In this document: piece after piece, positions 1-64,000 of the stretch
How the letters are laid out: every line of letters starts with the position of its first letter
Numbering within the stretch: the stretch's first letter is position 1
Source: a virus
Taxonomy: Duplodnaviria > Caudoviricetes
Length of the DNA stretch: 64,000 bases
Reading direction: 5' to 3' (one strand)
IMG/VR virus record: IMGVR_UViG_2724679462_000002
Location: 32,001 to 96,000 of that record
Position numbers and translations under genes: made by a program
Notes under the pieces: model-generated
Databases searched by the model: none
What the model saw: the letters and a program-made list of their open reading frames with translations, nothing else
Told to the model about the DNA's origin: nothing

Positions 1-291
1 GCGGTGCCGCCCGGCCTGGGGAGCGGTTTGAAATGGGAGGTCGACTTCTTCCTCAAGCCCGACGGCACGTACTTCCCGTGGGTCAAACTCGACCTTGAAG
101 TGCGTAAGCGGACGAAGGACGTCGCCGATCTGCCTGCGTTTCCGTTCCAGGCTCTGGAGTGGATTCTCAAGCAGACGGGCGAGCGCAGTGCCGAGGAAGA
201 AACGAAGCTGCGCGGAATCTACGAAGAGTGCTTCTTGGCGAAGAATTGCTACGCGACCAACTTCGTTCGCCAGCAACCTGTAGAAACATGA
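1..291 (+). CDS. Hypothetical protein, 3' part (begins before the window)
   Basis: Open frame from the window edge to TGA at 289-291, phage-like codon use, followed by a family hairpin. Confidence 0.6.
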   Translation, partial: AVPPGLGSGLKWEVDFFLKPDGTYFPWVKLDLEVRKRTKDVADLPAFPFQALEWILKQTGERSAEEETKLRGIYEECFLAKNCYATNFVRQQPVET

Positions 292-340
292 CGGACATAA
301 CGCCAGAGTGGAACAAGTCCACTCTGGCTTTTATGCCGTC
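290..340. repeat. GGCATAA/TTATGCC hairpin, copy 1 (putative terminator)
   Basis: GACGGACATAACGCCAGAGTGGA-ACAAG-TCCACTCTGGCTTTTATGCCGTC between convergent genes. Confidence 0.75.
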
Positions 341-373
341 TAGACGCCCTCTTTTCCCCGAGAAGGCGCTAGG

Positions 374-856
374 TCATGCCGGAGCGCTGGCCAGTTGAAG
401 GTTCAGCGTCAGGACGCCCTGGAAAGCGAGCGATGTGGGCTCGGCCGCGAGAACAGCACCGACGACCGAACCGTAGGTGATGTTCTGCACGTCTGCCTGC
501 GCCATTTGCAAGCCGTAGTAGGCGTTGATCTGGTTGAGCAGCGTGTAGGCGTCCGTCGGCAAGCTCGTGACCTGGATCGGTGTTGGCGTTGATGCATACG
601 CCGTCAACGTGGCCAGATCGATGCGCTTGTAGAGGAAGGTGCGGGAGCCGCGATAGCGACGAGGAAACACGTTCGGGTCCATCGACAACTGAACGAACGT
701 GTCGCGCTGATAGGCGTCGGCAACGAGCGGGGTAGTGCTAGTTGGAATGCCGTACAGCACGCCGGTCGCAGGCAACATGAAGCCGTTGCTCGCGTAGATG
801 AGATCCCGAATGATGTCCTGGGACTTTTTGCTGTAGTCGCAGAGGGGAGTCGGCAT
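374..856 (-). CDS. Probable virion/tail-associated protein (160 aa)
   Basis: Motifs FLYKRIDL, LLNQINAYYGL and AEPTSLAFQG resemble small phiKZ-like virion domains; lies downstream of the fibre cluster. Confidence 0.65.
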   Translation of the reverse strand: MPTPLCDYSKKSQDIIRDLIYASNGFMLPATGVLYGIPTSTTPLVADAYQRDTFVQLSMDPNVFPRRYRGSRTFLYKRIDLATLTAYASTPTPIQVTSLPTDAYTLLNQINAYYGLQMAQADVQNITYGSVVGAVLAAEPTSLAFQGVLTLNLQLASAPA

Positions 857-915
857 GCTAGGGCCCTATGAATGAGCGTTACGAGGGTTCTTTGTGTATT
901 TCCCTCATAGAAATC

Positions 916-960
916 ACGGCATAAAGCCGGAGGGGCTGCCCCGCTCCGGCTTTATGCGTC
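916..960 (-). repeat. GGCATAA/TTATGCC hairpin, copy 2 (putative terminator of the fibre operon)
   Basis: ACGGCATAAAGCCGGAG...CTCCGGCTTTATGCGT just past the stop at 976. Confidence 0.75.
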
Positions 961-975
961 ACGCTCACTGCCCTC

Positions 976-3495
976 TTACTTCATCCGGAGCAGCCGCTTG
1001 AGACCATCCTTCCAGCGACGGGCACGAGCCTTCTTCTCCAGACTGACCGCAGCCTTCGCATGACTGCGGGCATGCTCCAGCCAATCAAGTGCTGTGTAGT
1101 CGTACATGAACTCGTTCACCGAGGCACCGACCACATAACCATCGACGATGATTGGCGACCCGAGCGTCACCGGCAGGTACACCAGCGTGTCCGGCGTCGA
1201 CGGCATCACTTCGACCTTGCGCTTGACGAATCCATCCAGATGGGCGAAGTCCACATCACCTATGAAGTGGCTGTAGAGATCCTTCAACCCCTTGACAACG
1301 CCGAGCTCAACTTCCCTTCGCCACATCGCTGGATTGGCCGACCACCACCATTGACGACCGTCCTTGCGCGCCCAGAACGAATGCTCTTCGCTCCAGCGCA
1401 GGCGATCGCCGGCGAATCCCATCAGGTGACGATGTCCCAGGCGGGAAACGTGGAGACGCTGGACTTCTTCTGGGCCCGTCGCTCCCGCGACCCAGTCGCC
1501 CGCACGAACCGTTTCGATCGGCTGCCAGCTCTGATCTGCCATGAGCACGAGGCTTCCTGCAGTGAAGCAGCAGGTATCAGTGCTACCACCGCCTGAGGAC
1601 GGGGGAGGAGGAGCTGCGCCGTTGATGTAACCATACTGAGGCTGACCGCGGTTCGGCGAACCTTGAATGATCACCGCGTAGCTACGCGGGCTACCCGTCT
1701 GACCGACACCGCTTACGCCCGAGTACGCCGTGAACAAGCCGTTGCCGTTTTGGATGAAGCTGTACGAGCGGTCGTTCGACAGCACGACGTTATCGCCCAG
1801 CGACGAATGGAAGACCATGTTGTCCAAACTTCCGTTCGCGCAGATAACCGTGACGATGTTGCCGGACCGGAAAAAGCCCTGAATCTGAGCGCCGCCGGGT
1901 GCCGTGAAAAACGGGAAACTGCCCGTAACCGTCGTGTCGCCCCCGGTCTGTCTCCAATACGCCGTTGCACCTTGGACCGAGTAGCACAACTCCAAGCTCC
2001 GGCCCATGTTGCCAGCCATCGCGCCCGAATAATTGGTGCCGTAGTACTGGGTTCCGGTCTCCGTGACCGGATGACCACTCGCGTTGATCTGCGCTTGCGC
2101 ATTGGCCAGATCGCCGCCGAGGTTATTCCACGGCCCCACTGCACCCAACGCCTGCGCGCTGACCCCATGCGGGTTGTTGTAGTTCCCGATGTGATTGTTG
2201 ATGCTGGCCGAGTTCGAGTTGAAGATTCCCGCCATCCAGTTCGCGGCATTGTTAATGGCGTCGGCGTACTGCGCTTGCGTCATCCCACCAAGCTGGCCGA
2301 TCGTCACGCCGTGCGGATTGCTCCGGTTCGCAATGTGGTTGGTCAATGTGGACATCAGCGTCTGCAGCGCCGCCGCTGTCCACGTTCCAAGTTGCGCCGG
2401 GGTCACGCCGTGCGGATTGTTCGTGTTCGCGACGTGCGCGCTCAGCGCCGAGCTCGCGCCACTCGCACTACTCGAAACCGTGGCTGCTGCTGCTGCGATC
2501 GCCGATTGAATTGCCGGCACGCTTTCCGTGCCCAGTTGAGTCACCGTCACCTGGTGCGGATTGCCGGTATCGTTCAGGTGCGCGGTCATCACAGCAGCGT
2601 TCGCGCTGATGGTTCCGTTCACCGTCGTTTGCGCAGCGCTGATCTTTCCATTGGCCTGCGACACCGAATACATTCCGACCTGGGCCAGTGTGACCCCGTG
2701 CGGGTTACTCTGGTTCGACGTGTGGTTGGTCAGCGTCTGAGCGACGTTGGCGTCTCCTGCCTGGCGCGCCTGCGTCTCCACGAGGATCGCAGCATCCTGC
2801 TGCGCCTCGGTGAGCGCGCCGAGTTGGGCGGACGTCACCTGGTGTGGGTTACTGTGATTTGCGATGTGACCAGCAAGCGCCGTGTTCTGGGCCGATACAA
2901 CCTGGAGCTCGTCGTTCTCCATCGCGTCCGCATATGCCCGAACTCGAGACTGCGCCAGCGGATCGCCCATGATCGCGAGCTGCGCGATGCGGTCGATAGC
3001 ATGCACCACGTACTCGAACGTGATGAGACCCGCCTGACCGTCGTCATGCATCGCCTCAGATGCAGGCAGATCGGATACCCGGTCTACTACGGACGGCCAC
3101 GTCGAAGGCCGCGTCGCTGGTTCGAACGTGCCGACTTCGGTTGCGAGCACCGTTTGTGGTGTTGCGAAACCGGCACCCAGCGCCTGGTACTCGATTACGA
3201 GGTTGCCGGAGACGCTGGGGTCGGTCACGACGACGAGCGAGACGATGTTGGTGTCGTTCGGGGTGCCGTACTTGGTCGTCGCCAGATCCATCAGGCCCGT
3301 GGTGAAGTACTGCGATGGGGTGACGGGATTGTTCGAGGTCGAATCGGTGATCTTCAGGGTCGATTCGTAGAAGCCGCCGTATACCGGGGCAAACGCGCGA
3401 ACCAGCCCCGATCCGATGCTGTGGCTCTCCGACGTGATGTGATTGGTCGGTGCCTTCGCCGTGGGATCCAGCGGCAAAGTCAAGACTTCTGACAT
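976..3495 (-). CDS. Tail fibre paralogue A: six NPHxVT repeats, a tip domain and a C-terminal Hint domain (839 aa)
   Basis: N-terminal LPLDPT domain shared with neighbours; six HxxNxxNPHxVTxxQxG repeats; PPPPSSGGGS linker then CFTAGSLVLMADQSWQPIETVRAGDWV; GGAGG RBS. Confidence 0.85.
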   Translation of the reverse strand: MSEVLTLPLDPTAKAPTNHITSESHSIGSGLVRAFAPVYGGFYESTLKITDSTSNNPVTPSQYFTTGLMDLATTKYGTPNDTNIVSLVVVTDPSVSGNLVIEYQALGAGFATPQTVLATEVGTFEPATRPSTWPSVVDRVSDLPASEAMHDDGQAGLITFEYVVHAIDRIAQLAIMGDPLAQSRVRAYADAMENDELQVVSAQNTALAGHIANHSNPHQVTSAQLGALTEAQQDAAILVETQARQAGDANVAQTLTNHTSNQSNPHGVTLAQVGMYSVSQANGKISAAQTTVNGTISANAAVMTAHLNDTGNPHQVTVTQLGTESVPAIQSAIAAAAATVSSSASGASSALSAHVANTNNPHGVTPAQLGTWTAAALQTLMSTLTNHIANRSNPHGVTIGQLGGMTQAQYADAINNAANWMAGIFNSNSASINNHIGNYNNPHGVSAQALGAVGPWNNLGGDLANAQAQINASGHPVTETGTQYYGTNYSGAMAGNMGRSLELCYSVQGATAYWRQTGGDTTVTGSFPFFTAPGGAQIQGFFRSGNIVTVICANGSLDNMVFHSSLGDNVVLSNDRSYSFIQNGNGLFTAYSGVSGVGQTGSPRSYAVIIQGSPNRGQPQYGYINGAAPPPPSSGGGSTDTCCFTAGSLVLMADQSWQPIETVRAGDWVAGATGPEEVQRLHVSRLGHRHLMGFAGDRLRWSEEHSFWARKDGRQWWWSANPAMWRREVELGVVKGLKDLYSHFIGDVDFAHLDGFVKRKVEVMPSTPDTLVYLPVTLGSPIIVDGYVVGASVNEFMYDYTALDWLEHARSHAKAAVSLEKKARARRWKDGLKRLLRMK

Positions 3496-3522
3496 GATGT
3501 TTTCCTCCCACCAAGCGCCGGC

Positions 3523-4932
3523 TTAGTGATACGAAAGGTTGTAGACCGCCGTTGCCAGCGCGCTCTGCCACTGGGCGTAGGTCCACCCTCCCAACTGAGC
3601 GACCGTCACGTTGTGCGGGTTGCTGTAGTTGTAGATGTGGCTGTTGATCCAGTTCGTCTGTGGGTTCAGGTACGAGACCTGGGCAGGCGTCGTGAAGTTG
3701 TTGGCGATGTTGTTGTTGATCTGCGCTGCGGTCAGCGTGCCAACCTGCGCCGTCGTCACCTGGTGCGGGTTGTTGCCGTTACCAACGTGACCTGCTACGC
3801 CGCTATTTATGTTGCCGATGCTTGCGCTGTCCCACCCGTTAATCTGGGTGAGCGTCACCTGATGCGGATTGCTCGTGTTCGCGATGTGCGCATTCATCGT
3901 CGCCTCATCCGCGTTCAGCTGCGTCGTGACCGGTGACATCGCGTTGCTGATCGTGGTATTGATCTGCGCCGTCGTCTGTCCATCGATCTGGGTGAGCGTA
4001 ACCAGGTGCGGATTGCTTTTGTTCGCGATGTGGGCACTCATCGCGGCCGCGTCCGTTGAGAGCGTCGTGTTCAGTGCTGTCGTTATTGAGCTCAGGTTCG
4101 AATCCGCTTGCGCCGAGGTGTAGCCGCCTGCTTGCGCAGCAGTCACTTGGTGCGGGTTGTCGGTCCGCGTCGCGTGCGCCGTGATATTCGTCGTCAGCGT
4201 TGCATCGCCGGCCGTGCGCGCGCTGGCCTCGCTTGCGATCAAGCTGCTCACTTGGGCCGCCGAGTAGACGTCAACCTGAGCGAGTGTCACCTGGTGAGGG
4301 TTGTTCTCGTTCGCGATGTGTGCCGCCAGCGCCTGTGCCAAGTTGGCAATGTCCGCGTTGCGCAGCGCTGCCTGCTGGTCCAGGTAGTTGAGTGTCGAGT
4401 CGTACGACGAAGCCTTGATGAGCGTCATCGCATTCAAGATCATCTCGAGCCCGCTTACCACGTAGTCCCAGTTGTACGTGTCGCCCACGGCGTGCATGTG
4501 CAGCACGGGCGTGAACGTATCCGGCAGGTCCGTGATGTTCGCGAACTTGACGCTCCGGTTATCGTTCGCCAGCGTCGCCACCTCGGTCGCAATCGCTGCA
4601 ATCGGACGGCTATACTCGCCACCGAGCGCCTGATAGCTCAGCTCGACGTTCGGACCCACTGTCGGATCCGTGATCACCACGACGCCGTAGATTTCCTGTC
4701 CGACTAGGCTCGATGCTTGTTCGTGAAGGAACTGGAACTGATACTGCGTGACGTCAAGTTGCTTTTGCGTGAAGCTGTCGACGATCTCCATCGACGACGC
4801 GAAGAACGCACCATAGTTCGGCGCAATTGCTCTGACTGGATCGGTCCCGATCGCGTGGGCGTCGCCCGTCACGTAATTGTCTTTACTTTGACCGGTTTTA
4901 TCCAGCGGGTACCGATAGAGATTCGGTGTCAT
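3523..4932 (-). CDS. Tail fibre paralogue B (469 aa), six NPH repeats
   Basis: Start moved to ATG 4932 (MTPNLYRYPLDKTG, AAGGA RBS); same N-terminal domain and repeats. Confidence 0.85.
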   Translation of the reverse strand: MTPNLYRYPLDKTGQSKDNYVTGDAHAIGTDPVRAIAPNYGAFFASSMEIVDSFTQKQLDVTQYQFQFLHEQASSLVGQEIYGVVVITDPTVGPNVELSYQALGGEYSRPIAAIATEVATLANDNRSVKFANITDLPDTFTPVLHMHAVGDTYNWDYVVSGLEMILNAMTLIKASSYDSTLNYLDQQAALRNADIANLAQALAAHIANENNPHQVTLAQVDVYSAAQVSSLIASEASARTAGDATLTTNITAHATRTDNPHQVTAAQAGGYTSAQADSNLSSITTALNTTLSTDAAAMSAHIANKSNPHLVTLTQIDGQTTAQINTTISNAMSPVTTQLNADEATMNAHIANTSNPHQVTLTQINGWDSASIGNINSGVAGHVGNGNNPHQVTTAQVGTLTAAQINNNIANNFTTPAQVSYLNPQTNWINSHIYNYSNPHNVTVAQLGGWTYAQWQSALATAVYNLSYH

Positions 4933-4951
4933 GTTTCCTTTACTCCGTCGA

Positions 4952-6358
4952 TCAGCCCGGGCTGTGCAGCGTGCTGTTGATGAGGTTCTGCAGATACGCG
5001 CCGGTGTAGGCACCGCCCGTGTTATTCACGTTGTCCCCGTGCGGATTGTTCTGATTACCCACGTGGGCGTTGATCGTGCCGTTGAGCGCATTGACTTCGT
5101 TCACAACCACCTGATACTGGTAGGCGATGTTGTTGTTGATGTCCGTAGCGCTATACGTGCCGAGCTGCGCGATCGTGACCCCGTGCGGGTTGCTCAGGTT
5201 ATTGACGTGTGACGAATACGGAGAAACGATCGAATTCTGGATCGTTGTATAAGTCCACGTTCCGATGTTGGCTGCCGTATCCCCGTGAGGGTTGCTTTTG
5301 TTCGAGGTGTGCGCATTGAGCGAGCTTTCGAAAGCGGTCACTTGCGTTTGCAGCGTCGCTTTCTGGGACGCCACTGCACTTGCGATCTGGCCCGTAGTCC
5401 AGGTGCCGATCTGAGCGGCGGTGACTTGGTGCGGGTTGCTATAGTTCGCAATGTGTGCGTTCTGCGTCGTCTCGTTCGCCGTGATCGTCGCCTGCAGCGC
5501 AGTCTGCATCGCGGTCATCGCTGCATCCGACTGCGTCGTGCTGAATGCTCCGAGCTGCGCGGTCGTGACCTTGTGCGGATTGGTGTGGTCCGCGGCGTGC
5601 GTATTGAGCTGACCTTGGATCGACGAATCCCCGTTGACGCGATTTGTGGTCTCTGTCGCGAGCGCAGCGGTCGTCTCCTCGGTCGTGTATGAACCGATCT
5701 GATGCGCCGTCACCTGATGCGGATTGGTGAAGTTCGAGGCGTGAGCGTTAAGTGCAGTGTTAGCTGCAGCGATCTGACCGATCAGTTCCTGAATGACGGC
5801 TTCGGCATACGCTTGCAGCTCCCCCTGGGCCGTTCCCTGACCCAATTGGATTGCGCTTCCGAGACGATCCAACGCGACGACGACGAACTCCATGCCGTAC
5901 ATGTCGTCAGCGATGTGCTGGTGAGGTGCGACCGGGTACTTGCTCGGCTTGTTCGTAATGCTCGCCCAGGTAGCAGGTGCGTCATCAATCTGCAAGCCAG
6001 TGACGGCCGTGGTCACAGCAGCCTGAGAGATGCTGTTGACGCCGCCCAGCGCCTGGTACATCACGCTGACATTCGGACCCACGCTCGAGTCGGTAATGAC
6101 AATGCTCGCGTCGATCTCCTGCCCGTACCGCATCGAGGCCTCGACGTCCATCTGAGTGGCGTAATACTGCGACCCTTGGACGAGAACCTTATTCGTGGTC
6201 GTGTCTTTAACGACCAACGACTTCCGGAAAAAAAGACCGTAGTTGACCGGAAACGCCCGCGTGCCGCGCGTTCCGATCGTTTGGACCTCAGCCGTGATGA
6301 GATTGCTGGCTGCGCTACCGGTCGGGTCCAAAGGTAGCGTAAGCGGTGGCGTAGACAT
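4952..6358 (-). CDS. Tail fibre paralogue C (468 aa), six NPH repeats
   Basis: Start moved to ATG 6358 (MSTPPLTLPLDPTGS), which aligns with the paralogue N-termini. Confidence 0.85.
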   Translation of the reverse strand: MSTPPLTLPLDPTGSAASNLITAEVQTIGTRGTRAFPVNYGLFFRKSLVVKDTTTNKVLVQGSQYYATQMDVEASMRYGQEIDASIVITDSSVGPNVSVMYQALGGVNSISQAAVTTAVTGLQIDDAPATWASITNKPSKYPVAPHQHIADDMYGMEFVVVALDRLGSAIQLGQGTAQGELQAYAEAVIQELIGQIAAANTALNAHASNFTNPHQVTAHQIGSYTTEETTAALATETTNRVNGDSSIQGQLNTHAADHTNPHKVTTAQLGAFSTTQSDAAMTAMQTALQATITANETTQNAHIANYSNPHQVTAAQIGTWTTGQIASAVASQKATLQTQVTAFESSLNAHTSNKSNPHGDTAANIGTWTYTTIQNSIVSPYSSHVNNLSNPHGVTIAQLGTYSATDINNNIAYQYQVVVNEVNALNGTINAHVGNQNNPHGDNVNNTGGAYTGAYLQNLINSTLHSPG

Positions 6359-6478
6359 AAGGGTTGACTCCGGCCAGAGCACAAAGCCCGGCTTGAATAC
6401 ATACGGCGACCACGCCCAAGCCCACGCTGGGCGCACCTGCCGCCTAACGTGGGTCTTGAGGGGATCGGAAAAGACGAT

Positions 6479-8746
6479 TTAGGTGGTACCGTTCACAGCG
6501 TTGGCGAGCGTGGTAAACGCAGTGGTCAACTGCGTGAGCATGTTGCTCATCTCGGACGCCAATGCGAACGTGTCCGACGTCGTATAGACGATGCCCGTCG
6601 GTTCCGTCGTGACCTGCGTGATCGTCGACAGGAACTGGCTGGTGTTTTCCGAGAGCGACGTCACCGAGATCTGGTTCGTGTGACCCGGCGTTTTCATCCA
6701 GACCGTCAGAACCGGCGCATTCGCGTTGGTCGTGTCGATTGTGTAGCCGAAGACAGCGGTGGTCGTGCTCAGACCGCTCAGGCTGATCGCCTGCATCGCA
6801 ACGTTGTTGGTCTGAGTCGTATCACGTACCGAGATACGCAGGAACCACGCACCGCTCTGCGCGTCAGTGGTTGCATCGCCGCCCGTCACAATCCACTGAA
6901 CGTCCGGAAACACCGTCTGCGCCTGCGCGCTACCCGGCATGTTCAGCTGCCCGATTGGCGTCCAGACGTTTGCTGCTGCGTTGGTATTTGACGGAACGGA
7001 TTCCTGCGCTGCCACCACGCCCGAGGTCCAGAGCTGCGCGTTGCTCGCTGCGATCGCTGCTGCCTGCAACTGCGACGCCGATTGACCGCCCAATGCCGTC
7101 GCGTTCGCTGCCGTGCCTGCGAGAATTGCCGACGTCAGCTGAGCCTGTGTCAAGCCGTTAAGCTGGGCCGAGTTCGCTGCGGTACCGGCAAGGATGGAAG
7201 CGGTCAACTGCGAGACATTCTGACCACCCAGCTCCAGGGAGTTGGCTGCGGTTCCCGACAGGATTGCAGACGTCAGCGCAGCCTGCGTCAGGCCGTAGAC
7301 CAGGTTCGCATTCGCCACCGTCGCGTTCGCGATGTACGTGTCCCAGTCCGAGGGCGACATGCCGCCGAACATCTCCGAGTCGTTCGCCGTGCCGCCGGAC
7401 ACATACGTCTGGAACTGCGCGGGCGTCATGCCGCCGAGCATCGTCGCGTTGTTTGCCGTGCCAGCCAGAATCTGCGAGGTGAGCTGCGCGACCGTCAAGC
7501 CGCCCAACAGAGAACTGTCCGCCGCCTTGCCCGTCGTGGTCAGATAGCTCTGCAGCATGGAGTCGACCTGGGCGCTCGAATACGCGCCAACCTGAGCAGC
7601 CGTCACATGGTGCGGATTGGTAAAGTCCGCCTCGTGCGTCGTAATCAGTCCCATCGCGCCGCTCGCATTGAGCGCAGCGGCCGTCGCGGCTGGTGTCATG
7701 TACAGGTCGTTGCTCGTACCAGCGATCGCGTCTGCGGTCGTGGCAGTCGACAGGTTTCGAACGTTGCCGAGACCTACCTGTGCCGCGCTTACCTGGTGCG
7801 GGTTGCTGATGTTCAGCAAGTGAGCGTTCAGTGACGAGCCCAGCGAATTGTTGATCGCAGCCATCGTCGTGGCGGGCGTCATGTACAGAGACGTCGAGAC
7901 GCCTGCTGCCGCGTCCGCGGGCGTGGCCACACCGTAGTTCTGGACGTTCCCCAACCCCACCTGAGCAGCCGTCACATGGTGCGGGTTCGTGTAGTTCGCA
8001 ATGTGCGAGTTCATCGGACCGAGCACCTGCGACTGAATCGCCGCGGCGGTGGTCGCTGGCGTCATGTACATGGTGGTCGAGGTGCCCGCGACCCCGTCAC
8101 TGTTTGCCGCCGGCGCGTAGTTCTGAACGTTCCCGAGCCCGACCTGAGATGCGGTCACGACGTGCGGATTGTTGTGGTCCGCTTCGTGTGCGGCCAGGCC
8201 CGTGCCACCGGTCTGCTGGAGAACCGTCTGGATGCCGGAAAGCGCGTCGACCACCTCCGTCATTCCGACGAGATCGTTGATGTCCCAGCTGTGTGCTTCG
8301 GGCGGGAATGCGTAAGGCGTGCCGCTGATTTCTTCCCACGACGTGGTGCGGGCATTGTCCAGCGTGTTCGCGAGCATTGTCGCGATCTGCTGCGCGCTCA
8401 GCGTCCAGACACCACCGACCGTCTGATATTGAAGGGATACAATACCGGCGAGTGCCGTGTCGATGAAACTGATCGAGCCGTACACCCGTTTCGCACACGC
8501 TCGGCTTGCCGAGATGAACCAGTGCGTGAAATAGAAGTCGACGCCTTCATGGAGCGTGCTGATCTGACCGGACGTGTCCTTGTAGGTGATCTGGACAGTG
8601 TCAGCGAAGAACGGCGCGGCGGCCGGAATGATGAGGTGCTGGTCCCGAAAATTCTGAGCTACCAGCTGTTGTTGCTCGCCCTTGATCAGGTTCGATGCCA
8701 GCGAACCCGTCGGATCGAACGGATACGAAAGAGTGGATGTGGACAT
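6479..8746 (-). CDS. Tail fibre paralogue D (755 aa)
   Basis: YPFDPTG N-terminal domain; four NPH repeats, three followed by QVGLGNV...YMTP (about 61-aa period); about seven AxNAxxLGG repeats; C-terminal beta-rich domain. Confidence 0.85.
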   Translation of the reverse strand: MSTSTLSYPFDPTGSLASNLIKGEQQQLVAQNFRDQHLIIPAAAPFFADTVQITYKDTSGQISTLHEGVDFYFTHWFISASRACAKRVYGSISFIDTALAGIVSLQYQTVGGVWTLSAQQIATMLANTLDNARTTSWEEISGTPYAFPPEAHSWDINDLVGMTEVVDALSGIQTVLQQTGGTGLAAHEADHNNPHVVTASQVGLGNVQNYAPAANSDGVAGTSTTMYMTPATTAAAIQSQVLGPMNSHIANYTNPHHVTAAQVGLGNVQNYGVATPADAAAGVSTSLYMTPATTMAAINNSLGSSLNAHLLNISNPHQVSAAQVGLGNVRNLSTATTADAIAGTSNDLYMTPAATAAALNASGAMGLITTHEADFTNPHHVTAAQVGAYSSAQVDSMLQSYLTTTGKAADSSLLGGLTVAQLTSQILAGTANNATMLGGMTPAQFQTYVSGGTANDSEMFGGMSPSDWDTYIANATVANANLVYGLTQAALTSAILSGTAANSLELGGQNVSQLTASILAGTAANSAQLNGLTQAQLTSAILAGTAANATALGGQSASQLQAAAIAASNAQLWTSGVVAAQESVPSNTNAAANVWTPIGQLNMPGSAQAQTVFPDVQWIVTGGDATTDAQSGAWFLRISVRDTTQTNNVAMQAISLSGLSTTTAVFGYTIDTTNANAPVLTVWMKTPGHTNQISVTSLSENTSQFLSTITQVTTEPTGIVYTTSDTFALASEMSNMLTQLTTAFTTLANAVNGTT

Positions 8747-8776
8747 GCTGAAGACTCCCGAACGCCGGAAAGCTCA

Positions 8777-8805
8777 TCGTATGGTTAGGTCAACTTGACA
8801 TACGA
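8777..8805. promoter_or_regulatory. Putative divergent late promoters (TCGTATG on both strands)
   Basis: TCGTATG at 8777 (+) and CATACGA at 8799 (-) between divergent virion genes; phiKZ late promoters have a TATG core. Confidence 0.4.
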
Positions 8806-8832
8806 TTACGATTCGGTCGCTCGGAGAGACGC

Positions 8833-10080
8833 ATGTATACCCTGGTATCTGCCATTGGCAAGTCGCTCGCAAACGGCGAAAAATGGAGCGCCATTGACCT
8901 TGGCAAAATGACTTTCGCCAAGGTAATTCAGAACTATTCGACCGTCTACGCGGTCCTTTCGAACCCGTTTCTGGCAGGCAACGTTAGCCTGAATCTGAAC
9001 AAGATCCTCCCGAAGATCACCAACCAGTTTCAGACATTCAACGCGTATCTGGCTGGCCTCGGGAACACGGCGCTACCGACCTCGACGACGATCCCCACGC
9101 TCTCGACGAAGTACGCGCGCTATCAGGACGGCTTTCGCGCGGGGTATGCCATCACGCCCATCAGCTCGCGAGCGTCGGTCACCGCGCCCTTGCCGACTTC
9201 GGAAAAGGCCGACCTCCTGCTGACGCGCTCGGACATCAACTACGAGACCTTCTACGAAAGCTGTCTGGTCTCCGTGAACGGCTTCTTCCACCTGATCGAC
9301 ACCGACAAGCAAACAGGCGTCTGGGTGACGGACGGGATGAAATCCTGCATCCATTCGAAGAAGAACAAGCTCGGCATCGTGAGCTTTCAGGATCTGGGCG
9401 CGCTCACGCACATTCCGATCACAAGCGACATGTTCTTCAAGCAGAAGAGCACGCAGTCTTACGCCAACCATGCCTACCTGAATTTCGGGCGTGACCTCAC
9501 GAACTACACGGTGATGGTGGTGATCGGTGGGTACCTGCATGTGCTCGATTCGAAGACTGTCCGGTTGGTGGGGAAGAATTCGATCATGATCGACTTCAAC
9601 AACTTGCCGCTGTTCGAGCGTTACTTCGAGTCGAAGCCGCACATCGATCTGTCCGGGCTGCCGCTCACGAGCTACCCGAACAATTCGGAAGCGTTCTCGG
9701 TGGACGAGATGCTCTCGGATGCGTTCATCGAGGCGTACCTGACGCTGTCCCAGTCGTTTGTCGTGTTGATCGACAACACCGAACTCTGGACGGATCTCGT
9801 GCGGGTGCGAGCAGCGAAATTTCCGAATCTCTACGTGAGCTACGTGGAGCCACAGTGGCCGCTCGTCGCGGGATACGGGAAGGTGTCGGAGTACTGGTCC
9901 GTTGAGGAGGATGGGCAATGGGCACTGACCACGGAAGACACGTTGCGCGACAACTATCTCTTTCACACCGTTGAAGCCAAGGCGCAGGTGACGCTGACCG
10001 ATTCACGCAACCCGATGAACCCGCAGGACATCAGTTCGGCATTCTTCCTCCGGATCGGCTGTGACATCGACGTAGGCTGA
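8833..10080 (+). CDS. phiKZ-like virion structural protein (415 aa)
   Basis: Long ORF with GGAG RBS; motifs CLVSVNGFFH and VVIGGYLH recalled from phiKZ-like structural proteins. Confidence 0.65.
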   Translation: MYTLVSAIGKSLANGEKWSAIDLGKMTFAKVIQNYSTVYAVLSNPFLAGNVSLNLNKILPKITNQFQTFNAYLAGLGNTALPTSTTIPTLSTKYARYQDGFRAGYAITPISSRASVTAPLPTSEKADLLLTRSDINYETFYESCLVSVNGFFHLIDTDKQTGVWVTDGMKSCIHSKKNKLGIVSFQDLGALTHIPITSDMFFKQKSTQSYANHAYLNFGRDLTNYTVMVVIGGYLHVLDSKTVRLVGKNSIMIDFNNLPLFERYFESKPHIDLSGLPLTSYPNNSEAFSVDEMLSDAFIEAYLTLSQSFVVLIDNTELWTDLVRVRAAKFPNLYVSYVEPQWPLVAGYGKVSEYWSVEEDGQWALTTEDTLRDNYLFHTVEAKAQVTLTDSRNPMNPQDISSAFFLRIGCDIDVG

Positions 10081-10084
10081 GCAA

Positions 10085-10135
10085 ACGGCATAAGAGCCAG
10101 AGAGGACGCGAAGTCCTTTCTGGCTTCTATGACGT
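10085..10135. repeat. GGCATAA/TTATGCC hairpin, copy 3
   Basis: ACGGCATAAGAGCCAGAGAGGAC-GCGAA-GTCCTTTCTGGCTTCTATGACGT between convergent genes. Confidence 0.75.
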
Positions 10136-10142
10136 CTGCTAC

Positions 10143-11048
10143 CTACGCGGCGGCTTCTTCCAGCAACAACTTGAACTTCGCCTCCACCCACTTCGCCACG
10201 GCCGTACGGGCCAGTGCCGGGAGCATCTCGACGGGTTCGAAGCCCACCTGCGCACCGTAGCGCAGCACGTACACCTTGGCATTGGCGTCCGGAAGACCGT
10301 CGACGAGGACGGCCGCGCGTTCCGTGTTGATCAGGAGCTGCGTAGCCTTGGTGTCTCGATTCTGGTAAAAGCCAGATGGCCAGCTCTTGAGGCGCGACTC
10401 CTCGATCCAAAAGGCATCTTCCTGCCAGCGTTTCAAGCTACGACTGTTCCTGCCGAGCCCACCTCGGCCGCCGGTCACTGCGCCGCTGTTCAGATAAGAG
10501 ACAAAGATGCTCTCCGGACCGATGAACGCCTTCAACGACTCGCGCTCACGCTCCTGCTCGTGTGCCTGCGCCGGCGTCGTGGCCGGGGTCGGACCATCTG
10601 CCGGCGTGGGCTGCTCGGTCGCCGCCTGAACCCGCTTCAGATCCGCTTCGCTGACGTGGTCGACCATGTCCACAAGCTGCGACTGGCCTGCGGCGCGGAG
10701 CGCGTCTTTCAGGACGGTCTTCGCGGTTTCGAGCGCGTCAGCCATTGACGGCGCGAGGGGAGCCTTGTGCTTGTCTTCACCGGCGTCGAATCGGTCGACC
10801 TTCCAATCCGAGCCGATGTTGACTTGTGCCGCGCCCGGAACGACCAGGTCTACCGGTTGCGCCATAACGTCCGACGGACGGTCACCGGCGTCCGGCTGCG
10901 GAGCCTGAGAGGGTTGCGCAGCAGCCAGGTTCAGTTGATCTTCGGAGACGTGCTGGAGGCGGAGCGTTAGTTGCAAAAGCGCGCGTTGCGCGCTGGTGAG
11001 ATGCTGGTTGACCGCCGTCAGCGTGTCGATGATTTCTTTGACTTCCAT
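10143..11048 (-). CDS. Hypothetical protein (301 aa)
   Basis: ORF immediately after sbcC with AGGA-type RBS; no recognisable family. Confidence 0.7.
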   Translation of the reverse strand: MEVKEIIDTLTAVNQHLTSAQRALLQLTLRLQHVSEDQLNLAAAQPSQAPQPDAGDRPSDVMAQPVDLVVPGAAQVNIGSDWKVDRFDAGEDKHKAPLAPSMADALETAKTVLKDALRAAGQSQLVDMVDHVSEADLKRVQAATEQPTPADGPTPATTPAQAHEQERERESLKAFIGPESIFVSYLNSGAVTGGRGGLGRNSRSLKRWQEDAFWIEESRLKSWPSGFYQNRDTKATQLLINTERAAVLVDGLPDANAKVYVLRYGAQVGFEPVEMLPALARTAVAKWVEAKFKLLLEEAAA

Positions 11049-11062
11049 CTTCTTGTTTCCTT

Positions 11063-13585
11063 TTAATGCATGGTGACGTGTGTGTTGTAGACCTTCGGCA
11101 CCGCAATGTTCCGGGCGTCTAACACGCAGACCTGCGCGTTCGTGAAGGCACCGTAGTGGGCCTCGAAGTGCGAGATCATGTAAAGCTGCGTGAAAGGTTT
11201 CGTGTCCATCAGTGTCTTGATGGCCATGACTGCCGCGTGCTGATGTTCGAGGTCGAGCGTCTTTCCGAACTCGTCGAGCGTCAGCGGACCGTGGTCGAGA
11301 TGCAGGCGATTCAGCGCGACGACCTTGAAAGCCAGATCGACGATTTCCTGCATTCCACTACTGCCGCGGCTGACGTCCGCAACGATGTTGTCCCGACTAC
11401 CGACGAGAAGAGGAAACTTGTAGTCCAGCTCCGCGCCGCGCTCACTCGACATCCCGCACGGCAGAACTTCAAGCGGGTACGCCCAGATCTTGCGAATCAA
11501 CTGGTTCATCTGGTGGGTAAAACTTCTGATCGATCCCAGCAACCCGTCTGCAATCAGTCCGTCCGTGGGCGAGAGTCCGCGAACACTCACTCGCAAGGCC
11601 TCCTCTTCCAGCGTCCGACGAGCGATCGTCTTGTTGAGACTTTCGACGATGGCCTTCTGCTGGTTGAGCGCGTTCAGGATTTCTTCCTTGCGGGCGAGCG
11701 TGCTCTGGGTCTGCTGGATGCACTGCTGGATCGTCATGCGGCGCAGCGTCTCGACCTGCATTTCCGTGAGATCGTGGAAGCTCCTCCGAGCAACCTCGAT
11801 CTGCTGCGCCAGGTCAATCGCTTCCATCAGCTGGCGACGGTAGAGGGCGAAAGCGTTGAGATCTTGCCGAGCTTCGCCGAGCGTCTTGGTGAGCGCCTCG
11901 ATCTGCAGACTGGACTCGCCGAGCTTCACGGAGACTTCGGCAAGGTTCTGGTCGCCGAGCTCTTCCGACTGGACGAGAAGCTTAGTTAGTTCCTCAATGT
12001 CGTCGATATGGCGCTTCGCCTTGACCTCCAGTTCGAGATCTTCCCGAAGGACCCCAACCAGCATGTTGGCCGCTACCTTCGGTGCCGACTTCAGATGATC
12101 GGTCTCCAGCAGGTGATCCCAGAAGGGACGCAGTGCGGGTGTTCCGCGGATCGTCTGATGCACTTCCCGAAAAAGCTCACCATACGACTGAATCTGCGCG
12201 ATCCTTGCCTCCGTTTTCCCGACCAAGGCTTCCAGAGACTCAAGCTCCGTCTGGTTCCTCACGATTTGAAGGGTGAGCACATCGAGTGCTTCCAGACTCA
12301 CTCCATGTGTAAACGTGTGCTGGCATTTCGGGCAGGTCGTCGCACCGTTTGCCTTGTGCTGTTCGAGGTGCTGCTTCTTCGCTTGGAAGTGAGCGAGCTC
12401 CTGTCCCTTTTTTGTACGAAGCTCCTTGTACGTTAAGAGCTCGGCGCGCGATTCATCTAACTTGGCACGGCTGAACCGTTCATCTTGGTTCTCCGGCAGG
12501 CGGTTCAATAGGTCAAACATCGCCTCGTGAATCGACTCGAACGATTGCATCGCTACCGCCGGATCAAAGCCTTCCAATTTCAGTTGTCGACTTCTGAGCA
12601 ATGCATCGCGTGCGTCGCGCGCTTGCTGAATTCGAAGCTGAACCGACTTGACCCCATCAGTGCCGCGCTTCTTCAGGATTTCGACCGTCTCCTTCAACTT
12701 TTCGTGGTCGGTCACGCTCTTTGTGAGCACTGCCTCCTGCGCGGTAATTCGGTGCCGGACCGTGTCCATGTGTCGGTCGACATCCTCAACCGAATTGAAC
12801 ACCGGCGTGACCAACTCGTACCAATCGTTCCGGTATGGGCGAGCGGGCGACTCCACGCGAAGGTTCAGCAATCGCTCACTCAGCACCCGAAGCTGGGCTT
12901 CCGTTGCCATCCGCGCAGAATCGACTTCTGACAGCGGGCGCTCGATCGGTGCGCGCATCTCAATCAAACGGGTGAGTTCGACGTGGAGCTCTTTCACGTC
13001 TTTGATCAGCTGCTGCTGTTCTTCTTCCGAGATGATCTTCGCCTGCTCGATCACGAGCTGCTTCTTGTCCAGCTTCAGTGCGCCCGACACGTTCCGAAAC
13101 TCTTCCCGCAACTTGTTGTACACACCGATGGCGTAGTCGTAGTTCGTTTCCGCGAGCCGGGTGAACCACTCCCGACGACGAGACGGACCCATGCTAGTGA
13201 ACTTCTCCACGCCGGTCGCCAGATCGTGCGATTCCGCCGTTATCCCGAACTCCTGCTTGACGAGTTCCTTCTGCACCGCCCCGGTCCCGCCCGGGTTCTG
13301 CTCCTCGCCGTCCTTCATGAAACTGTGCTTGTTGCCGGACGCGAACGTGCTCGTCAAAACGAACTGATGTCCGCGATCGACGATATGAACCTCTTTGCTG
13401 CCCTCTTTCGTATAGAACGCCGGGTTCCCGGGCAGCGGCGTGAGCTCCTCGATGAGTGAGGACTTGCCCGAGCCGTTGGTGCCGAGGATTAGCTGGATCA
13501 GCTCGGTCGGACGGATCTCGAACGTTTCAATCTGGTTGAGCTTGAACCGCTTATAGCCCTTCAGTTTCAGTGCCGTGTAGCGCAT
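11063..13585 (-). CDS. sbcC: SbcC/Rad50-like SMC-family ATPase
   Basis: Walker A GTNGSGKSS, long coiled coil with CPKC zinc hook, signature SSGMQ, Walker B LTLDEFG, ISH motif. Confidence 0.92.
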   Translation of the reverse strand: MRYTALKLKGYKRFKLNQIETFEIRPTELIQLILGTNGSGKSSLIEELTPLPGNPAFYTKEGSKEVHIVDRGHQFVLTSTFASGNKHSFMKDGEEQNPGGTGAVQKELVKQEFGITAESHDLATGVEKFTSMGPSRRREWFTRLAETNYDYAIGVYNKLREEFRNVSGALKLDKKQLVIEQAKIISEEEQQQLIKDVKELHVELTRLIEMRAPIERPLSEVDSARMATEAQLRVLSERLLNLRVESPARPYRNDWYELVTPVFNSVEDVDRHMDTVRHRITAQEAVLTKSVTDHEKLKETVEILKKRGTDGVKSVQLRIQQARDARDALLRSRQLKLEGFDPAVAMQSFESIHEAMFDLLNRLPENQDERFSRAKLDESRAELLTYKELRTKKGQELAHFQAKKQHLEQHKANGATTCPKCQHTFTHGVSLEALDVLTLQIVRNQTELESLEALVGKTEARIAQIQSYGELFREVHQTIRGTPALRPFWDHLLETDHLKSAPKVAANMLVGVLREDLELEVKAKRHIDDIEELTKLLVQSEELGDQNLAEVSVKLGESSLQIEALTKTLGEARQDLNAFALYRRQLMEAIDLAQQIEVARRSFHDLTEMQVETLRRMTIQQCIQQTQSTLARKEEILNALNQQKAIVESLNKTIARRTLEEEALRVSVRGLSPTDGLIADGLLGSIRSFTHQMNQLIRKIWAYPLEVLPCGMSSERGAELDYKFPLLVGSRDNIVADVSRGSSGMQEIVDLAFKVVALNRLHLDHGPLTLDEFGKTLDLEHQHAAVMAIKTLMDTKPFTQLYMISHFEAHYGAFTNAQVCVLDARNIAVPKVYNTHVTMH

Positions 13586-13654
13586 TGCGGTCCCCTCCTT
13601 TGTTGTTCCACAGACGATGATCCTATGGCGTAACTTTTACCAAGCGAGTCAGAA

Positions 13655-14620
13655 ATGGGTCCTTCCCAACTCAAGTTTTTCAGCAACGGCATCGTCGCCG
13701 CGAACAAGCCTCTTTCAAGCAACGAAATCGAAGTCACCCCTATCGAAAAGCTGCCCTTCCTGAACGGCGAACTGTCCGATATGGGTAGCCAGATCACCGC
13801 GTCAGGTGCGGACAACACGGGCTCGGCCTACAAGACCCAGGTCGCGTCGTCCAACACGGTGAAGGCAACGTGGCTCAAGCTGGGCGCGGGCAACCGCATG
13901 ACAGCACCGGACGTGCGCCGCGGCGCGACGGTGGCGCTTTATCAATTCGCGGATGAGGACAAGTACTGGTGGACGACGCTGACGGACGACTCCGCGCTGC
14001 GTAAGCTGGAAACGGTCGTCTGGGCGTTCAGCGGAACGGCTGACGAATCACAGGGCACGGATGCGACCAACAGTTACTACATGGAAGTGTCGACGCACCA
14101 GGGATTGATCACCCTGCATACGTCGAAGGGCAACAGCGAGCCCTACGGCTACGACATCCAGCTCAGCACGAAGGAAGGCTACTTCCGCATGCAGGATGAC
14201 ATCGGCAATTACCTGATCCTGGACTCGACGCAGAACCACTTCGAGTTCGGCAACGGTGATCAATCGGTGCTACAGATGCTGAAGCAAAATCTGGCCATGG
14301 CGACGCAGGAATCGATCTCGATGAAGACCAAGAACTTCAACCTCGAGGCGCAGACGTCGAATATCACTTCCAACACGCTCGGCATCAAAGCCACCACCAC
14401 GCACAACGGCGACTTCACGGAGAACGGCGCGATGGGGCTGAACGGCGACATGACCACCGCGGCGGGCGGCGGCGGTAGTGGAGGAACGGCAGGCAGCGGC
14501 AAGATCACGATTGCTGGTCAGACGGAGCTGCTCGGCGATATGGATGTCAAGGGCAACGTCTCGGCGGTCACCATTGCGGCGACCCAGTCGATCACGGCAC
14601 CGAACCTAAAATACAACTAA
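13655..14620 (+). CDS. Baseplate central spike-like protein (321 aa)
   Basis: N-terminal OB-like region (ATWLKLG...TAPDVRRGATVALY) followed by beta-helix-like repeats with a THNG motif; next to sbcC as in phiKZ-like phages. Confidence 0.65.
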   Translation: MGPSQLKFFSNGIVAANKPLSSNEIEVTPIEKLPFLNGELSDMGSQITASGADNTGSAYKTQVASSNTVKATWLKLGAGNRMTAPDVRRGATVALYQFADEDKYWWTTLTDDSALRKLETVVWAFSGTADESQGTDATNSYYMEVSTHQGLITLHTSKGNSEPYGYDIQLSTKEGYFRMQDDIGNYLILDSTQNHFEFGNGDQSVLQMLKQNLAMATQESISMKTKNFNLEAQTSNITSNTLGIKATTTHNGDFTENGAMGLNGDMTTAAGGGGSGGTAGSGKITIAGQTELLGDMDVKGNVSAVTIAATQSITAPNLKYN

Positions 14621-14621
14621 G

Positions 14622-14664
14622 CGACATAAAGCCCAGGGGTCTTCCCCTGGGCGCTTATGCCGTC
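14622..14664. repeat. GGCATAA/TTATGCC hairpin, copy 4
   Basis: CGACATAAAGCCCAGGGG-TCTT-CCCCTGGGCGCTTATGCCGTC between convergent genes. Confidence 0.75.
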
Positions 14665-14666
14665 TT

Positions 14667-16622
14667 TTAGGACGAGACGCTTTCCGTGTTCCAGGCCTTG
14701 TAACCGACTGGAACCGAATTAACGAACGTGCTGCTGCCCGGGTTGTAGGTCACCGAGTCGGAGATCTGCCACGTCGACACTGCCGGGAAGACCTGTGCTG
14801 CAAGGCCGTCCTGCGTGCAAATGCTTGCGATCGAGATCCCGCCGATGTTGCCTTCCGGATTCTGCTCGGTCGGCGTGCCGCCGTTCCACTGTTGCGTGAT
14901 CGGGTTATAGAACCAGATCAACTTGGCCGAGAGGTTCACAGCAATACCTACCGTACTGCCCTGCATCGGCGCCTGCGAGCCAATCGCGTTTACCGTGGCA
15001 CCCAAGTAGAAGATCCCGCTCGTCACCTTCGACATGTTGGTGTACATCATGATGCCGTTGGCGTCGGCGCCCAGCTCGCCGTTCGGCGCTTCGAGCTGGT
15101 TACAGATACCGAAGCCGACCGCGCCCGTGAGGCGGTTGATCGTGGCTTCCGCGTACAGCAGGCCCGAGGACTGACCGTATGTGGTCCGGGCGGTCTGCCA
15201 CTCGTTCTTCGTACCCACGACGGTCATGTTGGAACTCTGAAGCACCATGCCCGACGGCAAGACGGACGAGTCGAACGTCGCCGTGACGGTCGGCGTAGTG
15301 CCACCCCCTCCGGTATTTCCTCCGTCTCCACCAGAAGTTGTCGTGTGACCCCAGACGCTGTAGCCTGACGGAGCGGTATTGACGAAGGCTTGATCACCGA
15401 GGTTGACTGTGACCGTGTCGGCCGTCTCGAGCACGCCACCGTCGCCGGTCATTTCGACCATCGCGCACGGATAGACATATCCGTTATAGCCGGCGGACAT
15501 GATCCCACTGATGTCGATGCCGCCAACGTTCCCGACCGGATCAGCCGATTCGTCGCCATTCCAGAGCCCTGTTTCTGGCATGAGGAACCACACCAGCTTC
15601 GCGTCCAGATTGATCGCCATCCCAAGCGTGTCGCCGGCCGACAAGTTGAACTTGCTCTGCGTGGTACTGATGAACGCGTTGTTGGTCTTGACGCCATTTC
15701 CGGCGTCGGTCCCGCAGAACGCCATGATGCCGTTTCCATCACTGCCCACTGAGGCCAGATCTTCGCGACCGTTGACCAATCCCAGGCCCACCGCGGTCGA
15801 GAACCTGACGATCGTCGCCTCGACGTAATACAGACCGCTGTTATGGGCAACGATAGAACGCGCTGCCCCAAAGCTCATCGGCGCAGCGACCGTAAGATTG
15901 TCGTCCTCCAGCACGAGCCCGTCCGGCAGGCTTTGCGGATCCAGCGTATTCGAGACGTCGCCTCCCCCGCTCGAGACGATGTTGCCGTTCGCGTCGATCA
16001 GTCCGGCGGAAATCATCGACGAGATGAACGACGTAAGCGACGTGACCTGTTGCTGGCTGCTGGTGAGCTGATCCTTCAGCGCCAGAAGCTGCGCCGTGGG
16101 AGTACCGGCCTGGCTGATCGCGGCATTGCGTGTCGAGGTAATCGCCGCATGCTCCGTCTGACTGATCAATGTCTTCGCCGATACTGCCAACGACTTGATT
16201 GTGGGCGTCACACCGATTGCGTCCTGCACGGCCAGCGACACTTTCGATTTCACGTAGGTGAGATCGAGAGAATCCGGCAACGCTCCGCAATGCACACCCA
16301 GCACGATGCTCGTATACGGAACATTGTTCTGGCTCGGCATCTGGGTAATGTACGTGTTCGGCAGATAAAGCCACGTACCGCCCGTCGCCTGCAGCGAAAC
16401 AATTGACGCGCCCGCAGACACGTCATTTTGGAAATCCGTTTGCGTGAGACCGCTCGGCGAGTAGTACAGCGTGAACGGATCCCCTCCGCTCCCGATGATG
16501 TCGCTCAGCAGTCGGACGGCGACGCAGCGGTATGCGACGCCGGCTTGCAGCTTCGCGTCGAAGGGACTTGCCAGCGTCCACAGGCCCGACGATCCGATAT
16601 TCGGATTCAGAGGGGTGGTCAT
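14667..16622 (-). CDS. Probable virion protein with two tandem SPRY/B30.2-like domains (651 aa)
   Basis: Twice-repeated N(L/M)TV...AR...SGL(Y/L)Y(V/A)EATI...VG(L/F)G...G(M/I)A(I/V)NLxAKL(V/I)WF...(Y/F)P...PxGY, separated by Gly linkers. Confidence 0.7.
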   Translation of the reverse strand: MTTPLNPNIGSSGLWTLASPFDAKLQAGVAYRCVAVRLLSDIIGSGGDPFTLYYSPSGLTQTDFQNDVSAGASIVSLQATGGTWLYLPNTYITQMPSQNNVPYTSIVLGVHCGALPDSLDLTYVKSKVSLAVQDAIGVTPTIKSLAVSAKTLISQTEHAAITSTRNAAISQAGTPTAQLLALKDQLTSSQQQVTSLTSFISSMISAGLIDANGNIVSSGGGDVSNTLDPQSLPDGLVLEDDNLTVAAPMSFGAARSIVAHNSGLYYVEATIVRFSTAVGLGLVNGREDLASVGSDGNGIMAFCGTDAGNGVKTNNAFISTTQSKFNLSAGDTLGMAINLDAKLVWFLMPETGLWNGDESADPVGNVGGIDISGIMSAGYNGYVYPCAMVEMTGDGGVLETADTVTVNLGDQAFVNTAPSGYSVWGHTTTSGGDGGNTGGGGTTPTVTATFDSSVLPSGMVLQSSNMTVVGTKNEWQTARTTYGQSSGLLYAEATINRLTGAVGFGICNQLEAPNGELGADANGIMMYTNMSKVTSGIFYLGATVNAIGSQAPMQGSTVGIAVNLSAKLIWFYNPITQQWNGGTPTEQNPEGNIGGISIASICTQDGLAAQVFPAVSTWQISDSVTYNPGSSTFVNSVPVGYKAWNTESVSS

Positions 16623-16641
16623 GATGCTCCTTGTCTAATAC

Positions 16642-18024
16642 TTACTGGGTGTTTGCGACGTACACGCCATCCGCGCCGAACTCCGCGACGTTTGAGATCG
16701 GGAAGTTGGCCTTCGCCACCATCAGGTAGTTGATGCCGTCGTAGGTCGCCACCAGATAAAGAACGTTGTTGCGCGTGAGCTTCGTCATGCCCGCCGGCAC
16801 GTTGCCGTACTGCGTCAGTCCCTCGGCCGCCGCCAACATCTGGCCCAGGAGCAGAACGAAGTTCTGCGTGTCCGTTGCCATGCGTGCGAAGTCCAGACTC
16901 TGCGACGGCACCGAGAGGATGTCCGGGAACACGTGCTCGATCTGGAACTTCGAATCCTTGTTGTTCGGCGAGCCGCAGGTCACCAGCGCCACCGACTTAT
17001 ACGGATACGTCTGCACGCAGCAGTTGGAATTAATATGAGCCGCCGGGTAACCGGTGGCGACCTGCGTCATCATCGCGAGGGCGCGGGATGGGTTGGCAAC
17101 GGGTGAGTAAATCCCGCTCACCTGGTTGCGGTTGGGAATCGCGTACTGATCCCACATGGGAATCAGTGTGAACTCCGTTCGCTTGAACAAATCCGGCAGG
17201 ATCTCCGTCCATTCAGCCTGCGTGTGCGTGCTGTTCGCAAGCACGTATGTGATGATGGCATTGGCGATCGCGTCGATGTTGTTGCCGGCCTGACCGTAGA
17301 TCAACACGGTCCAGTTAGTCGGGATCGTATTCGTCGGCAGTGCCGGATCGATGTAATCGAAGCTCAGCGCGTCGAGGATCGACTCGGGGTTGTCGCCCTT
17401 TGCCGCCTGAATGAGCGTCATCGTGTTGACGAAGGTCTGAGCGTTCAGCTCCGCCTGCACGTTCGACGAGGTCGTGAAGAAGTTGTCCAGATTCGCCATC
17501 GGTGGGACGACGACGATCGAATACTCGTCGTACTCCGCCTTGAACGAGGCATCGGCAAACCAGATCTTGATCAGGTTGTCCTTGCCCGTTGCGATCGAGC
17601 CGTAAGTCGAGTCGGTCGTGTTCTCCCACTGCAGCCATTCGGGTACCCAGTACGTGCCGTCGGTGACCATGTCCCCGCAGGTGAAGTTCTGTGCGCTCGT
17701 CTGAAACTGGTTGAGCAGGCCTGAGAGTATCGTGCTCGCGGCAATCTGGCCGGGGTTCGGCACGGCTTGCGTCTGTGCGAACACCCATGCAGCAATCTGC
17801 ATCACCTGCGTGACGAGATTTGCTGGCACGCCGACAGCGCCTGCGTCCGGATCCTGACTCAGGAAACTCACGAACGTGAGATCCGGATACGTCTCCTGCG
17901 TGTAGTAGATCTTGTCGAGCGAATAGGTGCTCGACTGTGTAGACAGTTCGCCGATGGTTGCGATCGCTCCCGGGGCGTTGTCCGCAAACACATCGTTACT
18001 GATAAAGCCTTTAAGCGAGTACAT
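16642..18024 (-). CDS. phiKZ-like virion structural protein (460 aa)
   Basis: Start moved to ATG 18024 (MYSLKGF, GAGG RBS); motifs IGELS, IWFADASFKAEYDEY, ILPDLFKRTEF. Confidence 0.7.
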   Translation of the reverse strand: MYSLKGFISNDVFADNAPGAIATIGELSTQSSTYSLDKIYYTQETYPDLTFVSFLSQDPDAGAVGVPANLVTQVMQIAAWVFAQTQAVPNPGQIAASTILSGLLNQFQTSAQNFTCGDMVTDGTYWVPEWLQWENTTDSTYGSIATGKDNLIKIWFADASFKAEYDEYSIVVVPPMANLDNFFTTSSNVQAELNAQTFVNTMTLIQAAKGDNPESILDALSFDYIDPALPTNTIPTNWTVLIYGQAGNNIDAIANAIITYVLANSTHTQAEWTEILPDLFKRTEFTLIPMWDQYAIPNRNQVSGIYSPVANPSRALAMMTQVATGYPAAHINSNCCVQTYPYKSVALVTCGSPNNKDSKFQIEHVFPDILSVPSQSLDFARMATDTQNFVLLLGQMLAAAEGLTQYGNVPAGMTKLTRNNVLYLVATYDGINYLMVAKANFPISNVAEFGADGVYVANTQ

Positions 18025-18125
18025 CGCGTTCCCTCTCCCATGACATCGCGGCGACGAAAAGGGCATGGCCAGCCCTTCTCTGGAATAACTACTCAGACTA
18101 TAAAATTAGCTAAAGGGGATTCACC

Positions 18126-18542
18126 TTGAGCCCGATTGAATTCATTGGAAAGCTCGTGTGGAGCGCATGGCCATTCGTCAAGGAAATGGTTTTGGATGGC
18201 AAAAGTCTCGCCTATGCCTTCAGGAACAGTAAGCGCCGCGCGATCTTCAGCATCGTGATCATGGCGAGCTTCACGCTCAACTTAGTGAATCTGAGCGCGG
18301 ACGTCCGGCTCTTGTCGATTCTCGCGAAGTACCTTGAGGTCGAGAAGGAATACAAGACGTCACGCGCTGAAGTCATCCGGTTGAAGGCACGCGTCGAACG
18401 TGACTGCCTGCCGCCCGAGCCTGCTGCCGCTTCGCTGCCCGCAGCGAGCGCCACGCCTCCAGAGCCGCCCCACGCGGCCCCGCCTGATAGCTATCAGGCG
18501 CTCAAAAGCACGTTCGCGGGTCTGCAAGCCGCACACCGCTAA
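18126..18542 (+). CDS. Membrane-anchored protein, i-spanin-like
   Basis: TTG start after AGGGG; hydrophobic segment (AIFSIVIMASFTLNLV), coiled coil, single Cys, Pro-rich tail. Confidence 0.5.
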   Translation: MSPIEFIGKLVWSAWPFVKEMVLDGKSLAYAFRNSKRRAIFSIVIMASFTLNLVNLSADVRLLSILAKYLEVEKEYKTSRAEVIRLKARVERDCLPPEPAAASLPAASATPPEPPHAAPPDSYQALKSTFAGLQAAHR

Positions 18543-18562
18543 CTCACCGCAGGAAATCCACC

Positions 18563-19041
18563 ATGCTCAAGTTCCTATTCGGCGCTGGAATCGCGCTGGG
18601 CCTCGCTTTGGCCGGCTGCAACAGTTTCAACAAGACCACCTACTCGAAGTCAATCAGGCGGCGATTCGAGCGGGATCGAGCGACCACCCACCGTCGCAGA
18701 TCAGCGGGCTGGTCGTAATCATTCCGGACATGCGTGTTGATCCGGCCATCGCTAAATCGCCGCCTCCCACGCCACCGGATGAACCACCCCCGGTCACGAA
18801 AGGTCTGTGTCCTGCGTACCGCATGCCGACCCTTCCTCGTGCACCCGACGTCCCGATCAAGCAACTGGATGCCATCAAGCCTTCCGACGATGCTGCTGTG
18901 GACGCGCTCGCGCGTGCTCACATCGTCGAGTTGCACAACTACATAGACCAGACACAACGCATTCTGAAGAAGTCATACCAGGACTACGTCAAACGCTGTG
19001 AGACGCACAAAAAACATATCGAACATCGCGCTAAGTCTTGA
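18563..19041 (+). pseudogene. Lipoprotein (o-spanin-like) split by an apparent -1 frameshift near 18630-18650
   Basis: AGGA RBS; MLKFLFGAGIALGLALAGC lipobox frame stops at 18718; the Pro-rich, two-Cys body continues in the -1 frame to 19041. Confidence 0.6.
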
Positions 19042-19100
19042 GCAAGGTATTTTTGACGTACCTCCCGAATCCCGTAGTCAGAGACCTCAGGATCGGAACA

Positions 19101-19819
19101 GTGAGCAAAATACGTGAAGACTGGCTTGAGCATGAGATCGAAATGGCCGTTGCTGGTGTCGACCCGTTTGGCACGCGCGGACTAAAGAAGGAAGAGGTCA
19201 GGCCGGTGTCTACGGTCTCTACTTCCCCGAGGTGGACCGTGTCTATTTCGGAAAAACCAACAACTTGTACCGCCGCCGGAACAAACACATGTTCGATCTC
19301 GCCAATCGGATCCATCCGAATTGGAAAGTTCAAGGCGCATACGACGCTTCGAACGACAAGCGATTCATGTTTCTTCCATTGGCGTTGCAGGAGAAGGAAG
19401 ACCGCACCCGGGCGGAACAGACTTTGGTCGATCAGTACTGGGAAACCGGCAAAGTTCTCAACATTTCCAAGGATGCGATCGTCCCTGCCAGAGGACAAGT
19501 CTTCACCCGGGAGCGCCTTGAACGGATGTCGCTCATTGCGCGCAAGCACTTTGCCGACAACCCCCATGCACGACAACGGCTTTCCGCAGTCGCTAAGGAA
19601 CAGTGGAGAGATCCGAACTCGCGACAGCTTCTAGTCGAACGGGCACTTCCGAATCTCAAGCTCGGTGTGTCGGCAACATCGAAGAAGGTTCTCGTCGACG
19701 GGGTCCTCTACTTGTCTTACAACGAAGCCGGCAGAGCGCACGGGATCCATCACTCTCACGTCAGCTATCGCATTAACAGCAAGGGTTTCCCCACGTGGAA
19801 ACTCATCGAGCAAGAAGAA
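19101..19819 (+). mobile_element. GIY-YIG homing endonuclease copy 1 (5' end frameshifted; no stop, fused to RNase H)
   Basis: AGVYGLYFPEVDRVYFGKTNNLYRRRNKH...E...LN, then C-terminal VLVDGVLYLSYNEAGRAHG HTH-type motif. Confidence 0.8.
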
Positions 19820-21364
19820 ATGACAACTGAAACCGAAGTCACAGTCAAGGAACAGACCGCAGATGCGGTCAAAGTAGCAATGGGGATGTCCCTTTATGCT
19901 GATGGAGGCGCTTCGCCGAATCCGGGTCCCAGCGGCTGGGGAATCCATGGTTTCCTCTACTCGGACGAGAAGCCGAAGAAGGGAACGGGTAATGGAGGCT
20001 GGCTGTTGACTCAGCGCGGCTACATCACCAAGGCCGACGCTACTCACAGGGGCGGCGTGGCTGAAGTAACACCGATTCATTACGTGGACGGTTACGGCTC
20101 GATTCTCGTGTCCCATTCGCCCAAGAAGCCGACCAACAACGTGGGCGAGCTGATGGCTGCGACGCGCGCACTCGAGCACGCGATCAACTACGAGATCAAA
20201 CGCGTGCTGGTCACTACCGATTCTCAGTACGTGCGCAAGGGCATCGAAGAGTGGGTCGAAGGCTGGCAGCGTAACGGCTGGTTGAAGCGTGACGGCGAAC
20301 CCGTTGCGAACGATGGGCTGTGGAAGGAATTGATCGCAGCGAAGCAGCGACTCGTTGACCGGGGCGTCGAAGTGGCGTTCGCCTGGGTCAAGGGGCACGA
20401 CGGTCATCTGGGCAACGACATTGCCGACAAGCATGCAACCCTCGGCGTTCTGCTTTCGCAGCAAGACATCTTCAAGAGCGACGTGACGACCACGGTCGCT
20501 GACGGCTACTGGAAGTACGATAGCGAACGCCATCCGATGTTGGCAAACCGCCGGATGTACTTCAACACGGTCAAGGAATATCAGAAGCCGGGCGAATACT
20601 ATCTCGGCGAGCATGGAACCGAAGACGACCTGCTGGGCAAGCGCATCAGCGATGGCGCGTACTCGGTCGTGCGACTGAAAGAAGCTGATCCCTCCATCGA
20701 GTTCGTGCGTAACCATACGACCGATCTCGCGTGCGGGATGGATTCCATCGTCATGATTCGACTCGATCAACTCTTCAGCGCGGTCACCCACAAGGAAGTC
20801 ATGCGTTATGGGACGATCGCGATGCCACGGGCGAACCTCGGGCGACTCGATCTGAACTGCTTGGACGAGGAACCGGGGCCGGGCCACAAGCGAAAGCCTC
20901 TGACGCGAGAGTGCCGTCCTCCCAAGCTTGCCATGCGTGCTGTCGAGGCGCTCTCCGATCTGATCGACAAGCTCGAAATGTATCAGGCTGCGAACCCGCT
21001 CGTGACTGCGACGGACCTGACCGAGATACTTTATGAGACACGTGAGAAGCCTGTCGGTAAGAAGGGGGAAACGGTCTCAACCATGGAGCTGCGTCCGCAG
21101 TTTGTGGTTGGCTTTGCAGCACTCGAGGTTCAAGCAAACTACCGCGACGGAGACGGGACTGCACAGGTTCCGGTTACCCTCACGCTGGGCATCGACTTGC
21201 TCAATCGCAATTCGCTCAAGCGTCTGGAGAAGACTCAACCCAAGGTCACCCTACTTACCTGGCTGGAATCCCCCACGGCGTTCCGATACGCCACTGTGGT
21301 GGAAGCAGACGGGGACGTCGGGATCTGGGCGGGCGTCTACTCGAACCTCCGCATGGTCGTATAA
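19820..21364 (+). CDS. rnhA: Ribonuclease HI with phage-specific C-terminal extension
   Basis: YADGGASPNPGPSGWG, TNNVGEL, TDSQYV, WVKGHDGHLGNDIAD; probable own start MTTETEV. Confidence 0.92.
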   Translation: MTTETEVTVKEQTADAVKVAMGMSLYADGGASPNPGPSGWGIHGFLYSDEKPKKGTGNGGWLLTQRGYITKADATHRGGVAEVTPIHYVDGYGSILVSHSPKKPTNNVGELMAATRALEHAINYEIKRVLVTTDSQYVRKGIEEWVEGWQRNGWLKRDGEPVANDGLWKELIAAKQRLVDRGVEVAFAWVKGHDGHLGNDIADKHATLGVLLSQQDIFKSDVTTTVADGYWKYDSERHPMLANRRMYFNTVKEYQKPGEYYLGEHGTEDDLLGKRISDGAYSVVRLKEADPSIEFVRNHTTDLACGMDSIVMIRLDQLFSAVTHKEVMRYGTIAMPRANLGRLDLNCLDEEPGPGHKRKPLTRECRPPKLAMRAVEALSDLIDKLEMYQAANPLVTATDLTEILYETREKPVGKKGETVSTMELRPQFVVGFAALEVQANYRDGDGTAQVPVTLTLGIDLLNRNSLKRLEKTQPKVTLLTWLESPTAFRYATVVEADGDVGIWAGVYSNLRMVV

Positions 21365-21448
21365 CCCTTTCCACGTCCTTTTAAGGCATGGCACTCCCAG
21401 GACAACGTAGGCCCGTTCTGGCTGCCCTGCCGTTCAGGAGTTTTTTCA

Positions 21449-21892
21449 ATGAATCGTGTCACAGACGTCATTCGAGGCCGGTTCTCGGGTGTCACCGTCG
21501 GCATGCGAGTGCGTTTTTCAAGCATGCTCGATCGTCATCTGCCCCAACGCACCAAACGGTTGTTGTTCCTGGCTTCGTTCTCGGCGCAGCTGAAGGCGCC
21601 GCAGGAGTTCAACCGCGACATGTTGCACAAGCTGAACAAGATGCTGGACTTGTCGACGGATGATGCGGCGCTCAAGTTCCCCATCCACATCAGCCGTGCG
21701 ATCTGGCGAAACCGTCCGTTCGAAATGGGCGTGCGATTCGACACCAGAACGCTGCAAGATCAGACGGATGTGCGGGGATTGGGGATGCGGATCGTATCGG
21801 CTATGCCAAAGTGGCTACGCTATGGCGACGATTGCCGGATGCTGGGCGATGTCGAGCGACTGTTGCGCAACTGGCAACAGGTGGGCGCATAG
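21449..21892 (+). CDS. Hypothetical protein (147 aa)
   Basis: AGGAG RBS, clean ORF followed by a family hairpin. Confidence 0.7.
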   Translation: MNRVTDVIRGRFSGVTVGMRVRFSSMLDRHLPQRTKRLLFLASFSAQLKAPQEFNRDMLHKLNKMLDLSTDDAALKFPIHISRAIWRNRPFEMGVRFDTRTLQDQTDVRGLGMRIVSAMPKWLRYGDDCRMLGDVERLLRNWQQVGA

Positions 21893-21899
21893 CGACGCA

Positions 21900-21949
21900 C
21901 GTCATAGAAGCCAGAGAGGGCCTCGCGGTCCCCTCTGGCTCTTATGCCG
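21900..21949. repeat. GGCATAA/TTATGCC hairpin, copy 5 (near reverse complement of copy 3)
   Basis: CGTCATAGAAGCCAGAGAGGGCCTCGCGGTCCCCTCTGGCTCTTATGCCG. Confidence 0.75.
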
Positions 21950-21954
21950 CTTGC

Positions 21955-22773
21955 TTACTTGCTGAATGCCCGGATGGCAACGCCCATCGAGTAGTTCACG
22001 GCCGTCACGAAGGCCTGCACCTTGTAATACACAGCGCTGTACATCTCGAGCTGCGAGGCGATCTGGTACGCCCCTTCCGAGAGCTCCGTCACCACCTGCG
22101 GCGACACGCCTTCCAGTTCGTTGCGTTGAACCTTTCGCTCGATGGCATCGAGCAGCTGACCCGCCTCCTCGATCTTCTTGCTGAGCATGCGACGGTTGAC
22201 CGAGTCCATCTGCTCGCTCACCGCGTTCGTCAGATTGAAAACGCTCTTCCAATCCGCGTTGCGGGCTACCACGTCCCCGAAGGTCCGGTCGGCTTTCGTC
22301 GATCCCGGCTGAAAGCAGGCGCCCAGTTGCTGGTTGTCCAGGTCGCGGGTTCCCTGCAGCTTCTTGTAGTAGCTGGAGTTGAACTCGGAGCTGAACTGGT
22401 GATCGTGGTTGGTGACGAGCTGACCCAGGAACAGCGTGTAGAGCGAGAGCTGGTCCACAATCTTTGTGGCATTTTCCACCGCCTGCGAAAGCGCTTCGCC
22501 ATAGACGAGATAGGGAACCTTCAGGCCTTCCGGCACGCGCGCCGGCAGCGGCGAGATCGACACGTAGTTCCGGCCCGCGATCGCCTCCAGAAACACCTTC
22601 TGCTGGCTGGTGATAGGCGCCGTCGATTTGTCGTTCGGGGATACGAGGTTGTAAAGGTCGCGGAAGCCCGCCTGGATGGCCGGGAAGACCCGATGCAAAA
22701 GACTCCCGGTGTCTTGCAGGGTGAAGGCTTCAAGCGCCACCACGGCGCGTTGGTTCTCGAGCAGAGTCGTCAT
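21955..22773 (-). CDS. Virion head/inner-body-type protein (272 aa)
   Basis: N-terminal ALE motif resembling the phiKZ prohead-protease site (S/A/G-x-E); VPEGL motif; divergent from uvsX. Confidence 0.6.
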   Translation of the reverse strand: MTTLLENQRAVVALEAFTLQDTGSLLHRVFPAIQAGFRDLYNLVSPNDKSTAPITSQQKVFLEAIAGRNYVSISPLPARVPEGLKVPYLVYGEALSQAVENATKIVDQLSLYTLFLGQLVTNHDHQFSSEFNSSYYKKLQGTRDLDNQQLGACFQPGSTKADRTFGDVVARNADWKSVFNLTNAVSEQMDSVNRRMLSKKIEEAGQLLDAIERKVQRNELEGVSPQVVTELSEGAYQIASQLEMYSAVYYKVQAFVTAVNYSMGVAIRAFSK

Positions 22774-22889
22774 AAGGGGTCCGGTGTGAAATAAGCAATA
22801 GGGCAGTTCATAAAAATGTACGAAGTCAAATCCATCTTTTGCGCAAGCGTTAGTTATCGAACATAGACGTCCTTACGAACGAGCAGAAG

Positions 22890-24395
22890 ATGACGATTGA
22901 CTTAAGAACAAAGCTGACACCAGCACCGAATGTCAAGGTGATGATCAATATCGGAGCGGGCTTCGACATTCCGACCGGCCACTACATCAAGGGTCGTCGC
23001 AACGAGTCGATCCTGAACGGTGGTTTGGCGCCGTTGACCGGCATTACGGGTATCGGCAACAACTTCAAATCTACGACCGAGCACTACATGATGCTGACCG
23101 CGATGTCACGCATGCTGTACTCGGCAGCAAAGACGTACGACACCGAAGTCAACATCCACGAATGGCACTACCGCGAATTCGTCGCCCGAACGGAAGCGTT
23201 CCACGGCGAGGATGTGCTGGAGTCGCAGCGCTGGTCGATCACCGACAAGACGGTCTACGTCGGCGATGAGTGGTACAAGAACCACAAGAACGAGCTGGAG
23301 GAGAAGAGCAAGCGGAAGGACATCATCGTCAATACGCCATTCTTCAATCGCGAGCGCACGGGCGCATTCACCATGCTGATCCCGACGTTCACCGAGATCG
23401 ACTCGTTCACCGAGTTCGAGACATCGGACGTGATCGAAATGCAGGACAAGAACGATCTGGGCGAATCCGGCGGCAACACGATTCACATGCGTCAGGGCCT
23501 GGCGAAGCTGCGTATCTTGATGGAAGCGCCGCGTCTGCACGGTCAGGCCTACGACTACCTCCTCATGACTGCACACCTCGGCAAAGAGTCGACGATGCAG
23601 AATGCCGGTCCGGCCGGCTCCGTGCCGATCCAGAAGCTCAAGCACCTGAAGAACGGCGACAAGATCAAGGGTACGACCGACAAGTTCACCTTCATCACGC
23701 ACAACTGCTGGCACTGCTACAACTCGGCGCCCTTGCTCGACGGCAACCGCGCGCCGGAGTATCCGCGCAATCAGGACGACACGCTCAAGCTCGACACCGA
23801 TCTGAACACGGTGCAGCTGCGCAATCTGCGCTCGAAGTCAGGCGCATCTGGCATGGCGTTCACGCTGATCGTGTCACAGTCGGAAGGTGTGTTGCCGTCT
23901 CTCACCGAGTTCCATCACATCAAGGAACAGGGTCGCTACGGGCTGGAAGGCAACAACATCAACTACAGCCTCGTGCTGTATCCGGACTGCAAGCTGCAAC
24001 GCACAACGGTTCGTCGCAAGATCGACAATGATCCGCTGCTGCGCCGGGCGCTCAACATCACGAGCGAGATGTGCCAGATGAGCTATCTGTGGCACACCAT
24101 GGCGCCGGAACTGAAGCTGACGTCGAAGCAACTCTTCGACAGCCTGAAGGCACTGGGCTTCGACTGGAACGTCCTGCTGACGACCCGCGGCTGGTGGACG
24201 CATGAGCTGGGCGAAGCGCACGAGCTGCCGTTCCTTTCGACGATGGACCTGCTGCGCATGACGCTGCCGAAGGAACACCCGGACCATTACTTCCCGTACT
24301 GGATGGGTGAAGACAAGCGTCCGCTGCCGCAGTATCAAGAACTGATTCAACGCATTGCCGAACGCGACGGTCTCCTGCACGCGATGGCAGCCTAA
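22890..24395 (+). CDS. uvsX: UvsX/RecA-like recombinase (phiKZ gp152-like)
   Basis: INIGAGFDIPTG, P-loop GIGNNFKST, YDTE, IDSF, TAHLG, RSKSG. Confidence 0.85.
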   Translation: MTIDLRTKLTPAPNVKVMINIGAGFDIPTGHYIKGRRNESILNGGLAPLTGITGIGNNFKSTTEHYMMLTAMSRMLYSAAKTYDTEVNIHEWHYREFVARTEAFHGEDVLESQRWSITDKTVYVGDEWYKNHKNELEEKSKRKDIIVNTPFFNRERTGAFTMLIPTFTEIDSFTEFETSDVIEMQDKNDLGESGGNTIHMRQGLAKLRILMEAPRLHGQAYDYLLMTAHLGKESTMQNAGPAGSVPIQKLKHLKNGDKIKGTTDKFTFITHNCWHCYNSAPLLDGNRAPEYPRNQDDTLKLDTDLNTVQLRNLRSKSGASGMAFTLIVSQSEGVLPSLTEFHHIKEQGRYGLEGNNINYSLVLYPDCKLQRTTVRRKIDNDPLLRRALNITSEMCQMSYLWHTMAPELKLTSKQLFDSLKALGFDWNVLLTTRGWWTHELGEAHELPFLSTMDLLRMTLPKEHPDHYFPYWMGEDKRPLPQYQELIQRIAERDGLLHAMAA

Positions 24396-24408
24396 TCAAG
24401 AGGTCCCT

Positions 24409-24735
24409 ATGGACGCAGACAAGCAAGAAAAGATCTCGCAAGTTCACCCCTACCTGCAAGCAAACCTCGCAGTCGTGATGGATCCCGTCAACGGCACCTT
24501 TAAGTTCCGCGTCGGCGAGGAAGTTCGCCACACCAAGGGCGGCGTCTACATCATCACGGGCCTGCCGAGCGAGTACGTGCTCGAGCATTCCCGCGAGCCG
24601 GCTTACGCGTACATGATGATCGACGGCCGCATCTGCGTTCGTTCGCAGGCGGAGATGGAAGACGGTCGATTTGAATCCGTTCCGGAAGGAACTGCCCTCG
24701 CCTACGCTGCCGAGAAGCAAGCCGCTGACCGGTGA
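24409..24735 (+). CDS. Small protein, DUF1653-like
   Basis: GAGG RBS; VRHTKGGVY...Y...ICVRSQAEMEDGRF pattern. Confidence 0.55.
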   Translation: MDADKQEKISQVHPYLQANLAVVMDPVNGTFKFRVGEEVRHTKGGVYIITGLPSEYVLEHSREPAYAYMMIDGRICVRSQAEMEDGRFESVPEGTALAYAAEKQAADR

Positions 24736-24801
24736 ATCGTGCTGCCGCGCTCAATGTGCGGTAGCGCACGTTAATAAGATTACTAGAGAATTTTTACTGC
24801 C

Positions 24802-25158
24802 ATGACTCATGATGTAGAAGAAACCTCCACCGAGGTACCCGCAGGTGAAGCCATCGAGAATCTCGTCGCCCACGTGACGCAACTTCTCATCGCCAAGGAC
24901 CATCCGAATCCGGAAGCATGGAAGCAGTATCTCCAGCCCGGCGTGGACACCCTGCCCGATCCAGACTACCAGCAGTTCGCGATCAATCGCGCATGGCGTG
25001 TGATCCTCGGCAAGCTCAACGAGGCCAAGGGCGTCGACACGATGGACGTGCGTTACTGCCTGATCGATCAGAAGGGTTCGGTGGAGAACTGGAAACGTCT
25101 GTTCGAAATGGGAGTCCTGCCTTGCATCATCGAGCACTCGCTGCCCCTCTCGGAATGA
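24802..25158 (+). CDS. Hypothetical protein (118 aa)
   Basis: Clean ORF; ATGA overlap with the next gene. Confidence 0.7.
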   Translation: MTHDVEETSTEVPAGEAIENLVAHVTQLLIAKDHPNPEAWKQYLQPGVDTLPDPDYQQFAINRAWRVILGKLNEAKGVDTMDVRYCLIDQKGSVENWKRLFEMGVLPCIIEHSLPLSE

Positions 25159-25688
25159 TCGAGCACTGTGCGTTGTCACATGCAGCAATCGGCGACTTCG
25201 GTGAGGCGATTGTCGTGGCCGGTGGTCGTAACTTCAACGACTACGCACAGTTCGTCGATTGCCTCGAAGCGTATCTCTGCATGGAGCTTCCCACGGCTCG
25301 ACCGATCTTCATCTCTGGGAAAGCCAGTCGCGGTCCAGATTCTATGATTATCCGATGGTGCCGTGAGAACGGCCGCGCGTGGACTGAGTTCCCGGCAGAT
25401 TGGGATGATCTGACAGTGCCTGGTGCTGTGATCCGAATCAATCGCCGTGGTAAGCGGTACAACGCTGCGGCAGGTCATTTCCGCAACCGCCTCATGGCTC
25501 AACACGCGACTCACGTCGTGTGCTTCTGGGATGGCCGCTCACCGGGCACCCGGAACATGATCGACGAGGCGCGCCGCTGTCAGATCGAACCCAAGATCTT
25601 TTTGATCGATCCTGATAGGAAAGAAAGCAATGACCAAAGCTTTAGGGAAGAGAGCCGAGACCGAGGCGTTAGGTGCGGACTCGTCTGA
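25155..25688 (+). CDS. SLOG-superfamily (YspA/DUF2493-like) protein
   Basis: IVVAGGRNFNDY, ISGKASRGPD, PADW, AGHFRNRLM, FWDGRSPGTRNMI; start moved to ATG 25155. Confidence 0.85.
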   Translation: MIEHCALSHAAIGDFGEAIVVAGGRNFNDYAQFVDCLEAYLCMELPTARPIFISGKASRGPDSMIIRWCRENGRAWTEFPADWDDLTVPGAVIRINRRGKRYNAAAGHFRNRLMAQHATHVVCFWDGRSPGTRNMIDEARRCQIEPKIFLIDPDRKESNDQSFREESRDRGVRCGLV

Positions 25689-26460
25689 GCAAAAACCGCC
25701 AGGTCGCCGCGGACTCTATCTGATTGGTGATCTGACGAACGGGAAGATGTACATCGGAAGTAGCGAAAATGTGCCGAGAAGAGTATCTCAACATTTCAGC
25801 GACCTTCGCGGTGAGCGACACAGCAACATTCATCTTCAGAGATCGTTCAACCTGGGACACGTGTTCAGCGTTCAGCCAATCTACACCGACCGGGAAACTG
25901 ACATTCGCGGCGTTGAAAGAAACCTGATCGAGGAGTTCAATCGAAAAGACTTCCTCTACAACATCGCCCTGGACACGACGGCTCCAACACTAGGGACGAA
26001 GTGGACGGAAGAGCAACGGGCGAAGATTCTCGCTTAGCGCGCCGGCTACCGACATTCCCCCGAGACAAAGGAGCGAATTCGGCAGGCCAACCTTGGTAAG
26101 ACGATGTCAGAGGAGTCACGAAGCAGAATGAGCGCGTCTCGTACTGGCAAAAAGCTCTCCGCTGAACATGTCGAGAACGTCAGGGCAAGCCTAACTGGCA
26201 GGAAACACACCGAAGAAGCGAAAGCTCGCATGAGTGTTGCGCAGCGAAGCGTTTCATGGTCCAGAACGACGCGAAGCGATGCGATGCGACAGAATCTTGC
26301 CGCAAACATCACCGGTCAGAACAAGCACGGATCTACGCCGGTTACGATCAACGGAGTCGAGTACCCCAGCATTCTCGCCGCGTCGCGAGCGCTAGGCGTT
26401 CCGAACCAAACGCTACATTACCGGTTAAGCAAGGGCTACTATGACGACCAAGAATCGTAA
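25630..26460 (+). mobile_element. GIY-YIG homing endonuclease copy 2 with NUMOD3 repeats, interrupted by an in-frame TAG (26035-26037)
   Basis: GLYLIGDLTNGKMYIGSS...R...H...E...YN; the same frame continues past TAG with RHSPETKERI, KHTEEAKARMS and VTINGVEYPSILAASRALG. Confidence 0.88.
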
Positions 26461-27124
26461 GATCACTGAGGATTTCATCCTGAAGTACATCGGAAAACTG
26501 ATTCCTGGGTCGGAAACGAATGCCCAGTTGTATAAGGACCTGTTCGCCCGGATGGACGACAAGGCGTTCGATGACTGGATGGGCAAGCTCGCTCGCAAGG
26601 AAATCCGGCTGGCGATCATCGCGCCGAACCTCTCGAAGGAGAAAGTGACCATCCCCAACAATCTCGCCATCGGCGACGAGCTGGGACACAACTTCTTCGA
26701 GCGACTCTGGATCGACAACGGCAACGACATTCCGCCGTATCTCTCGCCGGTAAAGTATCTCGTGGGCGACATCACGCTGCGCCGTCAGGCACAGGTGCTG
26801 GTGAAGAAGATCTCGATTCCCGAGGACAATCGCAGCGTCGACGACATGACCGGCCAGCCTTCGGGCAAGTCGGAAGCAAGCAAGATCTCCTACCCGGAAA
26901 CGCAGGTGCTGTCGGCACTCAAGCTCGACAAGAACATCGCGGAAATGATCAGCTTGCGCGGCGGCGATACACAAGGCTTTAACGCAATGAACGACAGCTT
27001 CGCTCGTACGGGCGGAGCGTCACAGAAGGCCATCGAGCATCTGCGCGGTGGCGTGAAATCCACGCAGGCACTGAACACCATCCTAACGGCAATGCACTAT
27101 CAGGTGTCAGGCCTCGTAACCTAA
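26441..27124 (+). CDS. Virion RNA polymerase beta subunit, C-terminal part (phiKZ gp149-like)
   Basis: LRRQAQVLVKKIS, DDMTGQP, SKISYPE (counterpart of beta GQRxGEME region), RGGD. Confidence 0.8.
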   Translation: MTTKNRKITEDFILKYIGKLIPGSETNAQLYKDLFARMDDKAFDDWMGKLARKEIRLAIIAPNLSKEKVTIPNNLAIGDELGHNFFERLWIDNGNDIPPYLSPVKYLVGDITLRRQAQVLVKKISIPEDNRSVDDMTGQPSGKSEASKISYPETQVLSALKLDKNIAEMISLRGGDTQGFNAMNDSFARTGGASQKAIEHLRGGVKSTQALNTILTAMHYQVSGLVT

Positions 27125-27135
27125 GGAGACGGAGC

Positions 27136-27669
27136 ATGAGTCTCCTACCCAACGAACTCATCGAAACCGGCGAAGTCTTCGTGGCAAGCATGCAGCACGT
27201 GCTAGCTAACTGCATGCGCATGAGCGAAGAACGTTACGGCAAGCTTTCGAAGTTCGTGTACTCAATGGTGCTGGCTGAAAAGCCGTACATGATCGCAAGC
27301 CCGAAAGGCGTTCAGCATGCGATCGAACTTGTTTTCGAAGATGAAGTGATCCGCGACTTTGTCTTCACGTTGGGCTTCACCTTCCTCGCGCGTTGGGGCG
27401 GTTTGGGTCGCTATAGCGAGTTGGTGCAAGCCCTTGCATTTGCAGTAAGTGGGGACGGCAATCCTGTTCGAGGACAGGAATCGCTCGTCATGATGCCCGC
27501 CGAAATCGGGGATCTCTTGCCTGATCCCGAGGGTGTGCTGACTCTCCTTCAACAAAACAAATGGCTGGTGACGCTGTTGATGATCCAGCTGTTCGTTCTC
27601 GTCCCGGAACCTCCGAAGGCGAGCAAACGCAACGTGCAAGACCAAGCGCGCGATACGACTAACCCGTAA
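27136..27669 (+). CDS. Hypothetical protein (177 aa)
   Basis: AAGGAG/GGAG RBS, operonic. Confidence 0.7.
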   Translation: MSLLPNELIETGEVFVASMQHVLANCMRMSEERYGKLSKFVYSMVLAEKPYMIASPKGVQHAIELVFEDEVIRDFVFTLGFTFLARWGGLGRYSELVQALAFAVSGDGNPVRGQESLVMMPAEIGDLLPDPEGVLTLLQQNKWLVTLLMIQLFVLVPEPPKASKRNVQDQARDTTNP

Positions 27670-27680
27670 AGCGTGCGAAC

Positions 27681-28391
27681 ATGGCAGCCAATAAAAAGAT
27701 CGAGACGATTCTGGTGGAGCTTGACTGCTTGCTGGATACACGTCTGGGAACAATCGAACGCATGGGCGAAGAACTCGCCGCTCGCGTTCTGACGCCTGCT
27801 TACCTGGCCAGGGAGCAGGATGTCTTTGACGGCGTCGATCGGGAAGCCTTCCGGCAACTCTATCAAGCCCGTGATGTTGAAACACTGAAGCACTCGAAGG
27901 TTACGGCGCTAACAACTCGGTTTCGCGAACTCACCACGTTCCTGACCGAGATGGCGATCGAGCGTCCCTATTTCGATGGGGTCCAGATTGCTGTAAATAC
28001 GTTTCCGTACGTCCTCGATGCAGCGACGGCAGACGCAATTGGCAAAGCTGTGACGGCTTGGATTGGGGGCAACGTCCCCGTCGAACTCGTCTCTATCCGC
28101 CCTGAGCAACTGACGCCCGCAGTCGTGAAGACGCATTACGCAATGCTGTTCATGTACGAGTACGAAGCCTGGATGAACATGCACGCGGAGGCATTCAAGG
28201 ATACTCGGCTCAATGAGGTCCACCTTATCGCCCCTGCGCTGTACTTCAATGAGAAACCGGACGAGAAAACCCTGAAGTCACTCGTCCGCGACGCGGCTCA
28301 TCCGTTCATTGCGATGACCATGCTCGCCTCGCCACTTGTCGGGCTCGAACTCATCGACATCAGGTATTTCAGCATAGTTTCAGCACCGTAA
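27681..28391 (+). CDS. Conserved jumbo-phage protein, degenerate HAD-like N-terminus
   Basis: ILVELDCLLDTRLG and VNTFPYVL motifs. Confidence 0.65.
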   Translation: MAANKKIETILVELDCLLDTRLGTIERMGEELAARVLTPAYLAREQDVFDGVDREAFRQLYQARDVETLKHSKVTALTTRFRELTTFLTEMAIERPYFDGVQIAVNTFPYVLDAATADAIGKAVTAWIGGNVPVELVSIRPEQLTPAVVKTHYAMLFMYEYEAWMNMHAEAFKDTRLNEVHLIAPALYFNEKPDEKTLKSLVRDAAHPFIAMTMLASPLVGLELIDIRYFSIVSAP

Positions 28392-28397
28392 GACGAC

Positions 28398-28460
28398 CGG
28401 CATAAACCCCCTCCCACTCCCCGCCCGATTCTTTCTGGGCAGGTTGTGGGAGGAGGTTAG
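28398..28460. repeat. GGCATAA hairpin, copy 6 (degenerate)
   Basis: CGGCATAAACCCCCTCCCAC...GTGGGAGGAGGTT between convergent genes. Confidence 0.55.
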
Positions 28461-28468
28461 ACGCGCGG

Positions 28469-28975
28469 TTACACGTCTTGCTGGCCCACTCCTCGGTCAA
28501 AGGATTGGGCCATAAAGGTGTCGACGTCCATCTGGGGAGCATCCGTTGCGATCTCCCCAGGTACCAAGTGCGGGTCCGGTATGTCGGTAGGCAGCGTCGG
28601 AATCGCTGCGCGCGGTGCGTCGCCTCGGCCCGCGTGATTGATGCCCGGCGCGGTGAGCACCTGCGCGATGAGTGCAGCGGCGGCCTGTGCGGACGCGGCT
28701 GTTTTCTCGTCGGTCTTCAAGCGCTTCTTGCCGAGAGCTGAGCGGTCCATGCCGTCAAGCGCTTGCAGCAGCACCATCTTGTCGCCACGTTCGAGTTCCT
28801 TCAGCTTCTCGCCGTTGGTGCCCATCATCTGCGTGACGATCTGCTGGCGCTTGCGCTGTGTGAAGTTGAGAACCTGGTCCTCGTTCTCGATGACCTCTAT
28901 GTTTTGAATCGCCGCATCCGAACCACTGGTTTCAGGGACGCGGTCATATTCATCCTGTTCATACGGGCCGGACAT
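28469..28975 (-). CDS. Conserved hypothetical protein (168 aa)
   Basis: Start moved to ATG 28975 with GGAGGT RBS. Confidence 0.7.
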   Translation of the reverse strand: MSGPYEQDEYDRVPETSGSDAAIQNIEVIENEDQVLNFTQRKRQQIVTQMMGTNGEKLKELERGDKMVLLQALDGMDRSALGKKRLKTDEKTAASAQAAAALIAQVLTAPGINHAGRGDAPRAAIPTLPTDIPDPHLVPGEIATDAPQMDVDTFMAQSFDRGVGQQDV

Positions 28976-29011
28976 AGTCCACCTCCAATAAAAGCTCAAA
29001 AGAATCTCGGG

Positions 29012-29030
29012 TACATATTATTTTCATGAG
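29012..29030 (+). promoter_or_regulatory. Putative early (vRNAP) promoter
   Basis: TACATATTATTTTCATGAG; aligns with CACATATCACTAACTTGAA at 51857 and resembles the phiKZ early TATATTAC motif. Confidence 0.5.
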
Positions 29031-29096
29031 CGATTTACGTGAGGTATTCGTTAATCAAGCATCTTCACAAGACATTTTACAAATCGGAGTAAAGAA

Positions 29097-29639
29097 ATGA
29101 GGCGATGGATTAGCCGGTGGGAGAACCACTGGCGAGAGCGCCGTGTTCAGCGAGAGTACGCCGCGCTGAGAAAGCAGACCGTTGCGCTCTCAAACTACCA
29201 CCCGGGCCGGAAGACTTTGGAGGATCTTCTCCGCACCTTGGATGTCGCGCGCTTTGCGTCGTTTCGCAACTCTCACGCTGTGGGCATCGAGATCAAGCCG
29301 TTCTACCCGACGATCGATGTCTACCAGCGCGAAATTAAGATCATCAACTCTTACCTCACGCGTGAGGGAGCGCTGCCTACCACCTGGGCGACGCTCGACG
29401 CCCGACCCATGGGACTGGATCACTTCTTCACGTCGGCGGAAGGTTTTTACCTGAATGTGGCGGATTCGCTCGCCGCGTTCAAAAGAGACGCGTTGATCCT
29501 ATGTACGTTGATGGAAAACAGCGATAATGCCGCCCTCGGCGTACATGAGCACAATTTGCGGATGCTGACCAAACTCCTGGTCAACGTTCGACTCCTGGTG
29601 TTGACCCTCGTCGATCTCAGCTTCGAGATCGGTAAATGA
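29097..29639 (+). CDS. Hypothetical protein (180 aa)
   Basis: GGAG RBS, downstream of an AT-rich promoter region. Confidence 0.7.
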   Translation: MRRWISRWENHWRERRVQREYAALRKQTVALSNYHPGRKTLEDLLRTLDVARFASFRNSHAVGIEIKPFYPTIDVYQREIKIINSYLTREGALPTTWATLDARPMGLDHFFTSAEGFYLNVADSLAAFKRDALILCTLMENSDNAALGVHEHNLRMLTKLLVNVRLLVLTLVDLSFEIGK

Positions 29640-29706
29640 GGTCTCGACCCTACATTAAGCAGTCTAATCAAGCAGGTCAATCAAGCAGGTCCACAAGGAA
29701 GCTAAT

Positions 29707-30435
29707 ATGGCACGCAACCCTTTCCAACGCATCCTGCATTCCGAGGATAAAGGCGTTAGTAAGACTTCGGGCGCGAACGGGGTTCTCTCGCGTCTGTGGC
29801 GACAGATGTTGATGGATTTGAATATCGGTCCCGCTCGCTACGGTGATCTCATGCGCGATTTTGTCACCGACATTCGCAACGGCATCGCGCCGACGCGAAA
29901 AGACCAGACGAGCGCGCGCGGCAACATCACGAAGGAATTCGCACGGCCCCAGATGACCTGGAAGGTCTTCATGAAGGCGCTGCGTTTCCTGCAAGTCGTC
30001 AGAGTCGAATTTGCGATCAAGTGCCATTACGCTAACGGCCGTACGACCACGCACGGCACGACCGTGGACTTCGGCAGCCGTCCGCAAATCAACCAGTTCC
30101 TGGAAGAGCTGCAGGTGACTACCCCGACCTCGCCCGAACTCGAGGATGAACAGGTGCGCGAATTCTGCGGCGTCATCGCCCAGACCGTGATGTTCCCCTT
30201 CGAATCGGAGACTGAACATCCGACCGGAAACAACGCCAGCGCCGGTGCGGCCGGCAAAGAACAGCCCGTGGTTCTCACAGCTGATCTCTACGAAGCCCGC
30301 ACGCTCCAGAGCGAGCGTCTTGACGAAAGCATTCACGCGCTCGGCGCCGTCCAGAAAGAAGCTGAGCAGATGTACCAGCGCTACCTGGCGGACAAAAACA
30401 ACGGAATTACCCACTATGACCACGAGCGCCAATAA
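29707..30435 (+). CDS. Conserved jumbo-phage protein, possibly DNA-binding (242 aa)
   Basis: AAGGA RBS; motif RGNITKEFARPQMTWKVFMKALRFL. Confidence 0.7.
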   Translation: MARNPFQRILHSEDKGVSKTSGANGVLSRLWRQMLMDLNIGPARYGDLMRDFVTDIRNGIAPTRKDQTSARGNITKEFARPQMTWKVFMKALRFLQVVRVEFAIKCHYANGRTTTHGTTVDFGSRPQINQFLEELQVTTPTSPELEDEQVREFCGVIAQTVMFPFESETEHPTGNNASAGAAGKEQPVVLTADLYEARTLQSERLDESIHALGAVQKEAEQMYQRYLADKNNGITHYDHERQ

Positions 30436-30970
30436 CAGGCTCCCCGCCTTGCTGATTCCGAGGACGGCATTCGATCCTGAGAAAGACGGGCAAACCCACC
30501 TCAACGTTTCGACGAATGGCAAGACCGAGCTTGGTCGTAAGCTCGCGCACTTCGCCGTTACGAAGTTCGTTCACCCGATCTACGGGCCCTTCAAGTCGAT
30601 GGAGGGTTTCTGGCACTTCATCAAGTGCGAGGACATGGACGACAATTTCCGCGTGCTGACAGCCAGTCGCGCGAAGGCGTATGCCAAGACGAAGAAGATG
30701 GTGTGGCGGGAACACTTCGTCGACGTCATCAACGAAGCGAACTTCCACAAGATCGTTCAAAACGAAGACATCAAGCAGGCGATGATCGAGTCCGATCTGC
30801 CGTTCGCGTACTACTACATGTTCGGTCCGGAACAGCTCCAGATCTTCCCGCAGCAAGCGACCTGGCTGTGTGCAGGTTTCAACCAGATCCGAGAGCTGCT
30901 GAAGAAAGGCGAAATCATGCCTGCGGCACCGAAGGTTCTATTCGTAGAGCCGCAGCCGGCGACGCCCTGA
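30416..30970 (+). CDS. NADAR-like fold protein (184 aa)
   Basis: GKTELGRKLAHF...GPFKSMEGFWHFIK...ANFHKIVQN...LPFAYYY; start moved to ATG 30416. Confidence 0.5.
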   Translation: MTTSANNRLPALLIPRTAFDPEKDGQTHLNVSTNGKTELGRKLAHFAVTKFVHPIYGPFKSMEGFWHFIKCEDMDDNFRVLTASRAKAYAKTKKMVWREHFVDVINEANFHKIVQNEDIKQAMIESDLPFAYYYMFGPEQLQIFPQQATWLCAGFNQIRELLKKGEIMPAAPKVLFVEPQPATP

Positions 30971-30993
30971 GCGGAGCTGTCAATCAATGCAAG

Positions 30994-31022
30994 GAGGACA
31001 CTTTCGGGTGTCCTCTTTTTTT
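30994..31022 (+). terminator. Rho-independent terminator
   Basis: GAGGACAC-TTTCGG-GTGTCCTC followed by T7. Confidence 0.85.
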
Positions 31023-31039
31023 GCCCGTAGGAGTGTTTC

Positions 31040-32608
31040 ATGCCTGTGAACGTGTTGGCATCCCCAAGTTTTCTAACGGGACCGCAGGACAACCTGGTCA
31101 CCGTTGACGTCTACACCGGCACCTCCGGCGGCATTGTCAATTCGATCAAGAGCCTGGAGGCGAAGTACAACGTCGATCTGATCGGTATGCTGCGCGCCGG
31201 AGCAGCGGCTGCCCAACTCGTCCCAATCGTCGAGGGCATCGCCAATGGCAAGCTGTTGATGAACCCACAGGCAGCCCTTGCGCGGCTGCTGACCGCCTCC
31301 AATCGACTCGTGGCCGCGGTAGGTGGTACGTCGCTCAACAGCGCCTTCAGCGCTCTCTCATCGGGTGTGCAGTCGGCAATTGGCGAAGCCGGTCAGGTGC
31401 TGGGTCAAGTAGAGGCAACCGTAGGTGGCGTCGTCAACACGATCGTGAACGGTGCGGTCGGTGACATTCAGGCCCTGGGCTCGGTCATCAACGGATTCGC
31501 CAATGACGCGGGTGCATTCCTGATGGTCGACACGCAGGCGCTCGCGGGTATGGCTGCCGGGGTCATCAATCAGTGTGCGAAGTACGGCATTTCGGGCGCG
31601 TTCGAACAGATGGTGTCCCGGATTAGCAATCCGTACGTGCTCAATTCGATCATTGCTCAGACGCTCCCGAGTCTGGTCCGCACGGGCGATCTGACAAGCC
31701 TCCAGAGCCTGTCCCTGATCGCAAGCAGCGTCGGTATCTCCGCAGTCAACCCGAGCCTTCTGCCGAGCTTCGTGCAGTCCTACAACCGCTCCTTGATCGG
31801 CAGCGTCATTCAACGCACACCTTACCAAGACGGCGCCACGTACGTGCAGATGATGGACACGTTCAACACGGCCGATCCGACGTGGAACGTATCGACACGC
31901 AGCAGTGATGGCGACGACGATGACGCGGTGGACATCTCGAGTCTTCTTGGCGGAACGGACGATTTCACGAGTGTGCTGGCTTCGGGGGTGATGAACTCAT
32001 CCGATCCCGTCGAGCAGATGAACGGGCTCGCCACGGTCTATCAACCGAGCGACGTGGACAGCGATCTCAAGGCGATGTATCCATCGACCTACATTGATCC
32101 TGCTCTGCGCTCCACGGGCGTGCCACTCGAACCTGAGCAGGCTGCGATCGCAACACCAGCGGTCGACGCCTCGACCAGCAAGACTGCTGTGCCGGCGCCG
32201 ACCACGTACCAGAACATAGGTGGCACGACCTATCGCGTGACGAATGATGGAAACGGTGAAGGCTGGACGTCTACAGGCATCAACTTCGGCGATGGCGTTG
32301 CGCACGGAGATGGTACCAACAACTACTATCCCGTGAGTAGCGGCGAGGCCACACCTGCGACTCCTCCCGCAAGTGACCGCGTTGCTAGTCAACCGAACCC
32401 TGCTACCTACCAGACCGTCAACGGGCAGACCTACCAGACCGTCGCCAACCAGTATGGCGGCACGGAGACCTACCTGGTTGCGAAGGGCAAAGGCAACGGT
32501 CAAGCATGGACCAGTACCGGCATCAACTTTGGTGGGCTGGATCACGGCGACGGGACTGACAACTACCTCGCAGTGGATCCGGTAACGCTGCAGCGTCTCA
32601 ACAACTGA
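31040..32608 (+). CDS. Probable virion structural protein with a duplicated C-terminal motif (522 aa)
   Basis: AGGAG RBS; Ala/Gly/Ser-rich; two copies of TYQ...WTSTGINFG...HGDGTxNY. Confidence 0.65.
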   Translation: MPVNVLASPSFLTGPQDNLVTVDVYTGTSGGIVNSIKSLEAKYNVDLIGMLRAGAAAAQLVPIVEGIANGKLLMNPQAALARLLTASNRLVAAVGGTSLNSAFSALSSGVQSAIGEAGQVLGQVEATVGGVVNTIVNGAVGDIQALGSVINGFANDAGAFLMVDTQALAGMAAGVINQCAKYGISGAFEQMVSRISNPYVLNSIIAQTLPSLVRTGDLTSLQSLSLIASSVGISAVNPSLLPSFVQSYNRSLIGSVIQRTPYQDGATYVQMMDTFNTADPTWNVSTRSSDGDDDDAVDISSLLGGTDDFTSVLASGVMNSSDPVEQMNGLATVYQPSDVDSDLKAMYPSTYIDPALRSTGVPLEPEQAAIATPAVDASTSKTAVPAPTTYQNIGGTTYRVTNDGNGEGWTSTGINFGDGVAHGDGTNNYYPVSSGEATPATPPASDRVASQPNPATYQTVNGQTYQTVANQYGGTETYLVAKGKGNGQAWTSTGINFGGLDHGDGTDNYLAVDPVTLQRLNN

Positions 32609-32648
32609 CGGCATAAGGGCCCGGCGTGACCCGGGCCCTTATGCCGTC
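32607..32648. repeat. GGCATAA/TTATGCC hairpin, copy 7 (perfect 18-bp stem)
   Basis: GACGGCATAAGGGCCCGG-CGTGAC-CCGGGCCCTTATGCCGTC between convergent genes. Confidence 0.85.
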
Positions 32649-32651
32649 GCA

Positions 32652-34763
32652 TCAAGTCTTGTTGGTACCCTTGAAGAACATGCCGACCATTCGTGATGGA
32701 AGCAGATCGCCTGCCATGCTCGCAAAATGAGCAGGTGTGAGCCAGCTGCGCCACTGAGCCATCTGCATGGTGAGGTTCAACTTGAACCGCCGCATCATGT
32801 AAATCTGATCCGCTAGGCCCATCCCACCCAGCACCGCCATATAGTCGGCGAATGGATTGTCGCCGTCGAACAGACCGTTGAGCGTATCTTGAACGTTATT
32901 GATCGTGTCGACGACCGCGCCTCCGGCTCCAAGTACCGCCGCACCTGCAGTTCCACCGATTGCCGCTCCACCTGCTGCGCCTCCAACGGTACCGACCGGC
33001 CCTGCCGCACTGCCTGCGACGCCACCAGCAACACCACCGACCGCAGCACCGACCTCAAAGCCGAGATCACCGAGTGCTTGAGCCGATGCGTTCGTCAGAC
33101 CCTGTGAAATCGGGAGATAAATCAGATTCGACAAGTCGAGCACACTGAAGGTCACATCACTCCCCATCGCGTTGCCTTGATCATCGAATCCGAGATTGCC
33201 TACACCGCGTGTGACCTGCAAGCTATCGATGATGCCCAATCGGACCTGACGACGGCCACGGTCATACAACTCACAGAGGAAGGGCGACGTGTACGACTGT
33301 GGGCCAGTCGCCAATGGCAGCGCGCCCGCGAGCAGCATAGCAAGCGGAAGGTAAAGGTTCATCAACTGCGAAACGGGATTACCGTACGGACTTCTTAGCT
33401 GGACCGAATACGTCGAACGGCCGAGTTCTGCAGACGCCGATGTCCAATGCTTCGGGATGTCCACGAATGCGGAACCACCAAGCGACGCAATACCGGATAT
33501 TCCGAGTCCATCCGCGATTCCGCTCACAACATCGGCAGCCGTGCCGACAATGGCTCCTAAGGTCTTGCCGATGAGTCCGTCGCTAAGATTCCCATTAGCC
33601 ATGTCGAACCGTGTCTCGCGCGACTGACTCGACATCGTGTTTATCTTGCTGGCGAGAGGCGAGTCACCCGTCTGATTTGAGAACGACTCTGCCACGGGCC
33701 CTGTCGTATCGACTCGAAAGCTGACGAAAGCCGAACCATCATCCAACTCGGCCTTAAAGAACTCGAAGAGTCCGCTGTTCCCGACCGGCGTCGTGTCGAG
33801 GGCTTCCGATCCTGAGTCGCTGGTACTAGTCGAATCACTTGGCTTCGAGTTGGACGTTTTCAGCCAGGTTTTGAGGTAGTCCGGGAAGTTGGGTCGCTTA
33901 TCGTCCGTCAGCTTATTTTGCGGGCTGAACAAGGACCCGATGGCCGAACTGAGGTTCACAGACGAGTCGCCCAGGACTTGCATTTCATTCTGGTGCTGCT
34001 TGCGCTGGAGACGCTTTGCACGAGTAGCCAGTGCATAGACATCGATACCGCCCTTCTCGAAGAAAATGTCGGGCAGCAGATCATGGAGTCGAGAATTGCC
34101 GGTCTGGTCGAATGCGTAATTATCCGCAATGGTCATATTCACGGTCGCGTCAGCAACCGCTTCGCCGGCTCGCGGGATCACGCCCTTGTTCACCGCGATC
34201 TGGTTCACGATCGTCTGCACGACCTGCCAATACACCGGCATCGCAGGCTTCAGATAGTAAAACTTCGATGAAGGCTTGTTCTGGAGAAACCTGAGCCCCA
34301 CGCCAAGCGCTAGGAGGCCAAGCAACTTCCAGCTCATCACCGACACAACGAAGCCCGCTGCTCGACCGATGTTGTAGACTGCGTCGGTTGATCGGCCTGT
34401 TCGCGCGACCATTCCCGCGCCGCTGCTGTAAAAGTGCGTGAAGAACTGCGTGAGTGAGTTGAACTGCGGCACACCGAAACGCATGTGGATCACTTGCGAG
34501 TGATCGTCGATAGCTTCCGAGTAGTAGATACCCATCCCCTTGCCGCCGCTCTTTCTGGAGGGTGCTTTGGGATCTGCGAAGCTCGTGAACTGCGGCGGGG
34601 GATTGATCGCGAAGTTTCCGCCCGGCGTGGTGTCGGTGTACTTCAGGCTTGCTGTAGTGTAAAAGCGGTTCTGCTTATCGACGTCGCTGAGATCCTTGGC
34701 GCTCACGAGGAACGCGTTTCTCACCCAACTCACATCGGACACGCTGGTTAATGGAGCTGCCAC
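32652..34763 (-). CDS. Tail/baseplate structural protein (phiKZ gp182-like, 703 aa)
   Basis: KYTDTTPGGNFAINPPPQFT, GMGIYYSEAIDD, SYTSPF; directly downstream of the gp181-like gene; GTG start with AGGAG. Confidence 0.75.
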   Translation of the reverse strand: MAAPLTSVSDVSWVRNAFLVSAKDLSDVDKQNRFYTTASLKYTDTTPGGNFAINPPPQFTSFADPKAPSRKSGGKGMGIYYSEAIDDHSQVIHMRFGVPQFNSLTQFFTHFYSSGAGMVARTGRSTDAVYNIGRAAGFVVSVMSWKLLGLLALGVGLRFLQNKPSSKFYYLKPAMPVYWQVVQTIVNQIAVNKGVIPRAGEAVADATVNMTIADNYAFDQTGNSRLHDLLPDIFFEKGGIDVYALATRAKRLQRKQHQNEMQVLGDSSVNLSSAIGSLFSPQNKLTDDKRPNFPDYLKTWLKTSNSKPSDSTSTSDSGSEALDTTPVGNSGLFEFFKAELDDGSAFVSFRVDTTGPVAESFSNQTGDSPLASKINTMSSQSRETRFDMANGNLSDGLIGKTLGAIVGTAADVVSGIADGLGISGIASLGGSAFVDIPKHWTSASAELGRSTYSVQLRSPYGNPVSQLMNLYLPLAMLLAGALPLATGPQSYTSPFLCELYDRGRRQVRLGIIDSLQVTRGVGNLGFDDQGNAMGSDVTFSVLDLSNLIYLPISQGLTNASAQALGDLGFEVGAAVGGVAGGVAGSAAGPVGTVGGAAGGAAIGGTAGAAVLGAGGAVVDTINNVQDTLNGLFDGDNPFADYMAVLGGMGLADQIYMMRRFKLNLTMQMAQWRSWLTPAHFASMAGDLLPSRMVGMFFKGTNKT

Positions 34764-34784
34764 GTTGGACTCCTAAATCTCGCG

Positions 34785-34822
34785 AAAAAAAAGCGAAGGA
34801 AGAGCCGAAGCTCCTCCCTCGC
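34785..34822 (-). terminator. Rho-independent terminator
   Basis: Minus strand GCGAGGGAGGAGC-TTCG-GCTCTTCCTTCGC followed by T8. Confidence 0.8.
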
Positions 34823-34835
34823 CTAGACTACATGA

Positions 34836-37800
34836 TTAAACCATCTTGCGCATCGATACCGGTGGAGTCGGCATCTTCTGGGGCGGTCCCGATTGAATCG
34901 GGCCTGTGCCTGGGGCGGTCGTCGATGGAGCGCTCGTCGCGCCTTGGTCGTTCGACTTTGACGTGGTTTGCATCAGGGCGAGAATTGCCTTCAGCGTGCC
35001 AAGGCTTTCCTCGTGAACCTTCAACGACTTCCCAAGCGTGTCACCCACGCCGCCCAAGGCATCCATGTGCTCGTCATGCTGAGCTTGCTGGACCGCCGCG
35101 ATGTTGCGACTTCCCGAGCCGACGGGTTTGGCAGACGAACCACCGAAACCGAACGGTGAGTCCGCCGGACTGCTCCCTGTCGAAGCCGCCGGAGCTGACG
35201 ACGTCGCCGAACCGGACGAAGCTGAAGCGGTGGAAGCCGTCGACGGTGCACTGCCTCCGGTCGATCCACTGGACGTGTCGGAAGCTGGAGCGGCGGGCGG
35301 AGTGCTTCCCGAACCGGATGCCGGAGCCGAACCGCCAGCGGCCGAGGTCTGTGCAGCCGAGGTACCGTCTGACTTAGCGTCCGTCTTTCCTGCAATGTCG
35401 GTCGGGACGAGCTTTCCGTCCTGAGCCTGCTTGAGGTAGAACTGATACTTCGACTGTCGATCGTTCAGGCCGTTGAGACCCCCGTTGACACCGAGCGTCG
35501 CCGTTCGCACGTCACCGTTCTTACCTGCCGCCTTCACGTTCTCTTGCCAGAATGCGATCGCTAGCTTTGCCGCCGTATTCGGTTCGGACGCGAGGTCCGG
35601 ATTGTTGATCAGGTCGACCCCGATCTTCTTTCCGAAGTGAGCGTAGTTGGCCTTGCCCGTCAGCTGGATAACGCCGCGACCGCGATACTTATAGCCATCG
35701 TCGGCATCGCTGTTGCCGAGACGACCGCCGTAGGCAGCATCAGCGATTGCTCGCTCGCCTCCGGCGACCGCCTCCTGTGCGGCCTGCATGGTCGGAAAAT
35801 GCTTCGGCCCGAACACCTTCATCAGGTTGCCCGCACTGTAGTGCAAGTTTTCCGTGAGCGACTTGAACCCGCCACTCTCATGGTCACACTGCGCCATAAG
35901 CATAGCCTGCTCTTCGGGCTTCGTGATGCCGGCCGCGACCATCGCTTTGAGAAGGGCATTCTTGATTGCCTGAGCGCTCGCTGAATACTTCTTCTCAACC
36001 CAGTTGCCCGCTGACTTCACGCCAGAGACAATGGCACCGCCGACCTTGGTGTTCTTGAAGGCGTCGTATGCCTTGCCCGCAGCGTTGCCGATCGAAGATG
36101 CAACGTTACTGACCACGTTCTTCGCCGAGTTGAACGCGTTGCTCGCCCAGTCCTTGACGCTCTTCCATCCCTCCCCTGCCTTATCGGCCAAGTAGTTGGT
36201 CCAGCCCTTGCCACCGTCACCCTCCTTCTTTTCGTCGGACTTCTTCGAGTCGGCTTTCGGCTTGTCTTTCGACACGCCGGTGCCATCGTTCAGCGTCTTG
36301 GCCTTGTCCTTGCTCTTGCCATCGAGGAAGTCGAGCGCTGCCTGCACGGACTTTTGATCCGTGTTCATCGCGTAGCCAGGCCACGGGGATTGCGTGACCT
36401 CCCGCACCGACTTGCTATCTGGCGTGCGCGTCCCGACGATCGCCTTAGCAATCTGGGCTGCGAGGACGGGTTCGAGCATGTCCTCCGAACGACCCGTGAG
36501 CTTGCCGACCATGGTGGGTCCGCCGCTCAGTCTCGACATCGTGCCGAGGTAGTTCAGGTAGGTGGGCAGGAAGCGCATGTTGAACCACGCGTTCCAGGTG
36601 TAGGCCTGGTTATTGTGGTGGCCCACAACACCAAACTGCGCGCCAAACTTTTCCTGAAGCTGTGCGGGATCGCCGTTGAACTGCGCGGCATCGTTGGTCA
36701 CGCGGACGGACTTGAAGGTCTCCGCTTCGAGCGCACGCAGGAGCGCACACTTGTCGGCATCGAGGTCCTTCAAACCGTACGTCCGGTAACGCACGCCCGT
36801 GAGCGTTTCTACCTTGCCCGGCGTTTGACCGGGCTTTGCGAGCGCCGGGTCGATTGCATAGGACGCAGTCGACTTGCCGCCAACGCCTGTTTCGGACGGT
36901 TTGGCAGTACCAATACCCAGGGCCTGAGCTACAAGCGCTTTCGCCTTGTCCTGCCCGGCCTCCTTCGGCTTCACGTCATCCGCCGTCTTTCCCGCCAGCG
37001 CACCAGCCGCAGCGGCACTCGCGACAACGCCCGCGGTTCCCTTGTCGCCGTCTTTCTTCCCCGCGTCCTTATCGATTTCGGCAGCAACTTCCTGCGTGAT
37101 CTTCTGGACATATTCCGGACCTGCTTGCAGGCTCGGCTGATCCCAGAACGGCGACGCGGAGACGTAGTACGGACCTTGCGGCCACTTTGACGCCTCGAAG
37201 TACTTCTTCTTCTCGTCGGACTTGAGCTTCTCGTCGACCTCCCCGAGCTTCGCGTTAGCATTCGCCGTCTGAAGTGCCGTCATGTGCTTCAAGAAGACCG
37301 GACAGAAACGACCCCTGAACCACTGTGCAAAATTCGCACACTGCTGGTTGTCCTTCAGGTCCAGATCGAAACCTTCGGCGAGCTCCTTCGGCTTCTGCAA
37401 CTCAGGCACCGCCTTCGCGTCGATGCTGGCTTGTCCATTCTGGAAAACGACGCCCTTTATCAGTTTGTCTTCAAGACCAAACACCGCCTGCAGATACGAC
37501 TTCTCCTGCTCCTTCGTGAAACCGTACTGCGCGAAACGCAGGGCAGAGAGCGACCCAAGCCTTTTCTTCGTCAGCGCCTTGTAGCCCTTGTAGAGGCTGT
37601 AGCCCAACAAAGCAGCACCGGCGATACCGAGACCGACCGGACTCAGCAGCGCAGCGCCCAGCATCCCGGCGCCGGTGGCAATTCCCGACAACACCGTTGC
37701 TCCGCCTGCGACCAGGGCGCTACCTCCCGTTGCGCCAGCGAGAAGACCCGCACCCTCAGCACCGGTCAAGGCTGCCGCACCCAGCCCGGCTTCGGCTGCT

Positions 37801-40800
37801 CCCAGACCCGTTGCCGCTGCTGCGCCTTCTGCGCCAACAGTTGCCGCGCCTTCCAACCCGGCAGACAACGCACCGCGGCCAAGGAGACGTCCCATTCCGC
37901 TTCTCAGGACGTTCTTCGCGCCTCCGAGCATCCTGCCTACACGACCGGCACCCGGAATGCGCTTGAGTAGCCGCTTCGCCTTATTGAACATCCCACCGCC
38001 GCCACCGATGCTGTCGCTCTCGGAATCCTGAATCGCGGCTTTCATCGCGGCGTACATACCCGCGATCCTTCCGTCTTTCGCCAGCTCGGGTGGCAACGAC
38101 GAACCACTCAGAAATTTGGCGACGCGATTCAGTCCCAGCGAACTCGCCATACCGCCGAGCATGTTGCCGGCGCGTGACAAGCCAGGCGCGATCTTGCTGA
38201 TGGCCTTGCGGATGAACCCCTTGCCCGCAGTCGCCTCACCGGCTTCCTCCGACTCTTCTTCGTCCTTCTTCTTGAAGCGATCCGTCAAGCCCTTGATCGC
38301 ATCCTTGATTTTGGACAAAGCAGCGCCCATCCCGGTTTCACCGGCCTTGCCGTCGCCCGCGGGAAGTTTCTTCTCGTGCTCCTTCTCTTCCCAGGAGCCC
38401 TTGACGAAGCCCTCTCCGTCATCGCCCAAGAGACGCTTCTTCGGGCGCGGTAAGCGCTCGGTGAGGATGTCGCGGATCTCGGTGAGACGGTCGATCATGG
38501 TCCGGGAGCCTGCAAAGATAATTCCGTCCTTGCCCAGCCAATTCTCGAACCAGTTACCCAGTGCCTTGAAGGGTGCAGAGACGAATGTCTTCGCCATCTC
38601 GAAGCCCTTCGACAGAGCACGGCCCGCCATCGCGAACGGCTTCCTCGCCAAGTCAAGGAGCTTCGCAAGCGGCGTCTTCATTGGCTTCCCGTTCCGGTCC
38701 ACAAGGCCTTTTGCCAGATCCTCTTTTGTCAAGACCAACTTGATGTTGTTCTTGTCGCTGATGTCTTCGACCGGGCCATCGATGAGACTGGGACGGGTGA
38801 TCAGCGTCCCCTTGAGTTGGGACCGATACGCGCCCCCGCGCATCATGATCGCAAGCATCACGGGGTCGTCCTTACCCTTGACGTAGATGTCGACGGGCTG
38901 GTCAAGAAGGTCCATGCCCTTCTCGGCCAACTTGATCCCGTGCTCAATCACCTTGGGGACGAGTCTGAATACACCTCCGGCGATACTGTCGTATGCGCCT
39001 CTCAATCCCTTCCATGCCGCGCCCAGCGCCGAGATTGCCTTGACGCCTATCTTGCTCTTGCTGTACGCGCGACCGATGTCCTTCGCCTCAAGAACGATGT
39101 TGTCGTTGTCGAAGATGTCTTCGACGTCGCTCGTGATGTCCTTGTAAGACTTGATGATGTTGCCGGTCGCCTTGTCGCGGTAGTGACCTGCGCGCATCTT
39201 CCATGCGAGGAGGGCCGGCTCTTTCGACCCGGGAAGGTAGATGTCGTCGAAGCTCTTGGCGTAGCTCAGCGCCTTCTTGCCGCCGCCTGAGACGGCGTCG
39301 AGACCCGACTTACCCCAGCCCTTCACCTTGTGGAACATCGGCGAAGGACGTTTCCACCAGTCCCAGGCGCCCTGAAAGCCACCCTTGACCTTGTCGAGGC
39401 CCCACTTCCCTGCGCCGGCGGCTGCACTGCCAAAGTCGCCGACGGTCCACGTCAGCAGATTCTTCGAGCGTCGAACGCCACCTCCATCGGCGTCACCCAT
39501 GTGAGTTCCAACGCCCGAGCGACGATGACGGACATCAATACCTTCCTCGACCTTCTTTTGAATCGCGAGTAGAGTTTCATGGATCTTCTCCGAGATTGAT
39601 TTGCTGCTGCTTTCCTTGATCGCCTCGATGATCGGTTTCTGGTCGCAACAGTCCTTGACCCCCGTTTCAGCCGACTTCCGACCACCGATGTTCAGGTGGT
39701 GCTCAGGCGTCGTTTCTGCCGGGTCGTCGGCTTCGTCGAGCGCGCGCAGCCACTCGTCAAAGCCGTCCGGCTCGTGACGACGCGCCGCGTTCCAGTTCAT
39801 CGCTCCCAGCGTCTGCGCAGACGGACGATGACGCGCAGTCGGTGTGAACGCACGGCGGGGTTTCTTGCGAGGTCCTTGACCCTTGACACGCTTGGCACCG
39901 CGGTGACGTGACGCCATTGACGCATGGATGCCGTGGCTACTACCACCGCCCATCGGACGAACGTTGCCGCCGGCGTAACTCGCTGCCGGATTGAACGTGT
40001 CATGCAGGTAGTAGTCCATCAGCTTGTCGAGATCCAGCCGGCCGTTCTTGACCAGACCGGTCTGCATGACCACGTCCAGCATGCCGCTGCTGATCATGTC
40101 CTGGATAGCGGCGCGAGGATCCCCCATGCCCGAACCAAGATCGGCGAACCGCGCTTGGAAGCGCATCTGTTTGCCGCCGTCGTGGTCGTCCTTGAAGTAG
40201 TTCTCGAAGAGCTTGGCGAACGTGCCCGCATGTTCCGCATTGTCACCGCCATAGCTGAAAACATCGCTATAGCGCTTCGCGGACCCTGTCCGGTTCGTCA
40301 GGTTGTCCTGCATCATCCGGCGCAGGAGTGCCTTACGCTGCTTCTTCGTGAGCTGAACCCCGCTTTCCTTCTCCAGGTGATCGACCAGGTTCTTGCCCTT
40401 CTCGTGCACCCAGGCTTTGTCTTCCTTTCGCACCAGTGAGCCGAACGCGTTCTTCGCCATCTCGCTCTTGCTATGGAACGAGTTCCGGGTGTAGTCGTAC
40501 GTGGTGAGTTCGGTCTTCGCGTCGCCCGTGCGCAGAATCTGCAGCTCACGGTAGATGCGTGCCAGATAGCCCGGAATGACTTCCGTCAGTGACTTGCGGG
40601 CGAGTCCGTTGAACGGCGCGGGATCCTGAAGGTTGCGCAGGTTGTCGACGTGCATCCCGGTTTCGACACCGTTTGACGCGCGGATCTGATCCTTCAACCA
40701 CCGGATGCCTCCACCTACGAGCGGTACGTTGTCTCCGTGATCCGAGTGCGCCCATTCGGTCAGGTGTTGCGGTGCGTTACCGGCGTAGTACTGAGCCTTG

Positions 40801-41963
40801 TTGCCGTACTTGTCAATCTTGTCGCCAAGGCGTGTCCCTTTGAGCTTCTTCCCGACCCAGCGCCCGGCCTTTGCACCAAGGGAGTCCGCCACCATACCAC
40901 CGGAGAATTCGCCAGCCATTTGTGACTTGCTGGGACCACCTTCACCCAGCATGTCGCTTGCGTCGGCGGCCATGTCAGCAGCGCCCAGGGCCATCTGCGC
41001 ACTACCCGCGAAGCTCGACAGACTGGCGGTCAGTTGCTTCTGAATCCGGTCTGTCAAGTTGCGCATGAACGCCGAGCGCTGACCGAGGACCATCCCGCCC
41101 ACATTGCCGAAGAACTTGTTCCTCGCGAGGGTCGGCCAGTCTTCGCGCATCTTGATCTTGAGCACGTCTGGAAGCGCAGTGTTCTTCTGGATGTTCTCCA
41201 GCAATTCGCGATTCCGTGCTCCCTGTGCCTTCTGCTCCGCCAACGAATCCATGGCGACGAAGTAGTGGCGGTACTGGATCTCGAGCGACTTGCGCTGGAA
41301 GTTGACCGTCACTCGATCCTGGTAGTCCGCCAGACGCTGCAACGCGATGCGCATCGAGTTGAGCTGCCCCAGCTGGTTATTGGAGCGATTATTGTCGATG
41401 TTCTTCTGGATGTCGGATTCGGCCTTGTCTTCTGCGCGCTGTTGCGCGTTCGTCTCAGCCTGGAACTTGAAAATGTCGCCGAGTGTGGACTGAAGCGCCG
41501 CGTGGCGCGACGCCTCTTCCGAGATACCCGTCGAGCCATTGTCGGCCGACTCCGACCAGGATTTGAGGCGCTGCTGGACCTTTTTCGGCAGAAATTTTTC
41601 AGTCGTCGGGAGCAACTTATTGGTCGCGCGCTTCATGTCGTTGAGAAGCGGACGGACCTCTTTGACGGACGAATTGTATAGAGTCCGCAGGGACGCATTG
41701 GTCTGATCTGCCATGTCGAGGGCTGTTCCATAGCCCGTCGGCAAGGCCGATTTGACGGTCTTCTTGATGAACGAGCTGCTCCGGGCCGAGTCCCAGACGC
41801 CGCTCACCGCACCCTTCCCGAAATCCATTGCCGCTTGGGTCGCGGGCTTCCGGTCGTCCTTCTTCTTAGCCTTCGGTGCTGAAGCGTTCCAATCCGACGC
41901 GAAGTCGAGATCTTCGTCGAAGCCAAAGTCGTCGACTGCGGAGAGCTTCCTTTTCTTGGCCAT
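34836..41963 (-). CDS. Large tail-associated/tape-measure-like protein with C-terminal GH19 domain (phiKZ gp181-like, 2375 aa)
   Basis: Start moved to ATG 41963 (GGAG RBS); SLTEVIPGYLARI; GH19 motifs LMAQCDHESGGF, YRGRGVIQLTGKANY, VNGGLNGLNDR; divergent from the vRNAP beta' gene. Confidence 0.88.
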   Translation of the reverse strand: MAKKRKLSAVDDFGFDEDLDFASDWNASAPKAKKKDDRKPATQAAMDFGKGAVSGVWDSARSSSFIKKTVKSALPTGYGTALDMADQTNASLRTLYNSSVKEVRPLLNDMKRATNKLLPTTEKFLPKKVQQRLKSWSESADNGSTGISEEASRHAALQSTLGDIFKFQAETNAQQRAEDKAESDIQKNIDNNRSNNQLGQLNSMRIALQRLADYQDRVTVNFQRKSLEIQYRHYFVAMDSLAEQKAQGARNRELLENIQKNTALPDVLKIKMREDWPTLARNKFFGNVGGMVLGQRSAFMRNLTDRIQKQLTASLSSFAGSAQMALGAADMAADASDMLGEGGPSKSQMAGEFSGGMVADSLGAKAGRWVGKKLKGTRLGDKIDKYGNKAQYYAGNAPQHLTEWAHSDHGDNVPLVGGGIRWLKDQIRASNGVETGMHVDNLRNLQDPAPFNGLARKSLTEVIPGYLARIYRELQILRTGDAKTELTTYDYTRNSFHSKSEMAKNAFGSLVRKEDKAWVHEKGKNLVDHLEKESGVQLTKKQRKALLRRMMQDNLTNRTGSAKRYSDVFSYGGDNAEHAGTFAKLFENYFKDDHDGGKQMRFQARFADLGSGMGDPRAAIQDMISSGMLDVVMQTGLVKNGRLDLDKLMDYYLHDTFNPAASYAGGNVRPMGGGSSHGIHASMASRHRGAKRVKGQGPRKKPRRAFTPTARHRPSAQTLGAMNWNAARRHEPDGFDEWLRALDEADDPAETTPEHHLNIGGRKSAETGVKDCCDQKPIIEAIKESSSKSISEKIHETLLAIQKKVEEGIDVRHRRSGVGTHMGDADGGGVRRSKNLLTWTVGDFGSAAAGAGKWGLDKVKGGFQGAWDWWKRPSPMFHKVKGWGKSGLDAVSGGGKKALSYAKSFDDIYLPGSKEPALLAWKMRAGHYRDKATGNIIKSYKDITSDVEDIFDNDNIVLEAKDIGRAYSKSKIGVKAISALGAAWKGLRGAYDSIAGGVFRLVPKVIEHGIKLAEKGMDLLDQPVDIYVKGKDDPVMLAIMMRGGAYRSQLKGTLITRPSLIDGPVEDISDKNNIKLVLTKEDLAKGLVDRNGKPMKTPLAKLLDLARKPFAMAGRALSKGFEMAKTFVSAPFKALGNWFENWLGKDGIIFAGSRTMIDRLTEIRDILTERLPRPKKRLLGDDGEGFVKGSWEEKEHEKKLPAGDGKAGETGMGAALSKIKDAIKGLTDRFKKKDEEESEEAGEATAGKGFIRKAISKIAPGLSRAGNMLGGMASSLGLNRVAKFLSGSSLPPELAKDGRIAGMYAAMKAAIQDSESDSIGGGGGMFNKAKRLLKRIPGAGRVGRMLGGAKNVLRSGMGRLLGRGALSAGLEGAATVGAEGAAAATGLGAAEAGLGAAALTGAEGAGLLAGATGGSALVAGGATVLSGIATGAGMLGAALLSPVGLGIAGAALLGYSLYKGYKALTKKRLGSLSALRFAQYGFTKEQEKSYLQAVFGLEDKLIKGVVFQNGQASIDAKAVPELQKPKELAEGFDLDLKDNQQCANFAQWFRGRFCPVFLKHMTALQTANANAKLGEVDEKLKSDEKKKYFEASKWPQGPYYVSASPFWDQPSLQAGPEYVQKITQEVAAEIDKDAGKKDGDKGTAGVVASAAAAGALAGKTADDVKPKEAGQDKAKALVAQALGIGTAKPSETGVGGKSTASYAIDPALAKPGQTPGKVETLTGVRYRTYGLKDLDADKCALLRALEAETFKSVRVTNDAAQFNGDPAQLQEKFGAQFGVVGHHNNQAYTWNAWFNMRFLPTYLNYLGTMSRLSGGPTMVGKLTGRSEDMLEPVLAAQIAKAIVGTRTPDSKSVREVTQSPWPGYAMNTDQKSVQAALDFLDGKSKDKAKTLNDGTGVSKDKPKADSKKSDEKKEGDGGKGWTNYLADKAGEGWKSVKDWASNAFNSAKNVVSNVASSIGNAAGKAYDAFKNTKVGGAIVSGVKSAGNWVEKKYSASAQAIKNALLKAMVAAGITKPEEQAMLMAQCDHESGGFKSLTENLHYSAGNLMKVFGPKHFPTMQAAQEAVAGGERAIADAAYGGRLGNSDADDGYKYRGRGVIQLTGKANYAHFGKKIGVDLINNPDLASEPNTAAKLAIAFWQENVKAAGKNGDVRTATLGVNGGLNGLNDRQSKYQFYLKQAQDGKLVPTDIAGKTDAKSDGTSAAQTSAAGGSAPASGSGSTPPAAPASDTSSGSTGGSAPSTASTASASSGSATSSAPAASTGSSPADSPFGFGGSSAKPVGSGSRNIAAVQQAQHDEHMDALGGVGDTLGKSLKVHEESLGTLKAILALMQTTSKSNDQGATSAPSTTAPGTGPIQSGPPQKMPTPPVSMRKMV

Positions 41964-42039
41964 ACGCGACTCCAAAAAAATAGGGCCGCGGAACATCGCG
42001 ACCCCTCATAGATTTCCCGTTTTTAAGTAGGAACACTAA

Positions 42040-43665
42040 ATGCCACAGCGTTCTGCGATTCCTTTCAATCTGAGCTTGCTCGAACTCACGCCAGCCAAGT
42101 TGCAAGGGCTGAAGCCCGTGACCTCACTCGCCTTCTTCGACGGCAATAGCAACAACTTTGCGGAAGACGGCCTGTTCTCCGTGAGCATCTTCGGCAAAGT
42201 CGGCGACGAGAAGCGTTCGCAACGCTTTTCTTTCATCGACATTCGCGTGCCGATCTTTCATCCAGTGATCTTCCGCGCGCTCGTCAGCCTGAAGCGCTTG
42301 TACGGCGACATCATCTCGGGTGCCGAATACGCCGTGTGGAATCCGGAGATCCGCGACTTTGAACGCAGCGATCCAGTCAACGGCAAGACGGGCTTTCAGT
42401 TCTTCGTGTCCAACTGGAAGAACATCGCCTTCGAGAAAACGAAGAGTGACACGCGCGAGCAGAACATCCTGCTCATCGAGAAGTTCAAGGAAAAGGGACT
42501 GACGTCGAGGATCGTAGTGATGCCCGCTGGCATGCGCGATCTGGAGATTGGTCCAGATGGTCGGGTGCGTGAGGACGAGATCAACACGATCTACCGGGAG
42601 CTGATCGCCAAATCGAATAGCGTAACCGACTCGGCGCTGCGCACGAACCCCGAGATCATCAATACGGTTCGCTACAGCCTGCAGATGACCTTCAACAAGC
42701 TCTATGACTTGCTCGAGAGCATGGTAGAAGGCAAGCGCAAGCTTCTGATGGGCAAGTGGGCGAGCCGGCGTGTCTTTGACGGTACGCGAAACGTGATCAC
42801 GGCGATGGACACCTCGGCGGCGTATCTCGGCGCGCCCGGCAACGTCGGTTTCAACAACACCGTGATCGGCCTGTATCAGATGCTGAAGGCCGCTCGACCG
42901 GTGGCTGTCTATCACATCCGCAATGGCTTTCTCCAAAAGGTCTTTCCGGGTGCTGGGATGGCTGCGAAGCTCGTCAACAAGAAAACTCTACAGGCGGAGC
43001 CGACGCAGTTGAAGGTGGACTACTTCGACCGCTGGATGACGAGTGAAGGGATCGAGAAAATTCTGACGGCGTTCGGTGAAGAGGATCTGCGCCACAAACC
43101 CATCGAGATCGACGGCAAGTATCTGGGCCTCATCTACCGGGGCCCGGACATGACGTTTCGCTTCATGAACAGCATCGACGAGCTACCCGAGGGTCGCGAC
43201 AAGAAAGACGTCTCGCCGATCACGTTTTGTCAGCTGCTCTACCTCTCGACCTATCGTGAGATGGACCGCCTGCCCCTTTTTGTCACGCGTTACCCGATTA
43301 CGGGTATCGGCTCGATCGTGCCAAGCAAGGCGCACGTTCGCACGACGGTGCTTTCCGAACGACGCAAGGAACTGGGTCCGGACTGGAATCCGCTGGGCGA
43401 CGACTACGTGGCCTACGAGTTTCCTGTCGACGGTGGCGCATTCATCAACTCACTGGTGCCGCACAGCTCCAAGCTGGGCCTGATGGGCGCTGACTTCGAC
43501 GGCGATACGTCCTCGGGCAACGTCACCTACACCGACGAAAGCATTCAAGAAGTTGATGAGTTTCTCGCCAGTCGTCGCGCCTATGTGGGCACCGACGGCC
43601 GAGCGCTTGCAAGCGTAGCAGTCTCCACAGTGAACCTGGTGCTGCACAACCTGACCGGGGATTAA
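42040..43665 (+). CDS. Virion RNA polymerase beta' subunit, catalytic part (phiKZ gp180-like)
   Basis: DGLFSVSIFG, GTRNVIT, TRYP, catalytic GADFDGD. Confidence 0.93.
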   Translation: MPQRSAIPFNLSLLELTPAKLQGLKPVTSLAFFDGNSNNFAEDGLFSVSIFGKVGDEKRSQRFSFIDIRVPIFHPVIFRALVSLKRLYGDIISGAEYAVWNPEIRDFERSDPVNGKTGFQFFVSNWKNIAFEKTKSDTREQNILLIEKFKEKGLTSRIVVMPAGMRDLEIGPDGRVREDEINTIYRELIAKSNSVTDSALRTNPEIINTVRYSLQMTFNKLYDLLESMVEGKRKLLMGKWASRRVFDGTRNVITAMDTSAAYLGAPGNVGFNNTVIGLYQMLKAARPVAVYHIRNGFLQKVFPGAGMAAKLVNKKTLQAEPTQLKVDYFDRWMTSEGIEKILTAFGEEDLRHKPIEIDGKYLGLIYRGPDMTFRFMNSIDELPEGRDKKDVSPITFCQLLYLSTYREMDRLPLFVTRYPITGIGSIVPSKAHVRTTVLSERRKELGPDWNPLGDDYVAYEFPVDGGAFINSLVPHSSKLGLMGADFDGDTSSGNVTYTDESIQEVDEFLASRRAYVGTDGRALASVAVSTVNLVLHNLTGD

Positions 43666-43670
43666 ACAAG

Positions 43671-46600
43671 ATGTTCCTGTACGAATACTTCTATCGACGA
43701 TACGGCGTGCGCCGCACCGCACAGCTGATTCAACCGCCCCTTCCGGGCATGGATCAACTGGCGCTGCCCAAGCGCAGCCTGTTCCACTTCATGGGCGGCG
43801 GTCCGCTCGACAGCGGTCCCGACTCAAACCAGATCGAGTTTCGTGGCATCACGAAGCCGATCGTCGTCTCGCACGTCTTTCAGCAAAGCGCGAATCAGGG
43901 CAACCCGCGCCTCGTCCGGACTTCGACCCCATTGCTCTCTTCGCAGTGGTTCCAGAAGCATCGGCGGTACAAGAAGATCGTGAACTTCGAGACGGGCACG
44001 CGGGACGACAACACGCTGGCCGTGATGAACTATGCGTTCCTGTGGCGGATGTACCGCTACCCGCGATCGTTGTTCGCCAACTTCTATCAGTGGCACAACA
44101 TCGCGGAGACGCTCTGGAGCCAGGTGGGCGACATTGCTTCGCGCTCCAATCGGCATCAGTTCATTCCGATCACCTTGCCCAAGATCCTGCCGTGTCTGGC
44201 TGATCTGAAGGTCGGCGAGATGAGCGGCATCAACCAGCGACTCATCAAACGTTTCAATTCGCACGAAGCGCTGATGATCCTTGAGATCTGGAAGTGGCTC
44301 GGCGAGAACCGCAAGTCGTCGATGCTCTCTCACGTGAACGATGCGAACATCGGTCGTGTCAACCTTCTGTTCGAGGAAAGCGGCCGTTGGTTCGTGGTGA
44401 ACCTCGCCACGCTCAACGGCTGGCGGATTGCTACGCCGTCTGAGCTGGAGGCCAATCCGGACGCGAATCAGCACGGGTACCCGCCTGCTCGCATGCAGCG
44501 TTTCTTCCTGCGTATGCTCATGTCCCTGATGGAAGTCCGCACTGCCGCAGCACCTGAAGTCATGGCTGAGAGCGATAGCGCGGTGCCGGCCACGGGCGAA
44601 ACCCCCCAGGAACCGACCAACGTCGTGGATTCGGTCAATCCGACCACGGGCGAGATCACCAAGACGGTTCAGCAGCCGAGCGAGGTACCAACCTACTTCC
44701 AGGTGCCGAAGCAGCTGGATGCGGATCTCGATGATGAAGACGGTGACCGAACCAAAACCATGCGCGTGGTCGCAGCGCTCAAGCATGAAGACGATGCACC
44801 GGATGAGCGCGGCACTGACATCCATCGCGATATGGAGTTGGAGAAGCAGATCGACGCGGATCTGGACCAGCTCGAGCACATCGCGAATCTGAGCGATCCG
44901 GAGGAAGAGACACGCACGGAAGCGGTGATCGAAGCGCCGGTCACACTCAGTCCCGAAGGCGCCGTGATGAAGATCTGTGATCGGCTCGCCGAGCAGGGAA
45001 TGCTGAGTGCCGGCGAACACCGTCGCTATCAAGCGCTCTCGCAGGCGTACAAGAAGATCGTTGCACCGGACGGCAAGTCGACGCTGGGTGACTTTTCGCA
45101 GGTTGCGAAAGAAGACGTACACATTCCGGAATCGCCAGCCCTACCCGATGTCGCAACGGTGCCGGACAAGACGATGCTCAAATCGTCGCTCATGGTGTTC
45201 GACTCACATTACATCAAGAAGGTCATGCAGAAGGATGTCGCCAGCATGGTGCTCAACCTTCAGCAGGCCGGCCTCTGCGTCACCGGCTACGAGGTCGAAG
45301 ACGTCGATGATGTCATGGGCGAATACAAGATCTACACCGTGCGCGTGACACCGGTCGATGGGACACAATCGACGTTCCGATTCCGGCTGCCAACAGTAGC
45401 TGAAGACGGTACGTTCACCAGCAACGGTGTGAAGTATCGCGTGCGAAAGCAGCGAGGGGATTAAAACATGTATGGTCCCCGTGTCGTAGAAATACGGCAC
45501 AAGAAAACCTATCTAATTGCGGGAACCCGCCTAGACCCAACAACTACCACCTACGCGCGGAAACGCAGCGTAGCACCTGTAGGGTAATCATCCAAACAGG
45601 AATGGTGAAAATGTTGTTGGGTGGCGCAACCGACGCAGCGAAGCTCCTAAGTACCCACGGTATATGGAGTGTGCTCAGAGGCCATCGAAAGCTACGACGC
45701 AAGGCGTCTAACGACACCTGTATAAAGCCAGGTGGTCACCTCTCGGTGATTCAAGCGAGTAGAGTAGGACGTCGCAAGACATCCGAAAAGATAGGCACCC
45801 TACCCTCGAATCGAGGCGGGTGAAGATATGGTCCACCTTGGATGGGGTGCTTCCCATCCGAAAGATCGGTCCGGACATCGTGGCGCTCACGAGCTACTAC
45901 GGCAAAGTGTTTGTCTCTCGGTCGCCGAAGCGCGTGAACGACTACGGGACCTGGTTGTGTAACTCGATCCGCGCGATCGGGCTCGAGAAAGGCAGCAGCT
46001 TGCTCGGGAACATGCACATGGCGGATGTGTTCGACAATTTCTTCCCGTGTCCTCGGCTCTACAGCATCTTGGCGATGTCGTTCCGTGGATTCACGCTGGC
46101 GGGGTTCGAGTGGAACTTCGATCACAGCAAGCGTGCGGCGTTGTATGGCGAGGAGATGCTGAAGGTCTACGAGCGTGACGGGATTGTCATTTGTGGCAAG
46201 TCGATGAAGGATCCGAAGTCCTTCCTTCTGATGGACGCGAAAGGTGCGCTCTACCATGCCACGTTTGGTCAGCGTCATCTGCCGCTCGTGCTGCCGAGCA
46301 TCGAAGAGATGTTGCAGCTTGAGCCTGCCAAGGCGCCTGTCGACTTCGCCGAAGTGAAAGTGTTGGGACGCACGATCCCGCTGGGTGTGGTGCTCGGTTA
46401 CGAAATGGGTCTCGAGCGTCTGATGAAGCTGCTCAAGGTCGAACCTCGCCGCGTACCGGCAGGGCAGCGCGTCAATCTGCAGCCGAACGAATACAGCCTG
46501 GTCTTTTCGGACGAGACACTCGCGTTCCCGCGTGACAGGACGTTCGCCTCGATGGTGCTCGCGGGCTTCAACGAGTATCACCGCAGCCTGCGGACATACA

Positions 46601-48414
46601 ACGTTCACGAGTTCGACCGGCGCGGCGTGTACCTGAACCTGTTGGAGTCGGCTGGCGCATCGACGCGCTATCTGCGCGAGATCGATCTTCAGTATCAGCT
46701 TTTCGTTGACCCGATCACGCGCGAGCTGCTCGTCGACATGAAGGAGCCCACGGACTATCAGAGCCTGCTACTCAAGGCCTGCGAGATGCTGCTCACTGAC
46801 CATCACCCGGACGAACTCGATTCGCGCTACATGCGGATCAAGGGCTACGAGCGGATGGCGGGTGCTGTCTACTCGGAAATCGTGCGTTCCATTCGTGTGC
46901 ACAACGGTCGTGCGGGCAAATCGCGTTTGCCGATTGACCTGCACCCGTTCCAGGTCTGGAAGAACATCACCCAGGATCCGGCAAAGATCCAGGTGTCGGA
47001 AATCAATCCGATCCAGAACCTGAAAGAAATGGAAGCGGTGACGTACTCGGGTGTTGGTGGTCGAGGTTCGCGCAGCATGACGAAGTCGACCCGTGCCTAC
47101 CATCAGAACGACATGGGCACGATCTCGGAATCGACCGTCGACTCTTCGGACGTCGCAATCAACACCTACACCAGCGCGGATCCGCAGTTCACCTCGCTGC
47201 GTGGCGTCTCGCGTCCCTATGACGTGAAGAAGTCGGGCGCAACGGCTCTGCTTTCGACGTCGGCGCTGTTGTCACCGGCGGCTGATCGCGACGATCCGAA
47301 ACGGGTGAACTTCATCGGCATCCAGCAGAGTCACGGCATCGCCTGTCGCGGCTACAAGCAGGCAGCGCTTCGCACGGGTTACGAGGGCGTTATTGCTCAT
47401 CGTGCAGGTGACTTGTTTGCAGTGACTGCGAAGAAGAGCGGCAAGGTGCTATCCGTCAATGAGCACGGCATGCAGGTGCAGTACGAAGACGGTGAGATTC
47501 AAGGCATCGAGCTCGGACGCCGTTACGGCAACGCCGCCGGTCTCGTGGTTCCGCACCAGGTCAACACGAACATGAAGGCCGGGCAGACGTTCAAGCCAGG
47601 CACTCTCCTCTCCTACAACGACGGCTTCTTCGAGCCGGACGTGCTGAATCCTGACAGTGTTGTCTGGAAAGCCGGGATCACGGTGAAGACTGTGTTCATG
47701 GAGGCGATGGTGACGCTCGAGGACTCCTCGGCGATCTCGAGAGAGGTCTCGGAACTGCTGACCACGCAGTTGACCAAGGTGCGGACCGTCGTCGTCAACT
47801 TCGACCAAGAGATCCACAAGCTCGTAAAACCGGGCAGCGTTCTGGGCTCCGAGGATATTTTATGCGTCATCGAGGACGCCGTGACAGCGGGCAACCGTCT
47901 GTTCGACGAGGAGTCTCTTGACACGCTGCGTGTGCTCAGCGAACAAACGCCCAAGGCGAAATCCGCGGGTGTCGTTGAGCGTATTGAGGTCTTCTACCAC
48001 GGGGAGCTGGAGGACATGTCGCCTTCACTCCAGAAGCTCGCGGCCACATCCGATGCGGCCATGATCAAGCGTTCGCGCTCCGTGGGTAAGAAAGGCTACA
48101 CCGGCAGCGTCGACGAAAGCTTCCGCGTCGAAGGCACACCGCTTCAGTTGGACACCGCAGCGATTCAAATCTACCTCACTGCGGACGTGCCGGCTGGCGT
48201 GGGTGACAAGGGCGTGTTCGGCAACCAGTTGAAAACGGTGTTTGGTCAGGTGATGGAGCGTGAGCTGAGAACGGAGTCCGGACTGAAGGTCGATGCGATC
48301 TTTGGCGCGAAATCCGTTGCAGACCGGATCGTGTCGTCCCCGGAACTCATCGCTACTACCACGACCTTGCTCGATGTGATCGGCCAGAAGGCCGTAGAAC
48401 TCTACCGGTCGTAG
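43671..48414 (+). CDS. Virion RNA polymerase beta subunit, large part (phiKZ gp178-like); exons 43671-45461 and 45850-48414, 1451 aa spliced
   Basis: Splicing gives RKQRGD|LPIRKI; beta-type motifs RIKGYER, DDPKRVNF, EDS, GDKGVFGNQLK. Confidence 0.92.
45462..45849 (+). ncRNA. Group I self-splicing intron, no ORF (388 nt)
   Basis: 5' exon ends GGGGAT and pairs with GTCCCC (P1, U-G wobble); P AATTGCGGGAA, Q GACGCAGCG, R CTCAGAGGCCAT, S AAGATATGGTCC; ends in G; removal restores the frame. Confidence 0.93.
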
Positions 48415-48422
48415 ACCCCACG

Positions 48423-48457
48423 GACAAACGGCGGACCTTCGGGTCTGCTGTTTGTTC
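48423..48457 (+). terminator. Terminator-like hairpin
   Basis: GACAAACGGCGGACC-TTCG-GGTCTGCTGTTTGTT after the vRNAP stop. Confidence 0.7.
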
Positions 48458-48490
48458 AAGATTTATTCAGTCCTGCTGATAGGAATTTTC

Positions 48491-48679
48491 ATGAAATCCA
48501 GAGAATCTGAAAAGACGCTCGTGACGCTCGCGAATGCCACGACTCTCGTGCGCACCATCGTTCAGGGCGTCCTCGGCAACGACGCCGCAGACACCTTCGG
48601 GGGCGCGCCGCTCACAACGGATGTGATCAACCAAATCGCCCAGGCCAAGTTTCAGGCTGCGGTGCAACCCTACCTGTAA
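48491..48679 (+). CDS. Small hypothetical protein (62 aa)
   Basis: AGGA RBS, ATG 48491, good codon use. Confidence 0.6.
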   Translation: MKSRESEKTLVTLANATTLVRTIVQGVLGNDAADTFGGAPLTTDVINQIAQAKFQAAVQPYL

Positions 48680-48694
48680 AAGGACGCGAAGACC

Positions 48695-50128
48695 ATGTTG
48701 AACGAGAAAGTCCTGATGGCTTCGCTGCCGTTGACTGAGCGACTGGACGCGCGCGGTCTCGCGCTGTATCCGGTTTCGGGTACGCCGCTTGACGCGCTGT
48801 GCTCCTCGACCCGCTCGGACTCGGCCCTTTTCATCGCTGCCAACGGCGACCCCCGTGCGCTCATCGGCAGCATCTGCACGATGGCCAACACGACCGACCC
48901 GATGATGCAGTGCTCCGAGCACGATGCTGTTCTCGACTCGATCGCCGAAACTGCGATCGCTGCGGTGAAAGGTCACATCGCCTTCGCCCGTACCATCGTG
49001 GCACCGGCGATCAACGATCTGTACGCCCGCGTGAAAGCATCGCTGGCGGAGGTCAATCAGTCGTCGCTGCTGGGCATGGAAGTCGAAGTGCTGCGCGAGC
49101 CGAAGCCGCTCGACAATGGCGCCCTGCAGAGCGCCGTGCGCAAATTCGACGGTCTGTCCTTCGACAGCCCCTCGCTCACGCTGCGCCTGCCGGATCTGTC
49201 GATGGATGAGATCCGTGAACTGATGCTCTCGGGCGGTGGTGGACTGGACGCCGACATCGCTGAATGGATGGCGGAAAAGGGAGATGACTTTTTCCGTTAT
49301 GTCTGGGCGAGCCTCTTCCAGCAAACCTTCCCGCGTGACGGCGACCGCGTGCGTTCGTTCGGGGAATGGGTCACCGACCGCGCACAGGGCACGGACGTGG
49401 CACTGGCCGTCTTCCTGATCGCGCGCAAGCTGAGCGATGGCAAGCCGCTCGAAGGCACTGCAATGTCGCTCTCGAGCTATCAAGGCACGATCGTCGATTT
49501 CCGCAATCAGGCCGGCGCTGCACTCTGCCGTGCGCTGGACAAGATCGAGCGCGCGAGCAAGTCGGGTCAGCTGGTGCGCGACGTGGTCGGTACGAAGACG
49601 GTGGTGTACGAACCGGTCTATCGACGCTTCCTCGAAGAAGGCGGCACGAACGAGATGCTCTTCGCGAACGCGCTCGGGATTCCGTTTGCGACCTCGATCG
49701 AAGCAATCATGGCTCAGCGCGAACAGCTCGCCAAGCGCTGGAACACGCATGCGTCGATCACCCGCACCGCGGAATCGAACAAGCGCTTCAACATCACCAA
49801 GGATCTGCTCGATCTGCATTTCCGTGCACAACTCGCGGAAGTGACCGATGGCGAAGAAGCGACCGCGAACAACCGCGAAACCGTGCTGCGTCTGTTCAAG
49901 GAATGCCTCGCCAAGCTGCGCGAGAGCGACCTGAACGATCTCTACAGTGCATGCCTGATCCTCGTGTGCCGTGCTCGCTTCTTCAAGACGGACGCTGAAC
50001 GCATCCTCGTCGGCATCGAGCAAGCAAAGTGCGAGAACCCGGACATCTCCGTGCGTGAAGCGGCAGCAGCCAGTGTCCTGAACTACATCGCTTACTGGGT
50101 CGGCACGCAACTTAAGGTAGTCGGCTAA
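48695..50128 (+). CDS. Conserved jumbo-phage protein (phiKZ gp177-like by synteny)
   Basis: 477-aa ORF between vRNAP and the protease cluster. Confidence 0.7.
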   Translation: MLNEKVLMASLPLTERLDARGLALYPVSGTPLDALCSSTRSDSALFIAANGDPRALIGSICTMANTTDPMMQCSEHDAVLDSIAETAIAAVKGHIAFARTIVAPAINDLYARVKASLAEVNQSSLLGMEVEVLREPKPLDNGALQSAVRKFDGLSFDSPSLTLRLPDLSMDEIRELMLSGGGGLDADIAEWMAEKGDDFFRYVWASLFQQTFPRDGDRVRSFGEWVTDRAQGTDVALAVFLIARKLSDGKPLEGTAMSLSSYQGTIVDFRNQAGAALCRALDKIERASKSGQLVRDVVGTKTVVYEPVYRRFLEEGGTNEMLFANALGIPFATSIEAIMAQREQLAKRWNTHASITRTAESNKRFNITKDLLDLHFRAQLAEVTDGEEATANNRETVLRLFKECLAKLRESDLNDLYSACLILVCRARFFKTDAERILVGIEQAKCENPDISVREAAAASVLNYIAYWVGTQLKVVG

Positions 50129-50160
50129 GCGCGCATCTTTCTGTTTCTTGTGAGGACGTG

Positions 50161-50886
50161 ATGGATCCGAAAACTCTTATCAGAGACCCTGAACGGGTCA
50201 AAAGCGCTCTCCGGGAAACGGAAGAAGGTCAGCTCATCGCCAAGGAACCGGTGAAGATCTACATTCCAACCCGGTTCGCTGAGCGAGGACTGGCCTCGAT
50301 CGGGATCGAGACGTACATCTACGGCATCTATGCAATGACTGTCGAAGACAGCTATTACGCGGTGTCGTTGGTGAACGCACTCATCCGGATCGAACCCACC
50401 TCGATGATGAAGATCATGATCGACGAGGACGAATACTTCGAGTTCGAATTCGAGAAGGGCGCGGTGATTACACCGACCCTTGATCTCGTGAAGACCGACA
50501 CGCTTGTGTACAAAGTCTACAAGGAGATTATCGAAGGCGGCCATACGCCTTGGTACCTAGGCTACAACGAGATGGCCCGGATCTTCGACACGGCGCGCTA
50601 CCACGCCGGGGCAAACGTGGGCGGCAACCACGAAGTCACTGAGTTGCTTGTCTCGATCATCGCGCGCAATCCAAAGAACCGCCATGAGTACTACCGCACG
50701 ACGGTCAACGACATGCGGGAGCTCGAAACCAACAAGCCGGTCTTCATTCCGCTGCGCTCAGTCGAGTACGCAGCGAGCAACACCCTCAGCAAGCTCGCGG
50801 GCAGCTACTTCAGTCGCGGTGTCGTCAGTGCTCTGGTCTCCCCCTCTGAGCGCGTCGAGCGACTGGACCAGCTACTGACAAGTTGA
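50161..50886 (+). CDS. Conserved jumbo-phage protein (phiKZ gp176-like by synteny)
   Basis: GAGG RBS; IYIPTRF, PWYLGY, SKLAGSYF motifs. Confidence 0.7.
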   Translation: MDPKTLIRDPERVKSALRETEEGQLIAKEPVKIYIPTRFAERGLASIGIETYIYGIYAMTVEDSYYAVSLVNALIRIEPTSMMKIMIDEDEYFEFEFEKGAVITPTLDLVKTDTLVYKVYKEIIEGGHTPWYLGYNEMARIFDTARYHAGANVGGNHEVTELLVSIIARNPKNRHEYYRTTVNDMRELETNKPVFIPLRSVEYAASNTLSKLAGSYFSRGVVSALVSPSERVERLDQLLTS

Positions 50887-50920
50887 GCGGCAACCCTTTT
50901 CTTAGAACGAGAACCGCATC

Positions 50921-51679
50921 ATGGGTAACAACTACATCCGCTTCGGTTTCACGGCGCTCAACGGCACGAACAAGGCTGGCGATCTGCGACCGGACGAAGA
51001 CGGCTACTACGAGGTGGTGCTGGGTGGGCTGGATGTGTATAACTCCGCCGACCAGTTCTATCCGTACGAGCCCGCTAAGGAACTCTTCACCAGCTCCAGC
51101 CAGCTGATGCGACGCGTAGCCAACGGCGCGTTGCGCGGCGAATACGGGCATCCCAAGATGGTGCCGGGCCAGAGCTACGACTCGTACGCTCAGCGCATCC
51201 TGTCGATCTACGAAGGCGACGTGTCCCACCACATCAGGGAGATCACGCTGGACTTCGACCGCATCCGCGATCCGCAAGGCCGCAAGTGCATCGCGATCGT
51301 CGGTAAAGTTTGCCCGAGTGGTCCGAAGGGTGACGCGCTGCGTCGCTCGCTCGAGAACAAGAACGAGAACGTCTGCTTCTCGATCCGTGCCTTCACGCGC
51401 GACGATCAGGTCGGTCGCACGACGCACCGCGTGCTCAAGAATATCGTGACGTGGGACTACGTGAACGAGCCGGGCATTGCGATCGCCAACAAGTTCAAGT
51501 CGCCGGCGCTCGAGGAGATCGCCGAATCGATGTTCTCGCGTCGCCATCTGGAAGGTGCGCAGCGGGCGTCCGCACAAGGTATCGCTCAAGAATCGGTTCG
51601 CCTCAACGTTCAAGAGCTGTTCCAAGCTTGCGGATGGGCGTCGGACAACGGTAACAAGCCCGCCTACCTGAACTGGTAA
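50921..51679 (+). CDS. Prohead maturation serine protease (phiKZ gp175-like)
   Basis: GEYGHP, VSHHI, PSGPKG, FSIR, TWDYVNEPGI. Confidence 0.9.
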   Translation: MGNNYIRFGFTALNGTNKAGDLRPDEDGYYEVVLGGLDVYNSADQFYPYEPAKELFTSSSQLMRRVANGALRGEYGHPKMVPGQSYDSYAQRILSIYEGDVSHHIREITLDFDRIRDPQGRKCIAIVGKVCPSGPKGDALRRSLENKNENVCFSIRAFTRDDQVGRTTHRVLKNIVTWDYVNEPGIAIANKFKSPALEEIAESMFSRRHLEGAQRASAQGIAQESVRLNVQELFQACGWASDNGNKPAYLNW

Positions 51680-51690
51680 GGAACTAACCG

Positions 51691-51780
51691 ATGTGTCCCT
51701 GATGCGGAAGTTTCATGCTCGCGGAGCATGAGGGCGGCTGGTGGTGCTGCATGAACTGCGGCAACAACTGGAAGGAATAG
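51691..51780 (+). other. Zinc-ribbon micro-ORF with in-frame TGA at codon 4 (MCP*CGSFMLAEHEGGWWCCMNCGNNWKE)
   Basis: TAAGGA RBS; CPxCGS...CxxCG pattern across the TGA; ends at TAG just before a family hairpin. Confidence 0.6.
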
Positions 51781-51782
51781 TC

Positions 51783-51828
51783 GACGTACATACGCCAGCA
51801 GGGGTGACCTGCTGGCGCTTATGCCGTC
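51783..51828 (+). repeat. GGCATAA/TTATGCC hairpin, copy 8
   Basis: GACGTACATACGCCAGCAGG-GGTGA-CCTGCTGGCGCTTATGCCGTC. Confidence 0.75.
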
Positions 51829-51856
51829 TGCTTACCTGATTGAAACCGAAAACAAA

Positions 51857-51875
51857 CACATATCACTAACTTGAA
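51857..51875 (+). promoter_or_regulatory. Putative early (vRNAP) promoter
   Basis: CACATATCACTAACTTGAA matching the motif at 29012. Confidence 0.5.
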
Positions 51876-51968
51876 CCTGGAACCCCAGAGTTCTAAAGGA
51901 ATCTGGGGAATTTTTACGTCGGTAACCCCTTGTTATGGCTAGAACCAAACCGGAAATCAATTAGCTCT

Positions 51969-52502
51969 ATGAACATGGAAAACCGCGATGAGATTCGCCT
52001 GCAATTCAAAGGCGAAGAGTATCTCGTGAAAACGCTCATTGGCCTGATGCGTCAGGCTCCCGTAATTGAAGTCAAACCCGAAGATCTGAATCCGATCGAT
52101 CCGACAGGTGCCGACTCCCAGAATTTCGGTGTATGCTACGCGCCTGCTGCACCGGAGCTGCAATACGGGGAAATCGCCTTCTTCAAGCAGGAAGGCAAGT
52201 ACACGGTTTTGCTTGGCAAGAGTTCCGTGCAGAAGGCGTTCGAGCAAGGCGCTGCTACCGTCAAGGGCCGCCTCATCTCCTCGCCAGGGCTGAAGAAGAT
52301 TCGGATCATTACCAGCTCTCCCTCTGAAGTGGTTGTGCCATCCACGCAACAGATCCGCAGTTCGGAGTATTTCCAGCGCGACAACAGCAACAGACCCTAT
52401 CGGAGCGAACGCCCGCCTCGGGAAGGCGCGCGGCCGTACTCCAATCGTTACAACCCGAATTCAAACGGCGCCGGCACGCGGAGGGACTTTCACAAGTCGT
52501 AA
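51969..52502 (+). CDS. Hypothetical protein with Arg/Asn-rich disordered tail
   Basis: Clean ORF; exact start uncertain (51969 or 51975). Confidence 0.65.
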   Translation: MNMENRDEIRLQFKGEEYLVKTLIGLMRQAPVIEVKPEDLNPIDPTGADSQNFGVCYAPAAPELQYGEIAFFKQEGKYTVLLGKSSVQKAFEQGAATVKGRLISSPGLKKIRIITSSPSEVVVPSTQQIRSSEYFQRDNSNRPYRSERPPREGARPYSNRYNPNSNGAGTRRDFHKS

Positions 52503-52596
52503 TGGCTCGCCGCCTGTAATTCGCCTCCTAAAACCATCGCCCCGATACCCGGGGCCATAAGCATTATCACAAACGTAAAATAAGGAATCTGTAATC

Positions 52597-53121
52597 ATGA
52601 CCACGACCACCGACATCAAGTTCAAGCCGACCACGACGGAACTGTCCGCCGAGATCAAGAAGGAAATGAAGCTCGACCCGAAGACCGGCGTCGGTACCGT
52701 GACGGAAAACTGGTACGTCGACAACCTCGGTCGCGCGGTGCCGGAAGACATCAAGGCGAAGTACCCGGGCATCGAGGCCGACGTGGTACCGATCATCAAG
52801 GGCGTGCAGGATCACAACACGATGGTCGCGGCCGCCGCGGGCCTCGCGTTCGGCCAGCTCTCCGAGCACGTGCTGAAGAGCAACAAGGAAATCGAGCGCA
52901 CCACGCTCGACCTGCCGACGATCGGCAAGGACGGCTTCGACTTCACGTACGACAAGACGCGCCAAGTTCCGGACCGCACGGCAGACGGCACGGTCGGCAC
53001 GAAGACGGTTCACGGCTCGCTGCGCGTTGGCTATCGCACCTACGGCACGAAGAGCCGCGGCGAACTCATGAAGGTCAAGGAGCAGCTCGCGATCGACGCT
53101 GCGAAGGTGTTCGGCAGCTAA
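52597..53121 (+). CDS. Hypothetical protein, probably highly expressed (174 aa)
   Basis: TAAGGA RBS, strong C/G third-position bias, own terminator. Confidence 0.8.
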   Translation: MTTTTDIKFKPTTTELSAEIKKEMKLDPKTGVGTVTENWYVDNLGRAVPEDIKAKYPGIEADVVPIIKGVQDHNTMVAAAAGLAFGQLSEHVLKSNKEIERTTLDLPTIGKDGFDFTYDKTRQVPDRTADGTVGTKTVHGSLRVGYRTYGTKSRGELMKVKEQLAIDAAKVFGS

Positions 53122-53151
53122 GCACTCTCAGCGGTATCGTTTCGAAGACGA

Positions 53152-53186
53152 GAAAACCCCTGCCTTCGGGCGGGGGTTTTTTATTT
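53152..53186 (+). terminator. Rho-independent terminator
   Basis: AAAACCCCTGCC-TTCG-GGCGGGGGTTTTTTATTT. Confidence 0.85.
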
Positions 53187-53214
53187 CCCCTTCTTTTGTT
53201 ACTGCGAAGACGGC

Positions 53215-54432
53215 ATGACTGAACAGCAAGACAAGGCATACGTCTACATCTTCCACAACCCTGAGACAGGCGATGTCAACGTAGGGAGTACAAAAGACGA
53301 AAAGTACCGCCAACGCAAACACCTTTCTGCGTTGAGAGGCGCTCGACACAGCAACTACAAATTTCAAAGATGCTACGCCAGGAAACCAAACTTCGAATTT
53401 GTGTCAATGGAAGTACCCGATCGGGATACCGCCCTCGCGCTCGAGCAATCGATCATTGACGAGTTTTACGGCTCACCATCCTTCTTGAACATTTCGAAAG
53501 ACGCGGCTTACTGCAACGTGTGGCAGTCCCCTGCTTCAATCGAACGAATGCGCAAGGCACTGACTGGGCGAAAACTATCTGCTGAACATATTGAGAAGTC
53601 GCGCCAAGGACTTCTTCGCCTCAACAGAAAGATGAGCGCGGAGCAGAAGGAACGCCTGCGGGAATGCTTCAAAGGCATTCCTTTGTCTGCAGCAACGAAA
53701 GCCAAGCTCTCTATAAGCGGCAAGGCTCGATTCGACGATCCGCTAGAACGGCTGAAAATCAGCGTAGGCCATCGCGGTAAGCTTCTAAGCGCGGAACATC
53801 GCGCGAAACTCAGTCTTGTTGCACGCGGTCGAAAAGACACGGACGCGAAGAGGCTGAACATGCGACGCGGTAACGCATATCGATCAAAAAGCGTTCTAAT
53901 CGACGGTACAACATACCGGACCTTAGCCGAAGCGGCGGAGGCACTCGGAGTGCACAAGACCACAATTACCAACCGTATCAAGGCCGGCCTGTACCAGGGG
54001 GCAGAACAACAGGATTCATCGATGCACCGCAAGATGACGATCTGGACAATACAGCTGTCCAAGTGGCGATTAGCACGAGAACTCGGCATTCATCTCATCG
54101 ACTGTACCGCTCGCTCGGGCATTTCCGCGTTTGCCCCACTCTTCGACGACGTCATGGCGTACAAGCGCGGCGTGCTCAGTGAGGAGCAATACACCAAACG
54201 TTACCTCGCACGGATGCGTCACTCGCGACGGGAACAATCCAAGGAATGGGAACGCGTCAAAACCCTGCCGGAAAGGATCGCCCTCGCGTGCTATTGCAAG
54301 GCCGGGGTCTTCTGCCATCGCCATCTCTTCCGAGACTTGCTCAGCGACTATCTCAAGGACGCCCAGTTCGAGGTGAAGTGCGCGGGCGAGCTCATCTCCT
54401 CGATCCCTCCACACGTAAAAGCAGAAGCATGA
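53215..54432 (+). CDS. GIY-YIG/NUMOD3 endonuclease copy 3 fused in frame to a DUF488-like domain
   Basis: YVYIFHNPETGDVNVGST...R...H...EQ...LN; KLSAEH repeats; VLIDGTTYRTLAEAAEALG; then FAP...Y...LACYCKAGVFCHRHL. Confidence 0.82.
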   Translation: MTEQQDKAYVYIFHNPETGDVNVGSTKDEKYRQRKHLSALRGARHSNYKFQRCYARKPNFEFVSMEVPDRDTALALEQSIIDEFYGSPSFLNISKDAAYCNVWQSPASIERMRKALTGRKLSAEHIEKSRQGLLRLNRKMSAEQKERLRECFKGIPLSAATKAKLSISGKARFDDPLERLKISVGHRGKLLSAEHRAKLSLVARGRKDTDAKRLNMRRGNAYRSKSVLIDGTTYRTLAEAAEALGVHKTTITNRIKAGLYQGAEQQDSSMHRKMTIWTIQLSKWRLARELGIHLIDCTARSGISAFAPLFDDVMAYKRGVLSEEQYTKRYLARMRHSRREQSKEWERVKTLPERIALACYCKAGVFCHRHLFRDLLSDYLKDAQFEVKCAGELISSIPPHVKAEA

Positions 54433-54704
54433 ATACGCTGGCAATCTTCGCAGGCTTCGCCCTCTTTCTTCCCTTCTATTTCTTAGTCGGGCTTTTCTGG
54501 CTCCGGTGCAATCCCGAAGTCGTTCGCATCATTCGGCGCACGGCCGGGAGCGACCTGGTGTTCACCATTTCCTCGCTTGTCTTGGCGATCCTGTGGCCGG
54601 TCTGGTCAATCTACATCGGCATGGCGTACATTCGCGGTATGCTGCGAATCATTCGTGAACAACGCGCGGTGAAGCACGATGAGTCACGTCCCGACGCCAC
54701 TTGA
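54429..54704 (+). CDS. Small two-TM membrane protein
   Basis: ATGA overlap; two hydrophobic segments, ILWP motif. Confidence 0.65.
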   Translation: MNTLAIFAGFALFLPFYFLVGLFWLRCNPEVVRIIRRTAGSDLVFTISSLVLAILWPVWSIYIGMAYIRGMLRIIREQRAVKHDESRPDAT

Positions 54705-54731
54705 GCACGCTGACTTTTTTAAGGAGCGCAC

Positions 54732-54956
54732 ATGAACGGTTTCATTCTCATCCTCTCGGTCGTCTGGCAGTTTACGCAAGGCGGACCTACCGGCGGGGCG
54801 GCCGCCAACTACACGACCGCGACGTTTGCTGACGAGTCTGCGTGCAAGAAAGCCGGCGAAGCGGCACGGGCGATGGTCTATAGAGAGTTTGCACGCGGGG
54901 CCAAGACCCCTCATGTAAATTTCATTTGCGTTCCCCAAGTGAGCAAATCCGAATGA
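54732..54956 (+). CDS. Small exported-type protein with two Cys (74 aa)
   Basis: AAGGAG RBS; hydrophobic N-terminus, FxxxxACxxAG...CVP pattern. Confidence 0.7.
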   Translation: MNGFILILSVVWQFTQGGPTGGAAANYTTATFADESACKKAGEAARAMVYREFARGAKTPHVNFICVPQVSKSE

Positions 54957-55339
54957 CCATACGCGTGGAAGGACAAATCGTTCCGACGTTGCCCGGACAA
55001 ACCGCCCTGCTCTTGAAGTTGGACACGCAGCGCGGGATGACTGTCAACCAATCAGCTCTCCAGCGCGCACAAGGTCTACTGTCACGCCTGCCCGCTGTCA
55101 TGATGAGCGGTGAAATCAGTCCGAACGTGGATGGATCGCTCGCGATGCAATGGGTGCGAAAAGACGACAAGCTCGATGTCGATTTGCGACTGAAGTGCTT
55201 GCCCTTCGGAGGCGTTCAATACGCGTACATCGTCGAGGGATCGGATGGCGGTCAAGCTGGAGGCATCCTGAAGCCCCACCAGTCCGACGACGAGGTTATC
55301 TGGATCGTGAGACATGTCGTTGCGATGCTGACGCCTTAG
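54953..55339 (+). CDS. Hypothetical protein (128 aa)
   Basis: ATGA overlap; ISPNVDGSLAMQW. Confidence 0.65.
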   Translation: MTIRVEGQIVPTLPGQTALLLKLDTQRGMTVNQSALQRAQGLLSRLPAVMMSGEISPNVDGSLAMQWVRKDDKLDVDLRLKCLPFGGVQYAYIVEGSDGGQAGGILKPHQSDDEVIWIVRHVVAMLTP

Positions 55340-55372
55340 CCCCGCCCGGCCAACCCCTACGCCGCCGAACTA

Positions 55373-55420
55373 ACGGCATAAAAGCCCAAGCCTCCTTGCG
55401 GGGGCTTGGGCCTTATGACG
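55373..55420. repeat. GGCATAA/TTATGCC hairpin, copy 9
   Basis: ACGGCATAAAAGCCCAAGCCTCC-TTGC-GGGGGCTTGGGCCTTATGACG between convergent genes. Confidence 0.75.
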
Positions 55421-55457
55421 GTCCTTATTTTTTTGGCTGGAAACAGCCAAAATGACC

Positions 55458-56432
55458 TTAGGCGAGGATCGTGTCGCTCGGAACGGCCGAGACCGAGTCC
55501 TGAGCCGAGATCACCATATCCGCCGAGATGCTGATGCCGGTGCCGATCGCCGAGGTCGGGCTGACCTGGTTGACCGCGATCTGCGCGACTTCGTTCTGGT
55601 AGCCGGTCGTCGTTGCTGCGACGTTCGGATCGATCTGCTGAGCGAAGGCGTTCTCGGTGTACGGGTTCGCGTTTGCGATGCTGATCGACGTGAGCAGCTG
55701 CTGCGCGAATGCGTCGACGCCCAGTCCGTACTGGGCGATACCCGCGTACGTGATGTTGAGGTCGAGCTTGTCGCCCTGCGCCGTGATGTCACGCGAGCCA
55801 ACGATGTCGCCCGTCGAGAGGGGGAACATGTTCGTCACGAGCCACGACTTCACGACACGGGTGTGCGTCGGATCCGGTTCGATGAAGATCATCGTGGCCG
55901 AATACATGTCAGCCAGCATGTCAGGCGGCGGACCGTACGTCGAGCCCGAACCGAGCGTCGCAACGTTCGCGAACTTCGTGTCCGGGTCCATCAGCAGGTT
56001 CGTGATCCAGCCTTGGTGGAACATCGAGACGGGCATGCCGTACTTTTCGTTCCACGTGAACTGCGGCTGCGAACGTTCGCGTGTAACGTTCACGACGTCC
56101 TGCTGCATGTTCCCGCCACCGCCGACCGGCGTTTCTGCCGTTTCGACCGTGAGGTGTGCGTTCAGACCTTCGATGCGAATCGCGTGCAGCTCAACCAACG
56201 CCCGCAGCGTGCCGACCCAAACGTCCGGGTTGGGCAGATACTGGAAGCCAAGCGGCGCTTCGATCAGCAAGCAGATCAGGTTCTTACGAATGTACTGCTG
56301 GTTGTTCACCCACTGCGTGTAGTTCGGGGTGAAGCCCATCTGACCGCCATACTGGAGGTCCACCATGGGGTTGTTGTGACCCTGCGCGAACGCTGTCGTG
56401 TTCTGCAGAATCGCGTTTGCGATACGACCCAT
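55458..56432 (-). CDS. Tail tube protein (phiKZ gp30-like)
   Basis: GGQMG, EKYG, LMDPDTK, FIEPDPT, WLVTNMFP; directly after the sheath gene. Confidence 0.8.
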   Translation of the reverse strand: MGRIANAILQNTTAFAQGHNNPMVDLQYGGQMGFTPNYTQWVNNQQYIRKNLICLLIEAPLGFQYLPNPDVWVGTLRALVELHAIRIEGLNAHLTVETAETPVGGGGNMQQDVVNVTRERSQPQFTWNEKYGMPVSMFHQGWITNLLMDPDTKFANVATLGSGSTYGPPPDMLADMYSATMIFIEPDPTHTRVVKSWLVTNMFPLSTGDIVGSRDITAQGDKLDLNITYAGIAQYGLGVDAFAQQLLTSISIANANPYTENAFAQQIDPNVAATTTGYQNEVAQIAVNQVSPTSAIGTGISISADMVISAQDSVSAVPSDTILA

Positions 56433-56495
56433 GTTTCATTCTCCTGAAGGCCAGCCGGACCCACGCTCACGCGGAACCGGTCATGGCATGGGTGG

Positions 56496-58598
56496 TTAGT
56501 TGCTCGACGAGAGGGCGTCCAGGCGGTAACTCTGAATGGCCAAAGTCCCGACTGTCCTTAGGTTCGGCGCGTAGATTGCGATCACCAGCGTCCAGCTGTA
56601 GCCACGTTGCGCATCGGCGCCCGTGATGGTCGTCGTCGGGACGATCGTGAAGCGGTTGTCGAAGATGCCCGACACGCGGTCCGTCACGTACTTGTTGATG
56701 TCCTTGATGAGCTGGGCGCTCGTGCGCTTCGTGTCACCGGAGAACGTACGACGAGCCTTGTCACCGATCTTCTCGAGCTGGCAAATCGCCATCGCGTTGA
56801 AGAACGAGTTCAGCACCGACGTGTCGTTGTCGTAGATCGTCTTCAGCGCCGGGAAGTAGGCCTTCCGACGCTCAAACGCCTCGACACCCACCATGCCGTT
56901 GGTCCAGTCGACGTTGCGGACCTTCGCCGGCCAGAACACGCAGTTCAGATCCGAGAACAGGTCGATTTCCGAACCCGGCGTCGTATCGAACGCGTTGCCC
57001 GACTTCCACTTGCCGTTGCTCGCGCCCATGTACCCCGCTGCCTTCGAGGCCAGTTCGATCGTGAGCGGAAGCGGCTTCGTGTACTGGCTGCCCGTGAGCG
57101 TGCCCGAGCCTGGTACGATCATGCCGCGCATGGTCGGCGTGCCGAAGTAATCCGATTCCGGGAACTGCTGGAGGTACGCCTTCAGCGCGATCGCCATGGA
57201 CGACTCTTCTTCCGCGGTGAGCGGGGGCGAGAGGGTCGAGAACGTCGACAGGGCGACGAACGTGTCCTTGCGCTGCGAGATGAACTGCGCGATCGCCTTC
57301 TTCGCGGTCAGGGGGTAGCCCGAGTCCCAGAAGATCGATTCCGGTGCCAAGACCATGTCCTGAACCGGGTTCGTCAGATCCGAGTAGATCGACATGAAGT
57401 CCGACACGAGGCCTGCGAAGAGGGTGTCGTTCATCGTGCCGTCCGAACCGCCAGCGGCCCAGAGGGTCGTCGATTCGCCCAGGTAGGCTGCATCCGTGCC
57501 TTCGGAGTCGATCTGGAACGTCGAGTACGGAGCGCCCTGCGAGGACACGCCGCTCACGAAGTTGAAGAGCCACTCTTCGCCGTCAGCGCCGGTGAAGTCA
57601 GAGAACTGGTTGATCGCCGGAGTTTCCGCGGCATAGAACTCGCCGACCAGCTCCGCGACATTGCTGTCGTAGACGTGCAGCTTGCCGAACGTGCCGAAGA
57701 TGTCAGCCACGCCGCTCGGGTCGTTCAGGCTCTGGTACGACGAGATGAAGATGTCCTGGATCGAGATCTGGTTGTCCAGCGCCACGTTGATCGTGTTCGG
57801 CTTGAACGTCACTTCCAAGGACTGCGAGCCAGCGATCGACGCTGCAACCTTGCCCGTCGCGTTGGACGCACTGCGCTGCACGCAGGCGACACGGAAAGGG
57901 TAGACGAGGTCGTCTTCGATGAAGTTCGGATTGGCCGGCGTGCTGGAGTTCACGGTCGGTGCCCAGAGACGCAGGCCACAGTTGTTGCCGTACTCGCCGA
58001 AGCTCGACACTTGCAGGTCGAGGATCGGGAAGCGGGTCGAGGTGGTCGACGTGCCAGACGTTTGGTCACCTGCCATCTGGGTCGCGGTGCCGAAGTCGCT
58101 TGCGCCGTTGGTGTAGCTGACTTCCGAGAGCACCCACTTTGCGACGAAGCCGGGCATCGTTGCGCCGTTGCCGGTTACGGCGACCTTCGCCCCGTTCGTG
58201 TCCGTCTTGAACGAGCCATCGGTGTTGCGTTCGTATTGCTGGATGTCCGTCGCCAGCACGTCCAGCCACAGACGCAGCGACGCCGGGGGATTCGCATCCG
58301 CCGGTTGCATCCGTCGCACCTGGATGGCGTTGCCTTGTCCGTTCACCGTGCTCGCGAGCACGGTTGCGTGGTTTGCCCACTTCTTGCGCAGATCGAAAGA
58401 GTCCGCGCCGTAGATGGTTTGCAGGTCCGCCCCGGACACCAGCTCGGTCGTCAATGGGCCCTTCTGCGTGTACAGCGGGATCAGCGGGAGGTGCTGCGGG
58501 ATCTGCTCCGGCGTCGGTGTGACCTGCTGGGTACTCAGATCCTGAGTGCCCTGCATGATGGTCATCGGAGCGCCATTGACAATCTGTGCCGTTGTCAT
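56496..58598 (-). CDS. Tail sheath protein (phiKZ gp29-like)
   Basis: GTQDLS, PQHLP, IYGADSFD, GGSDG, WDSGY, FPALKTIYDNDTSVLNS, RGYSW. Confidence 0.88.
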   Translation of the reverse strand: MTTAQIVNGAPMTIMQGTQDLSTQQVTPTPEQIPQHLPLIPLYTQKGPLTTELVSGADLQTIYGADSFDLRKKWANHATVLASTVNGQGNAIQVRRMQPADANPPASLRLWLDVLATDIQQYERNTDGSFKTDTNGAKVAVTGNGATMPGFVAKWVLSEVSYTNGASDFGTATQMAGDQTSGTSTTSTRFPILDLQVSSFGEYGNNCGLRLWAPTVNSSTPANPNFIEDDLVYPFRVACVQRSASNATGKVAASIAGSQSLEVTFKPNTINVALDNQISIQDIFISSYQSLNDPSGVADIFGTFGKLHVYDSNVAELVGEFYAAETPAINQFSDFTGADGEEWLFNFVSGVSSQGAPYSTFQIDSEGTDAAYLGESTTLWAAGGSDGTMNDTLFAGLVSDFMSIYSDLTNPVQDMVLAPESIFWDSGYPLTAKKAIAQFISQRKDTFVALSTFSTLSPPLTAEEESSMAIALKAYLQQFPESDYFGTPTMRGMIVPGSGTLTGSQYTKPLPLTIELASKAAGYMGASNGKWKSGNAFDTTPGSEIDLFSDLNCVFWPAKVRNVDWTNGMVGVEAFERRKAYFPALKTIYDNDTSVLNSFFNAMAICQLEKIGDKARRTFSGDTKRTSAQLIKDINKYVTDRVSGIFDNRFTIVPTTTITGADAQRGYSWTLVIAIYAPNLRTVGTLAIQSYRLDALSSSN

Positions 58599-58785
58599 GG
58601 TTGAGTTCCTGTCAATAATGGTATGGGTTCGAAGACGATGCGCCGCATCATATTAATTCCGACGTTTCGCACTACTTAGGTGTATGACCCCGGCACACAG
58701 ACCCGGTGTGCAAGAAACGCACGAATTTCTTTAAGACATAGGATGCTGTCGGTGCCCCGACGGCATGACGCGACGAGGCTCTAAG

Positions 58786-59700
58786 ATGAAGCTCTTTTAC
58801 ACTGCATACGACACGACCGCGTGCAGCGGCTACGTGTTGGACAAGCTCGAGGCGAGCCTCAAAGCGGCGGTGATTCACCTGCAATATCACCGTGACAACG
58901 GCTCGAACATCATCGAGATTCAAGGCAACGGATCGGTGGCGGCAGCCGTGCCCGAGTTCCAGCACCCCTTCATGCTCGAGTTCGATGGCGAGAAACTCAT
59001 CTGCATCGACGCGCGCCCGTACGGCAGCTTCGATCGCCTGAAGGGAACATTCGTTGTTCGCAACACGATTGAGCATGCGCTGCTTCTACGTCGCGCTCAG
59101 CTGAACGATGTCTGGATCAACGAGGACTCGGCACTCTTGCGCGATGTCTCCCCGGTCGCGATGAACCTCTTCGCGAGCTGGGTGAGCGAGAACGTGGCAC
59201 GGCGCTTTGCGCTGGACCCGAAGGAACAGCTCAACCTCGCTATCCTCGCGGCGTTCCATTACCAGTCGCTCTTCACCGACGCGTCGTTCCTCGACGACAC
59301 GATGCGCATGAAGATGGCCACGCAGATCTCGCGCGGCATGCGCTGCTCAGCGGAAGACGTGCTCTCGGTGCTCGACGACCAATCGCGTCCCTGCCACAGC
59401 ATTGCTGACTTCTGCTCGTTCGCCGCCGGCGCGACCGGAAGCGTGCGCCTGCAAGCCTTCAATCCGGGCGTGCTGGTGAGCATCATCAAGGGAACGTGGT
59501 TCGGCGTCGGCGCAGCAGAAATGCTGGCTGTGGCGCTCGAGCATCCGCCCACCTGGCTAGCTCTTCTGATGGCCGCGCACGTGGAGCGCACCTACAAGAA
59601 TTCGGGCCTCGCCAAGCTCGTCGAGCGTCAGGCGCACAAGGAGCCGAACAAGCAGTTCCTGCGCGCTGTGCTCAACCTCACGCAACTGGCAACCGCCTAA
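58786..59700 (+). CDS. Virion structural protein (phiKZ gp28-like by synteny)
   Basis: TAYDTT, FQHP, IDARP, ALEHPPTW; divergent from the sheath gene. Confidence 0.7.
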   Translation: MKLFYTAYDTTACSGYVLDKLEASLKAAVIHLQYHRDNGSNIIEIQGNGSVAAAVPEFQHPFMLEFDGEKLICIDARPYGSFDRLKGTFVVRNTIEHALLLRRAQLNDVWINEDSALLRDVSPVAMNLFASWVSENVARRFALDPKEQLNLAILAAFHYQSLFTDASFLDDTMRMKMATQISRGMRCSAEDVLSVLDDQSRPCHSIADFCSFAAGATGSVRLQAFNPGVLVSIIKGTWFGVGAAEMLAVALEHPPTWLALLMAAHVERTYKNSGLAKLVERQAHKEPNKQFLRAVLNLTQLATA

Positions 59701-59767
59701 TTCCTCTCAAGACTCAAGACTCCTGGGGTGCTGTATGGCCCCAGGAGTATTCGCCATTGGGTGACTC

Positions 59768-62380
59768 ATGTTTGATTACCTCGTCGATAACGCACTGAAA
59801 AATATCTGGTGCGCGCCGGCGCAAGACCGGCAGGACATCTTCCAGCTGGCGAGATTGACGCCCGATGGTGGTGCGATGAACACGGTTCAGGTCGGCTGGA
59901 GACAGTACGATCTCCCTTCCAAGGGCGTGTACTTCCACGTGTACCAGATCGGTCAGATCAGCCCGCACATGGTCGGGCTGCTTTCTTCGGCGACGTCATG
60001 GACCACGTTCTCGACGGCCATGAACGCGAACAATCTGATCGCGGATCTATACACGAACGAGGGCTTGCAGATGCCTCGGTTCCAGTCGTACTTCATGGTC
60101 ACGAAGAATAAGAACCTCATCGTGGCAGTCCAGTTCGAATCGCCCATCGCGGTCAACCTGGACACGGACGCACTTTTTCTCCGTCTGTACAGCAACGCGT
60201 TCTTTCAAAGTCCGCGTGCAACGCTCGGTGCGACCAAGAACTACATCGAGACGGCGGGTGTCGTGCCTGCCTTCAAGAGCGACATCCTGAACATTCAGAA
60301 CAAGATTGCGGCGCTCGCGACGAAACCCGGCGCAGTGTATGCGTTCATCAACGGCTACAAGGTCGATCAGGTGAACGTGCTGACCGCCCAGATCGGGGAT
60401 GTTATCGAGTACCTCTACGACAGCTCGGTCTACAAGGTCGTCGACTTTCCGTTTCTGAATCTGCCCACGTTCAGCAGCACCCTCGATAGCAAGTTCAAGT
60501 ATCTGCTGCACTACAACGGCACGAGCGACAACACGATCGACTTCCAGGACGACGTGGACGTGTGGATCTATTACACGTTCCCGAGCGGCTTCACCAAGGG
60601 TCTCTACTACCATCACAACCGTCCGGACGCCCTGCGTAACGTCACGCATCGCGACTACTCGATGCCGACCGCGTATGTGGCCGGGTTCGTGGCAGATCAG
60701 GATGATTGGGTAGCGGCGGCCAAGGTCACGATCCGTCTGCACATCCGTCAAGCGGGGTTCGCGCGACCGCTCGCCTACGAAAGCAATCGCATCATGGAGC
60801 TTTACAAGCTTCCGGACGCGGGCATCGTAAGCGCCATGGCTGGCGCCAACTCGACGCTCGAAAATTGGCAGGCCGCCACGCTCGAAGCATCGTCGTATGC
60901 GCAGGTGATGGGCGCACAGCCGGCGACGAAGGTCACGCGACAACTGGTCGAAGACGCGTATGGCTATAACGCGACCAGTCAGCTCGTCGGAAACAGCCCG
61001 CTCATTCCGACCAAGCAATCCGGTCAGTTGATCGTCACGCTGCCCTACAACCTGCAAAGTAACTCATCCGCGTGGGAATACGACAGCGAAGGCACGCTGC
61101 TCGGTTTCTATAACCATGCGAGCGGTGGCGTCTACACCTGTCAGAACAGCACCTGCGCCCTTGTCGAGATGTACGCCGGTACGGCAGGCCAGCAGTTGGA
61201 CGACACGTACGGGATGACGACGCAGACGCTCAACCCTGCGCTCGACTACCGCATGTACACGTGCCCGGTCGATCAGATCACCGGCAAGCCGACCTATGCC
61301 TGGGAAGACGTGACGGGCAGCAGCCAGTACTCGATCGTGGGCACGACGCTCACATGGGCGATCGATCCAACGAAGGTCTACACCTGCGTGCGAAGCAACA
61401 AGGTGATGCTCGCCTACACGCTCTACATCCAGCCGCAGGAAGGCTACCTGCCGATTCAGATCCAGCAGGAAGGCATTCGGAACTATGTGTTGCAGCTCTT
61501 CGCGATGCAGATTCCCATGGGGCAACTCGATGTGTTCGTGAATGGCCGGACGATGATCGACGAGCTCGACTTCGTGATGCAGTTTCCGACGATCATGATC
61601 AACAACGTGACGGCGCTCGACTTCCCGCAAGACAAACAGCAGCAGATCACGATTCGTTGGAGCGGATTCTGCAATCGCGATCTGACGCCGCGCAGCTATC
61701 GTGAAACGGGCTGGGTGCAGTACGGTCTGCTCTCGAACAACAACCGCTACAACATCCGGGACGACGACGTTACCCGGATCGTCATGGGCGGGGGTGTCTA
61801 TCCGAAGTCCGCACTCAAGTTCGCGGAGAGCTCGGCGGATGTGCTGGGACCGCAATCCATCAACGGACAGCCTTACCAGATTCAGAAGGTGGTGGTGCCA
61901 ATGTTGGGCGTGACCACCGAGGACACGTACGTGTATCTCGAGAAGGCAATGGCGATCGACAAGGCCGTCGAAGATTACATGACCTTGTACTACCCGCTGC
62001 CCCAAGCGAGTGGTCCCGACACGATCACGGAGTTGTATCCGGTCTTCAGTCCGTTCTCCTGCAAGATCATCTACGACCTTGTGCTCGGCATCATCGACGA
62101 AGCACCGTTCAGGCAGTTTTACAACGACGCGTATGTGAAGCAGGTGTGCGCGCCGTACGAGTACTTGCTGGCGTACGACCCGACGCAAACGGCGAACCGC
62201 CCAGACCCGAACTTCGTCACGATCCGCCCGCACAACCTGACGGTCACGATCTCGCTCGACCTGTACGCCTACAACTTCCTGAATCACGTTATCCGCATCT
62301 ACCTGAACGGTCTGGTGCAGTTGAACAACTTCGTCTCGATCGCCAGCATCAGCAGCGCCAGCGCGATCAGCAGCAGCTAA
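59768..62380 (+). CDS. Virion/baseplate structural protein (phiKZ gp27-like by synteny, 870 aa)
   Basis: NIWCAPAQDRQ, HVYQIGQ, VTHRDYS, FVNGR motifs. Confidence 0.75.
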   Translation: MFDYLVDNALKNIWCAPAQDRQDIFQLARLTPDGGAMNTVQVGWRQYDLPSKGVYFHVYQIGQISPHMVGLLSSATSWTTFSTAMNANNLIADLYTNEGLQMPRFQSYFMVTKNKNLIVAVQFESPIAVNLDTDALFLRLYSNAFFQSPRATLGATKNYIETAGVVPAFKSDILNIQNKIAALATKPGAVYAFINGYKVDQVNVLTAQIGDVIEYLYDSSVYKVVDFPFLNLPTFSSTLDSKFKYLLHYNGTSDNTIDFQDDVDVWIYYTFPSGFTKGLYYHHNRPDALRNVTHRDYSMPTAYVAGFVADQDDWVAAAKVTIRLHIRQAGFARPLAYESNRIMELYKLPDAGIVSAMAGANSTLENWQAATLEASSYAQVMGAQPATKVTRQLVEDAYGYNATSQLVGNSPLIPTKQSGQLIVTLPYNLQSNSSAWEYDSEGTLLGFYNHASGGVYTCQNSTCALVEMYAGTAGQQLDDTYGMTTQTLNPALDYRMYTCPVDQITGKPTYAWEDVTGSSQYSIVGTTLTWAIDPTKVYTCVRSNKVMLAYTLYIQPQEGYLPIQIQQEGIRNYVLQLFAMQIPMGQLDVFVNGRTMIDELDFVMQFPTIMINNVTALDFPQDKQQQITIRWSGFCNRDLTPRSYRETGWVQYGLLSNNNRYNIRDDDVTRIVMGGGVYPKSALKFAESSADVLGPQSINGQPYQIQKVVVPMLGVTTEDTYVYLEKAMAIDKAVEDYMTLYYPLPQASGPDTITELYPVFSPFSCKIIYDLVLGIIDEAPFRQFYNDAYVKQVCAPYEYLLAYDPTQTANRPDPNFVTIRPHNLTVTISLDLYAYNFLNHVIRIYLNGLVQLNNFVSIASISSASAISSS

Positions 62381-62404
62381 TTCTTTCCCTCTTTGGAGTC
62401 GTCA

Positions 62405-64000
62405 ATGGCTGACGCAGTCAATCTGCCGACCGGCACCGACGGGGGCGTCCCGATCTACAACCCAAATGGGCTGTGGCAGATCTGGGCGCTTCAGTCCGTC
62501 TTTCAGGGCCAGTCCGGCAGTAACATGTACATCCCGAAGGTCAACGACTACGTCTGCGACTACACCACGAACGACTGGTATCGGGTGGCGGTGGTCGATC
62601 CGGTGACCTACATCCCGACCCTGGTCGCGCTCACCACGGCGCCCAATGCCGTGATGACCTCCGGCGATCTGCTTCAGGGTGTGGGGCCGGGCACACAGGC
62701 CGATACTTACCGCGTCTATCTGGATACGAGCGTGATCCCGTACTCGCTCGCGGTCGACGCGCGTCTGTGGTTCCCGGGCGACGAAGCAGCGTTTGTGAAG
62801 ATCTTCACAGGCGCGGACTTCTCGAACAACAACAACTGCATCTCGGCGAATTACGATCAGTCCGGCAAGTTGCTCAATCAGGCGATTCCGACCACGCCGA
62901 AGACCGTCACGTTCCCGGACGGCTCGTCTGGCACGGTGATGACGGTCCCTGTCTGCTACACCAACGTGCAAGTCGCTGATGGCACGCCGGTGACGGCCGT
63001 GGCGTACTCGAGCTCGGGCATGGTCGTCTCGAAGCGACAGCTGCTGGTCGAAAACACCTCGTTCATCCGTCTGGCGGATACGGGCGTGAAGTATGTGACG
63101 GGCATCCAGCTGCTCTCGCCGTTCCTCTCGACGTCTGATCCGACGCTCATCCAGTTCCCGGTCAACGTGCTGCTCTCGGGCCTGAACCTCATGGGTGTGG
63201 TGCAGTACAGCGACGGCTCGTCGGCAACGCTGCCGGTGGATGGCACGAAGTTCCAGATCTTCGGTTTCGACAGCTTCGTTTCGACGGTCGTGGGCGAGAA
63301 GTTCGACCTGGTGCTCAAGTACAACCTGTCTTCGGACGAGGCGGTCTATGGCGCGAACTCGGTCAACAACGCCAAGTTCATCACGTCCAAGTACAGCGCT
63401 GTCACGATCAACGAAGACGGCGACTACACGCTGAAGCTCTTCGCGTTCCCGGTGTGGATCGACGCGGTGAGCGGCTACCGCCTGCAGTGGTACCTGTACG
63501 AACTCGATCGCAGCAACTGGTGGAATGTCACGAGTCTGGTTACCTTCTCGCCGGCCTCGCCCGCATTCCAACCGCTGGGCTACGGTATCCAGCAGAACAT
63601 CGAAGGTCAGGTTCAGCTGAACAAGGTCGATCCGGGCTTCACGAACTACCTGTTCACGGCGACCGTAGCGATCACGCTTCTGGCACCGGGCACACAGTCG
63701 TCGCCGTGGGAAGTCCAGTTCGAGCCGGGTCAGCAACCGCCGTTCGGTCCGGGCAACTTCGCCGCGACCACGATGTTGGCGGCGAACAACTACACCCTCA
63801 ACCTGACCAGCGGTTACGCGTCCCAGGCGGATTGGCTGCAAGCGTTTTACTACAACGCGCTGCCATTGACCGATCTCGCCCAGGAAGCAAGCGTGCCGGT
63901 GCCGACGCACTTTGCGATTCAGATGCCCGACGGCAGCTCGCCGATCGTCTGTCTGCTCTCGCAGTGGAACTCGACGCAGACCTCCACGACGCCGATCGCC
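62405..64000 (+). CDS. Virion/baseplate structural protein (phiKZ gp26-like by synteny), runs off the window
   Basis: ATG 62405 with GGAG RBS: MADAVNLPTGTDGGVPIYNPNG...YIPKVND; no stop noticed before the end; missing from the supplied ORF track. Confidence 0.75.
   Translation, partial: MADAVNLPTGTDGGVPIYNPNGLWQIWALQSVFQGQSGSNMYIPKVNDYVCDYTTNDWYRVAVVDPVTYIPTLVALTTAPNAVMTSGDLLQGVGPGTQADTYRVYLDTSVIPYSLAVDARLWFPGDEAAFVKIFTGADFSNNNNCISANYDQSGKLLNQAIPTTPKTVTFPDGSSGTVMTVPVCYTNVQVADGTPVTAVAYSSSGMVVSKRQLLVENTSFIRLADTGVKYVTGIQLLSPFLSTSDPTLIQFPVNVLLSGLNLMGVVQYSDGSSATLPVDGTKFQIFGFDSFVSTVVGEKFDLVLKYNLSSDEAVYGANSVNNAKFITSKYSAVTINEDGDYTLKLFAFPVWIDAVSGYRLQWYLYELDRSNWWNVTSLVTFSPASPAFQPLGYGIQQNIEGQVQLNKVDPGFTNYLFTATVAITLLAPGTQSSPWEVQFEPGQQPPFGPGNFAATTMLAANNYTLNLTSGYASQADWLQAFYYNALPLTDLAQEASVPVPTHFAIQMPDGSSPIVCLLSQWNSTQTSTTPIA

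What the first reader, a model, noticed from the sequence alone, without database searches (positions are those of the whole stretch)
976..1620. Hedgehog/intein-like Hint domain capping a tail fibre
Seen: after a PPPPSSGGGSTDTC linker comes CFTAGSLVLMADQSWQPIETVRAGDWV (block A, Cys at residue 643), SEEH (block B TxxH equivalent), then VY...IIVDGYVVGA with no terminal His-Asn, followed by a basic 45-aa tail. Known: Hint domains lacking the C-terminal Asn cleave at their N-terminus through a thioester and do not splice; Hedgehog uses this to attach cholesterol; fibre self-cleavage usually uses S74 chaperones. Inference: the tip is released or covalently ligated to a nucleophile during assembly or at the host surface. 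The adjacent Cys642 could take part.
Basis: partly seen in the sequence, partly recalled or inferred. Interest (0 to 1): 0.8.

Follow-up and report, generated by a model that had tools for sequence, protein, structure and literature searches.

The report
Self-cleaving Hint cap on phage fibre
The last 197 residues of this jumbo-phage tail fibre are a genuine hedgehog/intein-type (Hint) domain built to cut only at its own front end, most likely a throw-away cap removed after the fibre assembles, and it belongs to a large family of such fibre caps that no paper I could find describes.

Summary
ORF 976..3495 (-) encodes an 839-aa fibre of a phiKZ-like jumbo phage. Residues 643-791 fold as a Hint domain (AF2 pLDDT 89.5; Z 16.4 to Tetrahymena BIL2, Z 12-14 to inteins and Hedgehog).

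In 139 full-length family members:
- Cys1 is present in 139.
- The block-B His is present in 138.
- The site of the intein terminal Asn holds Ala, Gly, Ser, Thr or Cys, with Asn in 0.
- The module always ends the protein.

Four full-length orthologues of 631-642 aa lack the cap and stop inside the Pro/Gly linker. They look like the predicted cleavage product (1-642).

My best reading (0.55) is a self-removing assembly cap. An N-to-S acyl shift at Cys642|Cys643 gives a thioester, which is then hydrolysed or thiolysed. Functionally this parallels the S74 intramolecular chaperones. Rival readings are thioester-driven ligation (0.2) and a retained, non-cleaving domain (0.15). No chemistry was tested.

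The module is rare in deposited phages (4 of 50,697 records). Ten literature searches found no paper on it. This scan has reported other Hint caps on phage fibres on other DNA, but none with this sequence.

Side finding: in 13 of 28 related viral loci a radical-SAM/SPASM maturase follows the capped fibre, and this co-occurs with CxCxCxC runs before Cys1.

The parts
976..3495 (-). Tail-fibre gene, 839 aa (88.6 kDa). Last long gene of a run of four paralogous fibre genes.
   Evidence: PHROG phrog_2163 (E 2.3e-66) and several tail-fibre PHROGs on residues 3-478. Mass.
2926..3495 (-). N-terminal anchor region (about residues 1-190), shared with the three upstream paralogues.
   Evidence: phrog_2163 matches in all four genes. 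The boundary is approximate and comes from sequence only, because the full-length model never came back.
2086..2925 (-). Shaft with six 'NPH' repeats (about residues 191-470; NPH at 216, 264, 312, 360, 393, 441).
   Evidence: Tail-fibre PHROG matches on 195-478.
1621..2085 (-). Distal beta-rich 'tip' region (residues 471-625). It is the most variable globular part and the likely specificity determinant (inferred).
   Evidence: Region identities: P0005 is 64% identical here against 94% in the Hint domain. No named family.
1570..1620 (-). Pro/Gly linker GAAPPPPSSGGGSTDTC (residues 626-642), ending in the -1 residue Cys642.
   Evidence: The cap-less orthologues end inside this linker.
1567..1569 (-). 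Codon of Cys643, the Hint position-1 nucleophile. The predicted scissile bond is Cys642|Cys643.
   Evidence: Cys in 139 of 139 members. Pairs with intein residue 1.
1123..1569 (-). Hint domain (residues 643-791), with Gly790-Ala791 where inteins have His-Asn.
   Evidence: AF2 pLDDT 89.5. Foldseek and VIA matches. Column counts.
1381..1392 (-). Block B, Ser702-Glu-Glu-His705 (the TxxH equivalent).
   Evidence: His in 138 of 139; Ser or Thr in 132 of 139 (Val in 7); Glu or Asp before the His in 137 of 139. Aligned to T..H of 8w20.
1081..1122 (-). Conserved 14-residue post-Hint tail SVNEFMYDYTALDW (residues 792-805). It is part of the family module.
   Evidence: Asn or Asp794 in 122 of 139, Asp799 in 120, Tyr800 in 124, Trp805 in 124. 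pLDDT about 90.
979..1080 (-). Lineage-specific basic helix (residues 806-839, pI 11.7). Stop codon at 976-978.
   Evidence: Helix 180-212 of the model. Only 15% mean identity in the distant orthologues. pI.
374..856 (-). Downstream gene, 160 aa, DUF7941 / virion structural protein. The same neighbour is seen in related jumbo-phage loci.
   Evidence: Pfam DUF7941 E 4.1e-19. phrog_1037. A homologue lies downstream in 5 related loci (L003, L006, L011, L012, L014).
3523..8746 (-). Three upstream paralogous fibre genes (3523..5013, 4952..6436, 6479..8746) without a Hint cap.
   Evidence: phrog_2163 and tail-fibre PHROGs. No Pfam family. Only one cap copy in the whole assembly.

Best explanation
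Residues 643-839 are a disposable, self-removing C-terminal cap.

**What the Hint domain keeps and lacks**
- It keeps the two residues needed for the first step of Hint chemistry: Cys643, and His705 of the S-x-x-H block.
- It lacks the terminal His-Asn and any conserved +1 nucleophile. It therefore cannot splice or cut at its C-terminus in the intein way.

**Proposed steps**
1. The fibre is made and folded in the infected cell.
2. Cys643 attacks the carbonyl of Cys642 (N-to-S acyl shift).
3. The resulting thioester is resolved by water or a cellular thiol.
4. The 22.5-kDa cap leaves. A 66-kDa mature fibre (1-642) remains, ending in the Pro/Gly linker just behind the variable tip domain.

**Proposed role.** The cap would serve assembly: folding, solubility, registration or masking of the tip. 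That makes it a functional analogue of the S74 intramolecular-chaperone domains of other fibres, but built on a different fold.

**Shown here:** the fold, the residue pattern, the strict C-terminal position, the family, and natural cap-less orthologues.

**Inferred:** the acyl shift, the cleavage, its timing, and the assembly role.
For: **(1) Hint fold with catalytic positions in register.**
- Model pLDDT 89.5.
- Z 16.4 to BIL2, and Z 12-14 to inteins and Hedgehog.
- Cys643 pairs with intein residue 1 and Ala791 with the last intein residue.
- Profile against PDB sequences gives E 1.1e-8.

**(2) Selection on the N-terminal chemistry only.** Among 139 full-length domains:
- Cys1 in 139.
- Phe2 in 138.
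- Block-B His in 138.
- Ser or Thr in 132.
- The Asn position holds Ala 91, Gly 30, Ser 16, Thr 1, Cys 1.
- The penultimate position holds no His.
- Mean column identity of the seed alignment is only 43%.

**(3) Always an end-module.** In all 139, 0-73 residues (median 7) follow the aligned domain.

**(4) Attached to unrelated fibre bodies.**
- These include NPH-repeat fibres, J-like tip proteins, collagen-like fibres and tail-collar fibres.
- 29 of 83 representatives scanned hit a PHROG of category 'tail' upstream of the cap. 18 hit other or unnamed PHROGs and 36 hit none (my count).
- A conserved module on variable bodies fits a housekeeping role, not receptor specificity.

**(5) Conservation within orthologues.** The tip diverges faster than the cap. 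P0005 has 64% identity in the tip and 94% in the Hint domain.

**(6) Natural cap-less orthologues.**
- Four full-length orthologues (P0172-P0175, 631-642 aa) are 55-60% identical over the fibre body.
- They have no cap and stop inside the Pro/Gly linker, at or within about 15 alignment columns before Cys643.
- The fibre is therefore functional without a permanent cap.

**(7) Precedent for this residue pattern.** Hog-Hint and B-type BIL domains cleave at their N-terminus (PMC7765530, passages).

**(8) Precedent for removable fibre caps.** S74 intramolecular chaperones are the known case (PMC7824862 and PMC12403621, passages).
Against: - No chemistry was tested, and a predicted model cannot show cleavage.
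- Cap-less orthologues fit equally well with the cap being an optional extra functional domain.
- Simple hydrolysis does not explain three features:
  - position -1 is Thr, Ser or Cys in 130 of 139;
  - an acidic residue precedes the block-B His in 137 of 139;
  - a Trp-rich signature (WWW at 716-718) and a 14-residue post-Hint tail are conserved.
  Together these could mark a binding site for an acceptor.
- 7 of 139 members have Val in place of the block-B Ser/Thr.
- 14 of the 170 proteins examined carry several partial, tandem Hint matches that are not C-terminal caps. 17 more were short or cut ORFs. These 31 were left out of the column counts.
- An assembly or chaperone role is argued by analogy only. 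Hint domains are not known to trimerise.
- The trimer test could not be run (see Tried and rejected).
Confidence: 0.55

Rival explanations
1. Thioester-driven ligation. The acyl shift at Cys643 activates the fibre's new C-terminus (Cys642). The fibre is then transferred to a specific nucleophile: a Lys or hydroxyl of another virion protein (for example the DUF7941 neighbour or a fibre paralogue), a small molecule or lipid, or a host-envelope group. The fibre ends up covalently anchored or modified, as Hedgehog is with cholesterol and BUBL ubiquitin-like domains are with lysines.
For: - The residue set is the same as for cleavage.
- The best structural match is BIL2 of the Tetrahymena BUBL1 locus (Z 16.4). 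BIL2 conjugates its N-terminal partner to lysines through an isopeptide bond (PMC8616854, section 2.4, passages).
- Several conserved extras could form an acceptor site by analogy with the Hedgehog sterol-recognition region (PMC7765530):
  - the WWW signature;
  - Glu704;
  - the 14-residue tail;
  - the Thr/Ser/Cys preference at -1.
- The DUF7941 gene is a conserved downstream neighbour in the jumbo subgroup.
Against: - No acceptor has been identified.
- The post-Hint tail is only 14 conserved residues, and the longer helix is not conserved (15% identity).
- Cap-less orthologues end with ordinary free C-termini in the same linker, so an adduct is not needed for fibre function.
- In a thiol-rich cytoplasm an unprotected thioester would mostly be lost to hydrolysis or thiolysis (general chemistry, my knowledge).
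- BIL2 itself keeps a terminal Asn (the crystallised mutant is N143A), which this family lacks.
Confidence: 0.2
2. A retained, non-cleaving distal domain. The Hint fold stays on the fibre and acts as a binding or structural knob, possibly together with the basic helix. The Cys and His would be conserved for structure or metal binding rather than catalysis.
For: - Cleavage is untested.
- The cap is the most distal element of the fibre, where receptor-binding domains usually sit.
- The basic helix (pI 11.7) could bind anionic surfaces.
- Orthologues carry Cys/His just upstream of Cys1 ('CH..SC'), which could make a metal site.
- Zn is known to modulate Hint domains (PMC8616854).
Against: - Invariance of exactly the two first-step catalytic residues across 139 otherwise 40-50% identical members is hard to explain by structure alone.
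- The cap is conserved across phages with unrelated fibre bodies and evolves more slowly than the neighbouring tip. This is the opposite of what is expected for a specificity domain.
- Cap-less orthologues exist.
Confidence: 0.15
3. A decaying intein or selfish Hint remnant that landed at the end of a fibre gene and has no role for the phage.
For: - Inteins and homing endonuclease genes are common in jumbo phages.
- This window has two homing-endonuclease-like gene parts.
Against: - The family is large: 151 representatives at E <= 1e-30 and 764 at E <= 1e-10.
- It has its own conserved signature and tail and is always terminal.
- It has no endonuclease insert.
- It has no members with His-Asn (0 of 139).
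- These are the marks of a selected module, not of independent decay.
Confidence: 0.03

Closest known systems
Hog-Hint (Hedgehog autoprocessing domain, PDB 1AT0/6TYY) and B-type bacterial intein-like (BIL) domains
   Same: - Hint fold: Z 12.6-12.8 to 1at0 and 6tyy.
- 'C-F' at the scissile site.
- Block-B His.
- No terminal His-Asn, so N-terminal cleavage through a thioester is the expected reaction (PMC7765530, passages).
   Different: - Pfam Hint (17.7 bits against 29.7) and Hint_2 (13.5 against 28.4) are far below cut-off.
- There is no sterol-recognition region, only a 14-residue conserved tail.
- Position -1 is Thr, Ser or Cys rather than Gly.
- The context is the end of phage tail fibres.
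- The family has its own WWW signature.
BIL2 of the Tetrahymena thermophila BUBL1 locus (PDB 6Y75, 6TMM)
   Same: - It is the best structural match: Z 16.4, rmsd 2.2, 137 of 150 residues; Foldseek E 2.3e-7.
- It uses the N-terminal thioester to hand its upstream partner to a nucleophile (PMC8616854).
   Different: - Only 13-14% identity.
- BIL2 keeps the terminal Asn (N143) and sits between two ubiquitin-like domains.
- Here nothing functional follows the domain, and the Asn is absent in 139 of 139.
S74 peptidase / intramolecular chaperone auto-cleaving domains of tail fibres and spikes (K1F endosialidase, T5 L-shaped fibre)
   Same: Proposed job: a conserved C-terminal module on variable trimeric fibres that helps assembly and then removes itself (PMC7824862 section 3.4.5; PMC12403621; passages).
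   Different: - Unrelated fold and chemistry: a Ser-Lys dyad against a Cys thioester.
- No S74 family hit in this protein.
- Cleavage by the Hint cap is not yet shown.
Canonical inteins and A-type BIL domains (e.g. PI-SceI, C. thermocellum BIL 2LWY)
   Same: - Fold, block A and block B.
- Sequence-level relation: profile E 1.1e-8 to PI-SceI; Z 13.6 to 2lwy.
   Different: - No His-Asn and no +1 nucleophile.
- No C-extein to ligate and no endonuclease.
- Never internal to a conserved host protein.
Other Hint caps on phage fibres reported earlier in this scan (e1-6041522, e1-5867739, e1-3507311, e1-5887962, e1-5987163)
   Same: The same idea: a Hint domain as the last module of phage tail fibres, judged self-removing and not found in the literature.
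   Different: - By their notes these are closest to A-type BIL domains.
- None shares sequence words with this cap.
- This family lacks the terminal Asn and has its own tail and WWW signature.

Membership tests
Hint (Hedgehog/intein) superfamily | Hint beta-fold | tested here: met
   AF2 pLDDT 89.5. Z 16.4 to 6y75_B; 80 of 589 chains at Z >= 8, the listed ones all Hint domains. Foldseek finds 27 chains at E <= 0.001.
Hint (Hedgehog/intein) superfamily | Nucleophile (Cys/Ser) at position 1 | tested here: met
   Cys643 pairs with intein residue 1. Cys in 139 of 139 members.
Hint (Hedgehog/intein) superfamily | Block B T-x-x-H | tested here: met
   Ser702-x-x-His705 aligned to T..H of 8w20. His in 138 of 139; Ser or Thr in 132 of 139.
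Canonical (class 1) intein | Terminal Asn (usually His-Asn) for C-terminal cleavage | tested here: not met
   Gly790-Ala791 occupy these positions. Asn in 0 of 139 and His in 0 of 139. Asn794, three residues further on, is Asn in 74 and Asp in 48 of 139, and is not at the structural position.
Canonical (class 1) intein | +1 Cys/Ser/Thr and a C-extein that is ligated; insertion inside a conserved host protein | tested here: not met
   The column after Ala791 holds mainly Gly 71, Phe 23 and Ser 17. Only 0-73 residues follow the domain. The domain is always terminal.
A-type BIL | Conserved His-Asn at the C-terminal end (PMC7765530) | tested here: not met
   0 of 139.
B-type BIL (Pfam Hint_2, by my recollection of the correspondence) | Intein motifs present except the C-terminal one; family model score | tested here: inconclusive
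   The motif pattern fits. However, Hint_2 scores 13.5 bits against a cut-off of 28.4 and covers only residues 17-65.
Hog domain (Hedgehog) | Hint followed by a sterol/adduct-recognition region; Pfam Hint model | tested here: not met
   Pfam Hint scores 17.7 bits against 29.7. Only a 14-residue conserved tail plus a non-conserved helix follows.
Hog domain (Hedgehog) | Active-site Asp/His that activates the acceptor | not testable with these tools
   Model coordinates could not be inspected. Glu704 (acidic in 137 of 139) and His752 (98 of 139) are candidates only.
PT-HINT of polymorphic toxins | Hint placed before a C-terminal toxin domain that it releases | tested here: not met
   No domain follows the cap. 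No PF07591 hit for this protein.
S74 intramolecular chaperone | Peptidase_S74 fold with Ser-Lys dyad | tested here: not met
   No such Pfam hit at E <= 1. The fold is Hint. The resemblance is functional only.

The most novel reading that the evidence does not exclude
The cap is not just cut off. It is a chemical hand-over device.

**In this phage.** The Cys643 thioester would transfer the fibre's C-terminus onto a defined nucleophile on a virion partner or on the host envelope. The result would be a covalently tethered fibre.

**In the wider family.** The same cap would act as a self-removing 'follower' that presents a CxCxCxC run to a phage-encoded radical-SAM/SPASM maturase. Tail fibres would then be matured like RiPPs (thioether-type cross-links) before the cap excises itself.
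Probability: 0.18. Interest if true: 0.9.

Novelty: new variant of a known kind. Interest (0 to 1): 0.62.

Why it matters
**A second route to removable fibre caps.** Removable C-terminal caps of phage fibres are so far known in the Ser-Lys (S74) intramolecular-chaperone form. A Hint-based cap would be a second, independent solution to the same problem. It would also show Hint thioester chemistry at work in virion assembly.

**Annotation and engineering.** The true receptor-binding end of such fibres would be the domain before the linker, not the annotated C-terminus.

**Tools.** The family offers naturally N-cleavage-only Hint domains that produce protein thioesters. These could be useful for ligation.

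**The radical-SAM link.** If real, the link seen in relatives would mean that phage structural proteins receive RiPP-type modifications.

**Ease of testing.** Everything rests on one simple experiment (gel plus MS), which is feasible with two cultured phages that carry the module.

Tried and rejected

- Full-length AF2 model from alignment A2: it had not returned after repeated polling, the last time. Domain borders upstream of residue 626 therefore rest on sequence only.

**Searches that found nothing useful**
- PHROGs has no family for the cap (0 hits for P0002).
- NCBIfam gave only a 12.6-bit intein-related hit.
- Two pattern scans of 185,579 species genomes found no relative.
- An HMM search of 400 other genomes of the same phylum found one partial, generic Hint match. 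The family was thus not found in the bacterial genomes searched.
- ESM Atlas on the tip domain returned only unnamed clusters, with low recognition.
- The search of earlier findings by place and by sequence returned nothing.

**Literature**
- All ten full-text searches found no paper on Hint-capped fibres.
- I opened the hits that mention Hint or inteins in phages: PMC3556154, PMC5259590, PMC5526547, PMC3482391 and PMC7824862. They concern terminase, RNR or helicase inteins, or toxin-releasing Hint domains.
- PMC3899368 holds no proteomics of phage JWF.
- Subscription papers and bioRxiv supplements were not searchable.

**Considered and rejected**
- Asn794 as a displaced cyclising Asn. It lies three residues past the structural position and is Asn in only 74 of 139.
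- A split gene in the cap-less orthologues.
Full report
**What is there**

The window is part of a phiKZ-like jumbo phage. It encodes split multisubunit RNA polymerase beta subunits, a tail sheath, a 2386-aa tail protein with a lysozyme domain and a head maturation protease. It lies on contig C275 of a 9.4-Mb binned assembly.

On the minus strand four paralogous fibre genes follow one another: 6479..8746, 4952..6436, 3523..5013 and 976..3495. All carry the phrog_2163 N-terminal domain and tail-fibre repeats. After them comes a 160-aa DUF7941 virion protein (374..856), and then a strong hairpin at 302-328 between convergent genes.

Only the last fibre (839 aa) carries the feature in question. 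It is the only copy in the whole assembly.

**Checking the observation**

- Linker GAAPPPPSSGGGSTDTC: residues 626-642.
- Cys643 opening CFTAGSLVLMADQSW...
- SEEH: residues 702-705.
- ...IIVDGYVVGA ending at Ala791.
- 48 further residues.

Pfam alone is not convincing. Four Hint families hit, all below their cut-offs and only over the first ~40 residues. The evidence becomes strong with relatives:
- A word-indexed search found 27 proteins with the same C-terminal module on different bodies.
- A profile of 20 of them (A1) matches intein chains in the PDB by sequence. PI-SceI gives E 1.1e-8. 8w20 gives E 2.9e-8, with the alignment passing through block B.
- The same profile finds 3766 representatives at E <= 0.001 in 1.84 billion proteins, 764 at <= 1e-10 and 151 at <= 1e-30.
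- Of the 20 seed members, 19 hit Hom_end_hint, 13 Hint and 7 Vint at E <= 0.01.

The AF2 model of the last 214 residues is confident (pLDDT 89.5, pTM 0.82):
- Foldseek's 27 PDB matches at E <= 0.001 are headed by BIL2 of Tetrahymena, the C. thermocellum BIL domain, inteins, Hedgehog and Vint.
- VIA-align gives Z 16.4 to BIL2 and Z 12-14 to some forty intein and Hedgehog entries.
- In BFVD the best matches are 'Hint domain containing' proteins of uncultured Caudovirales (E 1.3e-17) and a Providencia phage protein.

**Anatomy of the domain**

The structural alignments put Cys643 on intein residue 1 and Ala791 on the last intein residue (1lwt, Mtu RecA, 6rix and others). Gly790-Ala791 therefore replace His-Asn.

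I built an HMM from A1 and ran it over the 170 proteins then in hand. Of these, 139 have a full-length domain. The other 31 were left out of the counts: 14 have several partial tandem Hint matches, and 17 are short or cut ORFs.

Counts in the 139:

| Position | Count (of 139) |
|---|---|
| Cys1 | 139 |
| Phe2 | 138 |
| Block-B His | 138 |
| Block-B Ser/Thr | 132 (Val in 7) |
| Acidic residue before the His | 137 |
| Asn position | Ala 91, Gly 30, Ser 16, Thr 1, Cys 1 (no Asn) |
| Penultimate position | no His |
| Position -1 | Thr 56, Ser 50, Cys 24 |

After the fold comes a conserved tail with the pattern N/D-E-x-x-[FY]-D-Y-x-x-x-x-W. Trp805 is present in 124 of 139. The module ends the protein in all 139, with 0-73 residues after the aligned domain and a median of 7. 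The 34-residue basic helix of this protein is shared only with its closest relatives.

**Where the module occurs**

The bodies in front of the cap are diverse. Of 93 representatives of 330-1300 aa, close orthologues excluded, I scanned 83; ten were dropped for the size limit. Of the 83, 29 hit a PHROG of category 'tail' (J-like tip proteins, collagen-like fibres, tail-collar fibres, T4-like distal fibres), 18 hit other or unnamed PHROGs and 36 hit none. No PHROG covers the cap (my count).

In IMG/VR, 126 stretches encode a relative. I looked at the 28 loci with a full-length match:
- Their contigs range from 4.7 to 324 kb, seven of them 243-324 kb.
- One 109-kb contig has two capped genes.

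Among 50,697 deposited phage records only 4 (3 phages) carry it: Achromobacter phages JWF and 2-1, and Providencia phage PSTNGR1. In each it lies at the fibre position.

In bacterial genomes it was not found:
- Two pattern scans of the species collection found nothing.
- One partial generic match appeared in 400 genomes of the same phylum.

**What it most likely does**

The residue pattern is that of a Hint domain able to perform only the first step. This is an N-to-S acyl shift at the Cys642|Cys643 bond, giving a thioester that an outside nucleophile must resolve. It is the Hog-Hint / B-type-BIL situation (PMC7765530, passages).

Three observations favour plain removal of the cap over a lasting role:
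1. The cap is a conserved cassette on unrelated fibres.
2. Within orthologues the neighbouring tip diverges faster than the cap. P0005 shows 64% against 94% identity.
3. Four full-length orthologues of 631-642 aa (P0172-P0175) are 55-60% identical over the body. Three are named by NCBI as Paraburkholderia hypothetical proteins, and three lie on 275-284-kb contigs. They lack the cap and stop inside the same Pro/Gly linker. They look like the predicted mature product, residues 1-642 at 66.1 kDa.

A search for short proteins with the cap found 19. None was named for those organisms, though few carry names.

I therefore read the cap as a self-removing assembly module, analogous in role to S74 intramolecular chaperones (PMC7824862, PMC12403621; passages). 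My confidence is 0.55. The cleavage, its timing and the assembly role are all inferred.

**Rival readings**

Ligation (0.2) uses the same thioester but hands the fibre to a specific acceptor.
- The closest structure, BIL2, does exactly this with lysines (PMC8616854).
- The conserved extras remain unexplained by simple hydrolysis: the WWW signature, Glu704, the tail and the -1 preference.
- The cap-less orthologues argue that no adduct is needed.

A retained, non-cleaving knob (0.15) is hard to square with the invariance of just the catalytic pair and the slow evolution of the cap.

A decaying intein (0.03) does not fit a large family with its own signature and no member with His-Asn.

**Side finding in relatives**

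In 13 of the 28 viral loci a radical-SAM gene of 430-600 aa lies within 2.5 kb downstream on the same strand.
- Four were scanned against NCBIfam. Three reach the SPASM domain cut-off.
- Their best-named similarities are to RiPP maturases (PapB ranthipeptide, geopeptide, SCIFF, CcpM). None reaches an equivalog cut-off.
- Eight loci share an intervening ~240-265-aa ORF; the two scanned (L026, L018) hit no Pfam or NCBIfam family.

The radical-SAM gene tracks with Cys runs before Cys1:
- 11 of the 13 have at least two Cys, usually a CxCxCxC 'NCNCNCDC' run, in the 34 residues before Cys1.
- Of the 15 loci without the enzyme only 2 do. One of these is on the same contig as a locus that has the enzyme.
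- Fisher p is 3.8e-4, or 1.5e-3 after I merged near-identical loci. The loci are related, so these p-values overstate the case.

The window's phage contig has no radical-SAM match. The assembly has 22 matches, none on C275. Its linker has only 'TDTCC'. This bears on the family, not directly on this gene.

**Novelty and standing**

Database pipelines already label some members 'Hint domain containing'. The fold itself is therefore not news. All ten full-text searches found no paper that describes Hint domains as terminal caps of phage fibres. Subscription journals were not searchable.

This scan has reported Hint caps on phage fibres on other DNA before. By their notes those are A-type-BIL-like, and none shares sequence with this one. 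I file this as a new variant of a known kind: an N-cleavage-only Hint family with its own tail and signature, dedicated to phage fibre ends.

Noticed in passing
L007, L009, L016-L021, L023-L026, L028 (e.g. L026:5234-6598 = Achromobacter phage JWF PJWF_00030): In 13 of 28 related viral loci a radical-SAM/SPASM RiPP-maturase-like gene follows the Hint-capped fibre. In 11 of these 13 the fibre has a CxCxCxC ('NCNCNCDC') run right before Cys1, against 2 of the 15 loci without the enzyme. This is a candidate RiPP-like modification of fibre tips. It is not present on the window's contig.
   Followed up: partly
L026:4515-5237, L018:5689-6486 and six more loci: A conserved ORF of about 240-265 aa lies between the capped fibre and the radical-SAM gene; the two representatives scanned (L026, L018) have no Pfam or NCBIfam family.
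   Followed up: partly
P0172-P0175 (relatives; no locus held): The cap-less orthologues of the fibre are named as Paraburkholderia hypothetical proteins and sit on 275-284-kb contigs. This suggests related jumbo phages in Paraburkholderia assemblies and hints at a Burkholderiales host for this phage.
   Followed up: no
window 3523..8746 (-): There are three further paralogous fibre genes with the same N-terminal domain and NPH repeats but no cap. The ORFs 3523..5013 and 4952..6436 overlap as listed, so the true start of the former is probably internal (PHROG match begins at residue 27).
   Followed up: partly
window 19232..21364 (+) and 53215..54432 (+): Two genes begin with homing-endonuclease-like parts (phrog_314). 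One is fused in frame to an RNase H-like ribonuclease and the other to a phrog_2450 protein.
   Followed up: no
window 302..328: An 11-bp-stem hairpin followed by a T run lies between the convergent genes 1..291 (+) and 374..856 (-). It is a likely terminator closing the fibre operon.
   Followed up: no
relatives P0008-P0015 (linker before Cys1): The more distant jumbo-phage orthologues carry a 'C-H-x-x-S-C1' pattern (Cys and His 4-5 residues before Cys1) that this protein lacks. It is a possible metal site at the scissile bond.
   Followed up: no
P0029, P0039, P0091, P0093, P0100 and nine more: 14 of the 170 proteins examined are long proteins with 2-7 tandem partial Hint matches rather than one terminal cap. 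This is a different architecture of related Hint units.
   Followed up: no
G000 contig C275: The phage contig is binned inside a 9.4-Mb, 629-contig bacterial assembly. The window is viral, not chromosomal.
   Followed up: no
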